From the IMG/VR virus record IMGVR_UViG_3300018432_000011, positions 1 through 41,678 of that record: a stretch of 41,678 nucleotides of DNA. One strand, 5' to 3'. Numbering within the stretch: the stretch's first letter is position 1; each line of letters starts with the position of its first letter. A model generated the notes under the pieces. It had not been told where the DNA came from. It worked only from the letters and a program-made list of their open reading frames with translations, and ran no database searches. The DNA is from a virus. Below are positions 1 through 41,678 of this stretch, piece after piece. A program made the position numbers and the translations under genes.

Positions 1-123
1 CATCCACACCTGGGCGAGCAACTGCCCCGCCTGCCCCGCCTGCCCGCCGCTCGCAAGCAGGGGCGAGGCCAGGCTGATGCGGCTGTGGCGATGGCTGTGG
101 CAACCCGCTCCAGTGACCAAGGG
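1..123. repeat. Terminal direct repeat, copy 1 (identical to 41556-41678)
   Basis: Base-for-base comparison of catccacacctgggcgagc...ccagtgaccaaggg at both ends. Confidence 0.97.
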
Positions 124-172
124 CGAGTACCTGTTGGTGCTACCGCGCGATCGGACGGGGCGTACGCTCTGA
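2..172 (+). CDS. 3' part of a junction-spanning small Cys-rich protein (5' part at 41527-41678; 66 aa in total)
   Basis: The frame opened by GTG 41527 continues through the repeat and stops at TGA 170-172. Third codon positions are almost all G/C in this frame. Confidence 0.55.
   Translation: MHTWASNCPACPACPPLASRGEARLMRLWRWLWQPAPVTKGEYLLVLPRDRTGRTL
22..48 (+). repeat. 9-bp tandem repeat CTGCCCCGC, two exact units plus a degenerate third
   Basis: ctgccccgc ctgccccgc ctgcccgcc. In the junction-spanning frame it encodes CPACPACPP. It is also present at 41577-41603. Confidence 0.8.
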
Positions 173-174
173 CC

Positions 175-447
175 GTGGAGCAGCACGAGGTCACCTTCGA
201 GGGCAGCACGTCCTTTGCTCACAGGCTGGTGCAGTCCATCCGTGAAGCGGGTGGGGAGGTCGAGTGGGATCCGCCTCGGGAGACGCGGTCGGGTGCCGTT
301 GAGCTCGTCGTCATCCCGCTGCTCGTCACGCTGAGCTACGACCTGCTCAAGGCTGCCGTGCAGAAGTTCCTCGAGGACCGCCGGTCCAAGGTGAAGATCG
401 ACGGCAAGGACGTCGAGCCTGGTGCAACACGGTTGCACGATGCCTGA
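175..447 (+). CDS. Hypothetical protein, last gene of the early operon (ORF-track 85..447, start revised to GTG 175)
   Basis: The listed frame has many A/T third positions between 85 and 174 and becomes GC3-rich only after GTG 175. GTG 175 lies 2 nt after the upstream TGA. No motif was recognised. The start remains uncertain (85, 91 or 175). Confidence 0.6.
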   Translation: MEQHEVTFEGSTSFAHRLVQSIREAGGEVEWDPPRETRSGAVELVVIPLLVTLSYDLLKAAVQKFLEDRRSKVKIDGKDVEPGATRLHDA

Positions 448-501
448 CCAGCGGATACTTGCATCGATGTAGTTCACCTGCGACACTGCTCGGTATCTGA
501 G

Positions 502-553
502 GAGCCGTCCGCCCGAGCGGGCGGCTCTTGTCGTTGGCGGGCCTCTCGCCCGC
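502..553 (+). terminator. Two tandem GC-rich hairpins after the last early gene (candidate terminator)
   Basis: Hairpin 1 pairs ccgccc (509-514) with gggcgg (519-524) around a GAGC loop, extended by gag/ctc, and is followed by ttgtcgtt. Hairpin 2 pairs gcgggc (537-542) with gcccgc (548-553). The U-tract is weak. Confidence 0.35.
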
Positions 554-706
554 ACGACGCTCATCGGCACTCGGCTCATGGAAGCCAGTGTCCCGACGAG
601 ATTGCCGATCGACGCGGGCGAGCCGGCGCTCACCACGGGTTCATGACCCGAGGTTGCTGGGGTCAGCACCCAGGCCCGCCACCATCACCCCACGGAGGTA
701 GTCCGC

Positions 707-979
707 ATGTCGACACCGGGTGCCCGCGTGTCCGTCACCACCTCGGCGACTCCGCTGAACGTGGAGGATCCCGGGCTGGGGCAGTACGACCTGCTGGCTC
801 GCAACAAGGGCACCGCCTCGGTGGACCTTGGCGATGCCAGCGTCACGACAGGAGCGGGATTCGAGCTGGCCCCCGGGGAGGCCGTGTCGTGGAGCGGACA
901 GAGGGAAATCCTCCATGCGGTCGCGGCGACGGGCACCGTCCGCATCGACGTGCTCCGGGTCGGCGTGGGCAATGGGTGA
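707..979 (+). CDS. Small beta-rich hypothetical protein (90 aa), first gene after the non-coding gap
   Basis: ATG with GGAGG at 694-698. High GC3. Rich in Gly, Val and Thr. No known motif. Confidence 0.7.
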   Translation: MSTPGARVSVTTSATPLNVEDPGLGQYDLLARNKGTASVDLGDASVTTGAGFELAPGEAVSWSGQREILHAVAATGTVRIDVLRVGVGNG

Positions 980-1391
980 CCTGAAGCTTCATCCCGCGCC
1001 AGCACCCCGCGGTGAGATCGGCTACGCCGAGGTCACCGCAGCTCAAGCGACGACGAACCTCACCTCGGCCAACAAGGTCGCAATCACGGGGCTGGAGATC
1101 ACCGTCACGGTTGGCATCGAGCCCGTGCTGTTCCACCTCCACCTGCCGGTCGTGGCGAACGGGACCAGCGGGTCGGGCCTCGGTGCAGGGATCTGGAACG
1201 GCGCCACCGAACTGGCTGAGGCCAGCTTCACATCCTCGGGCAACGCCATCCCTCACAGCCTCGACGTGTTCCACCGCTTCACCACCCCCGGATCAGTCAC
1301 GGTCACGGCCTACTTCTGGGGCCGCGTCGGCGGCACAGCGACCATCACGGGCAACAGCGTCGTCAAGCCCTTCCTCCGGGCCGTCGAGTGA
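972..1391 (+). CDS. Beta-rich hypothetical protein (139 aa)
   Basis: The internal ATG 972 of ORF 828..1391 overlaps the upstream stop (ATGGGTGA). The sequence upstream of 972 in this frame overlaps the better-supported 707..979 gene. Product begins MGDLKLHPAP... Confidence 0.65.
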   Translation: MGDLKLHPAPAPRGEIGYAEVTAAQATTNLTSANKVAITGLEITVTVGIEPVLFHLHLPVVANGTSGSGLGAGIWNGATELAEASFTSSGNAIPHSLDVFHRFTTPGSVTVTAYFWGRVGGTATITGNSVVKPFLRAVE

Positions 1392-2116
1392 TCGCCACTT
1401 CCTACGGCACGGGCCGCATCCAGGCCAGCGAAGCCGACGCGATCATCACGTCGAAGCGTTCGCAGGTCGGCGCACGCGGCGTCGTCTACTGCCACCAGGG
1501 CGGCGCGACCGCGCTGACGCCCATCCTCTCGGCCAACACGGGCACCCACGCGCTCATCCGAGCCATCGCCGAGGTCTTCCCCGTTTCTTCGCAGGACCAG
1601 GGCGCGGTCGGCCCGTGGGGCAACACCACCGCGCAGACGCGCATCGGCCAGCAGAAGACGTGGCTCCAAGCCGCGCCCGTCTCCGCAGCGACGGGGAAGG
1701 TGATCCTCGTCGGCATCAGTCAGGGCGCGACGGCGATGTTCAACTGGGCCATCGACAACCCCACCCTCGTCGCCGCGATGCTGGGCGTCTTGCCGGTCTG
1801 CGACCTGACCGACATCTACGAGAACAACCGCGGCGGTGCCCAGGCGGGCATCGGCACCGCTTGGGGCGTCACTCCGCCCGACGCGTTGCCGGCCGGCGCC
1901 GACCCCGCCGTCGACCCTTCGCCGCTGGTCGGCATCCCCTGTCGCCTCTACTACGCATCGGACGACACCACCGTCCTGCCCGCCAAGGTGACAGCGTTCG
2001 CGTCGGCCATCGGAGCGACGGCGACGAACCTCGGCACCCTCGGCCACACCGAGGCGGCCATCGCGGCCGTGCCTCGCCCTGATGTCGTCGAGTGGCTGCG
2101 GTCTGTCGCCCGATAA
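1388..2116 (+). CDS. Alpha/beta-hydrolase-fold serine esterase/lipase-like protein
   Basis: GTGA start/stop overlap. Nucleophile elbow 'LVGISQGAT' (GxSxG), acidic 'YYASDDTTV' and 'LGTLGHTE' occur in Ser..Asp..His order. Confidence 0.65.
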   Translation: MIATSYGTGRIQASEADAIITSKRSQVGARGVVYCHQGGATALTPILSANTGTHALIRAIAEVFPVSSQDQGAVGPWGNTTAQTRIGQQKTWLQAAPVSAATGKVILVGISQGATAMFNWAIDNPTLVAAMLGVLPVCDLTDIYENNRGGAQAGIGTAWGVTPPDALPAGADPAVDPSPLVGIPCRLYYASDDTTVLPAKVTAFASAIGATATNLGTLGHTEAAIAAVPRPDVVEWLRSVAR

Positions 2117-2481
2117 TGGCGACGGCTGCCGTCTGCTCGTTGCCTGGCTGTCCCGAGCTCGTCGCAACCCGCGGCAGGTGTCCCGCTCATCGTCGAGCCG
2201 GCGAGACCTCCCGACCCAACGCAGCAGCCCAGGGCTACGGCGCGCGCTGGCGCAAGATCCGGGCCCGCTTCCTTCGAACGCATCCGCTGTGCCAGGTCGA
2301 GGGGTGCTGGCTGAAGGCCACCGACGTCGACCACGTCACGCTTCGTCGGGAGCTCGTCCGCCAGGGCGTCGCCAACCCCGACGCCGACGAGCACCTGCAG
2401 GCGCTGTGCCACAGCCACCACAGCCAGAAGACGGCGGCCGAGACCGGCGGATGGAACCGAGCGAGGAGCGCCGATGCCTGA
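2116..2481 (+). CDS. HNH endonuclease (packaging-associated type)
   Basis: TAATG overlap with the upstream gene. Motifs 'CSLPGCPELV..GRCPAH', 'GYGARWRKIR', 'HPLCQV' and 'DVDHV....NLQ-like HLQALCHSHHSQKT'. Sits directly upstream of terS/terL. Confidence 0.85.
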   Translation: MATAAVCSLPGCPELVATRGRCPAHRRAGETSRPNAAAQGYGARWRKIRARFLRTHPLCQVEGCWLKATDVDHVTLRRELVRQGVANPDADEHLQALCHSHHSQKTAAETGGWNRARSADA

Positions 2482-2716
2482 GCTGTTGGACGTCCACCTC
2501 GAGCTCGACCCGCTGAGCCTGGCCGACGAGCCCGACCCGACCCGCACCGTCGCCGAGCTATCCCGCCGCGAGGCGGAGGCTCGTGCCGCTGAGCGGAATG
2601 TCCGATTGCGTCATCCCGAGCCCGTGGAAGTGGTGACCAGGAAGGCGCTCAAGCCCGAGACGGCAGCGGACGTGCTGCTCGTGGCGACCCGCTGGGTCTG
2701 CGACGGGGTGGGGTAG
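2474..2716 (+). CDS. Hypothetical protein (80 aa)
   Basis: ATG overlaps the end of HNH by 8 nt. High GC3. No motif. Confidence 0.5.
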   Translation: MPELLDVHLELDPLSLADEPDPTRTVAELSRREAEARAAERNVRLRHPEPVEVVTRKALKPETAADVLLVATRWVCDGVG

Positions 2717-2780
2717 CCCTCCCTCGCTTCAACCCCCAAGAGCGTGCTCATAGCCCGCTCGCAGTCTGTACGGCTTTCCC

Positions 2781-2848
2781 GGCTCCCAGGAGCCGCCAGA
2801 ACCGCCCGGGGTGAGCCCGGGTCGCCGTCGGCGCCGGGGTGAGCCCGG
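2781..2848 (+). promoter_or_regulatory. Candidate cos / small-terminase recognition region
   Basis: Palindrome GGCTCC-CA-GGAGCC at 2781-2794. Exact 15-mer CCGGGGTGAGCCCGG at 2806-2820 and again at 2834-2848, each internally palindromic (CCGGG..CCCGG). Lies in the 158-bp gap between the HNH block and terS. Confidence 0.4.
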
Positions 2849-2874
2849 TCCGGCCTTCACCCGGAGTGCCGCCC

Positions 2875-3420
2875 ATGCCTCGTGGCCCGCTGCCCGACCC
2901 AAACAGCCGTCGGCGCAACGCCCCGACAATCCCCACCACCAAGTTGCCCGCCGGCGGCCGGCCGGGACCTGTCCCCCGGCCACCCAAGGGCGCGAACCTC
3001 GGCGACGCCGGGAAGGCGTGGTGGCGCTGGGCCTGGCGGACCCCCCAGGCCGCCGCCTGGTCGACCGGTGACCACGTCGCCATCGCCCGCCGCGCCCAGC
3101 TCGAGGACGACCTCCAGGCCTTGGAGTTCATCGGACTCGACCTCGATCGCCTGCCGGCAGAGTCCGACGACGAGCTGGCCGCCTACCTCGACCACCTGAA
3201 GTACGTCATCGAGAAGCTGAAGTCGCTGGCCGGCGGCAAGCTGGCCATCGCCCGGGAAATGCGCGAATTGGACGACCGATTCGGCCTGACGCCGAAGGCA
3301 CGGGCGGCCCTGCGCTGGGAGGTCGTCCAGGACCAGGCCGATGACGGCCCGGCCGATGCCGATGACGAAGTCGCCGCCCGGCGAGAGGAGCGCAAGAAGC
3401 GGCTCGCCGCCGGGGGCTGA
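2875..3420 (+). CDS. terS: Terminase small subunit (P27-family-like)
   Basis: ATG 2875 with GGAG at 2862-2865. 'MPRGPLPDPNSRRRN' N-terminus and 'FGLTPKARAALRW' motif. TGATG overlap with terL. The ORF track starts at GTG 2839. Confidence 0.75.
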   Translation: MPRGPLPDPNSRRRNAPTIPTTKLPAGGRPGPVPRPPKGANLGDAGKAWWRWAWRTPQAAAWSTGDHVAIARRAQLEDDLQALEFIGLDLDRLPAESDDELAAYLDHLKYVIEKLKSLAGGKLAIAREMRELDDRFGLTPKARAALRWEVVQDQADDGPADADDEVAARREERKKRLAAGG

Positions 3421-5063
3421 TGCCCGCGTGGCGGGTCGGCCACCACGACGACTGGCCGACTCTCGGCTGGGACCTGATCGACTGGGTCGAGGCCTACCTG
3501 TGTCACGGCCCGGGCGACGTCGAGGGCGAGCTCGTCGAGCTCGACGACGAGTGGGCGCAGGTCCTGCTCGACCTCTACCGGCTGTACCCGAAGGGCCACG
3601 ATCGGGCTGGCCACCGAGTTGTCACCCGCGGCGTTCTGTCCAGGGCCAAGGGCCGAGCGAAGTCCGAGCTCGCCGGCATGATCGTGTGCATCGAGGCCCG
3701 GGCCCCCGCCCGCTTCGACGGGTGGACGAAGAGCGGCGAGCCGGTCGGCCGTCCAGTGCGGTCGCCCTTCATCCGAGCGCTGGCCACCGAGGAGAGCCAG
3801 GCCGGCAACACCTACGACAACGTGACCGTGATGCTCGATCACGCCGCGCGTCATCACGCCGACGTGTTCGGCGGCATCGACATCGGCAAGTCCACCCAAG
3901 CCTCGACCCGGATCTACCTGCCCGGCGGCGGTGAGATCCGGCCGAGCACCGCCAGCTCCGCCGCGAAGGACGGCGGGAAGGAGACGTTCGGCGTCGCCGA
4001 CGAGACGCACCTCTACGTGCTGCCCGAGCACCGAGGGATGCATCGGACCGTCAGCCGCAACCTCCGCAAGCGCAAGATCGCCGAGCCCTGGATGCTCGAC
4101 ACGACGACCGCTCACCGGCCCGGCCAGGGTTCGGTCGCCGAGCTCGCCCACGACCGGGCCCGCACGCTGCTCGACGGTCGTCGAGCGCGCGCCGGCGGGT
4201 TCTACATGAACCATCGGGAAGGCCTCGAGGTTGAAGACTGGAAGGACGACGGCCAGGTCCTGGCGTCCCTCGCCGAGGCCTACGGCGCCGCGGCCGAATG
4301 GGTCGATCGAGAGCTCATCCTCACCGATGACATCCGATCGCCGGATGCAACCGAGGTCGACAGCCGGCGGTACTGGCTCAACCAGGTGCGTGCGGGCAGC
4401 GAGCAGGCCTTCGATCCCGAGCGCTGGTCGCAGCTGGCCAAGGCCGACGTCGTCGTTCCGAAGAAGGAGCTCATCACCCTCGGCTTCGTCGGCGCACGCG
4501 TCGAGGACCCGACGGCGCTGATCGCCACCTGGGTCGCCGAGGGCTACCAATGGCCAGTCGGTATCTGGGAGCGCCCAGAGGACGCGCCCGAGGACTGGGA
4601 AGTCGACGAGGCAGCGGTCGAGGCCGCGGTCGAGGAAGCGTTCAGCACGTGGGACGTCTGGCGGATGTACGCCAACCCCTCGTACTGGGAGTCGCCCATC
4701 GACCGGTGGGCCGGCAAGTGGGGTGACAAGAAGGTCATCCGGTGGTGGACGAACCGCGACCGGGCGATGGCCTTCGCTGTCCGGGCGTTCGACACGTCGC
4801 AGAAGACGGGCGAGCTGAGCCATCCGGCGGGGGAGACGGACAACGTCAAGGCGTTCGATCGCCACCTGGGCAACTGCTACCGGCGGGACACCACCGTCAA
4901 GGACGACCAGGGAAAGACCATGTGGGCGCTGCGCAAGGAGCATCCGTCCTCACCGAACAAGATCGCTGCGGCGGTGGCGGCCACGCTCTCCTGGGAGGCG
5001 CGCGGCGACGCCATCGCCTCGGGCGCACTGGAGAAGAAGCGCTACCGCGTAGCTGGCTTCTGA
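3420..5063 (+). CDS. terL: Terminase large subunit
   Basis: 547 aa, between terS and portal. P-loop-like 'SRAKGRAKSE' and Walker-B-like 'FGVADETH'. Confidence 0.85.
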   Translation: MPAWRVGHHDDWPTLGWDLIDWVEAYLCHGPGDVEGELVELDDEWAQVLLDLYRLYPKGHDRAGHRVVTRGVLSRAKGRAKSELAGMIVCIEARAPARFDGWTKSGEPVGRPVRSPFIRALATEESQAGNTYDNVTVMLDHAARHHADVFGGIDIGKSTQASTRIYLPGGGEIRPSTASSAAKDGGKETFGVADETHLYVLPEHRGMHRTVSRNLRKRKIAEPWMLDTTTAHRPGQGSVAELAHDRARTLLDGRRARAGGFYMNHREGLEVEDWKDDGQVLASLAEAYGAAAEWVDRELILTDDIRSPDATEVDSRRYWLNQVRAGSEQAFDPERWSQLAKADVVVPKKELITLGFVGARVEDPTALIATWVAEGYQWPVGIWERPEDAPEDWEVDEAAVEAAVEEAFSTWDVWRMYANPSYWESPIDRWAGKWGDKKVIRWWTNRDRAMAFAVRAFDTSQKTGELSHPAGETDNVKAFDRHLGNCYRRDTTVKDDQGKTMWALRKEHPSSPNKIAAAVAATLSWEARGDAIASGALEKKRYRVAGF

Positions 5064-5076
5064 GGAGGGTGCTGCC

Positions 5077-6441
5077 TTGGTCGCCGACCCCACGTACCGG
5101 TCGCCCGAATGGTGGGTCGAGCGGCTCAACACGAAGCTCGACGAACGCCAGGAGCGGATCGCCAAGCTCGACGACTACTACGAGGGCGATCACCCGCTGC
5201 CGCGGGCGCCCGAGCGCGCGAAGGACGCCTACCGGAAGTGGCTGAAGAAGTCGCGGTCGAACTGGATGGGCCTCGTCGTCGACGCCACGCTCGAGCGACT
5301 GCGGGTTCAGGGCATCCGGTACGGCAGGGACCCGGGCGCGGACGCATCGGCCTGGGCCATCTGGCAGGCGAACGACCTCGACACCGGCTCCGACGACGTG
5401 CACCTCGAGGCGCTGGTCTGCGGCGAGTCGGCCGTCACGGTCGAGCCCGGCCCCGATGGTGCGCTGCCCATCATCAGCCCTGAGCATCCGTCACAGATCA
5501 TCGTTGCGACGCATCCCACCCGCGCGCTCATCCGCGAAGCCGCCTTCAAGAAGTGGCGCGACGACTCCGGCTACGTCGATGCCGCTCTCTACCTGCCGGG
5601 CGAGATCTACAAGCTGCGGTCGGCCTCCAAGGTTCGCGACGACCGGACCGCACCGAAGATCAAATGGGAGCCGCGCGAGGTCGCCGACGAGGACTGGCCG
5701 CTCACGCACGGCCTCGGCGTACCGGTGGTGCCGTTCCGCAACCGAGCCCGAATGCTCAAGGGCGGGCGTTCGGAGATCGACGGCGTGACCGACACGCAGG
5801 ACCGCATCAACGAGATGCTCTTCCAGCGCATGATCGCCGGCCAGTACGCCGCCTTCCGCCAGCGCGCTGCGTCGGGCATGGCGCTGGACACCGACCCGAA
5901 CACCGGCAAGGCCAGGATGCCGTTCGAGCCGTCGATGACCGAGCTCTGGGTTTCGGAGGATCCGGCCACGACATGGCACGACTTCGCCGAGTCGTCGCTC
6001 ACCGGCTACCTCGAGTCCGTCGCCGCCGACGTCCAGCACATCGCCGCTCAGTCCCATACCCCGCCGCACTACCTGCTCGGCCAGATGGTCAACCTGGCGG
6101 CCGAGGCGCTGAAGGCCGCCGAGGCCGGCCTGGTCAACAAGGTCCAGAACCGGATGCTGCACTTCGGCGAGTCGTGGGAAGAGGTCTGGCGCCTCGCCTT
6201 CCTCGCCAACGGCAATACCCGCAAGGCGGCGGTGCGCGACGCAGAGATCATCTGGCGCAACCCGGAGTTCCGGACTGAAGGTCAGATGGTCGACGCCCTC
6301 GTGAAGATGGCGGGGCTCGGAGTTCCCAGGGAGATCTTGTGGGAGCGATGGGGTGCGACGCCGACGGAGATCCAGCGATTCAAGGATCTCGGTGCCGATG
6401 GCGGCCCGATGCCAGGTCCGGCGCCCGCGCCCACCTCGTAA
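5077..6441 (+). CDS. Portal protein (SPP1 gp6-like)
   Basis: TTG start with GAGGAGGG 8 nt upstream. 454 aa. N-terminal 'IAKLDDYYEGDHPLP' pattern typical of actinophage portals. Follows terL. Confidence 0.85.
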   Translation: MVADPTYRSPEWWVERLNTKLDERQERIAKLDDYYEGDHPLPRAPERAKDAYRKWLKKSRSNWMGLVVDATLERLRVQGIRYGRDPGADASAWAIWQANDLDTGSDDVHLEALVCGESAVTVEPGPDGALPIISPEHPSQIIVATHPTRALIREAAFKKWRDDSGYVDAALYLPGEIYKLRSASKVRDDRTAPKIKWEPREVADEDWPLTHGLGVPVVPFRNRARMLKGGRSEIDGVTDTQDRINEMLFQRMIAGQYAAFRQRAASGMALDTDPNTGKARMPFEPSMTELWVSEDPATTWHDFAESSLTGYLESVAADVQHIAAQSHTPPHYLLGQMVNLAAEALKAAEAGLVNKVQNRMLHFGESWEEVWRLAFLANGNTRKAAVRDAEIIWRNPEFRTEGQMVDALVKMAGLGVPREILWERWGATPTEIQRFKDLGADGGPMPGPAPAPTS

Positions 6442-6489
6442 CAACCCGTCGGCCGTGAGGGCCGGCACAACAGAAAGGAGTCGGCCGCG

Positions 6490-7005
6490 ATGGCTGACGA
6501 CGACAAGTCGTCCGAGAGGGACGACGACGACCAGGGTGACGACGATGATGACGACGACGACGTCAAGGCGCCGCCCGCGAGGGGCGACGACGACAAGAAG
6601 GGTGACGTCCCGCCGGAGGTCAAGCGGGCCCTCAACAAGGCCAACAAGGAGGCGGAGAAGCTCCGCCTCCAGCTGAAGGACTACGAGGACCGCGACAAGT
6701 CGGAGCTCCAGAAGCTCACGGAGCGGAGCGAGGCAGCCGAGCGGAAGGCCGAGGAGGCCACCCGTGACGCCATGCGCGCCCGCGTCGGAGCCGACAAGGG
6801 GCTGCCCCGCAAGTTCTGGGACCGGCTCAAGGGCGACGACGAGAAGGAGATGGCCGCGGATGCGGACGACCTCCTCTCCGAGATCTCGCCCCAGGACAGC
6901 ACCAAGCGCCGGCCGTCGTTCGACGGCGGTGCGAAGGACGGCAAGGCGCCGGCCAACGGCGACATGAACGCGTTGCTCCTCAAGGGCGCGCGCGGTCGCA
7001 GCTGA
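6490..7005 (+). CDS. Capsid scaffolding protein
   Basis: AAAGGAG RBS. Extremely acidic N-terminus (poly-Asp) followed by a Lys/Glu coiled-coil, 'KEAEKLRLQLKDYEDRDKSELQKL'. Sits between portal and major capsid. Confidence 0.75.
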   Translation: MADDDKSSERDDDDQGDDDDDDDDVKAPPARGDDDKKGDVPPEVKRALNKANKEAEKLRLQLKDYEDRDKSELQKLTERSEAAERKAEEATRDAMRARVGADKGLPRKFWDRLKGDDEKEMAADADDLLSEISPQDSTKRRPSFDGGAKDGKAPANGDMNALLLKGARGRS

Positions 7006-7073
7006 ACGACGGCACGCCCCCCGCCACGGGAGGACGCCGTTCCACATCCACTGACCCCTGAGGAGGTCTTCCC

Positions 7074-8039
7074 GTGGCCTACGACAACCTGACGAGCCGC
7101 ACCGACAGTGCAGCGCTCGTCCCCGAGCAGGTGGCCCGAGACATGCTGGGCCGCGTCCAGCAGGAGATCTCGGCCGTGTTGCGGATGTTCCGCAACGTGC
7201 CCGTCACCGGCAGCCAGACGCGGTTCCCGATCCTCTCGGCTCTGCCCATCGCCTACTGGGTGACGGGCGATACCGGTCTCAAGCAGACGACCGAGATGGC
7301 CTGGACGAACAAGTACCTCAACGTCGAGGAGCTCGCCGTCCTCGTGCCCATCCCGCAGAACGTCTTCGATGACCTGCAGGACAGCAGCGCCAACATCGAC
7401 GTGTGGGGTGAGGTGCGTCCCGAGGTCGAGGCGGCCATCGGCCGTGCCCTCGACTCGGCGGTGCTCTTCGGCACCAACGCGCCGGGCACGTTCCCGACGA
7501 ACGTGAACGCGGCCGCGGTGGCGGCCGGCAACACGAGCACCATCGGCACGGCGGCCCAGGGCGCCGGCGGGATCCAGGACGACATCGACGTCGCCATCGG
7601 CAAGGTGGAGGACGACGGCTACGACCCCAACGGGATCATCGCCAAGCGCTCGCTGCGGGGTCAGCTCCGCCGGGCCCGTGACACCACCGGCCAGCGGCTC
7701 GCCGGCCTGAACGCCGACTACACCCAGTACGAAGGTCTCGACATCTCGTACCCGGCGCGGGGCCTGTGGCCCACGGCCGTGTCGACCGTCCGGGCCTTCA
7801 TCGGCGACTTCTCGGAGTTCGTCGTCGGTGTCCGCAAGGACATCAAGATGGACGTGTTCGACACCGGCGTCATCCAGGACGCCTCCGGCGACATCGTCTA
7901 CAACCTGCTCCAGCAGGACATGATCGCCGCGCGGTTCACGTTCCGAGCCGGCTGGCAGGTCAGCAACCGGATCAACCTCGACGAGCCCACCGAGGCCAAC
8001 CGCTACCCCGTCGCCCGCCTGCTCGCGGCCGCTTCCTGA
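7074..8039 (+). CDS. Major capsid protein (HK97-fold type)
   Basis: GTG with GAGGAGG upstream. 321 aa. Position after the scaffold. The general sequence character matches Phage_capsid family members as I recall them. Confidence 0.8.
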   Translation: MAYDNLTSRTDSAALVPEQVARDMLGRVQQEISAVLRMFRNVPVTGSQTRFPILSALPIAYWVTGDTGLKQTTEMAWTNKYLNVEELAVLVPIPQNVFDDLQDSSANIDVWGEVRPEVEAAIGRALDSAVLFGTNAPGTFPTNVNAAAVAAGNTSTIGTAAQGAGGIQDDIDVAIGKVEDDGYDPNGIIAKRSLRGQLRRARDTTGQRLAGLNADYTQYEGLDISYPARGLWPTAVSTVRAFIGDFSEFVVGVRKDIKMDVFDTGVIQDASGDIVYNLLQQDMIAARFTFRAGWQVSNRINLDEPTEANRYPVARLLAAAS

Positions 8040-8052
8040 TCGGAGAACAGCC

Positions 8053-8286
8053 ATGACCACACGCGCACCCAAGAAGGACGCCGAGGCCGCCGATGGCGGT
8101 GCGGCCGAGCTCCAGGAGTTCGTCGACGACGCCGAGGCCAAGGGCTACATCGGCTTCGTCCCGGACCCCAACCCGAACAAGGCCTACAGCCTGCAGTCGG
8201 GCCCGGACTCGCCAGCGGCCGTCACCGACAACGCCAGCCGCGTCGAGATCCCGGCTGCGGACCAGACCGAGATCAAGGAGAGCTGA
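8053..8286 (+). CDS. Hypothetical head-associated protein (77 aa)
   Basis: High GC3. Immediately after the capsid gene. No motif. Confidence 0.55.
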   Translation: MTTRAPKKDAEAADGGAAELQEFVDDAEAKGYIGFVPDPNPNKAYSLQSGPDSPAAVTDNASRVEIPAADQTEIKES

Positions 8287-8289
8287 CCC

Positions 8290-8697
8290 ATGCCCGACAC
8301 CTCACCCCTCGTCCGCAAGTTGGAGGTGACGGCCCCAGCCGTCGCCGCCAACGCCGATGCGGACCTGACGATCGGCGAGGCGCCGTTCGCAGCCACCGTG
8401 ACCTCGGCGAGCTTCACCCCCGAGGCCAACATCACCGGCGACAACACCGAGTCGCGCACGCTCACCATCGTGAACAAGGGCACCGACGGCAACGGCACCG
8501 TCGTGGTCGGGACCCTGGCGTTCACGACTGGGATCGGCGGGCTCGACTTCGACGAGAAGGCCTTCACCCTCTCGGTCGTGGCCGGTGCCACCACCGTGGC
8601 GGCGGGCGACATCCTCGCCTTCGTCTCGACCCACGTCGGCACCACCGGCCTGGCCGACCCGGGCGGCAAGGTCCAGGTCGAGCTGACCCGGGCCTGA
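8290..8697 (+). CDS. Hypothetical beta-rich structural protein (135 aa; possible decoration protein)
   Basis: AAGGAGAG RBS. Gly/Thr/Val-rich. Position in the head module. Confidence 0.6.
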   Translation: MPDTSPLVRKLEVTAPAVAANADADLTIGEAPFAATVTSASFTPEANITGDNTESRTLTIVNKGTDGNGTVVVGTLAFTTGIGGLDFDEKAFTLSVVAGATTVAAGDILAFVSTHVGTTGLADPGGKVQVELTRA

Positions 8698-8703
8698 TCC
8701 CAC

Positions 8704-9267
8704 ATGCTCGAGGCTGAGGCGCGGGCGCGGCTGGAGTCCATGTTGCAGTGGAGCTCCGTGCCCGCCCTCAGCTCGGGCGAGGTCGATCGACTCATGGTGA
8801 TGGCCCGACGTGTCGACCGGTACGACGTCGAGGCCGACCTCTACATGACGTGGACGGCGGCCCTGGTGCTCGTCGTCGGCGACCTCGTAGTGCCCCGCGT
8901 GCGCAACGGGCACTACTACCGGGTGACGGTGTCAGATGGCGCCGCCGGGGCGACCGAACCGACCTGGCCGACGAGCTCGGGGGCTGCCGTCACCGCCGAC
9001 GGCGTCACCTACACCGAGGCCGGGTCGGCGCCCTGGGAGGGAACCTGGGACCTGAACGCCGCCGCCGCCGAGGGCTGGCGCTGGAAGGCGGGGAAGGTGG
9101 CCGGCAACTTCACCTTCTCGACGGACAACCAGAGCTTCGACCGGGTGCAGGTCAAGGACGCCTGCCTCGAGATGGCCCGCATGTACGGCAACCGCGTCGT
9201 CGGATCCATCCCGCTCGTCGACCCTGAGGCCGACACCGAGTACGTGGTCACGAACCGTGTCCACTGA
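8704..9267 (+). CDS. Head-tail connector region protein (187 aa)
   Basis: Position. Contains 'RNGHYYRVT..G..EPTWP..G..V.DG.V.Y' motif seen in phage structural proteins. Function not assigned. Confidence 0.55.
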   Translation: MLEAEARARLESMLQWSSVPALSSGEVDRLMVMARRVDRYDVEADLYMTWTAALVLVVGDLVVPRVRNGHYYRVTVSDGAAGATEPTWPTSSGAAVTADGVTYTEAGSAPWEGTWDLNAAAAEGWRWKAGKVAGNFTFSTDNQSFDRVQVKDACLEMARMYGNRVVGSIPLVDPEADTEYVVTNRVH

Positions 9268-9442
9268 GGAGGAGCGCGCCCTCGAGCATCGGCGCTCCCA
9301 TCTTGCCCGCAAGGCGGCAACCAAGGCGGCTGAGGCGGCCCTCAAGGGCGACCCGGCGGCGCGACGAGCGCTGACCGAGGCATGGGAGCCGCTGCAGCTG
9401 GCGGCGCGTGAGCGCGCCGGCGAAGGGCCCGACGAGTGCTGA
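9257..9442 (+). CDS. Hypothetical small protein (61 aa)
   Basis: GTG start. Overlaps both neighbours by a few nt. High GC3. Confidence 0.45.
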   Translation: MSTEEERALEHRRSHLARKAATKAAEAALKGDPAARRALTEAWEPLQLAARERAGEGPDEC

Positions 9443-9798
9443 GTGCAGCCGACTTGGCGTCCATGCAAGCGACGCTGAACGACTCGCTCAACCAGACCGC
9501 AACTGTCGTGCACCGCGCAGTGGGGACGCCGGACGCCGAGGGCAACCCAGCGCCCGGTGCCACGACTACGACCGACTACCCAGCGCGGCTCATGCAGACC
9601 CTGGCCACCGACATCCTGGACGGCGAGCAGCGGGTCCGCACCGAATGGCGCGTCCTGCTGCCGTACAACGCCGTGGTCGACGCCGACGACGAGCTGCTGA
9701 TCGGCGGCGTGCGTTACCAGGTCGTCGGGCAGCCCGCGGCCCAGGGTCACGGCAGTCAGGTGATCCACCTGTCCGCAGATCTCCGGCTGGTCGACTGA
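9436..9798 (+). CDS. Head closure / head-tail adaptor protein
   Basis: 120 aa. The pattern (..DAEGNP....YPARL......WRVLLPY...V...D.L.I.G..Y.V) resembles SPP1 gp16 / HK97 gp7-type head-tail joining proteins. Confidence 0.6.
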   Translation: MLSAADLASMQATLNDSLNQTATVVHRAVGTPDAEGNPAPGATTTTDYPARLMQTLATDILDGEQRVRTEWRVLLPYNAVVDADDELLIGGVRYQVVGQPAAQGHGSQVIHLSADLRLVD

Positions 9799-10226
9799 TG
9801 GCCGCGTCGACCAGCGGCGCGCTCAAGGCGTACATCGAGGCCGCCGGCCTGAGCCTCGCTGGCTACCGGGACGAGGCCCCCGACGGGGCGTCGCTGCCCT
9901 ACACCACGATCCTGGAAGCCATAGCGCTCGTGCCCGATCCGGCCGACAACGCCTACAACGGCGAGGCCCATGCGGGCCGAGAGACCGTCCAGGTCAGCCT
10001 CTGGCAGCAGTGGCGGAACCCCTCGACGAAGGCGATCACCGAGTCGTACTCACTTCCTGGAGCGCTCGTCCGCGCGCTCAACGGCGCGGTCCTGGCGACG
10101 TCGGGGTCCGGCGCGCCGCCCACCCACGTATGGGGTCTGCGAGTCGTGTCGATGGTGCGGATACCAGAGCACGACAACAACCGGATCCAGCACGCGATCA
10201 CCCTCGAGGTGCTGCGAGACCTGTAA
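9798..10226 (+). CDS. Neck / tail-completion protein (DUF3168-like)
   Basis: ATG 9798 shares its A with the upstream TGA (TGATG). 142 aa, 'MAASTSGALKAYIEAAG...'. The ORF-track 9408 start lies inside the previous gene. Confidence 0.55.
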   Translation: MAASTSGALKAYIEAAGLSLAGYRDEAPDGASLPYTTILEAIALVPDPADNAYNGEAHAGRETVQVSLWQQWRNPSTKAITESYSLPGALVRALNGAVLATSGSGAPPTHVWGLRVVSMVRIPEHDNNRIQHAITLEVLRDL

Positions 10227-10236
10227 GGAGGCGTCC

Positions 10237-10584
10237 TTGCCCAGCCAGGGTTCCTTCGGCATCGAGAACGAGAAGGCGTGGGCGGCGGCGCTGGAGAGCG
10301 CCTACGACGACCTGAAGAAGGACGGCGAGGAAGAGATCCGGCGCACCGCCGACAAGGTCGTGGCGGTGGCAAAGGCCAAGGTGCCGCGCGATACCGGCCG
10401 CCTGGCCGACTCAATCGAAGCACGAGAGGGCCGAGACGCCGGCGGGCTCTACATCGACGTCGGTCCCGGTGACCTCCCCAATGACTACGACGTGCTCGTC
10501 GAGCACGGCACCAGCGACACGGAAGCCCAGCCATTCATGCGGCCCGCCCTCGCCGAGGGTGAGGCCGCGTTCGGACGCCAGTAA
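10237..10584 (+). CDS. HK97 gp10-family tail component
   Basis: TTG start 5 nt after AAGGAGG (10225-10231). Motifs 'KAKVPRDTGRLADSI' and 'YDVLVEHGTSDTEAQPFMRPA'. Confidence 0.75.
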   Translation: MPSQGSFGIENEKAWAAALESAYDDLKKDGEEEIRRTADKVVAVAKAKVPRDTGRLADSIEAREGRDAGGLYIDVGPGDLPNDYDVLVEHGTSDTEAQPFMRPALAEGEAAFGRQ

Positions 10585-10594
10585 GGAGCCCCCG

Positions 10595-10828
10595 ATGCCC
10601 AAGCCCACCTCCGACTCCGTCGCGCCCGAAGCCCAGGTGCGAGTCGCCGTGCCGCAGCGAGACGGCGAGATCCGCATCGCCCAGGACGGATTTGATCCGA
10701 CCGTGTACCCGGTCACCAATGGCCAGGTCGCGGTGGCCCCGGCCGACGCAGCCAACTTCCTCGCCAACATCGAGGGATCCGAGGTCGTGGGCGGCACCGT
10801 CCTCGACGACGACGAAGGAGCCGTGTAA
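10595..10828 (+). CDS. Hypothetical protein (77 aa)
   Basis: ATG 10595 after TAAGGAG. High GC3. Lies between the gp10-like gene and the major tail gene. Confidence 0.55.
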   Translation: MPKPTSDSVAPEAQVRVAVPQRDGEIRIAQDGFDPTVYPVTNGQVAVAPADAANFLANIEGSEVVGGTVLDDDEGAV

Positions 10829-11391
10829 TGCCCCTGGTCCACTTCTCCAAGCAGTTCGCCGTCGCGGACGCCAAGATCAAGAAGATCACGGCCGACCCGG
10901 CCGGCGGCACGACGACGTTCGCGACTGCCATCGACATCCCGGGCATCAAGTCCGTGGATCTCACCGGCACGGTCAACATCAAGCGCCTGCGTGGCGACAA
11001 CACGCTCCTCGACGTGAACAGCGTCCTCGAGAGCCTGAGCGTGAAGTACAACTACGCGAAGGAGCAGCTCGACGCCCGGGCCGTCTACGTGGGCGGCACC
11101 GTGAGCGACTCGGGCACGACCCCGAACATGGTCGCCAAGTGGGCGCTCGACAACGCCGGCGTCCCGGGGTACTTCCAGTTCGAGGCGAAGACGCCGACCA
11201 ACGGCGTCGACTTCGTCGGCGGCGACGCCCACCTCCTGCTCTACCGCTGCATGGTGTCCAACTTCCCCGGCCTGGGCTTCGCCGAGGAGGACTACAAGCT
11301 CTTCGAGGTCGAGGCCGACGCCATGCCGCGCCTGTCCGACGGCAAGTGGATCGACCTGCTCTTCAACGAGACGGCGGTCGCCATCTCGTAA
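10828..11391 (+). CDS. Major tail protein
   Basis: TAATG overlap with GAAGGAG upstream. 187 aa. Directly upstream of the chaperone/frameshift pair and followed by a hairpin. Confidence 0.8.
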   Translation: MPLVHFSKQFAVADAKIKKITADPAGGTTTFATAIDIPGIKSVDLTGTVNIKRLRGDNTLLDVNSVLESLSVKYNYAKEQLDARAVYVGGTVSDSGTTPNMVAKWALDNAGVPGYFQFEAKTPTNGVDFVGGDAHLLLYRCMVSNFPGLGFAEEDYKLFEVEADAMPRLSDGKWIDLLFNETAVAIS

Positions 11392-11447
11392 GCGGTCGAC
11401 CCAACCCTCCACTCCTCGCTGTCGGCACCCGCCGGCGGCACCCAGAC

Positions 11448-11466
11448 GCCCCCGAAACCCGGGGGC
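11448..11466 (+). terminator. Hairpin after the major tail gene (possible attenuating terminator)
   Basis: gcccccg / cgggggc 7-bp stem with a 5-nt loop, followed by ttct. Confidence 0.4.
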
Positions 11467-11486
11467 TTCTCCATCGGAGGCAATCC

Positions 11487-11927
11487 ATGAGCGTGACCGA
11501 GTCCGACCGCGTCCTCGCGGCCGGCGTCAACCTGGAGCTCGAGGACGGGCGAGTCGTCCCGCTCCGCTACGGGATGCGTGGCCTGAAGCGTCTGGAAGAC
11601 GACTTCGGGTCCATCCTGGCGGTGCAGATCGTGCTCCGGGACGTTGACGGCAAGAGCCCGATGTTCGGGCCGGTGCTGCAGATCCTCGCTGCCGGCCTGC
11701 TCGGCCAGGTGGACGAGGACGCCCTCGACGCGCTGCTGCACCCGTCGAAGCTCGACGTCTACATGGACGTCATCGCCGAAGCCCTGGATGAGGCGTTCCC
11801 TGAGCCACCGGACGGCAAGGCGGGAAAAGCCGAGGCGACCAGCGCAGCGAACGGATCGAGTGGGCCAGCTGGTACTACTTCGCCACCGTCGCCTGCGGCC
11901 GAAGCGACGCCGAGTTCTGGCACATGA
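11487..11927 (+). CDS. Tail assembly chaperone (G-like, zero-frame product)
   Basis: ATG 11487 with GGAGG upstream. 146 aa. Sits between the major tail gene and the tape measure. Only the last third of ORF 10692..11927 is real. Confidence 0.8.
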   Translation: MSVTESDRVLAAGVNLELEDGRVVPLRYGMRGLKRLEDDFGSILAVQIVLRDVDGKSPMFGPVLQILAAGLLGQVDEDALDALLHPSKLDVYMDVIAEALDEAFPEPPDGKAGKAEATSAANGSSGPAGTTSPPSPAAEATPSSGT

Positions 11928-12073
11928 CCCTGGCGCAGCTGGCCACGCTGCTGGCGATCCACGCGGCCATCCATGCTGCACCGGCCGATGGGGCCGCGGC
12001 TCCCAACCTCCCGCCGCCGGCCGCGGTGGGGACCATCGATGACCTCCAGGCACTCGTGAGGCTCGCGGGCTGA
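11487..12073 (+). CDS. Tail assembly chaperone, -1 frameshift fusion (G-T-like): 11487..11828 joined to 11828..12073
   Basis: The -1 frame is open from 11804 to TGA 12071-12073. It encodes '..WYYFATVACGRSDAEFWHMTLAQLATLLAIH..' with high GC3. The slippery heptamer lies at 11822-11828. Confidence 0.75.
11822..11828 (+). promoter_or_regulatory. -1 programmed ribosomal frameshift site G_GGA_AAA
   Basis: The zero frame reads gcG GGA AAA gcc. This is a classic X_XXY_YYZ heptamer at the canonical position in the chaperone gene. Confidence 0.75.
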
Positions 12074-14196
12074 TGTCATCGCGCGCGCTGCCGGACCTCG
12101 TCTCTCGACTCCGGCTGCTGTTCGATGACAAGGAGCCGTCCCAAGCGGCCGACCGTGTCACCGCGCGCATCGAGGGCATGGGCCAGCGCGTGCAGAAGGC
12201 GCTGGTCCCGATCGGCGCCACGCTCACCGGCGTAGGCGCCGGCCTTACCGCGCTCTCGCAGCCGGCGCAACGGGCCGAGCGCGTGCTGACGCAGGCGGTC
12301 AACAACACCGGCCAGAGCTACGACAAGTTCGCGGCCCAGGTTGACCGGACCATCGCCGCGCAGGTCCGGTTTGGCAACAACTCGGCCGAGGTCCGCACCG
12401 CACTCACGAACCTCACCATCAAGCTCCACGATCCCCAGAAGGCCCTCGACAACCTGGGCCTGGCGACCGACATCGCCGCGCTGAAGCAGATCTCCCTGGC
12501 CGAGGCCTCCAACCTGGTCGCCGGTGCCCTCAATGGCAACGGCCGGGTCTTCAAGCAGTTCGGCATCGTCCTCGACGCCAGCAAGCCCAAGGCCGAAGCC
12601 GTGGCTGAGGCCATGGAGAAGCTGCGGGCCACCGTCAACGGCTTCGCCGAGGGTGAGGCCAAGGCCCTGCCCGGTCGGCTCGAAAGCATCCGTACGAAGC
12701 TGGAGAACATCGGCGCCGAGATCGGTGAGCGCGCCGGGCCGGCCATCGCCGGGTTTGGTGCGGCCCTCACCACCGTCGGTGGCGCAGCTGACGGGGTCGA
12801 GTCCGTCAGCAACATCCTCGACAAGCTGCCAGGCAAGACGGAGGGGGTGGCGCGAGCCTTCGGCGGCCTCGGACTGGCGGCCGGCGGTGCCTTCGTTGCC
12901 GTCAAGGCGCTGAACGCTCTCAACGACGCTCTCGACACAGCACGCCGCGGGTCCAAGGATCTCGGCGAGGTGGCCGCGGGCCTCGTCAAGGTCACCAAGG
13001 GGGCCGAAGACCTCGACGAGCTGCTGAAGAGCGCGCGGATCGGCGGCGGCATCGAATCGCTGCTCGATGACCTGAAGAAGGCGCGCGCGGACATGAGCAT
13101 CTTCAGCCGGGCAGCGTCCAACGACTTCAAGAAGACGGTCGACGACCTCGACGAGGCCTTGGCCGCGCTCGTGGACAATGGCAAGGCGCCGGCAGCCGCC
13201 GCTGCCTTCAAGCTGCTGAACGACACGCTCCAGCTCACGCCGAAAGAGCAGGCGAAGTACTTCAACGAGTACGCCAACGCCGTCGAGGCGAGCGGCAACC
13301 AAGCAGTGATCGCGTCTGCCAAGACCGACACCCACTCGACAGCACTCAACCACAACGCCGAGGCGATGAAGGGTGTCGCCGAGGCGCTTGAGCGCCAGCT
13401 CCAGGCCCAGCTCGCGTCCATCAGCAGCACCCTCGGAATGGAATCCGCTGCCGATCGGGTGAGCGACGCGCAGACCGATGTGGCCGAGAAGACGAAGGCG
13501 GCCACCGACGCGATCGCCAAGCACAAGGCCGGCAGCGAGGAGGCCAAGGTCGCGGCCGAGGCGCTCAGCGACGCCGAGCGTGGGCTGAAGGACGCGGCCG
13601 TCGGCGCCGCTGGCGCGGCTGTGCGCCTTGCCCAGGACCAGGCAGCGGCCAACGGACAGGCGTTCACTGCCGCCCAGGCCAACGAGATCTTCCGCGGCAA
13701 GCTGATCGAGCTGGCCAACCAGATCGGCGGTCCGACAGGTGAGGCCCTGCGTGCCCTCGCACAGCAGATCGTCGATATCCCGGGATCCAAGGAGATCCTG
13801 GTCACGGCCAACACGACCCAGGCCGAGGCGGCCCTCGCCCGTGTGATCGCCGCAGCACAGCAGATGCAGCGAGAGACGCACTTCGAGCGGTACGTCGATC
13901 CGTCTGTCCCTGGCCGCGCCACGGGTGGTCCGGTCACCAAGCACCGCCCCTACTGGGTGGGAGAGAAGGGCATCCCCGAGCTCTTCATCCCGGACGTGAG
14001 TGGGCGCATTGTTCCTCGGGACGATCTGGTGCGGTCCGGTTCCGGCTCGACCGCCACGGCTGTCGCTGAGCGTCCGGTCCTCGACGAGGCCGCCCTCGCC
14101 CGAGCCATCGCCCGAGGGTTCGAGCAGGTCTCTGTGAACATGGACTCCCGATCGGTCGGTCAGGCGACCCGGTCGCGACGAAGGGCCATGTCGTGA
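12073..14196 (+). CDS. Tape measure protein
   Basis: 707 aa, Ala/Gly/Leu-rich and helical. ATG shares its A with the TGA of the G-T frame. By the ~0.15 nm per residue rule of thumb, this suggests a tail of roughly 100 nm (inference). Confidence 0.85.
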   Translation: MSSRALPDLVSRLRLLFDDKEPSQAADRVTARIEGMGQRVQKALVPIGATLTGVGAGLTALSQPAQRAERVLTQAVNNTGQSYDKFAAQVDRTIAAQVRFGNNSAEVRTALTNLTIKLHDPQKALDNLGLATDIAALKQISLAEASNLVAGALNGNGRVFKQFGIVLDASKPKAEAVAEAMEKLRATVNGFAEGEAKALPGRLESIRTKLENIGAEIGERAGPAIAGFGAALTTVGGAADGVESVSNILDKLPGKTEGVARAFGGLGLAAGGAFVAVKALNALNDALDTARRGSKDLGEVAAGLVKVTKGAEDLDELLKSARIGGGIESLLDDLKKARADMSIFSRAASNDFKKTVDDLDEALAALVDNGKAPAAAAAFKLLNDTLQLTPKEQAKYFNEYANAVEASGNQAVIASAKTDTHSTALNHNAEAMKGVAEALERQLQAQLASISSTLGMESAADRVSDAQTDVAEKTKAATDAIAKHKAGSEEAKVAAEALSDAERGLKDAAVGAAGAAVRLAQDQAAANGQAFTAAQANEIFRGKLIELANQIGGPTGEALRALAQQIVDIPGSKEILVTANTTQAEAALARVIAAAQQMQRETHFERYVDPSVPGRATGGPVTKHRPYWVGEKGIPELFIPDVSGRIVPRDDLVRSGSGSTATAVAERPVLDEAALARAIARGFEQVSVNMDSRSVGQATRSRRRAMS

Positions 14197-16265
14197 ACGG
14201 CCTGACCACGATGCGCGTCGGGCCCACGGCCGCCGGGCTCTACAACCTGCAGGCGCGCTGGGCATCCCAGCCGTTCAGCGGCGACGCGCGGCAGGCCTCC
14301 ATCTCGGGCGACACGACCCTGCTCGCCGCGCATCAGCTGGCCGAGCTGGTTGCGAATCCCGAGCTTCAGGTCACCATCGGCCGCGCGACGGGCGTCCTCG
14401 TTCCCATCCACTTCGACGGCCGGGTCGCGGACCAGTTCATCGGCTGGTATCTGCTCGAGGCGTTCTCGTTCGACCCGTACCGCATCGGCGACCAGGTCAC
14501 CCACGCGGGCTTCTCGCTCTCCGGCGCCTACCTGGGCCCACATCCCGAGGTTGTTGTCTCCCGGTCGGCCCGAGCCCGGGCGAACGACTTCGACCTCGAC
14601 GGCCAGGCGCTCGTCGTCAATCCCTTCTGGGGCGAGGACCCCGATGGCGAGCCGTTCGTGGTGCCGCCCGGCGGGACGTTCTTCACCCGGGAGTACGACC
14701 CGACCAGCCCGCATGACAGCACGCGCCTGACCCCCGCGGACGAGGCTCGCCAGCTCGGCATGTACGCCGGCGCCGTCGACGAGCTCGCCCCGGTGGTCCT
14801 GCCCGACCTCGAGGCGGCCACCGACTACGACGGCCAGGCAGTCCCGAGATGGGTGACCGACCGTGGCGGCGACTGCCGGGCCTACGACCGGCGTGAGGAA
14901 CGGGAGGTGTTCGGGCCGAGCCATCCGCTGGTGGCGCCGACCGACCTCGTCATCACGAACGGGCTTCTGCGGGCCTGGGTCGGGGCGCGAGGCCTGCCCC
15001 CGTACCTGCAGGTGCAGGCCTTCGCCGCCGGCGAGTGGCGGGAGATCGGGTACCTGCAGCTCTCGGACCCCACGGAGGGGTCGATCGTGCTCACGTCGGC
15101 CCGGCTCGTGCGGGTCACCCCGGAGGCGGTCTCGATCGCGATCGGACTGCAGGGCCAGGGCGAGGCGCTGCTCACCCTCCGCCGCGGCGAGCGCATGTTC
15201 CAGGTCCAGCACGGCGGGGCGCGGACCCGGCTCACGGCGACGCGGCAGGTGTCGTGGTCTGGCGTGCCGCCGTGGCGACGCCTCGAGGCCGCTGCCCAAG
15301 GCGTCGGCAAGTTCGGCAAGGGCCTGGACGCTGGCCGCGACGACGTGACGTGGGACTCCGACATCGCCATGTGGGACGACCCCGGATACTCCTGGGACGG
15401 TGCCTGGGCCAACCCCGACCTGCGGCTGCACTGGCCGGCGGCCGCCGCCGGCTCATCGTGGACCATGGTCGTCTGGTACCGGCCCGCAGGGGACGTCGCC
15501 GACCTGGATGGTGCGGGCCTCCTCACCGTCTACGACGTCACCGGCGCCCGGGCGTTCCGGCTTCGCCTGGACTCCGCCGACAGCCGGTTCCACTTCGAGC
15601 TCGGCGACGACGATGTCGAGTCAGCGGTCCAGACTTTCGCCGCCGGCGACCACATCTTCATCGTCCTGAGGTTCTCCACCGACGACGGCATGTCGCTCTC
15701 GGTGAAGGCCGGCGCCAGCGCCCTGGCCCACGTCCACGACGCGTCCGCTGTCGACCCGGGGGATGACCCGTACCGAGACATCTTCTTCGGGATCAGCGAA
15801 TCGACTTGGGGGAGTGGCACCTGGGGGAGTGGCACCTGGGGCGGCGTGTCGTGGGCCGACGGCGTCGAGGACAACATCATGATCTTCGACGATCGCCTCA
15901 CGGATGCAGAGGTGGCGGCGCTGGCGGCCGCGACGGGCCGCCTCGACGGGTTGCCGAGCCCGGAGTCCCGCCTCGTGTGGCACCTCCCTGGAGACGCCCG
16001 TCTGGTCCTGGCCAAGGCGGCGCTCGCCTCCGGCCTGACCTACGAGACGGCGGGTGCGAGCAGGGCGCCAGACGACTGGGGACTGACGAAGGGTCTCGCG
16101 GTACTCACGGACGACACCGTCGAGGCGCCGGGCCTCGCCGTGCAGGCCTACACCGAGCAGTTCTCCGTGGCCGCCTTCCTGGCGACAACGGATGCCGAGG
16201 ACGACCTGGCCGACCATCACGAGCAGTTCGCTGTGGCCTCCGAACAGGAAGTGCGGGTGAGATAG
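14193..16265 (+). CDS. Minor tail protein, distal-tail-protein position, with C-terminal LamG/concanavalin-like lectin domain
   Basis: GTGA overlap with the tape measure gene. 690 aa. Residues ~400-590 follow a LamG-like pattern ('SSWTMVVWYRP...AFRLRL....FHFELGDD...GDHIFIVLRF...MSLSVKAG....IFFG......VEDNIMIFDDRLTDAEVAAL'). Confidence 0.65.
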   Translation: MNGLTTMRVGPTAAGLYNLQARWASQPFSGDARQASISGDTTLLAAHQLAELVANPELQVTIGRATGVLVPIHFDGRVADQFIGWYLLEAFSFDPYRIGDQVTHAGFSLSGAYLGPHPEVVVSRSARARANDFDLDGQALVVNPFWGEDPDGEPFVVPPGGTFFTREYDPTSPHDSTRLTPADEARQLGMYAGAVDELAPVVLPDLEAATDYDGQAVPRWVTDRGGDCRAYDRREEREVFGPSHPLVAPTDLVITNGLLRAWVGARGLPPYLQVQAFAAGEWREIGYLQLSDPTEGSIVLTSARLVRVTPEAVSIAIGLQGQGEALLTLRRGERMFQVQHGGARTRLTATRQVSWSGVPPWRRLEAAAQGVGKFGKGLDAGRDDVTWDSDIAMWDDPGYSWDGAWANPDLRLHWPAAAAGSSWTMVVWYRPAGDVADLDGAGLLTVYDVTGARAFRLRLDSADSRFHFELGDDDVESAVQTFAAGDHIFIVLRFSTDDGMSLSVKAGASALAHVHDASAVDPGDDPYRDIFFGISESTWGSGTWGSGTWGGVSWADGVEDNIMIFDDRLTDAEVAALAAATGRLDGLPSPESRLVWHLPGDARLVLAKAALASGLTYETAGASRAPDDWGLTKGLAVLTDDTVEAPGLAVQAYTEQFSVAAFLATTDAEDDLADHHEQFAVASEQEVRVR
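15804..15842 (+). repeat. 15-bp in-frame tandem repeat (ACYTGGGGGAGTGGC x2 plus a partial unit), encoding TWGSG-TWGSG-TWGG
   Basis: Units at 15804-15818 and 15819-15833, with a partial third from 15834. Lies inside the lectin-like domain. Confidence 0.85.
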
Positions 16266-16946
16266 ATGGCCAGCTCATACCCCGGCGCCGTCGACGACTT
16301 CGACGAGCCTTCGACCCCGACGACGACGACGCTCGGTTCGGCAGGCGACTCCAGCCCGGCCCGCAAGCACTCGGAGTCGCACCGCGACCTGGGCGACGCC
16401 ATCGTGGCCACCCAGACCGAGCTGGACACCACGAAGACGACCGTCACCGGCAAGGTCGACAAGTCCACGCTGGACGCCAACTCCTTCCTCTACGCGACCG
16501 CCGACGACACCCCGGCCGCCTTGGCCATGGCCGCATCGAGGATTCCCGCGCGTCTGGCGTCGGGCGACATCGTGGCCGCCACCGTCGCGCAGCTGAAGAC
16601 GCTGTTGGCCATCGCCCAGGCCGACATCACCGACATCGCCGTCATCACGGCGAACACCCAGACGGACAACTACACGCTGGTCCTCGGCGACGCCGGGAAG
16701 GTTGTGGAGCTCAACAAGGCCACAGCCGTCAACCTCACGGTGCCGCTCAACTCGAGCGTCGCCTACCCCGTTGGCACGGTGATCGAGATCCACCAATACG
16801 GAGCGGGCCAGGTGACTGTCGTGGCGACGGGTGGCGTGACCATCCAGTCGCGCGTGGGGCTGAAGCTCGCCGGCCAGTACGCCACCGCCTCATTGCGGAA
16901 GCGGGCCACCGACGAGTGGGTGCTCGCCGGGGACACGACCCTGTAA
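16266..16946 (+). CDS. Minor tail / tail fibre protein
   Basis: N-terminal 'YPGAVDDFDEP....H...HRDLGDAIVATQTELD' motif, common at the N-terminus of actinophage fibre proteins. 226 aa. Confidence 0.7.
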   Translation: MASSYPGAVDDFDEPSTPTTTTLGSAGDSSPARKHSESHRDLGDAIVATQTELDTTKTTVTGKVDKSTLDANSFLYATADDTPAALAMAASRIPARLASGDIVAATVAQLKTLLAIAQADITDIAVITANTQTDNYTLVLGDAGKVVELNKATAVNLTVPLNSSVAYPVGTVIEIHQYGAGQVTVVATGGVTIQSRVGLKLAGQYATASLRKRATDEWVLAGDTTL

Positions 16947-17626
16947 TGGGTGCTCGCACGCTCTCGCGCCGGTCGGCCTCGACGGCGCATCCAGCACGCA
17001 AGCTGCTGCTCACGGGCGCGGCCGGATGCTTTGCCTCTACGCCGGACCACGCCAGCCTCGACATCACCGGTGACCTCGACATTCGTGTCGATTTGGCGAT
17101 GACGGACTGGACCCCCACCGCGGCACAGACGCTGATCGGGAAGTACCTCACCACGGGGAACCAGCGCTCCTACCGGTTGCGGGTCAACACGACGGGCACC
17201 TTGGATCTCATTTGGACGACGACCGGGGTCACGGCGATCGTCGTCGCGAGCACTGTTCCCATCCCAGCCACCGACGGCGCTCGGCTCGGCGTCCGCGCAA
17301 CGATCGACGTCGATGACGGCGCGGGCAATCACGTCGTCACCTTCTACACCTCACCCGACTTCGTCGCCTGGACACAGCTCGGCGACCCGGTGTCCACGGT
17401 CGGCACCACGTCGATCCACAGCGGCTCCTCCCCGATGGAGATCGGCCTCAACTCCGGGGCCTCCGAGCGCCTGGTCGGGCGCGTATGGCGGGCTGAGGTT
17501 CGCAACGGGATCGCTGGCACGGTCGTGGCGTCGCCCGACTTCCAGCCGGCATCGGCCGGGTCGGCGTCAGTCACGGATGCACAAGGGCGGGTGTTCACCC
17601 TCCAGGGCACCGCCGTCATCGCCTGA
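16946..17626 (+). CDS. Minor tail protein with LamG/concanavalin-like fold
   Basis: TAATG overlap. 226 aa. 'LLLTGAAGCFASTPDHASLDITGDLDIRVDLAMTDW....QTLIGKY....RSYRLRVNTTGTLDLIW' pattern. Only the 3' third of ORF 15806..17626 is real. Confidence 0.6.
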   Translation: MGARTLSRRSASTAHPARKLLLTGAAGCFASTPDHASLDITGDLDIRVDLAMTDWTPTAAQTLIGKYLTTGNQRSYRLRVNTTGTLDLIWTTTGVTAIVVASTVPIPATDGARLGVRATIDVDDGAGNHVVTFYTSPDFVAWTQLGDPVSTVGTTSIHSGSSPMEIGLNSGASERLVGRVWRAEVRNGIAGTVVASPDFQPASAGSASVTDAQGRVFTLQGTAVIA

Positions 17627-17654
17627 GCCCCACGAGTAAGGACGGAACGCATCC

Positions 17655-19412
17655 ATGGTCACGCCTCGCCTTGGTCTCGACATCCCCGAGATCGGCCTCG
17701 ACGGCCCCGAGTACGCGCAGATGGTCGGCGACGCCTTCGCTGCCCTCGACGAGGCGCTGTTCGTGTGGGTGGATGGATTCGGCGCGGTCGGCGACGGCTC
17801 CGTGGACGATTCCCAGGCGATCCTCGATGCCATCGAGTACATCGAGGAACAGAAGATCTCCGGCAACAGCGGAATCTGGGGCGCCTCGTCGATCCACAGC
17901 GGCACCCAGCCCATTCTCGCCTTCACTCCGGGGAAGCTGTACCGGCACGATGAGCCGATCCCGCTCGTCAACTACCACCGGGTGTGGGGTCGCGGCGCGG
18001 CGCTCGTCGCCCCTGACGACGTCGATCACTTCACCGAGATCCGGTACGACTTCCTGTGCGAGGGGCTGAAGTTCCGTCGCGGCCATCACACCTTCGGGGT
18101 GTCGACCGACAACGTCGGTGCGGCCACCATCGGCATCCGAGACGTCGAGGTCATCGAGCCCCAGGGCACCGTCGTGAAGGACGACGGCGGGGCCCTCTCT
18201 CGGTCGACGGCGCTCCGATGGTCCGGGGGACGGATCATCGCCAACACCACTCCGGGCGTGGTTGCCTACGACGCTGGGTTCGACCTGGCGCATTTCGATG
18301 GCCTCTGGATCAATGCCGGCGGCACGTCGGCGTTCAAGACGAATCGCGGCGTCCTGCACCTCGACGGCATCCTCGGTGTCCCGCAGAACGCCACGGGCGA
18401 GTGGGTCCACCTCGACGGCGGCAGCGTCCTGATCGACGGCATGAGCCGGCTCGGCGGCGAGGGCGGAGGCAAGCTCGCCATCAAGTGCGACACGGCCATG
18501 GACATCGACGCCGCCCCGGACATGACGTTCTGCAAGGTGCGCGACTCGAAGATCTACGGCCCGGCGGTGGCGGAGTTCTACGCCCTGCCCAACATCATCG
18601 AGTTCGTCGGCAACAGCGGGTTCACCGGCACCGAGGGCATCCTGTTCGACTCGACCATCTCGGCCGACGACCGGGCCCAGTTCGCCGTGACGGGCCGCTT
18701 CACGATCGACGGCAACCAGGCCGACATCGCCCTGACCGGCGCCGGCCTGTCGGACCCGGACGTGCTCGCGATGGTGCTCACGGGCAAGCCGCCGGCGGTC
18801 GCCGGCTACATCGGCGTCGACGAGCTAGCCCGGAGCCTCGAGGCCAGCGACTCGAGCTATGGCCGAGCCATCTCGCAGAGCAACACCACGTCGAATGCAC
18901 CGACCGGCCTATTCGGTCAGACGATGACCGAGGTGACCGCCACAGCGGACGCCGCCTTCTGGCAGCGCACCTACTCCTCAGCCCTGACCGGGCTCGACGA
19001 CACCACCTACACGGCGACCTTCGAGGTCGACGTCACGAACTACCCGGTCACGGTGCGCCTGAGCACCGCGCAGCACGTGGAGTACCTCACGCTCCCCGTC
19101 GGTCGACACATCCTGTCGCACTCCTTCCCCTACATCGATGGGACGAGCGGCACTCAGGTCACGTGCCGCATCGAGGACATGAAGTCCGGGACGATCGTCC
19201 GGGTCGGGACCTACCGGGTGCTGAAGGGCGTACATCGGCTGACCACCCCGAACATCGTCGCCTACGGCACTGCCGTGCCGACCGTCGGCAAATGGCTCGA
19301 CGGCGACAGGGTCATCAATAGCCAGCCGGCGGCCGCGGGCGCGCCGGAGTGGGTCTGCACCACCACCGGCACGCCCGGCACCTGGAAGGCATACGGCGTG
19401 GTCGCAGCGTGA
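17655..19412 (+). CDS. Tailspike-like beta-helix protein (pectate-lyase-3-like; candidate polysaccharide depolymerase)
   Basis: 'VDGFGAVGDGSVDDSQAILDAI' is the N-terminal signature of the Pectate_lyase_3 / tailspike beta-helix family. 585 aa in the tail module. Confidence 0.65.
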   Translation: MVTPRLGLDIPEIGLDGPEYAQMVGDAFAALDEALFVWVDGFGAVGDGSVDDSQAILDAIEYIEEQKISGNSGIWGASSIHSGTQPILAFTPGKLYRHDEPIPLVNYHRVWGRGAALVAPDDVDHFTEIRYDFLCEGLKFRRGHHTFGVSTDNVGAATIGIRDVEVIEPQGTVVKDDGGALSRSTALRWSGGRIIANTTPGVVAYDAGFDLAHFDGLWINAGGTSAFKTNRGVLHLDGILGVPQNATGEWVHLDGGSVLIDGMSRLGGEGGGKLAIKCDTAMDIDAAPDMTFCKVRDSKIYGPAVAEFYALPNIIEFVGNSGFTGTEGILFDSTISADDRAQFAVTGRFTIDGNQADIALTGAGLSDPDVLAMVLTGKPPAVAGYIGVDELARSLEASDSSYGRAISQSNTTSNAPTGLFGQTMTEVTATADAAFWQRTYSSALTGLDDTTYTATFEVDVTNYPVTVRLSTAQHVEYLTLPVGRHILSHSFPYIDGTSGTQVTCRIEDMKSGTIVRVGTYRVLKGVHRLTTPNIVAYGTAVPTVGKWLDGDRVINSQPAAAGAPEWVCTTTGTPGTWKAYGVVAA

Positions 19413-21967
19413 CCGCCACGCTGGTCGACGCCCTTATGGGCGAGGGCGAGCTCGAGCTCGACCTGGACTACGACGGCGACCTGGTGGCCGCGCTCAAGCA
19501 CTATCGGACGCTGCACGTCTACCAAGGCGAGGACCCGATCGGGCCCGGGTTCATCCTCCTGTGGCGCACGCCGGCTCGCGGCGGCCTCCGAATCGGTGGC
19601 CGTGCCCTCGACTGGCGACTCGGCCAGGACGGCGACGGCGCCATCGTGCTCGACCGGGAGTACCTGGCGTGCACGAACAAGCTCTCGAACCCGGGATTCG
19701 AGCTTGAGGCCCTCTACTGGGCGCGCCGCGAGGGGACCAACTGGCGGATCCGATCGGTCGCGGCCGAGCCCTACGCGGGGTCGTGGGCCGCCGCTGTGAT
19801 CGCCGATGGAGACAAGGACGACGTCCTCGCCACGGACGAGGGCGGCTGGGAGGCTCGCGAGGGCAATCAGTTCACGGCGACGCTCCGGGCCCGGCGGGTG
19901 TCGGGGTCGGTAGGACACCTCCGGCTGCGCATCGTGTTCGAGGGCCGGTTCGACCCGGCCCAGCTGCTGACCAACGGCTCGTTCGCGACCGCAGACGACT
20001 GGACGAACACTTCCGCCGTCGGAGGCGACGCGGCCATCGAGTCTGGGCACCTGCGCATCGGCCCCACGACGAAGCTGCAGCGGATCCAGAATCCCAGCTT
20101 TGAGGACGGCCTCAACTTCTGGCAGGAGGACACGGGGGACTGGTTCGCCACCGACATCGCCGTGACGCCGGTCGACGGCGACTTCGTGGTCGGAACGGCT
20201 GCCGGCGGGCCCGCCCAGAAGACCCTGCAGGTAGACCGCAACCCCGGCGTCAATCAGAGCTACTCCGTCACCCCCGGCGAGCGGTATCTCCTCGACGGGT
20301 GGATTCGGCCGAACCCTGGTGCGGACGGCGTCGCGTACATCTACACGTACGTGGGCGACGAGACCTTTCCGCTGAATGCCTCGTGGATCTACCTGGAGAC
20401 GGTCGACAACGCCGGAGGCGGCGGGAGCGACTGGCGGTGGTGTCACAAAGAGTTCGACATTCCTGAGACGAAGATCGCCCTCGTCCCGATGTGCGAGGTC
20501 CTCGACCACACAGCGGGAAACGATTGGTACTTCGACCGGGTTCAGCTCACCCGCCTGAAGGGCAACAAGGCAGGCTACCAGCACGACAGCTTCGCGGTCA
20601 CGCCAGAGCGCACGTACCGGGTGCTCGCCCGAGTCACCCCGGACGAGGAGATCTTCGAGGGCACGCTGCGAGCATCCGTGCTCCTGACCGCTACCGGGCG
20701 CGACCCCATCGTCATGGAATCGCCGGCCCTCGAGCGCGGCGACGCCACCCGCCAGCTGCTCGCCTGGGACTTCACCCCGCCGTCGGGCTACGGCACCGCG
20801 GCACTGTCGTTCGTCGGCCTCGACGTCTTCGGCGGGTCCTTCATCATCGACAACGCCAGCGTGACCGACGCCGACGGTTCCACTGTCGTGTTCGACGAGC
20901 TCGTCGGTCCGACCAAGGCCAGCTGGGAGCCGGTCGTGAGCCTCACGGCGACCGCTCCTGAAGGCACCGAGGCCGTCCGCCTGGAGGTCGTGGCCGAGGC
21001 CGACGCCAGCGGCTGGCGCATCGACGACGCGTCCCTGGCCCGCGTGGGCACGCCGGCGGTGAGCGGAGACGTAATCCGGTCCCTGCTACTCGACCCCGAC
21101 ACCGGCGACGCCCTCATGAACGAGGGCGAAATCCACGGCACGGACACCCTCCTCTTCGACAAGCACTTCATTCGCCAGGACCTGCGCTCGATGTTCAAGG
21201 ACGTCTCGCGCGGCGGCGTGGTCTCGCCGGTGAGGGAGTGGCGCGTGAATCCCGACAACAGCCTGGATTGGGGCACGGCCGAGCAGCTCTTCACCGACCG
21301 CACCGAGCTCGTGTTCGCTCCGGGCGACCTTGAGCTTCTCGAGGAGCCCACGGTCGAGCAGAACGTCGAGGACCGGGTCACTGACGTGATCGTCGTTGGT
21401 GCCGAGCGGCAGCTGGCCAACGGGCGCAGGGTGACCATCATCGGCTCGGCCAGCAACGAGCCTGGGCCCGACGACGTGGACTGGTACGGCAACCCGGTGC
21501 GCCGCAAGCGCGTCGTCGAGGACTCGACCGTCGATCACAAGGCCTACGCCGACGCTCTGGCCCGCTGGCACCTCGACCAGTCCACCGCCCTCGGCGAGGT
21601 CGTGCAGCTGAAGCTGGCGGACTGGCGGGCCGTCGGCCCGTTCGGCGTCGGCGACTGGATCTACCCGTGGCTGCCGGAGGCGGAGCTCGAGGACCTCGAC
21701 AACCCGGTCGAGCACCAGGGCCGCACGACCTATCCCAAGCGAGTACGGGCGCTCGTGCGGGTCTGGCGGATGGGCGCCGGGTCGTTCCGGGTCGAGGCCC
21801 GGGCCCCAGACGGGTCCACGCTCGACATCAGCAGAGCGGTCCGCTGGGAGAACGAGACGACGGCCGAGGTGACCGTCGGCGAGGTCGTGCCCGAGTTCCT
21901 CGTCGACCCCCAGGGCGGAGCCGCGGGCAACCAGTTCTTGCGCTGGCGCGCCAGCCGGCCGCAGTAG
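19409..21967 (+). CDS. Large minor tail protein with repeated CBM-like jelly-roll modules
   Basis: GTG 19409 (GTGA overlap). 852 aa. Three module starts, 'LSNPGFELEALYW', 'LTNGSFATADDW' and 'IQNPSFEDGLNFW', resemble CBM4/9/galactose-binding-like domains. The C-terminal ~300 aa is unassigned. Confidence 0.6.
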   Translation: MTATLVDALMGEGELELDLDYDGDLVAALKHYRTLHVYQGEDPIGPGFILLWRTPARGGLRIGGRALDWRLGQDGDGAIVLDREYLACTNKLSNPGFELEALYWARREGTNWRIRSVAAEPYAGSWAAAVIADGDKDDVLATDEGGWEAREGNQFTATLRARRVSGSVGHLRLRIVFEGRFDPAQLLTNGSFATADDWTNTSAVGGDAAIESGHLRIGPTTKLQRIQNPSFEDGLNFWQEDTGDWFATDIAVTPVDGDFVVGTAAGGPAQKTLQVDRNPGVNQSYSVTPGERYLLDGWIRPNPGADGVAYIYTYVGDETFPLNASWIYLETVDNAGGGGSDWRWCHKEFDIPETKIALVPMCEVLDHTAGNDWYFDRVQLTRLKGNKAGYQHDSFAVTPERTYRVLARVTPDEEIFEGTLRASVLLTATGRDPIVMESPALERGDATRQLLAWDFTPPSGYGTAALSFVGLDVFGGSFIIDNASVTDADGSTVVFDELVGPTKASWEPVVSLTATAPEGTEAVRLEVVAEADASGWRIDDASLARVGTPAVSGDVIRSLLLDPDTGDALMNEGEIHGTDTLLFDKHFIRQDLRSMFKDVSRGGVVSPVREWRVNPDNSLDWGTAEQLFTDRTELVFAPGDLELLEEPTVEQNVEDRVTDVIVVGAERQLANGRRVTIIGSASNEPGPDDVDWYGNPVRRKRVVEDSTVDHKAYADALARWHLDQSTALGEVVQLKLADWRAVGPFGVGDWIYPWLPEAELEDLDNPVEHQGRTTYPKRVRALVRVWRMGAGSFRVEARAPDGSTLDISRAVRWENETTAEVTVGEVVPEFLVDPQGGAAGNQFLRWRASRPQ

Positions 21968-21980
21968 GGAGAGGAATCCC

Positions 21981-22121
21981 ATGAGCGCCCATTCAGACGA
22001 CGTGGTCGCGCGCATCCAGGCGGCGCGGAGCGACGAGGAAGCCCGGCGTATCGAGGCGGCCTCGCTCGTTGAGACAGACAAGCAGCCTGAGGACCCCGGA
22101 GCGGACGATGCCGACGTCTGA
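21981..22121 (+). CDS. Small acidic hypothetical protein (46 aa; not in ORF track)
   Basis: ATG 21981 with GGGAGAGG upstream. High GC3. Overlaps the endolysin start by 14 nt. Confidence 0.4.
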   Translation: MSAHSDDVVARIQAARSDEEARRIEAASLVETDKQPEDPGADDADV

Positions 22122-22833
22122 CGACGTCATCGCCCTCGCCACGACGGATATCGGAGTCGTCGAATCGCCGCCAAACAGCAACCGGACCAAGTTCGGGCGT
22201 TGGTACGGGCTCGACGGCCAGCCCTACTGCGCGATGGCCGTCAGCTACTGGTTCCACATGGCGGGCCTGCCCCTGCCCGCCTCGACGAGCAAGGGGTTCG
22301 CCTACACGCCCTCGGGGGCGGTCTGGTTCCAGCAGCGGAGCCGCTGGACGACCAAGCCGGCGCGCGGCCACGTCGTGTTCTTCGACTTCCCCGGCGACGG
22401 CGTCAACCGCATCAGTCACGTCGGGCTGGTGGAGGCCGTCCGCGCTGATGGGTCGATCGTGACCATCGAGGCCAACACCTCGCCCGGCAACGGCGGCTCA
22501 CAGCGCGACGGCGGTGGGGTCTACCGCCGCATCAGATCGACCGGGATCGTCGGCTACGGCGTGCCCGCCTACACGGCCTCACCGAACCAGGAGGACTTCA
22601 TGGCAACCCTGTCCGAGGAGGAGAAGGCCGAGCTGATCGCCGGCGTCAAGGAGACGCGACAGATCGTCAACAACCTCCAGGCCGTCGCCACCCGCGACAT
22701 CGACACGTTGCGGCCGCTGCTCGCCGAGGTGCTCGAGGCCGTCAAGGCCAACCCATCGTCCGGCAGCGGCGGACCTGGCGGCGTCACCGCCGATGCCTTG
22801 GCGGACGAGCTCGCCGCCCGGCTGGCGGGCTGA
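22108..22833 (+). CDS. Endolysin, CHAP-domain peptidase/amidase with an atypical helical C-terminal region
   Basis: ATG 22108 with GGAG 7 nt upstream. Cys motif 'GQPYCAMAVSYWF' and His motif 'ISHVGLVEAV..DGSIVTIEANTS'. The C-terminal ~70 aa has no recognisable wall-binding repeat. Confidence 0.8.
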   Translation: MPTSDDVIALATTDIGVVESPPNSNRTKFGRWYGLDGQPYCAMAVSYWFHMAGLPLPASTSKGFAYTPSGAVWFQQRSRWTTKPARGHVVFFDFPGDGVNRISHVGLVEAVRADGSIVTIEANTSPGNGGSQRDGGGVYRRIRSTGIVGYGVPAYTASPNQEDFMATLSEEEKAELIAGVKETRQIVNNLQAVATRDIDTLRPLLAEVLEAVKANPSSGSGGPGGVTADALADELAARLAG

Positions 22834-22970
22834 TGAAGCCGCTCCTGCACACCGAGGTCGGGCTCGCCCTGGGCGCCGTCGTCGTGTTGGGCGCCGGAGC
22901 CGTCCTCGTGGCGTTCGTGAAGGTGGTCCGGTACGGCGCCAGGGCCCACGAAGCCGTCTTCGGTCGGTGA
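22833..22970 (+). CDS. Small single-TM membrane protein (45 aa; holin-like candidate; not in ORF track)
   Basis: TGATG overlap with the endolysin. Hydrophobic core 'VGLALGAVVVLGAGAVLVAFV' followed by a basic tail. Confidence 0.5.
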   Translation: MKPLLHTEVGLALGAVVVLGAGAVLVAFVKVVRYGARAHEAVFGR

Positions 22971-23362
22971 CCGCCGCCATGATCCCGGTTCCCGCCCGCA
23001 GGAAGGGGCAGTCGGCGATCAATGCCCTCTGGCTCGTCATCGCACTCCTGAGCGCCGCTGTCGTCTACCTCGTGTTCCAGGCCGCCAGCCTCGGCGACCA
23101 GGTCACCCGGCTCAGCACGGACGTGAGCGGCAACCGCACCGCCACCTACCAGTCCCGGTCGGTCGGGTGTCGCATCCTGCTCGCCCACGGCCTCCATCCG
23201 CCCCAGGACGACCCGTGCAACGACGCACGGGTCCTCCGCTACTACGACCCGGCCGACGTACCCTCGGCGGCCACCTCCCAAGACGCCATGAAGAACCGCC
23301 GCGTCTCCTGCGAGATCCTTCGCCGCCTCGACGGCGACGACCCCGCGTGCCAGGGGCTGTAG
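22967..23362 (+). CDS. Signal-anchored membrane protein with 4 Cys (paralog A)
   Basis: GTG 22967 (GTGA overlap) or ATG 22979. TM segment 'ALWLVIALLSAAVVYLVF', then 'LGDQVTRLS', 'CRILL', 'YDPAD', and a terminal 'ACQGL'. Confidence 0.6.
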   Translation: MTAAMIPVPARRKGQSAINALWLVIALLSAAVVYLVFQAASLGDQVTRLSTDVSGNRTATYQSRSVGCRILLAHGLHPPQDDPCNDARVLRYYDPADVPSAATSQDAMKNRRVSCEILRRLDGDDPACQGL

Positions 23363-23680
23363 GTGTTCGCCTCCGCGGCGACCCTCGTGCTCACGGCAGT
23401 CGTGCTCGCGCAGGCCGACCCATCCCCCATAGACCCCACCGACCTCAAGATCCTCGGGCCGTTGGCACCCTTCATCGGGTTCCTGTTCTGGCAGCTCTAT
23501 CGCGAAAGCAAGAAGCGCGAGGAGGCCGAGGTGCTCTCAAGACAGCTCTACCAATCCCAGCTCGACAAGTACGAGCCGGCCATGCGGACGATGCAGACCG
23601 AGATGACGGCGGTGCTCCGCGACGCCATAGCGGAGATCGCCGAATCGAGGGCAGACCGTCAAGCCAGGCGGCCCCGATGA
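23363..23680 (+). CDS. Two-hydrophobic-segment membrane protein with charged coiled-coil tail (holin-like candidate)
   Basis: GTG directly after TAG. Segments 'FASAATLVLTAVVLAQA' and 'LGPLAPFIGFLFWQLY', then a Lys/Glu-rich tail. Confidence 0.6.
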   Translation: MFASAATLVLTAVVLAQADPSPIDPTDLKILGPLAPFIGFLFWQLYRESKKREEAEVLSRQLYQSQLDKYEPAMRTMQTEMTAVLRDAIAEIAESRADRQARRPR

Positions 23681-23820
23681 GGTGGCCGTGGCAGCAGAAG
23701 CGAGAGCCGCCGCCGTCGCGTGAGCAGGTGGACGCCTCCGTCGCCCGCATGAGCCGACATGCCGACGACATCATGGCGATGGTCCAGGCCATCCGAGAAG
23801 AACGGGAGGCCCCCAGGTGA
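23677..23820 (+). CDS. Small hypothetical protein (47 aa)
   Basis: ATGA overlap. High GC3. Only the 3' end of ORF 23167..23820 is used. Confidence 0.4.
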   Translation: MRWPWQQKREPPPSREQVDASVARMSRHADDIMAMVQAIREEREAPR

Positions 23821-24260
23821 CGGCGGAGAAGGTGCTCGGCCAGAAGGACCCCATCAGGGCGCTCGACGCCTTCCGGGAGCTCGACATCGAGGAGAAGCTC
23901 GTCGCCGTGTTCGCCGACGGGGCGATCCTCCGCCACGAGTCCCGGCTCATCGAGGGCATCGTGATCGAGTTCCGTCGGTGGGGCCGGCGCCTGCTCGTGG
24001 TGCTCGCCATCGCGCTCGCCACGCTCATCGGCCTCGCTCTGGGCAACCGCCAACTCGGCGTCGAGACGACGCGCCTGAGCGAGCAGATCATCGAGTGCAC
24101 CACCCCCGGCACCGAATGCACCAACCGCGCCCAGAGCGGCAGCGGTCAGGCCTGCGCCGTGCTCCTGCTGCAGAACGACAACCGCCTGGTGAACGGCTAC
24201 GACCCGGACGCCGACGGCGCCGTCGACACAATCCCCGTACCGAAGGAGTGTCAGCCATGA
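23817..24260 (+). CDS. Membrane-anchored protein with 4 Cys (paralog B)
   Basis: GTGA overlap. Central TM segment 'LLVVLAIALATLIGLAL', then 'LGVETTRLS', 'CAVLLL', 'YDPDAD', and a terminal 'ECQP'. Same motif order as 22967..23362. Confidence 0.65.
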   Translation: MTAEKVLGQKDPIRALDAFRELDIEEKLVAVFADGAILRHESRLIEGIVIEFRRWGRRLLVVLAIALATLIGLALGNRQLGVETTRLSEQIIECTTPGTECTNRAQSGSGQACAVLLLQNDNRLVNGYDPDADGAVDTIPVPKECQP

Positions 24261-24541
24261 CCACAGACACGTTCGTCGTTCGCATGGTGGTGGGCATCCT
24301 CGGCGTCATCGCCATCGGCGCCCTGGGGACCATCGCCGTGCTCGCCAACCGCCAGCTCGGCATCCCCGACGCCCTCATCGCCATCGAGTCGGCCTCGCTC
24401 GGCGCCATCGGCGGTCTGCTGGCCAAGACGTCCACGGAGCCCACCGATGGCGGCCACGCCGACATCGTGACGGTGGCGTGGTTCTTGCTCGCCGCCATCG
24501 CTCTTGTGCTGCTGGCCCAGCTGCTCGGAGTGACGTGGTGA
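24257..24541 (+). CDS. Three-TM small membrane protein (94 aa; holin-like candidate)
   Basis: ATGA overlap. Three hydrophobic stretches. Only the 3' end of ORF 23759..24541 is used. Confidence 0.6.
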   Translation: MTTDTFVVRMVVGILGVIAIGALGTIAVLANRQLGIPDALIAIESASLGAIGGLLAKTSTEPTDGGHADIVTVAWFLLAAIALVLLAQLLGVTW

Positions 24542-24744
24542 GCGACGTTCCTGAGCACGCCAACCGCACGCGCGCTGAGGTGTACCCCGACGAGGCCGGC
24601 GAGTGGCGGTCCCGGGTGTTCGACGCCAACGGCCACGAGCTGTTCAAGTCGTCGGAGGGCTACGACGACCAGGACGACTGCGTGTCGGTCATCAAGTCCC
24701 GGTTCGGCTCCATCCTCATCGACTACCTCGACGCCGCTCCGTAA
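24538..24744 (+). CDS. YegP/DUF1508-like small protein
   Basis: GTG 24538 (GTGA overlap). 'GEWRSRVFDANGHELFKSSEGYDDQDDCVSVIKS' fits the DUF1508 repeat pattern (F.F.L.A.NG..i..S.e.Y......gi.sv). Confidence 0.55.
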   Translation: MSDVPEHANRTRAEVYPDEAGEWRSRVFDANGHELFKSSEGYDDQDDCVSVIKSRFGSILIDYLDAAP

Positions 24745-24763
24745 CGACGCGGCTCTCCGATCG

Positions 24764-24811
24764 AAGGCCCCGGCCCCCTTGCCTCTCTTGGCGAGGTCAG
24801 GCCGGGGCTTT
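24764..24811. terminator. Strong hairpin between convergent operons (bidirectional terminator candidate)
   Basis: gccccggcc (24767-24775) pairs with ggccggggc (24800-24808), extended by G-U and A-U pairs to 24764/24811, with T-rich sequence (tttgtcgcgttg) on the + side. Lies between stop 24744 (+) and stop 24821 (-). Confidence 0.65.
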
Positions 24812-24820
24812 GTCGCGTTG

Positions 24821-26155
24821 CTATGCGAGTTTTCGTCTGAACGCTGCTCGAGCAACCAGGAACAGCACCAGGGCGCTGACGAGGTCCCGCGACGCGTAGG
24901 TGAAGCTCCCGACCCACACGTAGTTCCCGAGGCCGGCGATCACCACCGCCCCGATCGCCAGGCTGAACCCCGGGTCCAGCCTGCCGCGTCCGGCCGTGCG
25001 CCACCTTCGGTCGATGCGGGTGAGCGCGAAGGCGAGCACCGGCACGGACAGGGCGATGCCCCACAGGCCGAAGTTGCCGTACCACTCGCCCGAGCCGAGC
25101 GCCGCCATCGAGTGCCCGCGCCGCAGCAGACCGGGGTGGAAGTAGGTCGTGAGCACCGTGCCGAACCCGGCCGGCTTCGTCGGCCACAACCCCCGCGGCA
25201 CCCAGAACACGGCGCTGTCGAGGAACGTCGAGCCCCACTTGAACTGGAACGGCACCGCCACCCGCTGGGCGGCGATCAGGTCGCCGAAAGTGACGATCGG
25301 GGCGTAGAACGCCTTGAGCCCCTGCCCCGTGAGCAGGTCGCCGGCCTTGTAGGTGCCCGAGCTGCCGAGTGCCCCGAACCACGTGAGGACGGGCAGGAGC
25401 CCGCCCACGACGATGTGCTTGTGCAGCATCGACGGCCGCGCCCCGTTGACGACCAGGAGGCAGGCGAGCAGCAGCGTCGCCACCACCAGGCGCCCTGACC
25501 CGCTGAAGAACCCGTTGAGGTAGACGAGCATGGCGGCACCGCCCAGCACCACAGCGAACAGCCTCCTGCCGCCCATCTGTCCCGCCGGCGCGATGGCGTA
25601 GCTCGCCACCAACAGCACCACCCCGACATACGCCGTGCGTGCAGGGAGCGGGCCCAAGTCTTGAGGCAGCCCGCCGAGGAACACGCCGAACACCAGCAGG
25701 GCCACGGCGATCAGCCGTCGCTTGCCGAGCTTTCCGTCTGCCACGACCAGTGGCTCGGGGCCTTCGTCGTCCGTGCGCCGAACCAGTGCCACGGTCGCCA
25801 TGCTCGAGAACAGAGTGAGCGTGGCCGCGTAGAGCACGCCGGGCGTGAGCGGGCTGGGGTCGACCCGCATCACGAGCACCAGGGCGAAGCCCACGAAGAT
25901 CGCCACCGCGAGGGCGAAGGTCCCCGTCGCTGTGATCCGGTTTCCGCCATCGCGCAGGAACACCGACACCCCGAAGGCGATCGAGCCCACGGCGACCACC
26001 CACGTCACCGCCTGGTCGATGCCGACCGAGTCCCCGAGCGCCGTCCGCAGGAGGTGGGCAACCCCGACGGCCAGGGACACAGCCCAGATCGTGACGAGAT
26101 GCGGAGCCAGTCGCGCCCGCTCGCTCGCGGCGAGCGTCGCGGGCTGCGCGGTCAT
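24821..26155 (-). CDS. Polytopic (~12 TM) membrane protein, Wzy/O-antigen-polymerase-like (oligosaccharide repeat-unit polymerase or ligase family candidate)
   Basis: 444 aa with about 12 hydrophobic helices by eye. One large loop carries 'VPRGLWPTKPAGFG' and 'RRGHSMAALGSGEWYGNFGLWG'. Starts 21 nt downstream of int on the same strand. That it is a real CDS is near certain; the function is tentative. Confidence 0.5.
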   Translation of the reverse strand: MTAQPATLAASERARLAPHLVTIWAVSLAVGVAHLLRTALGDSVGIDQAVTWVVAVGSIAFGVSVFLRDGGNRITATGTFALAVAIFVGFALVLVMRVDPSPLTPGVLYAATLTLFSSMATVALVRRTDDEGPEPLVVADGKLGKRRLIAVALLVFGVFLGGLPQDLGPLPARTAYVGVVLLVASYAIAPAGQMGGRRLFAVVLGGAAMLVYLNGFFSGSGRLVVATLLLACLLVVNGARPSMLHKHIVVGGLLPVLTWFGALGSSGTYKAGDLLTGQGLKAFYAPIVTFGDLIAAQRVAVPFQFKWGSTFLDSAVFWVPRGLWPTKPAGFGTVLTTYFHPGLLRRGHSMAALGSGEWYGNFGLWGIALSVPVLAFALTRIDRRWRTAGRGRLDPGFSLAIGAVVIAGLGNYVWVGSFTYASRDLVSALVLFLVARAAFRRKLA

Positions 26156-26176
26156 CCGCGGCAGCCTACAGAGCCA

Positions 26177-27388
26177 TCAGGCGGCTGTGAGCTCGAGCGG
26201 CCTCTTGAGCAGCTGGCCCATGAGGGCCGACGCCAGGTGGTCGGTGGCCGGGATCCAGTGGGCGTACAGGTCGAGCGTGGTGGTCACCTTGGAGTGCCCG
26301 AGGCGGTGCGACACGGTCGTGATCGGGACGTTGTTGGCCAGGGCCTGGGTGGCGCCGAAGTGCCGCAGGTCGTGCAGCCGCACACCCTCGACCTTGGCCA
26401 GCTTGCAGGCCCGCTCGAAGCCGTCCGTGCCCCGATCCGGGTGCCACGGGTTGGCACCGTCGAGGTCGTCTGAGAAGAGGTAGCCGTCGTCGCGGACGGT
26501 GACGCCCGCCTCGGCCGCCTGCTTGTCGAGCCAGTCCCTGTAGTCGGTGAGCAGGTCGATCGTGTCGGGGTCGATGGTCACGAGCCGCTTGGCATGGCTC
26601 TTCGTGTCCTTCGCCGCCCGGGCGCCGCGCGTGCCGTTGACCAGCGAGACGATCGACGTCTGGATCAGGACCTCGCCGTCCTCGAGGCGGACGTCAGGCC
26701 ACCGCAGCCCACACACCTCGCCGCGGCGGGCCCAGGTGGCGGCCGCCAGACGCATGAAGGTGCTGAGCTGGCGGCCGAGCTTCTCTGCGCTGGCCAGGAT
26801 CCCGTTGACCTGGTCGGGCGTCGGGATGACGAGCTCGGGGTTCCGTACAGCGGGCCGCGCTGCGCCGGCCGCCGGGTTGTACTTCAGCCACTGCCGTCCC
26901 CATGGGCGCTTCATGGCGTGGTTGAGGGTGCTGCGGATGACCTCGTGGTAGTGGGCGACGGTCTTCGGGGCCCGGCCCTTCTCGGTGAGCGAGGCGTAGA
27001 AGTCCTCGATGTGCTCGGGCTCGAGCTCGTCGAGGGTGATGTCGCCCAGCTCGGCCTTCACGATGGCGCCGCGCTGGCGGTAGTTGCGCATCGTGTTCAC
27101 CTCGAGGCCCTTGCTGGCGCAGTGCCGCAGCCACTTCTCGACGGCCTGGGCCAGTGTCACCGGCTGGCCCTCGCGCGGCTCCTCCGACTGCACCCGCGCG
27201 GCGAAGGCGGCCTGGGCCTTGCGAGCCGCAGCGGGGGTCCCGCGGAAGCGTTCGGTGCGCTGGTCGCGCACCCGCTCCTTCGTCACCGGGTCGCGTCGAG
27301 GCGGTGCCTCAGCACGCAGGTCCCAGGCGTCCGGGCCGACGTCGGGGCGACGGCGCGGGGAGGGCGGCGGGCGACGCGCGGGGCTCAT
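26177..27388 (-). CDS. int: Tyrosine integrase
   Basis: 'RRGEVCGLRWPDV' (Arg box), 'HDLRHFGATQAL', 'LGHSKVTTTLDLYAH' (H-x-x-R...Y), and a SAM-like N-terminal domain 'AVEKWLRHCASKGLEVNTMRNYR'. Confidence 0.92.
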   Translation of the reverse strand: MSPARRPPPSPRRRPDVGPDAWDLRAEAPPRRDPVTKERVRDQRTERFRGTPAAARKAQAAFAARVQSEEPREGQPVTLAQAVEKWLRHCASKGLEVNTMRNYRQRGAIVKAELGDITLDELEPEHIEDFYASLTEKGRAPKTVAHYHEVIRSTLNHAMKRPWGRQWLKYNPAAGAARPAVRNPELVIPTPDQVNGILASAEKLGRQLSTFMRLAAATWARRGEVCGLRWPDVRLEDGEVLIQTSIVSLVNGTRGARAAKDTKSHAKRLVTIDPDTIDLLTDYRDWLDKQAAEAGVTVRDDGYLFSDDLDGANPWHPDRGTDGFERACKLAKVEGVRLHDLRHFGATQALANNVPITTVSHRLGHSKVTTTLDLYAHWIPATDHLASALMGQLLKRPLELTAA

Positions 27389-27433
27389 GTTTCTCGACCG
27401 TACGCAGGCGGTGTGACAGGGCTCATGCCCGAA

Positions 27434-27470
27434 TGGTGGACCGTTGGTGATCTCAACCGGTGGATGGTGG
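27434..27470 (+). repeat. Candidate integrase arm-type sites, int-proximal arm (ATGGTGGAC / ATGGTGGTC)
   Basis: TGGTGG at 27434-27439 and 27465-27470, with related GGTGA/GGTGGA between them. Confidence 0.3.
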
Positions 27471-27506
27471 TCCGCTCAGCGAGCCATCGGTGCAGGTCAA
27501 ACCTTG

Positions 27507-27548
27507 TGCGCCCCCTGGGATTCGAACCCAGAACCTGCGGGTTAAGAG
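27507..27548 (-). other. attP core: 3' portion of a tRNA-Lys(CUU)-like sequence (anticodon loop to discriminator)
   Basis: The minus strand reads CTCTTAA-CCCGC-AGGTT-CTGGG-TTCGAAT-CCCAG-GGGGCGC-A. These correspond to the anticodon loop with CTT, the 3' anticodon stem, the variable loop, the T arm and the 3' acceptor strand. There is no matching 5' acceptor, D arm or 5' anticodon stem upstream. Confidence 0.75.
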
Positions 27549-27663
27549 TCAGTTGTCGTGTCGGCATCGACCGGCAACAGGTGGCGATGTACGGCTAAGA
27601 GTGCGGCGACGATCGGTCGAGGGACCAAGCGAACGGCGACAACCGGCAACCCCGATGCCGGTT

Positions 27664-27681
27664 TGGTGGTGCAAGTGGTGG
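27664..27681 (+). repeat. Candidate integrase arm-type sites, distal arm (TGGTGGT / TGGTGGC)
   Basis: TGGTGG at 27664-27669 and 27676-27681, in the same orientation as the copies on the other side of the core. Confidence 0.3.
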
Positions 27682-27691
27682 CACGCGGGCG

Positions 27692-27904
27692 TCACTCGCC
27701 CGAGCTGGCGATGAACAGCAGAACGACACCGACGAGGGGGGCGATCACCATCGTCAGCACGAGCACCCGACGGATCAAGCGGACCTCCTCGAGCAGCGCG
27801 ACCAGGGCGTCGCGCTCAGAGATCTCGGGCGGCGTGCCGCCGGCCCGCACCCTGTCGGCCTCATGCTGCGCCCAGCCGTGAGCTGCGTCGTCGGGCGAGG
27901 TCAT
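27692..27904 (-). CDS. Small C-terminally membrane-anchored protein (70 aa), third gene of the repressor operon
   Basis: Strong SD GGAAGGAGGGAG upstream. ATGA overlap with the ImmA-like gene. C-terminal TM segment 'VLVLTMVIAPLVGVVLLFIA'. Confidence 0.7.
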   Translation of the reverse strand: MTSPDDAAHGWAQHEADRVRAGGTPPEISERDALVALLEEVRLIRRVLVLTMVIAPLVGVVLLFIASSGE

Positions 27905-28416
27905 GGTCTCCCTCCTTCCGGGCCGAGCTGATGCACGGCCAACGCGGCGACTTCATCGGGTACGTCGAAGTGCTCGGCGATGTCGCGCGCCGACGCACCC
28001 CCCAGCTCTGAGACCGTCATCCGCTCGACGAAGGCGCGGAGCTCCTCGCGTGGCACCAGTCGCCGCGCGACCTCGGCGGCCACCACGTTCTCCTCGCGGC
28101 GCACGACCGGGGCCCACTGCACGGGCATGTCATCGGTGGGGCATCCACCACCGCGCTCGTGGTGCACGAGCTCGTGACTCAGAGCCGCCCGGCGGCGGCG
28201 CTGGTCGAGACCGCGGTCGATGACGATCGCCGCCCAGCCCTCGGGCTGAGGGGCGTACACCGCTCCACCGAGCACGGCCGGGAGCTCGGCCAGGCCGAAC
28301 TCCAGGTCGGGCCGGGCCCGTAGAGCAGCCCACGGGTTCCAGCGTTCCTCCACCGTGAACCGACAGTACCGAGAGGGTGTGACATCACTTCGCGCCGCGC
28401 CGGGCTCGGATCGCAT
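27901..28416 (-). CDS. ImmA/IrrE-family zinc metalloprotease (anti-repressor protease candidate)
   Basis: HEXXH in 'LSHELVHHERGG'. Directly downstream of the XRE repressor. The start is uncertain: ATG 28416 overlaps the repressor by 32 nt, or GTG 28353. The first ~65 codons of ORF 27901..28611 are not used. Confidence 0.7.
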   Translation of the reverse strand: MRSEPGAARSDVTPSRYCRFTVEERWNPWAALRARPDLEFGLAELPAVLGGAVYAPQPEGWAAIVIDRGLDQRRRRAALSHELVHHERGGGCPTDDMPVQWAPVVRREENVVAAEVARRLVPREELRAFVERMTVSELGGASARDIAEHFDVPDEVAALAVHQLGPEGGRP

Positions 28417-28756
28417 CGAGGGCGGCGTCGAGGATCGCCTGCTCGACCTCGTCGAGGCTGGACAGGTCGACGCCGGAGAGGGCGGCGGGCTGGTTGGAAC
28501 CGTGGTGGGCGTCTTTGATGACGATGCCAGAGATCCGCAGCAGGTGGCCCTGCTCCCAGCCAAGGGCGTCCTCGATGGCGTTCCACCGCTCGATCGGCGG
28601 GGTGTTCTCACCGCTCACCCACTTGTTGACGGTTTGGGGCCGGACGCCGAGCACCTTCGCCAGCCGAGCCTGCGACCACCCGGGCCGACGACACGCCGAA
28701 GCGATCGCCTCGTTCACTGCACCGGATGTGTACGCCTCTGCCACGAACCCGCCCAT
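28385..28756 (-). CDS. CI-like repressor, XRE-family HTH
   Basis: 'WSQARLAKVLGVRPQTVNKWVSGENTP' helix-turn-helix. Divergent from the cro-like gene across a 99-bp operator region. Confidence 0.8.
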   Translation of the reverse strand: MGGFVAEAYTSGAVNEAIASACRRPGWSQARLAKVLGVRPQTVNKWVSGENTPPIERWNAIEDALGWEQGHLLRISGIVIKDAHHGSNQPAALSGVDLSSLDEVEQAILDAALDAIRARRGAK

Positions 28757-28819
28757 CCCTTCTGGCGGGAATCGTAGTTACGGGGGAGGGATTTACGGTG
28801 TGACGTGATCCCGCAGGGG

Positions 28820-28848
28820 TTGACATCCCTCCCGTATAGAGGGATACT
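28820..28848 (+). promoter_or_regulatory. Early rightward promoter: TTGACA (28820-28825), 17-nt spacer, GATACT (28843-28848)
   Basis: Consensus -35, and a -10 with the key A2 and T6. ATG 28856 lies 7 nt after the -10, which implies a leaderless transcript. Confidence 0.55.
28825..28845. promoter_or_regulatory. Palindromic operator ATCCCTC-N7-GAGGGAT in the promoter spacer
   Basis: Perfect 7-bp arms. Related half-sites are ATCCCT 28755-28760, AGGGAT 28787-28792 and ATCCC 28808-28812. Confidence 0.55.
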
Positions 28849-28855
28849 CGCCGCA

Positions 28856-29152
28856 ATGGCCCGCCGGCAGCCCCCGCCCACCTACGACCTGGATCGCATC
28901 CGCCTGTCGTTGGTGATGACCCTCGCCAAGGAGTGGGGGAGCAGGGTCCGCGCTCGCCGTATTGCGCTCGGCCTCGGCCAGGCCCAGGTGGCGGAGCTCG
29001 TCGGCACCACCATCCAGACGATCAGCAAGCTGGAGCGCGGCGAGATCGTGGCGCGCGACTACCTCAAGATCGCGCTCGCTGTCCGTCTGCACGCTGAAGT
29101 CGACGAGCTGTTCCCCTGGCCGGCCCGCTCAGAGTTGGAAAGCGCAGCATGA
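28856..29152 (+). CDS. Cro-like XRE-family HTH regulator
   Basis: ATG 28856 (the ORF track starts at 28805). 'LGLGQAQVAELVGTTIQTISKLERGE' HTH. First gene of the early operon. Confidence 0.7.
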   Translation: MARRQPPPTYDLDRIRLSLVMTLAKEWGSRVRARRIALGLGQAQVAELVGTTIQTISKLERGEIVARDYLKIALAVRLHAEVDELFPWPARSELESAA

Positions 29153-29325
29153 GCGAGGTCGGTGTGTACACCACGGCCGAGGTCGTCGCCTTGCTACGGA
29201 TCAGCGAGCGGACCCTGCGCCAGCGCGTGCGCGATGGCGTGATCCCCACCGTCGAGCTGGGCGGTCGCGCTGTCCGGTTCCCGAAGGCCGTCATCGATCG
29301 GCTCTGCTCGGAAGGCGCCGCGTGA
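29149..29325 (+). CDS. Excisionase-like / MerR-type HTH_17 DNA-binding protein (58 aa; not in ORF track)
   Basis: ATGA overlap. The 'YTTAEVVALLRISERTLRQRVRDGVIPTVELGGRAVRFP' pattern is typical of Xis/AlpA-type HTH proteins. Confidence 0.55.
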   Translation: MSEVGVYTTAEVVALLRISERTLRQRVRDGVIPTVELGGRAVRFPKAVIDRLCSEGAA

Positions 29326-29597
29326 TGCGCCAGCTCGCCGACGTCCTCGTGCCGGACTGGTCGCTCGGCCTCGTCGGCTTCGTTCCCGGCGGCGCCGTTG
29401 AGTGCGACGGCGGCTGTGCGTTTCATCCCTCTCGGCATCGGCACCCGGTCGCGGTAGCGGCGGCCCCTGAGAACTCGCCGGCGGCGTTCGTGGACGCCGG
29501 CGGGGCCCACGGCCGGGACAACGACGCCGAGGACGCGCGCCCTGCTGGGGCTGACAGGGCGCGCGTCGGGGCGTCCTTCCCGAGGGTCCTGCCGTGA
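29325..29597 (+). CDS. Hypothetical protein (90 aa)
   Basis: TGATG overlap. Fairly high GC3. 3' part of ORF 28962..29597. Confidence 0.45.
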   Translation: MRQLADVLVPDWSLGLVGFVPGGAVECDGGCAFHPSRHRHPVAVAAAPENSPAAFVDAGGAHGRDNDAEDARPAGADRARVGASFPRVLP

Positions 29598-29791
29598 CGG
29601 CCCTGAGCAAGAAGCAGCGAGCGGCGCTCGACGCGATTGCCGCACAGCCGCGCGACCCCGCCGCCCTGGCCCTGCTGCTCGAGACGAGCAAGGAAGGCGC
29701 TGCGCAGACCGCCAGCTCGCTCGTTCGTCGCGGCCTCGTCCAGCGTGAGCGCCACGCCGGCCGCGTCTCCTATCGGATGGCGCACCGATGA
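29594..29791 (+). CDS. Small winged-helix-like DNA-binding protein (65 aa)
   Basis: GTGA overlap. 'LSKKQRAALDAIA...ALALLLETSKEGAAQTASSLVRRGLV' resembles MarR-type wHTH. Confidence 0.5.
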   Translation: MTALSKKQRAALDAIAAQPRDPAALALLLETSKEGAAQTASSLVRRGLVQRERHAGRVSYRMAHR

Positions 29792-30207
29792 TGCAGCCCC
29801 GCGCCCTGGCGCCTCTTTTTTTTGGCCAATTTCGGAATGCCATCGCCGTAGTTACAGCACACCTGTTCGGATCGACGGTTCCGAGCAGCCCCCGCGGCGC
29901 ATCGGAAGATCCCTTCTCCGCCCGCTTCCGACAGGTCGATCGGGGAGAGACAACCCCGCCGGCGGATCAGCCCGGGGGCTGCTCGGAACCGACCGAGCCC
30001 GATCTGCCCCAGACGTTCGTCGCCTGCCGGTGCGGCCACCTCAACCCGCTCCACGCCGTTGAGTGCGAGCAGTGTGGCGCCCCCCACCCGAGGCACCTCG
30101 CCCGGCTGGTGCGCTGCACCGAGTGCGGCGACGAGGACGCCGGACCGTGGCTTCTCCGTGACGGGCGGATGCTGTGCGAGCGCTGCGCTGATCGGAGTGC
30201 GGCGTGA
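29788..30207 (+). CDS. Cys-rich zinc-ribbon protein; N-terminal half doubtful
   Basis: The C-terminal 'CRCGH..CEQCG....CTECG....CERC' region has good GC3. The first ~30 codons (T8 tract, A/T-rich third positions) look non-coding, yet the only canonical in-frame starts are ATG 29788/29791. Confidence 0.4.
   Translation: MMQPRALAPLFFGQFRNAIAVVTAHLFGSTVPSSPRGASEDPFSARFRQVDRGETTPPADQPGGCSEPTEPDLPQTFVACRCGHLNPLHAVECEQCGAPHPRHLARLVRCTECGDEDAGPWLLRDGRMLCERCADRSAA
29801..29823 (+). terminator. Short GC hairpin plus T8 tract (weak intrinsic-terminator-like element)
   Basis: gcgc-cctg-gcgc at 29801-29812, then ctc and TTTTTTTT at 29816-29823. It sits in a stretch whose codons have unusually many A/T third positions. 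The stem is only 4-5 bp. Confidence 0.3.
29876..29991. repeat. 116-bp element bounded by perfect 19-bp inverted repeats (CGGTTCCGAGCAGCCCCCG ... CGGGGGCTGCTCGGAACCG)
   Basis: Arms at 29876-29894 and 29973-29991, verified base by base. The 78-nt interior has a sub-hairpin CGGAAG/CTTCCG (29903-29908 / 29925-29930) and the palindrome CCGCCGGCGG (29956-29965). Confidence 0.9.
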
Positions 30208-30731
30208 CGGCCCGCCGCCGCCATCGCACCGCCGGTCCGAAGGTGCACGAGCTCGTCCGCGACCAAGTCGCTCTCATGCCGGGAGCCGACGTCATCGACA
30301 TCGCCCGGACCGTGGCAATGCGCGCGCCAGAGGCCCACCTGCGCGAGCTGCTCGCCTCGGCGGTCTGCTCGAAGGTGAAGAAGGCGTTCGCTCTTCGCCT
30401 CGCTCGCTTCATGGGCGTCGAGGACGTGCCGGCAACCGGCCCCCCTGACCATCCCGCCGAGGCCCTCCACTACCCGGTGTCTGTGGGAGCGGGGGAGTGG
30501 CGGCCGCTTGGCCAGTGCACCGCCGAGCACGTGCGCGGCATGGCGGACTTCCGCCTGTCGGTCGCCGGCCGCCATCTCACCGTCGCCCGCCGCTACCACG
30601 AGCTGGCTGAGGCCCTCGACGCTGCGCACGGCCAGCGCGTCGCCGACCTGCCGCTCGCCGACGTCGCCCGCCTCCTGCAGGGCGCGCCCCCGCTCTCCCA
30701 ATCAGCAACAGCGGAAGGAGCGCGGACATGA
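30204..30731 (+). CDS. Hypothetical protein (175 aa)
   Basis: GTGA overlap. High GC3. No motif. Occupies the slot where a RecT partner exonuclease is often found but shows no nuclease motif. Confidence 0.6.
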   Translation: MTARRRHRTAGPKVHELVRDQVALMPGADVIDIARTVAMRAPEAHLRELLASAVCSKVKKAFALRLARFMGVEDVPATGPPDHPAEALHYPVSVGAGEWRPLGQCTAEHVRGMADFRLSVAGRHLTVARRYHELAEALDAAHGQRVADLPLADVARLLQGAPPLSQSATAEGART

Positions 30732-32005
30732 GCGCGATCGAACGATGGGCCTCGGCACCGCCCGAGTTGAGCGAAGAGTCGATGGACCGGCTCTACGAGC
30801 GGTGCAAGCGGTTGGCCAAGGCCGACTTCCTGCCCAAGCAGCTACGGGGCAAGCCCGACAACGTGATGGCGATCGCCCTGACGGCTGCCGACCTCGGTAT
30901 GCCGACGACGCTCACCACGCTGAAGAAGTTCCACATCATCGACGGCGAGGTCGTCGAGTCCGTCCAGGTGCTGCTCGGCCTGGCCGCGTCGCGCGGCCAC
31001 GACATCTGGGTCGACTACCAGGACGAGGACCGGGCCGTCGTGCTCGGCAAGCGGGCCGGAAACCAGCGGGTCGAGCGGTTCGAGTTCACCCGCGAGCGCG
31101 CGGGGACCGCCGGCCTGCTCGATCACTGGTACGAGGAGTGGTACGACTCCGGCACCGGGAACCGGAAGCGCAAGTGGGTCATCAAGGAGGGCGAGACCCC
31201 GCCGGCCTGGGTGACGCGGGACGGGTCGAAGGCCGTCAAGAAGCGCAACGAGTACTGGTGGGGCTGGCCCGTCGAGGCCGTCACCAACGCCGCCGTGCGT
31301 CGCGCCGTGCGGGCCATCTGCCCCGACGTGCTGCTCGGACTGCCGTCGGCCATCCACGACTTCGCCGGGCCCGCCGGCGCAGACGAGACCTCCAGCGGGG
31401 GTGCCCATGGCGCCCCTCCGGACGTCGCAGACGGTGCGCATCCGTCTGCCGCCCCCGCTGGTGAACCTTCCGACGACGACATCGTCGACGGCGAGATCGT
31501 CGAGGACGAGAACGCCACCAGCGAGGGAGGTGACGACGGCGCGGCCGCTGAGGCGATGCCCGGGGACACCACGGCAGACCCGGGGGAGGTGCAGGACCAG
31601 ACCACTCCTGCCGGCACCGAGCCTGAGCCGCCCTCAACCGCGAAGGAGCAGGGTGACGAGGGGAGTCCCGCCGTGGCGGCCCCCGGCGGCCCTGCTCCGC
31701 CTTCGATCGTCGGCGACGAGTGGCGGAAGACCTTCGCCATCGTGTGCAACGAGGCCGGCCTGGACGCCGACCAGCGTCACGCCATCATCAGCTACGCCAC
31801 CCGCGGCCGGACCCAGACCAGCAAGGAGCTCCGGACCGACGAGGTCGGCGACGTGCGGATCTGGTTCCGGGCCGTCACCGAGGGCAGCCCGCCGCCGTAC
31901 CGGTTCCTCGAGCTCGACGGCGCCGTCGTCATCGCACCTCGCTCGCCTGAGGGCGGGCCCGGCGGCGACCAGCTGCCGCTCGAGGACGGGGACCAGGCGG
32001 CATGA
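30728..32005 (+). CDS. recT: RecT-family single-strand annealing recombinase with a long C-terminal extension
   Basis: 'FLPKQLRGKPDNVMAIALTAADLGMPTTLTTLKKFHIIDGEV' and 'WPVEAVTNAAVRRAVRAICPD' are RecT-like. Residues ~235-425 form an acidic low-complexity linker plus an extra ~90-aa domain. Confidence 0.75.
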   Translation: MSAIERWASAPPELSEESMDRLYERCKRLAKADFLPKQLRGKPDNVMAIALTAADLGMPTTLTTLKKFHIIDGEVVESVQVLLGLAASRGHDIWVDYQDEDRAVVLGKRAGNQRVERFEFTRERAGTAGLLDHWYEEWYDSGTGNRKRKWVIKEGETPPAWVTRDGSKAVKKRNEYWWGWPVEAVTNAAVRRAVRAICPDVLLGLPSAIHDFAGPAGADETSSGGAHGAPPDVADGAHPSAAPAGEPSDDDIVDGEIVEDENATSEGGDDGAAAEAMPGDTTADPGEVQDQTTPAGTEPEPPSTAKEQGDEGSPAVAAPGGPAPPSIVGDEWRKTFAIVCNEAGLDADQRHAIISYATRGRTQTSKELRTDEVGDVRIWFRAVTEGSPPPYRFLELDGAVVIAPRSPEGGPGGDQLPLEDGDQAA

Positions 32006-32514
32006 CGATGACCGCGGCCTTCCTCCACGAAGAGCACGGGGCCAGTGCCGAGTGCTACGACGCCGGTTGCATCGACATGCCGTGTCGGCTGGCGAAGGTG
32101 GCGGCCCTCAAGGGCCCCGTGCCCGACCTCCGCACCCTCGCCGCCGTCTCGTTGGTCGAGCCCGGCTGCCTCGTCTACTCAGCAGAGCGCGAGTACTTCC
32201 AGGGCAGCGAGGCCTACCCGCGCGGTGGCGTTGTCGTGGAGATCACCGACGGCGTGGTGGACGAGGACACGGGGGAGCGGCCGCGCTCCTTCCGATGCCT
32301 CCGGGTGAAGTTCGGGAAGGTGCACGCCGAGCTCGTCAGTGAGGCTGAGGTCGACCGGGCGAAGTTGCTCGCGCCCGAGGACAGCGAGATGCGGTACCTC
32401 GTGCGCGTCGCCGCCCGGGAGCTGGCCCAGGGCAAAGGCGTGTTCACCACCCGCCATGCCGAGCTGGCGAAGTGGATCTTCGTCCTGACCGCGCTCGTGA
32501 TGGGCAGGCGGTGA
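32002..32514 (+). CDS. Hypothetical protein (170 aa)
   Basis: ATGA overlap. High GC3. C-terminal hydrophobic segment. No motif. Confidence 0.6.
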   Translation: MTMTAAFLHEEHGASAECYDAGCIDMPCRLAKVAALKGPVPDLRTLAAVSLVEPGCLVYSAEREYFQGSEAYPRGGVVVEITDGVVDEDTGERPRSFRCLRVKFGKVHAELVSEAEVDRAKLLAPEDSEMRYLVRVAARELAQGKGVFTTRHAELAKWIFVLTALVMGRR

Positions 32515-33035
32515 TGGGCGAGGAGTGGCGCCCCGTCGTGGGCTACGAGGAGACGTACAGCGTCTCGTCGCTGGGTCGAGTCCGGCGTGACGCCCCGGGC
32601 CAAGGGACCCAGGTCGGCCGGCTGCTCCGCCTCAAGCCGGGCGCCGGCGGGCGGTACCCGACCGTGACTCTGGCGGTCGGTGGTCGACAGAGCGAGCGCT
32701 ACGTGCACCAGCTCGTCGCCGAGGCGTTCCTGGGCCCGTGCCCGCCGGGACACGAGGTCAACCACAAGGACACCGACCGGTGGAATCCCGCCGCCACGAA
32801 TCTCGAATACACCACGCGTGCCGAGAACATTGCGCACGCCCTGGCCAACGGTCTGGCCGCCGTCGGCCGGATGATGCCTCAGGCGAAGCTCACCGATCAG
32901 GCGGTTCGGGAGATCCGGGCACTGCGCGGCATCGTCTCCCAGACCGAGCTCGGCCGCCGCTACGGCGTCTCGCGCTCGGCGGTGTCGTGGGTGCAGCGCG
33001 GACTCACCTGGCGCCACGTTCGGGAGTCGGCGTGA
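32514..33035 (+). CDS. Free-standing HNH homing endonuclease (NUMOD4-like N-terminus, HNH_3 core, C-terminal HTH)
   Basis: TGATG overlap. 'EEWRPVVGYEETYSVSSLGRVRR', 'YVHQLVAEAFLGPCPPGHEVNHKDTDRWNPAATNLEYTTRAENIAHA', and 'SQTELGRRYGVSRSAVSWV'. Confidence 0.8.
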   Translation: MGEEWRPVVGYEETYSVSSLGRVRRDAPGQGTQVGRLLRLKPGAGGRYPTVTLAVGGRQSERYVHQLVAEAFLGPCPPGHEVNHKDTDRWNPAATNLEYTTRAENIAHALANGLAAVGRMMPQAKLTDQAVREIRALRGIVSQTELGRRYGVSRSAVSWVQRGLTWRHVRESA

Positions 33036-33037
33036 AC

Positions 33038-33048
33038 GGGGGGGGGGG
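33038..33048 (+). repeat. G11 homopolymer tract
   Basis: 11 consecutive G residues between the homing-endonuclease stop (33033-33035) and GTG 33054. Confidence 0.95.
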
Positions 33049-33053
33049 CTTCG

Positions 33054-33242
33054 GTGACGCAGTCCTGCCGCTGCGGCGGCGTGCTCGAGGTCCAAGGCGT
33101 CGTCACGCCGGACGGCCTCGTCCAGTTGACGATCTGCGCGGCCTGCGACCGGCGGAAGTGCCGCTCGTGCGGATGGATCGATATGACCGGAAGGGCGTCC
33201 CGTTGCCGGTGCGGCGCGCCCATGAGCCTCACGGGCGGGTGA
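33054..33242 (+). CDS. Small Cys-pair zinc-ribbon protein (62 aa)
   Basis: CRC..CAAC..CRSC..CRC. GTG start 5 nt after the G-run. Confidence 0.5.
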   Translation: MTQSCRCGGVLEVQGVVTPDGLVQLTICAACDRRKCRSCGWIDMTGRASRCRCGAPMSLTGG

Positions 33243-33247
33243 TCTGA

Positions 33248-33466
33248 ATGTGGCCACTCCTGGTTCTTTGGGCTGCCGTCTTCACGGCCGCGGGCTGGAT
33301 GCTCCGCAGCGCGGCGCCGGGCGGATTGGTCGACCTCCTACGCCCGGACCCATACCGCCGGCTGGCCGCCGTCGACCGTCGGCGCATCGAGGCCCAGCAA
33401 CAGCGCCACGCCGACGAGCGCGACTGCCTCCTGGCCGAAGTGCACGGCGACGAGTCGGGCTGGTGA
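33248..33466 (+). CDS. Small membrane protein (72 aa)
   Basis: N-terminal TM segment 'WPLLVLWAAVFTAAGWML'. High GC3. Confidence 0.55.
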   Translation: MWPLLVLWAAVFTAAGWMLRSAAPGGLVDLLRPDPYRRLAAVDRRRIEAQQQRHADERDCLLAEVHGDESGW

Positions 33467-33705
33467 CCATGACCGCCTGCACCCACGGCTTCCTGAAGCC
33501 CGAGCAGTGCGTCGACTGCATGTACGAGGGCAACGTCCCGCCCGCGCCCAAGGCTGAGCGCGAGTCCATCGCCGCCACCTTCGAGGCGAAGTTCGAGGGC
33601 CAGTGCGGCGGCTGCAACCTCCCGATCTACCCCGGCCAGCACGTGCATCGGCTGGAGCCCACAGGTCGCTACGTCCACGCGTTCGCCGGCTGCGATCCGG
33701 CATGA
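33463..33705 (+). CDS. Small Cys-rich zinc-binding protein (~80 aa)
   Basis: GTG 33463 (GTGA overlap) or ATG 33469. 'CTHG....CVDC' and 'CGGC......H.....H..AGC'. Confidence 0.55.
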   Translation: MTMTACTHGFLKPEQCVDCMYEGNVPPAPKAERESIAATFEAKFEGQCGGCNLPIYPGQHVHRLEPTGRYVHAFAGCDPA

Positions 33706-33719
33706 GAGGAGACACGCCC

Positions 33720-34088
33720 ATGTCCGACACCGAGCGGCACGTCCGCCCCTTCGCCGAGTTCCTCCACGAGCAGCGCGGTGGCGCCGCCGCGGTCGAAGTC
33801 TCCGAGCGCTTCAACGAGCTCGTGGCCGCCGTCATGGAGCACGGCAAGGGCGGCGAGCTGACGCTGAAGATCGCGATCAAGCCGGCCGCCAAGGGCAGCG
33901 GGAACGTCGTGACCGTCACCGACACCTGCACCACCAAGCTCCCGGAGGCTGACCGGCCCACGGCGATCTTCTTCGCCGACGACGACGGCAACCTCCGCCG
34001 CAGCAACCCCAACCAGCCCGAGCTGCCGCTCCGCGCGGTGGCCGATCCCGAGCCCGACACGGGCCAGGGCGACAAGGAGGCGAAGTGA
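33720..34088 (+). CDS. Hypothetical protein (122 aa) coupled to the DUF2303-like gene
   Basis: ATG 33720 with GAGAGGAG upstream. 'FAEFLHEQRGG...LTLKIAIKP....VTVTD...KLPE' pattern. GTGA overlap with the next gene. Confidence 0.6.
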   Translation: MSDTERHVRPFAEFLHEQRGGAAAVEVSERFNELVAAVMEHGKGGELTLKIAIKPAAKGSGNVVTVTDTCTTKLPEADRPTAIFFADDDGNLRRSNPNQPELPLRAVADPEPDTGQGDKEAK

Positions 34089-34927
34089 CCGATCAGACCG
34101 CGCTACTCGGCGGATTGGGCAACGCCGAGGTGATCATCGACACGGCCATCCGCACGGCGGAGCCGACCGAGCTCGCCGACGACCAGGCCTACGCCTTCGT
34201 GGTGCCCGAGGGCGCCTCGGTCGAGGTCGTCGACGTCGACCGGGAGAAGCGCCTCGACCACCCTCGTCGCAAGCGGGGGACCGTCGAGCTTGTCCAGGCC
34301 GCGTCGCTCATCGCCTACGTGAGCGACCACGACGAGAAAGACGGCCGGACCCGGCTCTTCGCCGACGTGAGGGGGCAGCGGGTCGTGGCCGTGCTGAACG
34401 GTCCCAACGCCGAGCCGGGCTGGGGCGACCACAAGGCGATCCTCACGCTGACCACGACGCCCGAGTGGCGCCGGTGGACGGCACGCGACGGCGCCATCGG
34501 TGGCCAGGTCGAGTTCGCCGAGCACATCGAGGACTGCCTCGACGACATCGTCGAGCCGCCCGGTGCCGACCTCCTCGAGCTGGCCCAGACCTTCGAGGCC
34601 ACGACCTCGGCCCAGTTCCGCACCGGGGCGCGCCTCGACAACGGCCGGCGCCAGCTGGTCTACGTCGAGGAGATCGACGCCAAGGCCGGACAGGGCGGCG
34701 AGATCACCGTGCCGGCCGACTTCCTGATCTCGGTGGCGCCGATCGAGGGCGCCGACCCCGTCGTGATCAAGGCGCGCCTTCGCTACCGGGTGAACGGCGG
34801 TCAGCTGAAGATCGGCTACATCCTCCACCGGCCCGACGTCGTGCTCCGTGAGGCGTTCGACAACGTCGTAGCCGGCATCGAGACCGGCACCGGGATCACG
34901 GCGTACCACGGGACGCCGGCCGCCTGA
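34085..34927 (+). CDS. DUF2303 (YfdQ-like) family protein
   Basis: 280 aa. '..WGDHKAILTL..TPEWRRW.......QVEFAEHIEDCLDDIVEPPGADLLELAQTFEA......F....RLDNG..QLVYVEE' and 'ARLRYRVNGGQLKIGY' fit my recollection of DUF2303. Confidence 0.55.
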   Translation: MTDQTALLGGLGNAEVIIDTAIRTAEPTELADDQAYAFVVPEGASVEVVDVDREKRLDHPRRKRGTVELVQAASLIAYVSDHDEKDGRTRLFADVRGQRVVAVLNGPNAEPGWGDHKAILTLTTTPEWRRWTARDGAIGGQVEFAEHIEDCLDDIVEPPGADLLELAQTFEATTSAQFRTGARLDNGRRQLVYVEEIDAKAGQGGEITVPADFLISVAPIEGADPVVIKARLRYRVNGGQLKIGYILHRPDVVLREAFDNVVAGIETGTGITAYHGTPAA

Positions 34928-35142
34928 TGTCTGCGGCGACCGCGCATCCGTTCACCGATCCGGTGTCAGGCCAGGAGGTCGTGCTGCACTTCGGCGACGC
35001 GCCCGGAGTCGAGCACCCCGGCTGCGGGTTCCGCGCGGAGGTGTCGCCCGAGCTCGACGCCTTCTACTGCACGCACTGCCGCCGCAGCGGCCGGATCAGC
35101 GGAGCGTGGTTCATGGACCTGCTGAGGCAGGGCTACCAATGA
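34927..35142 (+). CDS. Small Cys-containing protein (71 aa)
   Basis: TGATG overlap. 'HPGCGF....YCTHCRRSG'. Confidence 0.5.
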   Translation: MSAATAHPFTDPVSGQEVVLHFGDAPGVEHPGCGFRAEVSPELDAFYCTHCRRSGRISGAWFMDLLRQGYQ

Positions 35143-35375
35143 CGGCGCTGGAGAAGGCCCGGGGCGCCCTCGACAAGGCGCGATCGCTCCTCGAGGAGCA
35201 CGGCGCGGACATGCCGCCGCGGGTCGACCGGGAGTACGTCGAGCTGCTGGGCATCGCCCAGACGCAAGCGAACATCGCTCAGGCCGAGGCGCTGACGCTG
35301 ATCGCTGACTCGGCGCAACGCACGGCGGCCGTCCTCGGCGAGCTGGTCGATCGGCTGCCCGGGCGCGTCGGCTGA
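35139..35375 (+). CDS. Small helical hypothetical protein (78 aa)
   Basis: ATG 35139 (ATGA overlap). High GC3. Confidence 0.5.
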   Translation: MTALEKARGALDKARSLLEEHGADMPPRVDREYVELLGIAQTQANIAQAEALTLIADSAQRTAAVLGELVDRLPGRVG

Positions 35376-35800
35376 TGGGCTGGGGGCAGCCGCACGGGCC
35401 GAGCGTGCGACCAGCAGCGCGAACGCTGATCGCCGAGCAGCGGATGCGGGCGCTCATCGGCGCGGGCTCGCGATGGCGGGTGGTCGAGGAGCAGATGGAC
35501 GGTCAGCGGCTCGTCGATAGCAACCGGCAGCTGTCGCTGATCTGGTCGATCGCCCAGTACGACGGCCATGCCTGGCTGCACGTGTCGATCGCCAGCCCCC
35601 GGCGGATGCCCACCTGGGACGAGCTCGTCGAGGTCAAGGAGACGCTGATCGGCAAGGAGGTCGAGGCCTACCAGGTGCTGCCGCCGCGGTCGCGCTGGGT
35701 CAACCAGCATCCGCACTGCCTGCACCTGTTCGCTCTGGCCGAGGGTGATGGCGACCGTGCCGTCCTGCCGGACTTCAGCTTCGGGGGGCGCTGCATATGA
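35375..35800 (+). CDS. Hypothetical protein (141 aa) with a conserved-looking 'WLHVSIAS..R.PTWDEL..VK....G.E..AYQVLPP.S.WVN.HP.CLHLF' block
   Basis: TGATG overlap. I recall this block as recurring in phage proteins of unknown function. Confidence 0.6.
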   Translation: MGWGQPHGPSVRPAARTLIAEQRMRALIGAGSRWRVVEEQMDGQRLVDSNRQLSLIWSIAQYDGHAWLHVSIASPRRMPTWDELVEVKETLIGKEVEAYQVLPPRSRWVNQHPHCLHLFALAEGDGDRAVLPDFSFGGRCI

Positions 35801-36345
35801 CGGCGACCATGCGACGCGACGGAACGAGCGAGCCGGCGCGCAAGCCCGGCCTGTGGCGCCGGATGCGACTGCGCCGTGCTGACGGCCGCATCTACCTCGA
35901 TCGCTGGGGGTTCGGCCACGACCGCATCGGGCGGGTGCTCATCCACCGGATGGAGGCACCGGACCCAGGCGTCGACCTGCACGATCACCCCTGGTGGTTC
36001 GTCTCGCTCGTCCTCTGGGGCGGCTACACGGAGCAGCGCATCGACACGCGGATCGCTCCGACGATGGCGAAGCTGGCCGAGAACGATCCTGGCCTCCTGC
36101 GCGGGGTACTGCAGACGCGGCGCCCCGGCTCCGTGAGGTCGATGCGCCTCGACGAGTGTCACACGATCACCGAGCTGCACCGGCGCACGTGCTGGACGCT
36201 GGTGATCGGCGGTCCTCGCCGGCGGCCCTGGGGGTTCTACCTGCCCGGCGGCTGGGTCGATGAGCGGACCTACGACGAGACCATCCGAGTCGAGCGGCGG
36301 GACATGTGGAACGAGCTCGGCGCGAGCGGACCGAGGCCTTGGTGA
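35797..36345 (+). CDS. Hypothetical protein with HDHPW motif (cupin-like candidate)
   Basis: ATGA overlap. 'IHRMEAPDPGVDLHDHPWWFVSLVLWGGYTEQ', 'HTITEL', 'WTLVIGGPRRRPWGFY..GGW'. Confidence 0.6.
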   Translation: MTATMRRDGTSEPARKPGLWRRMRLRRADGRIYLDRWGFGHDRIGRVLIHRMEAPDPGVDLHDHPWWFVSLVLWGGYTEQRIDTRIAPTMAKLAENDPGLLRGVLQTRRPGSVRSMRLDECHTITELHRRTCWTLVIGGPRRRPWGFYLPGGWVDERTYDETIRVERRDMWNELGASGPRPW

Positions 36346-37322
36346 GCCCGTCGGCGATCGAGTGGACCGAGGAGACGTGGAACCCCACGGTCGGCTGCTC
36401 GCGCGTCTCGGCCGGCTGCGACCGCTGCTACGCCATCGGCGTCGCCCACCGGGCCATGCAGCCGGCCCACGTGGGGCTGACGGAGAAGACCGACCGAGGC
36501 ATCGACTGGACGGGCGAAGTGCGGCTCCTGCCCGAGCGCCTCGAGGTGCCGCTCCGGCGCGCCCAGCCGACCACGTACTTCGTCGACTCCATGAGCGACC
36601 TGTTCCACCCGGCCGTGCCGAGCGAGTTCATCGCCGAGGTCTTCGCCGTGATGTCGCTGGCCACCCAGCACACCTTCCAGGTGCTGACGAAGCGGCCCCA
36701 GCGGATGGCCCAGCTGCTGGCCGGCACCGCCTTCCGTGCACTCGTGGGCACGGCCAGACAGCGACGCAACCCGCACCGGCTGGCGCCTGACTTCGCGCCC
36801 CGCAACATCTGGCTGGGCACCTCAATCGAGGAGGACCGTTGGGCGTTTCGGGCCGACGCCGTCCGGGATACGCCGGCCGCGGTCCGGTTCCTGTCGTTGG
36901 AGCCGCTCCTGGGCCCGCTGCCGAGTCTGGACCTGACCGGCGTCGACTGGGTGATCGTCGGGGGCGAGAGCGGCCCGGGCGCGCGCCCGATGCATCCGGA
37001 GTGGGTCCGTGACATTCGGAACCGTTGTTACGCGGCGAGCATCCCGTTCTTCTTCAAGCAGTGGGGGACCTGGGGGCCGCTGGCGCCGCTCGACGAGCAG
37101 GGCCGGTACGACTGGAGCAAGGGCCACGCCCTGGCCAACGACGGGACGCTGTACGAGCCAGGCGCCCTGGACTACCCGAACGGTCCTCGCCGCGGCGAAG
37201 CGATCCGGGCGGGACATGACCGCGCGCGGCTGACGTCGATGTATCGGCTGGGCAAGCACGCCGCCGGCCGGGAACTGGACGGCGAGACATGGGACGAGAT
37301 GCCGGAGCGAGTCAGTGCCTGA
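36342..37322 (+). CDS. Phage Gp37/Gp68 family protein (DUF5131)
   Basis: GTG 36342 (GTGA overlap). 'IEWTEETWNPTVGCSRVSAGCDRCYA', 'FVDSMSDLFH', 'FQVLTKRPQRM', 'LGTSIEE', 'FLSLEPLLGP', 'DWVIVGGESGPGARPMHPEWVRDIRNRC....PFFFKQWG'. Confidence 0.85.
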   Translation: MSPSAIEWTEETWNPTVGCSRVSAGCDRCYAIGVAHRAMQPAHVGLTEKTDRGIDWTGEVRLLPERLEVPLRRAQPTTYFVDSMSDLFHPAVPSEFIAEVFAVMSLATQHTFQVLTKRPQRMAQLLAGTAFRALVGTARQRRNPHRLAPDFAPRNIWLGTSIEEDRWAFRADAVRDTPAAVRFLSLEPLLGPLPSLDLTGVDWVIVGGESGPGARPMHPEWVRDIRNRCYAASIPFFFKQWGTWGPLAPLDEQGRYDWSKGHALANDGTLYEPGALDYPNGPRRGEAIRAGHDRARLTSMYRLGKHAAGRELDGETWDEMPERVSA

Positions 37323-37776
37323 CCGCACCTGCCCCCGTTGCGGCGCGACCACTGAGCAGGAGTTCTACGGCCCGTGCGCCAGGTGCCGTGAGCAGCTGCG
37401 GTCGATCGAGACGCTGCCGCACCCTGCGGCCACCGAGCACTTCGTCCGGGTCAACCGCATGGACGGGTCTCAGGCCATCGACTACTTCGGGCCCCGGGTC
37501 GACGACCCTCGGCCCGGCCTACGCGAGCCCGTCCGTCGGCCTCCGGCCGGCGTGAGCGTCGCGGACGTCCTGCTCGACGGAACGGTCGCCAGCGGTGAGG
37601 GTGCGGAGCCAGTCGCCGACGAGACAGCCGATGCCCCTACTGCAGTCCAGGGCGCCGGGCGCCGGCTCGATGAGGGTGCCAGGGCAGGTACGCATGAGGG
37701 CGAGGGTACCGACGAGGTGCGACAAGCCATCCGGGGCGCCCGCGAGATGTTGCACAAGACGCCGGGGGCGGCGTGA
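37315..37776 (+). CDS. Hypothetical protein with N-terminal zinc ribbon (153 aa)
   Basis: GTG start. 'CPRCG......YGPCARC'. The C-terminal half is acidic and low-complexity. Confidence 0.55.
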   Translation: MPDRTCPRCGATTEQEFYGPCARCREQLRSIETLPHPAATEHFVRVNRMDGSQAIDYFGPRVDDPRPGLREPVRRPPAGVSVADVLLDGTVASGEGAEPVADETADAPTAVQGAGRRLDEGARAGTHEGEGTDEVRQAIRGAREMLHKTPGAA

Positions 37777-38237
37777 TGCCGGCGACGAGTCGAGCCCAGC
37801 GCGCCCGGCGGACAGAGCTCCAGGTCGCCGCCGAGGCCGTGATGATGGTCGTCGCGCGGAACCTGCTGCCGAAGACGCCCCAGTCCATCGCTCGACTGGC
37901 CAGCGCCACCGACATCCCGGTGGCCGACCTCCGGGCCGCGTGGCGCCGCATCCAGGACAACCTCGCCGCCCTGGGCGACGACTTCGAGCCGCTGCCCACC
38001 GGAGACGCCCTCCGTGAGCACTGGCTGACGACGCTGCCGGAGGGCGAACGTCGGATCCTCGGGCACCTGATCGACGTCTACCCGGCCGGCATCACCGGCG
38101 ACGAGCTGTCGGATCTGACCGAGTACAAGCGGTCCAGCCGCAACACCTACATCCAGCGTCTGCGGGCCCGCCAGCTCGTAGTCACGAGCGGCGGCCTGGT
38201 CCAGGCCGCCGACACCCTGTTCGGAGACGACCGATGA
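37773..38237 (+). CDS. Winged-helix DNA-binding protein candidate (154 aa)
   Basis: GTG 37773 or ATG 37776. 'ILGHLIDVYPAGITGDELSDLTEYKRSSRNTYIQRLRARQLV' is wHTH-like. Upstream of the initiator-like gene. Confidence 0.5.
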   Translation: MMPATSRAQRARRTELQVAAEAVMMVVARNLLPKTPQSIARLASATDIPVADLRAAWRRIQDNLAALGDDFEPLPTGDALREHWLTTLPEGERRILGHLIDVYPAGITGDELSDLTEYKRSSRNTYIQRLRARQLVVTSGGLVQAADTLFGDDR

Positions 38238-38389
38238 GCCTCAACGTGTCGGAGCACACCGCCCAGCATCTGCTGTGGCAGATCCGCCGATCGATGACGG
38301 AGCTGGAGTTCGGCCGGTTGACCGTGCGGGAGCTCGTCGGCATCTACCGCGAGAAGAAGCTCGAGCACCTCATGAAGGGAGTCCGCTGA
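38234..38389 (+). CDS. Small hypothetical protein (51 aa; not in ORF track)
   Basis: ATGA overlap upstream and TGATG overlap downstream. High GC3. Confidence 0.45.
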   Translation: MSLNVSEHTAQHLLWQIRRSMTELEFGRLTVRELVGIYREKKLEHLMKGVR

Positions 38390-39240
38390 TGGGCCGGAGC
38401 CACGCGCGCATCCTCACGAGCATCTGGCAGGACGCTGAGTTCCGGGCCCTTGGCGAGGCGGAGCAGCGCATGTTCTTCCTGGCCCTCTCTCAGCCCGGCC
38501 TGTCGATGTGTGGCGTCGTGAGCTACACCCCGAAGCGCTGGGCGAAGCTCGCTGCCGGGTCGACCCCAGGAGGCGTACGCAAGGCCGTCGCCGGCCTGGC
38601 CGCGACTCGGTTCGTGGTCGTCGACGAGGACACCGAGGAGCTGCTGATCCGCACGTTCGCCAAGAACGATGGCGTGCTCCAGAGCCCCAACCTCGTCAAG
38701 GCGATGTGGAAGGCGTACGGCGACGTCGTGAGCGAACCCCTGCGGCAAGCCTTTGTCGAAGGGTTACCCGAACCCTTCCGGGAAGGGTTGCCCGAACGGT
38801 TCCGCCCGGGTTCCGGAAGGGGTTCTCCCCCGTGTGCGCAGGCGCGCGCGCCCCTTCCCCAACCCCCTCCCCAGGACCCATCCCCTTCCCCTCGCGTAGA
38901 TGACAACCCTGCTTCGTCTCGTCGCGTTGTTGAGGGCGATGGCGGAGACGACGAGACGACGGAGAAGGTCATCAGCGACGCGTTCGTGATCCTGGCCCAG
39001 CGCAACCTCGAGCGACGCAACGACGACCTCCAGCGGCGGGGCCAGGAGACGATCACGCAGCCTCGACGCCGTCGTGGCTGGATGGCGACCGACATCCGCA
39101 CGTCCGAAGAGACGCTCACCAAGGTGGCAAGGCTGTACCTCGAGGACCAGCCGCACCTCAGTGCCCAGCAGCTGGCCGAGGTCCTCGACGACCGCATCGT
39201 CGCAGCGGCCGCGGCGAGCCCGTTGGCGGGATCGGCATGA
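38389..39240 (+). CDS. Putative replication initiator / replisome-organiser-like DNA-binding protein
   Basis: ATG 38389. N-terminal 'ILTSIWQDAEFRALGEAEQRMFFLALSQPGLSMCGVV...WAKLA......VRKAVAGLAATRFVVVDEDTEELLIRTF', a Pro-rich linker encoded by the repeat cluster, and a helical C-terminal domain. The function is an inference. Confidence 0.45.
   Translation: MGRSHARILTSIWQDAEFRALGEAEQRMFFLALSQPGLSMCGVVSYTPKRWAKLAAGSTPGGVRKAVAGLAATRFVVVDEDTEELLIRTFAKNDGVLQSPNLVKAMWKAYGDVVSEPLRQAFVEGLPEPFREGLPERFRPGSGRGSPPCAQARAPLPQPPPQDPSPSPRVDDNPASSRRVVEGDGGDDETTEKVISDAFVILAQRNLERRNDDLQRRGQETITQPRRRRGWMATDIRTSEETLTKVARLYLEDQPHLSAQQLAEVLDDRIVAAAAASPLAGSA
38758..38824 (+). repeat. Iteron-like repeat cluster inside the initiator-like gene
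   Basis: 24-bp tandem units GAAGGGTTACCCGAACCCTTCCGG (38758-38781) and GAAGGGTTGCCCGAACGGTTCCGC (38782-38805), matching at 20 of 24 positions. A third GGAAGGGGTT lies at 38815-38824. Unit 1 is itself palindromic (GAAGGG..CCCTTC). Confidence 0.8.
38851..38893 (+). repeat. Strand-asymmetric pyrimidine (C/T)-rich tract
   Basis: ccccttccccaaccccctccccaggacccatccccttcccctc, preceded by alternating GC (gcgcaggcgcgcgcgc). Confidence 0.8.
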
Positions 39241-39446
39241 GCGACCTGGCCAAGCTCGGTGCGAAGTACCCGTGCTGCGGCCGGGCGTGCCGGCACGAGC
39301 TCGAGGTCGGCGTGCCGCGCCGGATCGCATGCGTCCGGTGCATCAGGCGGTTCGATGTGCTGCTCGTCGAGGGCAGCGAGCACGCGAGCGCCATGGCCGG
39401 CCGGCCGGTGGCGAAGGTCGAGTGGACGGAGGTCACGGCGGCGTGA
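39237..39446 (+). CDS. Small Cys-rich protein (69 aa)
   Basis: ATGA overlap. 'YPCCGRACRH.......CVRC'. Confidence 0.5.
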   Translation: MSDLAKLGAKYPCCGRACRHELEVGVPRRIACVRCIRRFDVLLVEGSEHASAMAGRPVAKVEWTEVTAA

Positions 39447-40147
39447 GTGTTCCCCGGGAGCTGACCCGCGCGCGGCAGCAGCTGAAGCAGATCCGCACGC
39501 TGGCCAACGAGCTGCTGAAGGCGTCCGAGCGTGACTCGTCGATCGACGTGCTCGAAGACCTAATGCGCCGCGGGGAGCACGTCGTTGCGGACGGCTACCC
39601 GACGAGCTCACTGGGCGGAGGGGTCAGTGGTGGGGGAGCCGAGTCATCGACGTCGACCGAGCGGGCGGCGCTCCGCCTCGCATCGCCGGCTGTGGACGAG
39701 GGTGAGAAGGGCGAGCCCGACGAGTGGACCGAGCAGCGCGACTTGGTGTCCGACGCGCTGCGGGAGCTCGTGCTCAACATCGACCTGGCCGCCACGACGA
39801 TGCGCGACAACGACGACGTCCGCCGGCTGATCCTGTCGGTGCACGAGCGCGTCGCCAAGCGCCAGGCGGATCTCGGCGACTGCGAGGGCTGCGGACGCAC
39901 CGTGCTGAAGAACGCCGAGGACCCGATGGTGTCGGGCTACTGCCCCGAGTGCTTCGCCGCCTGGGAGGCGAAGCACCGCCCCGAGCGGATCGAGTTCAAC
40001 CGGACTCGGGCCCTGTGCGCGGAGTGCAACCGGTCGACCGATGACTGGGAGGTGCTCGACAAGCGGAACTACCACCGCCGCGGCACGGGCCCGGGCTGTT
40101 ACTGGAAGGCGTACAACCGGACGCGCGGCGCGCGGCGCGGTGCCTGA
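39443..40147 (+). CDS. Multi-zinc-ribbon protein (234 aa), unknown function
   Basis: GTG 39443 (GTGA overlap). 'YPTSSLGGGVSGGGAESSTSTERAAL', then 'CEGCG...GYCPECF' and 'CAECN....GCYWKAY'. Confidence 0.6.
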   Translation: MSVPRELTRARQQLKQIRTLANELLKASERDSSIDVLEDLMRRGEHVVADGYPTSSLGGGVSGGGAESSTSTERAALRLASPAVDEGEKGEPDEWTEQRDLVSDALRELVLNIDLAATTMRDNDDVRRLILSVHERVAKRQADLGDCEGCGRTVLKNAEDPMVSGYCPECFAAWEAKHRPERIEFNRTRALCAECNRSTDDWEVLDKRNYHRRGTGPGCYWKAYNRTRGARRGA

Positions 40148-40149
40148 CG

Positions 40150-40677
40150 ATGGCGACTGTCGAACGCGCGCGTTTCGCCTATGCCGACCCGCCCTACGTG
40201 GGCCAGGCCAAGCGTCATTACGGCGATCACCCCGACTTCGGCGGCGAGGTCGATCACGGGGCGCTGCTGGCCGACCTGGAGAGCTTCGACGGCTGGGCCC
40301 TGTCGCTGTCCATGAAGTCCCTGCCCGCCATCGCCAAGCTCGTCCCTGACGACGTGCTCACCCTCTCGTGGGTGAAGCCGATCAGCCCCCCGATGGGTGA
40401 CCAGCGCATCTACTCCTGGGAGCCCGTCCTGCTCAAGCCGCTGCGCCGGCCAGCGGTGCCCACCCGCACCCACCTCGTTCTGAGCCCGCCGCAGTTCACC
40501 TTTCGGGCCCGCCCGGCGGAGCACGTCATCGGTGAGAAGCCTGAGGCGTTCTGTCACTGGCTGTTCGCCTGCGCTGGCCTGACGCCCGAGGACGACTTCG
40601 AGGACGTGTTCCCTGGCAGCGGTGCGGTCGGGCGCGCGTGGGACCAGTTCTGCGCTCAAGGAAGGTTGGTGGTCTAG
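40150..40677 (+). CDS. Orphan DNA methyltransferase (beta-class N6A/N4C type, DPPY)
   Basis: Motif IV 'FAYADPPYVGQ' near the N-terminus and motif I-like 'DVFPGSGAVG' near the C-terminus. No adjacent restriction gene. Confidence 0.7.
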   Translation: MATVERARFAYADPPYVGQAKRHYGDHPDFGGEVDHGALLADLESFDGWALSLSMKSLPAIAKLVPDDVLTLSWVKPISPPMGDQRIYSWEPVLLKPLRRPAVPTRTHLVLSPPQFTFRARPAEHVIGEKPEAFCHWLFACAGLTPEDDFEDVFPGSGAVGRAWDQFCAQGRLVV

Positions 40678-40845
40678 ATGGCGAACGTGGTTGTGCTCAT
40701 CGGTTGGTTCCTCGTCGGCTTCCTGGTCGTCGTCATTCCCGGCTGGCTGCACGCTCGGCGTGTGGAGCGGGAGTCCCTAGCGAGGTTCGACGCCATCGTG
40801 GAGAGCGCCAAGCTCCCGTGGCCCAAGCGATGGAGTGACGGCTGA
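40678..40845 (+). CDS. Small N-terminal-TM protein (55 aa; not in ORF track)
   Basis: ATG directly after TAG. 'VVVLIGWFLVGFLVVVIPGWL'. Confidence 0.5.
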   Translation: MANVVVLIGWFLVGFLVVVIPGWLHARRVERESLARFDAIVESAKLPWPKRWSDG

Positions 40846-40846
40846 T

Positions 40847-41065
40847 ATGGCGAGCAACGAGCACGTCCACGAGTGGCAGGCGCATGGCCTTGTTCGTGAG
40901 GGCAAGGAGCGGTGCTCGCCCTGCTCGACGTGGGACGACGTGCTCTACGACGCCGTGTACGCCGTCCAGTCCTGCGGTTGCGGCGAAGTGAAGCGCACCC
41001 ACGTCGCCAACGAGAACGTCCGCCGTCGTGGTGACGACCGGCGGCGAGCGAAGGCAGGCCGCTGA
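40847..41065 (+). CDS. Small Cys-containing protein (72 aa)
   Basis: ATG 40847, one nt after the upstream stop (the ORF track has GTG 40835). 'CSPC....CGCG'. Confidence 0.5.
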   Translation: MASNEHVHEWQAHGLVREGKERCSPCSTWDDVLYDAVYAVQSCGCGEVKRTHVANENVRRRGDDRRRAKAGR

Positions 41066-41265
41066 TGGTGACTGAACTACCCGACCGTTTCACGCCCGCA
41101 GACGCCGTGCTCAACCTGTCGGGCGACATTCTCGGCATCCTGACGAGGTACGGCGGCAAGACCATCCACGCCGGTCCCGACATGGATGCGCTCATCGAGG
41201 AACTGGTGACACTGACCCGTTCGGAGCGCACCCGTGCGTTCGTGGACAAGGCAGCGGAGGCGTAA
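41065..41265 (+). CDS. Hypothetical protein (66 aa)
   Basis: TGATG overlap. High GC3. Confidence 0.5.
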   Translation: MVTELPDRFTPADAVLNLSGDILGILTRYGGKTIHAGPDMDALIEELVTLTRSERTRAFVDKAAEA

Positions 41266-41526
41266 GTGGCGAACGTGGAGCGTGTCCAGTTCCCCATCTT
41301 CACGACCGAGATGCCCAAGGACGGGTTCGTGCCGGTGCAGGTCGATAGCGGGCTGCAAAAGACCTACCCGCCGATGGTGCGGGGTGTCCGTCGAGAGGTG
41401 GCCGAAGCCGCCTACAAGAACTACGCCCGCCGCTACGGCATGAGCCAGTCCTTCGACCGGCTGCACGAGCGGGGCGGGTTCTCCATCGGTGAGCTACTGG
41501 CTCATCTGACCGAGGAGGTCGGCTAG
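41266..41526 (+). CDS. Hypothetical protein (86 aa) with 'QSFDRLHERGGFSIGELL' block
   Basis: GTG 5 nt after GCGGAGG. I recall the block as recurring in small phage proteins of unknown function. Confidence 0.55.
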   Translation: MANVERVQFPIFTTEMPKDGFVPVQVDSGLQKTYPPMVRGVRREVAEAAYKNYARRYGMSQSFDRLHERGGFSIGELLAHLTEEVG

Positions 41527-41678
41527 GTGGCGAATGTCGAGCCGACCCATACGGGCATCCACACCTGGGCGAGCAACTGCCCCGCCTGCCCCGCCTGCCC
41601 GCCGCTCGCAAGCAGGGGCGAGGCCAGGCTGATGCGGCTGTGGCGATGGCTGTGGCAACCCGCTCCAGTGACCAAGGG
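41527..41678 (+). CDS. 5' part of the junction-spanning small Cys-rich protein (continues at 124-172 after the repeat)
   Basis: GTG 41527, directly after TAG, with GAGGAGG at 41512-41518. The frame is still open at the window end. Confidence 0.55.
   Translation, partial: MANVEPTHTGIHTWASNCPACPACPPLASRGEARLMRLWRWLWQPAPVTK
41556..41678. repeat. Terminal direct repeat, copy 2 (identical to 1-123)
   Basis: Same 123-nt string as bases 1-123. Most simply explained as a circular assembly overlap. Confidence 0.97.

What the first reader, a model, noticed from the sequence alone, without database searches (positions are those of the whole stretch)
29797..29995. Structured 116-bp element with perfect 19-bp inverted repeats, preceded by a T8 tract, inside a nominal ORF
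After the wHTH gene, the sequence changes character. It shows a short GC hairpin, T8 (29816-29823), and about 60 nt with many A/T third positions. Then come CGGTTCCGAGCAGCCCCCG (29876-29894) and its exact reverse complement (29973-29991), separated by 78 nt. The interior contains a second hairpin (CGGAAG/CTTCCG, 29903-29930) and the palindrome CCGCCGGCGG. A 19-bp perfect inverted repeat cannot be chance in 41.6 kb. The interior also contains ATCCCTTCT (29909-29917), identical to the 9-mer at the repressor start (28755-28763). However, a given 9-mer is expected about 0.3 times by chance in 2 x 41.6 kb under uniform composition, so this link is weak. The only canonical starts for the downstream zinc-ribbon ORF (ATG 29788/29791) would force translation through all of this. 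Several roles are possible: a cis-acting RNA (antitermination, processing or small-RNA element), a protein-binding site or secondary operator, a replication or recombination site, or a MITE-like insertion. I see no target-site duplication to support the last.
Basis: seen in the sequence. Interest (0 to 1): 0.62.

Follow-up and report, generated by a model that had tools for sequence, protein, structure and literature searches.

The report
Host rsmH-leader RNA copied into phage
The 116-base "inverted-repeat element" is a complete copy of a folded RNA that Acidimicrobiia bacteria keep in front of their ribosome-methylase gene rsmH, inserted into an early gene of an uncultured temperate phage. 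It is not a transposon, and it may let the phage sense or interfere with a host control circuit.

Summary
The 19-bp perfect inverted repeat (29876-29894 / 29973-29991) is the longest in the genome and beyond chance. The T8 tract, inner hairpins and lack of codon periodicity are real.

All 10 loci recovered from relatives of this phage (about 8 lineages) lack the 116-nt unit. It is therefore a lineage-specific, in-frame insertion of 117 nt.

It is not a MITE. A covariance model built only from 28 bacterial sequences hits the window at 29864-30010 (+) with 72 bits, E=5e-18. Those sequences form a single-copy three-stem RNA between mraZ and rsmH. It was found in 116 of 151 sampled genomes of the order containing Rhabdothermincola (Acidimicrobiales). 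24 of its 39 base pairs show compensatory changes. It has no Rfam match; it occupies the same position as the mraW motif RF01746 but is built differently.

The repeat arms are the closing helix P1. "ATCCCTTCT" belongs to the conserved P2 loop, so its match to the repressor start is chance.

The phage has no rsmH or mraZ. Function in the phage is inferred: an RNA gate or decoy responding to the unknown host factor.

This scan has noted the bacterial motif before on other DNA; the phage copy is new. The hairpin/T8/AT-rich stretch upstream is a separate conserved regulatory leader ending in an SOS-box-like palindrome.

The parts
29594..29791 (+). wHTH (MarR_2-like) gene. Its TGA overlaps the ATG of the next ORF (ATGA). 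The gene is absent from all relatives examined.
   Evidence: Pfam PF12802, E=3e-7. Sequence. Relatives.
29788..30207 (+). Nominal 139-codon ORF made of a translated leader (69 codons, including the RNA unit) plus a double zinc-ribbon domain.
   Evidence: Family alignment A3.
29797..29823 (+). Degenerate GC hairpin (GCGCC/GGCGC) plus T8. It is homologous to an 8-9-bp hairpin (UCCG loop in five loci, longer in L016) with a pyrimidine tail in the relatives, whose stems carry compensatory changes.
   Evidence: The terminator scan does not call it.
29824..29875 (+). Lower-GC conserved leader segment. It contains GAATGCCATCG and ends in the SOS-box-like palindrome GCACACCTGTTC (29859-29870).
   Evidence: Alignment of 8 lineages. 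Box scan. True LexA boxes in front of lexA in L023.
29874..29876 (.). Left copy of the 3-bp direct repeat GAC at the insertion junction (microhomology or target duplication).
   Evidence: Sequence. Deleting 29877-29993 restores ...HLFGST|EPDLPQTF in frame.
29876..29991 (+). Phage copy of the Acidimicrobiia rsmH-leader three-stem RNA (whole unit).
   Evidence: The bacteria-only covariance model R1 gives 72 bits, E=4.8e-18 on the + strand and 14 bits on the - strand.
29876..29894 (+). P1, 5' strand of the closing helix. Its inner part GCAGCCCCCG matches the family consensus GCAGCCcCcCG.
29902..29931 (+). P2 hairpin. The stem is UCGGAAG/CUUCCGA. The 16-nt loop AUCCCUUCUCCGCCCG (29909-29924) contains CCGCCCG (29918-29924), identical to 16S rRNA 1399-1405.
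   Evidence: 26 of 26 bases identical to L052. Family alignment. 16S string present in G347 and G478.
29935..29963 (+). P3 hairpin. The core is CGGGG (29941-29945) / CCCCG (29954-29958) with loop AGAGACAA, as in L021, L064 and L084.
29973..29991 (+). P1, 3' strand. In about a third of the bacterial homologues examined this strand holds the first in-frame AUG of rsmH. The phage copy has no start codon here.
29991..29993 (.). Right copy of the GAC direct repeat.
29995..30204 (+). Conserved double zinc-ribbon domain (EPDLPQTFVACRCG...). Homology with all relatives begins exactly here.

Best explanation
SHOWN.
- The 116-nt unit is a complete, sense-strand copy of a structured RNA that bacteria of the order containing Rhabdothermincola (Acidimicrobiales, class Acidimicrobiia) keep as a single copy between mraZ and rsmH. 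The RNA has a long closing helix P1, a hairpin P2 with a near-invariant 16-nt loop, and a hairpin P3.
- In this phage lineage alone the unit was inserted as 117 nt, in frame. It lies between a conserved regulatory leader and the zinc-ribbon domain of an early gene.
- No rsmH or mraZ came with it.

INFERRED.
- It was acquired from an Acidimicrobiia host by illegitimate recombination, possibly using the GAC microhomology.
- It is transcribed with the early operon and folds as it does in the host.
- Because its conserved loops are intact, it would bind the same still-unknown host factor that reads the host rsmH leader.
- Through that binding it would either gate ribosomes that enter from the ATGA-coupled start and must melt a 19-bp GC helix before reaching the zinc-ribbon domain and the coupled downstream early genes, or titrate the factor away from the host dcw/rsmH leader, or both.

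My odds: membership in the RNA family 0.95; host-to-phage origin 0.9; RNA-level function retained in the phage about 0.5; the factor being RsmH itself, through rRNA mimicry, about 0.2.
For: Insertion. All 10 loci recovered from relatives of this phage (about 8 lineages) share the synteny repressor / cro / HTH_17 / ORF of about 100 aa / leader / zinc-ribbon gene, and all lack the unit. Model R1 finds nothing in them. Removing 29877-29993 restores ...GST|EPDLP, as in the relatives.

Family membership.
- BLAST of the unit against 401 Actinomycetota genomes hit its interior in chromosomes.
- Those places have the same three-stem architecture, with different P1 sequences.
- 30 distinct bacterial instances were collected. 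26 have a MraZ signature upstream and all 30 an RsmH signature downstream, on the same strand.
- In alignment A5 (28 sequences), 24 of 39 pairs carry compensatory changes. 94.6% of cells are paired, against 30-48% when the partners are slid. 0 of 500 shuffles reach the observed values.
- Half the sequences have a U-G pair at columns 30/130, which implies sense-strand RNA.
- Model R1, built without the phage sequence, scores the window at 72 bits, E=4.8e-18 (+), against 14 bits (-). Sense-strand bacterial scores are about 40-149 bits.
- R1 hits 116 of 151 genomes of the order, at one locus each.

Intactness.
- The P2 core matches L052 at 26 of 26 bases, and the following CAGGTCGATCGGGGAGA at 17 of 17.
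- The two outer P2 pairs changed on both sides, from AU/UA to UA/CG, and remain paired.
- Fold energy is -80.9 kcal/mol, against a bacterial mean of -82.3 +/- 4.7.
- The unit's ends coincide with the base of P1, with no detectable mraZ or rsmH flanks.

Host.
- G347 is Rhabdothermincola sediminis, by an exact MraZ match.
- The best matches to the attP tRNA-Lys fragment in a phylum-wide sample are enriched for that order (compared with the list).
Against: - No expression, structure-probing or binding data exist.
- The function of the bacterial motif itself is unknown.
- Only this one viral record carries the unit. There was no true hit among 2.9 million IMG/VR contigs, in INPHARED or in the JGI metagenome contigs, so selection within phages cannot be measured.
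- The unit lies inside the only canonical reading frame, so translating ribosomes would unfold it.
- The start codon found in P1 in about a third of the bacterial copies is absent here.
- In-frame, stop-free insertion is weak evidence, because 5 of the 6 frames are open.
- The donor species is not in the sampled genomes. The best match is 87% identity over the 61-nt core and about 67% over the whole unit. The compensatory changes could therefore have arisen in the donor rather than in the phage.
Confidence: 0.6

Rival explanations
1. Passive capture. A scrap of host DNA containing the rsmH leader was picked up by illegitimate recombination. It is tolerated because it is in frame and stop-free. 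It has no role in the phage and will decay.
For: - Only one phage carries it.
- rsmH and mraZ were not co-acquired.
- There is no start codon in P1.
- The GAC microhomology at the junctions fits illegitimate recombination.
- The relatives' zinc-ribbon genes work without it.
Against: - The captured piece is exactly the folded unit, with no detectable host flank on either side.
- All three stems and both conserved loops are intact.
- P1 is perfect, and two P2 pairs are doubly compensated.
- Fold energy is typical of working bacterial copies.
Confidence: 0.3
2. A MITE or other small non-autonomous transposon, with 18-19-bp terminal inverted repeats and a 3-bp target duplication.
For: - Perfect terminal repeats.
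- Absence from the relatives.
- GAC/GAC flanks.
Against: - There is no other copy in the window.
- The single IMG/VR hit to the arm lies in a coding sequence and has no partner arm.
- The arm pair occurs once in 185,579 species genomes, inside a transglutaminase-like gene.
- Homologues are single-copy and fixed at mraZ-rsmH, with covarying arms that are not conserved in sequence.
- The interior, not the ends, is the conserved part.
Confidence: 0.03
3. A DNA-level site that uses the inverted repeats: a cruciform, a protein-binding site, or an invertible switch. The 78-bp interior is a multiple of 3, and both orientations keep the frame open.
For: - The arms are a perfect DNA palindrome.
- The inverted form also reads through without a stop.
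Against: - The family tolerates U-G pairs and scores far better on one strand, which indicates RNA.
- A 78-bp interior is very short for recombinase synapsis (own knowledge).
- 5 of the 6 frames are open anyway.
Confidence: 0.04
4. An ordinary protein-coding segment: a 39-residue linker of the zinc-ribbon protein selected at the amino-acid level.
For: - The frame is open from the ATGA-coupled ATG.
- The relatives also keep the leader frame open.
Against: - There is no codon periodicity.
- Short-form relatives start directly at the domain.
- In L015 the leader is non-coding.
- The nucleotide sequence is conserved with non-coding bacterial leaders.
Confidence: 0.03

Closest known systems
Acidimicrobiia rsmH-leader three-stem RNA. 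It is not in Rfam 15. This scan described it earlier on bacterial DNA (notes e1-2292418 and e1-2347216), and I re-derived it here independently as model R1.
   Same: Same P1/P2/P3 architecture, the same conserved loops, and a significant score from a model built without the phage sequence. It lies on the sense strand of its transcription unit.
   Different: It sits in a phage early operon rather than between mraZ and rsmH. It lies inside a translated leader. It has no start codon in P1. Its P1 is perfect over 19 bp, at the top of the bacterial range.
mraW RNA motif, Rfam RF01746 (Weinberg et al. 2010, PMC2864571; 'cis-regulatory?, Actinomycetales')
   Same: The bacterial homologues occupy the same genomic position, the 5' leader of mraW = rsmH. 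They are also long GC-rich helices with a pyrimidine-rich conserved loop (UACUYCC).
   Different: RF01746 is a single long hairpin with the loop GUACUUCCCCAA. It does not hit the window or the Acidimicrobiales loci, even at E<=10. R1 gives only 15 bits on one true RF01746 site.
Phage-borne copies of host cis-regulatory RNAs. Examples are manA and PhotoRC-II in cyanophages and Lacto-int in phages (table in PMC2864571). Glutamine riboswitches in cyanophages are from my own knowledge.
   Same: A host-type structured leader RNA carried in a phage genome.
   Different: As I recall, not checked here, those motifs usually sit as 5' leaders of the genes they control. Here the RNA was taken without rsmH and placed inside the leader of an unrelated zinc-ribbon gene.
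MITEs and mycobacteriophage mobile elements (MPME1/2; own knowledge)
   Same: A small insertion bounded by inverted repeats in an actinophage-type genome.
   Different: It is single-copy, and its homologues are at a fixed locus. The conserved part is the interior fold rather than the termini.
Translational autoregulation of rRNA methyltransferases through rRNA-like sites in their own mRNA (ErmC, KsgA; own knowledge, not checked here)
   Same: The P2 loop UAC..UCCGCCCG resembles 16S rRNA UACACACCGCCCG around C1402, the base that RsmH methylates.
   Different: This is untested. As I recall, RsmH acts on assembled 30S subunits. Some family members vary within the 7-mer (CCACCCG, CCGCCCA).

Membership tests
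Acidimicrobiia rsmH-leader three-stem RNA (model R1) | Significant covariance-model score from a model that excludes the candidate | tested here: met
   72 bits, E=4.8e-18 at 29864-30010 (+). Sense-strand bacterial scores range from about 40 to 149 bits.
Acidimicrobiia rsmH-leader three-stem RNA (model R1) | Long closing helix P1 enclosing two hairpins | tested here: met
   19 contiguous Watson-Crick pairs. The bacterial range is 7-19.
Acidimicrobiia rsmH-leader three-stem RNA (model R1) | P2 stem GGAAG/CUUCC with loop CCCU(A/U)CUCCGCCCG | tested here: met
   GGAAGATCCCTTCTCCGCCCGCTTCC is identical to L052 over 26 nt.
Acidimicrobiia rsmH-leader three-stem RNA (model R1) | P3 hairpin (C/U)GGGG-purine-rich loop-CCC(C)G | tested here: met
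   CGGGG-AGAGACAA-CCCCG, the same loop as in L021, L064 and L084.
Acidimicrobiia rsmH-leader three-stem RNA (model R1) | Location between mraZ and rsmH, on the sense strand | tested here: not met
   The phage has no PF01795 or PF02381 match. The unit lies between a wHTH gene and a zinc-ribbon domain. The orientation is sense to the early genes.
mraW RNA motif RF01746 | Score at or above the Rfam gathering threshold (50 bits) | tested here: not met
   No RF01746 hit on the window at E<=10.
mraW RNA motif RF01746 | Single long hairpin capped by a GUACUUCCCC-type loop | tested here: not met
   True hits L032-L038 show that shape. The unit is a three-way junction.
MITE | Terminal inverted repeats | tested here: met
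   18-19-bp perfect repeats.
MITE | Target-site duplication | tested here: inconclusive
   Only a 3-bp GAC, which I estimate (uncomputed) would arise by chance roughly 3-10% of the time.
MITE | Multiple dispersed copies sharing the termini | tested here: not met
   Homologues are single-copy.
Intrinsic terminator (for the hairpin + T8 at 29797-29823) | Stable GC stem-loop directly followed by a U-run | tested here: inconclusive
   The scan does not call it. The stem is 5 bp with a 2-nt loop. The relatives have 8-9-bp stems, but their tails vary from CCCCUUUU to UUCAAAAG.
Invertible DNA switch | Both orientations present in a population | not testable with these tools

The most novel reading that the evidence does not exclude
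Phages repeatedly copy the lineage-specific RNA that sits in front of rsmH at the head of the host cell-division (dcw) operon. Here, an Acidimicrobiia phage would express the copy early as a decoy or sensor for the factor that reads it. That factor may be RsmH itself, recognising a loop that mimics its 16S rRNA target (UAC..CCGCCCG). The phage would thereby couple its development to, or reprogramme, host ribosome methylation and division. Unchecked notes from this scan report phage copies of the unrelated mraZ-rsmH RNAs of Saccharibacteria and of another lineage. If those hold, this would be convergent capture.
Probability: 0.2. Interest if true: 0.85.

Novelty: new variant of a known kind. 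Interest (0 to 1): 0.66.

Why it matters
- **A puzzle resolved.** An apparent transposon inside an ORF is identified as a host regulatory RNA carried by a phage without the gene it normally controls.
- **A testable handle.** The function of mraW/rsmH-leader RNAs has been unknown since 2010. A phage that keeps the fold and both conserved loops intact while discarding rsmH suggests the RNA may act in trans or bind a diffusible factor. The 116-nt phage unit is a compact, natural construct for binding and reporter tests.
- **A host clue.** The motif was found in most sampled genomes of one order (its spread beyond that order was not measured), and the attP tRNA-Lys match agrees. Together they point to Acidimicrobiia as the host of this uncultured phage, a class for which I know of no cultured phages (own knowledge).
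- **An annotation warning.** The zinc-ribbon gene family is called with 40-70 extra N-terminal codons that are really a regulatory leader.

Tried and rejected
- **Rfam.** Scans of the region and of the bacterial loci found nothing relevant.
- **Phage and plasmid collections.** Nothing in INPHARED or PLSDB.
- **IMG/VR.** Searches with the arm, the arm pair and two core patterns gave only chance hits, which R1 rejected.
- **Species genome set.** The arm-pair search gave one chance hit, inside a transglutaminase-like gene of a Gaiellaceae MAG.
- **JGI metagenome contigs.** No hit to a phage-specific core string.
- **Closer relatives of the phage.** None found through the zinc-ribbon protein, the wHTH protein or the 175-aa neighbour.
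- **Operator link.** Rejected. ATCCCTTCT, and also CGTAGTTAC, are chance 9-mers.
- **Internal start codon for the zinc-ribbon domain.** None is canonical.
- **Frameshift site at T8 with the big hairpin as stimulator.** The hairpin is about 52 nt away, which I judge too far for a frameshift stimulator (own knowledge; not pursued).
- **"P1 always hides the rsmH start codon".** True for only about a third of the bacterial copies examined, so I do not claim it as the general mechanism.
- **Match to the lexA leader of G134.** The 19-nt identity (L023) is probably chance, at E of about 0.07 after 401 genomes. R1 does not hit L023.

Full report
**1. Observation**

The window is a complete IMG/VR virus record: 41,678 bp, direct terminal repeats, 69.6% G+C, no tRNA.

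The 19-bp perfect inverted repeat (29876-29894 / 29973-29991) is the longest in the genome. In 40 Markov-simulated genomes the longest arm ranged from 11 to 15 bp.

Codon periodicity is absent across 29788-29994 (GC1/2/3 = 0.68/0.59/0.68). It returns exactly at 29995 (0.76/0.56/0.86). The only canonical in-frame starts are ATG 29788/29791, which overlap the wHTH stop as ATGA.

**2. Relatives of the phage**

The zinc-ribbon protein has few relatives. I found one by word search (P0001) and more by an exhaustive HMM search and a profile search. Ten contexts were fetched.

They share the synteny repressor(-) / cro-like / HTH_17 / ORF of about 100 aa / [leader] / zinc-ribbon gene. Homology with the window begins exactly at EPDLPQTF, position 29995.

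Most relatives have a leader of 40-50 codons that is open from an ATGA-coupled ATG. The leader consists of:
- an 8-9-bp GC hairpin (UCCG loop in five loci, longer in L016), in three different, mutually compensated stem sequences;
- a pyrimidine-rich tail;
- about 60 nt of lower G+C;
- a conserved 3' palindrome.

Three loci show that the leader is a nucleic-acid-level regulatory module rather than a protein domain. In L015 it is closed by a stop codon, and the gene has its own ATG at the domain. In L012 and L013 the leader is missing altogether.

None of the relatives has the 116-nt unit. The window's hairpin + T8 + AT-rich stretch (29797-29875) is the homologue of this leader. The unit is an extra 117 nt at its 3' junction. 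Deleting 29877-29993 restores ...HLFGST|EPDLPQTF in frame, and a 3-bp GAC flanks the insertion.

**3. Not a mobile element**

- There is no second copy in the window.
- The arm occurs once in IMG/VR, inside a coding sequence and without a partner arm.
- The arm pair occurs once in the 185,579-species genome set, inside a transglutaminase-like gene.
- Nothing was found in the phage or plasmid collections.

**4. What it is**

BLAST of the unit against 401 Actinomycetota genomes hit its interior, not its arms, in several chromosomes. Those places have the same layout: a long outer helix of different sequence enclosing GGAAG[..CCCCUACUCCGCCCG]CUUCC and a second hairpin around GGGGAGA. All lie between mraZ and rsmH (= mraW), on the strand of those genes.

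A pattern search in one order gave a single near-exact core per genome in many genomes. I collected 30 distinct instances. 26 have a MraZ signature upstream and all 30 an RsmH signature downstream.

A MAFFT alignment of 28 of them (A5) gives a three-helix consensus:
- 24 of 39 pairs show compensatory changes.
- 94.6% of cells are paired, against 30-48% in slid controls.
- 0 of 500 shuffles reach the observed values.
- One P1 pair is U-G in half the sequences, so the structure belongs to the sense-strand RNA.

The covariance model R1, built from these bacterial sequences only, scores the window at 29864-30010 (+) with 72 bits, E=4.8e-18. The opposite strand scores 14 bits. R1 finds the motif in 116 of 151 genomes of the order, at one locus per genome.

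One member genome is Rhabdothermincola sediminis (Acidimicrobiales, Acidimicrobiia), identified by an exact MraZ match.

"CGGAAG/CTTCCG" is P2. "ATCCCTTCT" lies in the conserved P2 loop. The GGGG...CCCC hairpin is P3.

**5. Relation to the known mraW motif**

Rfam RF01746 occupies the same position in other Actinomycetota. It is a single long hairpin with a GUACUUCCCCAA loop. It matches neither the window nor the Acidimicrobiales loci. R1 gives only 15 bits on one RF01746 site.

Weinberg et al. list mraW as a candidate cis-regulator of unknown function (PMC2864571). It is seen as a 5' UTR in C. glutamicum RNA-seq (PMC3890552).

After I had reached this point, the scan's own notes showed that the Acidimicrobiia three-stem RNA had been described before on bacterial windows (e1-2292418, e1-2347216). 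They also contain claims that other lineage-specific mraZ-rsmH RNAs occur in phages (e1-4151962, e1-2123772, e1-2123154, e1-2184355). I did not check those claims, and I use them only as leads.

**6. State of the phage copy**

- The core is identical to the nearest bacterial copies: 26 of 26 and 17 of 17 bases with L052, and 87% over 61 nt with G531, G478 and G412.
- Identity over the whole unit is only about 67%. The donor is therefore unsampled, or the transfer is not recent.
- The two outer P2 pairs differ from every bacterial copy on both sides and still pair.
- P1 is perfect over 19 bp. That is the top of the bacterial range, shared with L021.
- Fold energy is typical: -80.9 kcal/mol, against -82.3 +/- 4.7.
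- The unit's ends coincide with the base of P1, with no detectable mraZ or rsmH sequence attached.
- The phage has no RsmH or MraZ homologue.
- No other viral contig carries the motif, and none of the JGI metagenome contigs has the phage-specific core.

**7. Mechanism**

Shown: the unit's identity, its insertion, its strand and its intactness.

Inferred: the unit is transcribed within the early operon and folds as it does in the host. In about a third of the bacterial copies examined the first in-frame AUG of rsmH lies in the 3' strand of P1. In the others it lies 15-60 nt downstream. The motif is therefore a 5'-leader control element, but start-codon sequestration is not universal.

In the phage there is no start codon after the unit. 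Ribosomes must come from the ATGA-coupled ATG and melt P1. The most likely working model, at about 0.5, is an RNA gate and/or decoy that responds to the same unknown host factor as the host leader.

The P2 loop (UAC..UCCGCCCG) resembles 16S rRNA UACACACCGCCCG around C1402, the RsmH target. That string is present in G347 and G478. RsmH could therefore be the factor. I put this at about 0.2, because 7-mer matches are not rare in GC-rich RNA, some family members vary within it, and, as I recall, RsmH acts on 30S subunits.

The main rival, at about 0.3, is neutral capture of host DNA.

**8. Host**

The motif was found in most sampled genomes of one order (its spread beyond that order was not measured). 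In a phylum-wide sample the best matches to the attP tRNA-Lys fragment include five genomes of that order, out of about 13 present among 401 (compared). Together these point to an Acidimicrobiia host.

**9. Limits**

- Calibration of R1 was shortened, so its E-values are rough. The bit scores are not affected.

Noticed in passing
window 29859-29870 (GCACACCTGTTC); also L008 3112, L009 2303, L010 1779, L016 348, L005 233, L007 469, L015 1284: The conserved 3' end of the leader is an SOS-box-like palindrome, (TC)GAAC-N4-GTTC(GA). Each of the 8 lineages has exactly one core mismatch. The box lies a few bases to about 30 nt upstream of the zinc-ribbon domain, and in the window it lies directly upstream of the inserted RNA unit. 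Three perfect or near-perfect boxes of this type precede lexA in L023. One-mismatch boxes are at chance frequency in the window (15 found, about 16 expected), so only the conserved position counts. It may be a LexA-controlled promoter or roadblock inside the early operon.
   Followed up: partly
window 29532-29567; L005 about 80-112; L010 about 1608-1643; L008 about 2944-2972: A 13-bp perfect hairpin (GACGCGCGCCCTG...CAGGGCGCGCGTC) lies near the 3' end of ORF 29322-29597. Relatives keep a hairpin at the same place with the loop CUGGGGAAG but quite different stems. This is a second covarying structure inside a coding region of the early operon.
   Followed up: no
L005 165-200, L007, L008, L009, L010, L016 (homologous to window 29797-29823): The leader hairpin has three mutually compensated stems: GGGCGCUC/GAGCGCCC, GGGGCUCC/GGAGCCCC and GGCCGACC/GGUCGGCC. 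All but L016 have a UCCG loop, and all lie 25-45 nt after an ATGA-coupled start. In the window and in L015 the stem has decayed and the T-run has grown to T8. This may be an attenuator coupled to translation.
   Followed up: partly
L008 3065-3075, L009 2255-2285, L016 320-360: The relatives' leaders carry further small palindromes: CACGCGTG (twice in L009), CACATCGATGTG, GACATGGATGTC and GATGNCATC. The window has AATGCCATC at 29835-29843. These are possible binding sites for phage HTH proteins.
   Followed up: no
window 29594-29791: The wHTH (MarR_2-like) gene is also specific to this phage. In the relatives the ORF of about 100 aa is followed directly by the leader and zinc-ribbon gene. This junction has therefore accepted two insertions.
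   Followed up: partly
L023 (G134:C37) 1500-1553: The lexA leader of an unnamed actinobacterium shares CCCCCGCGGCGCATCGGAA (19 nt) and further patches with the phage unit, directly after an SOS box that resembles the window's left flank. R1 does not match it. It is probably chance (E about 0.07 after correcting for 401 genomes), but it is an odd double coincidence.
   Followed up: partly
bacterial loci L043-L084: The P1 3' strand carries a conserved GAUGAGC. Its AUG is in frame with RsmH in only about a third of the genomes examined (for example L052, L044, L061). In others, such as L043 and L051, it is out of frame and the real start lies downstream. The AUG-like string is therefore conserved for another reason.
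   Followed up: partly
window 27470-27580: The attP tRNA-Lys fragment matches Acidimicrobiales genomes best (96% over 50 nt in G226 and G369). This is consistent with the host inferred from the RNA motif.
   Followed up: partly
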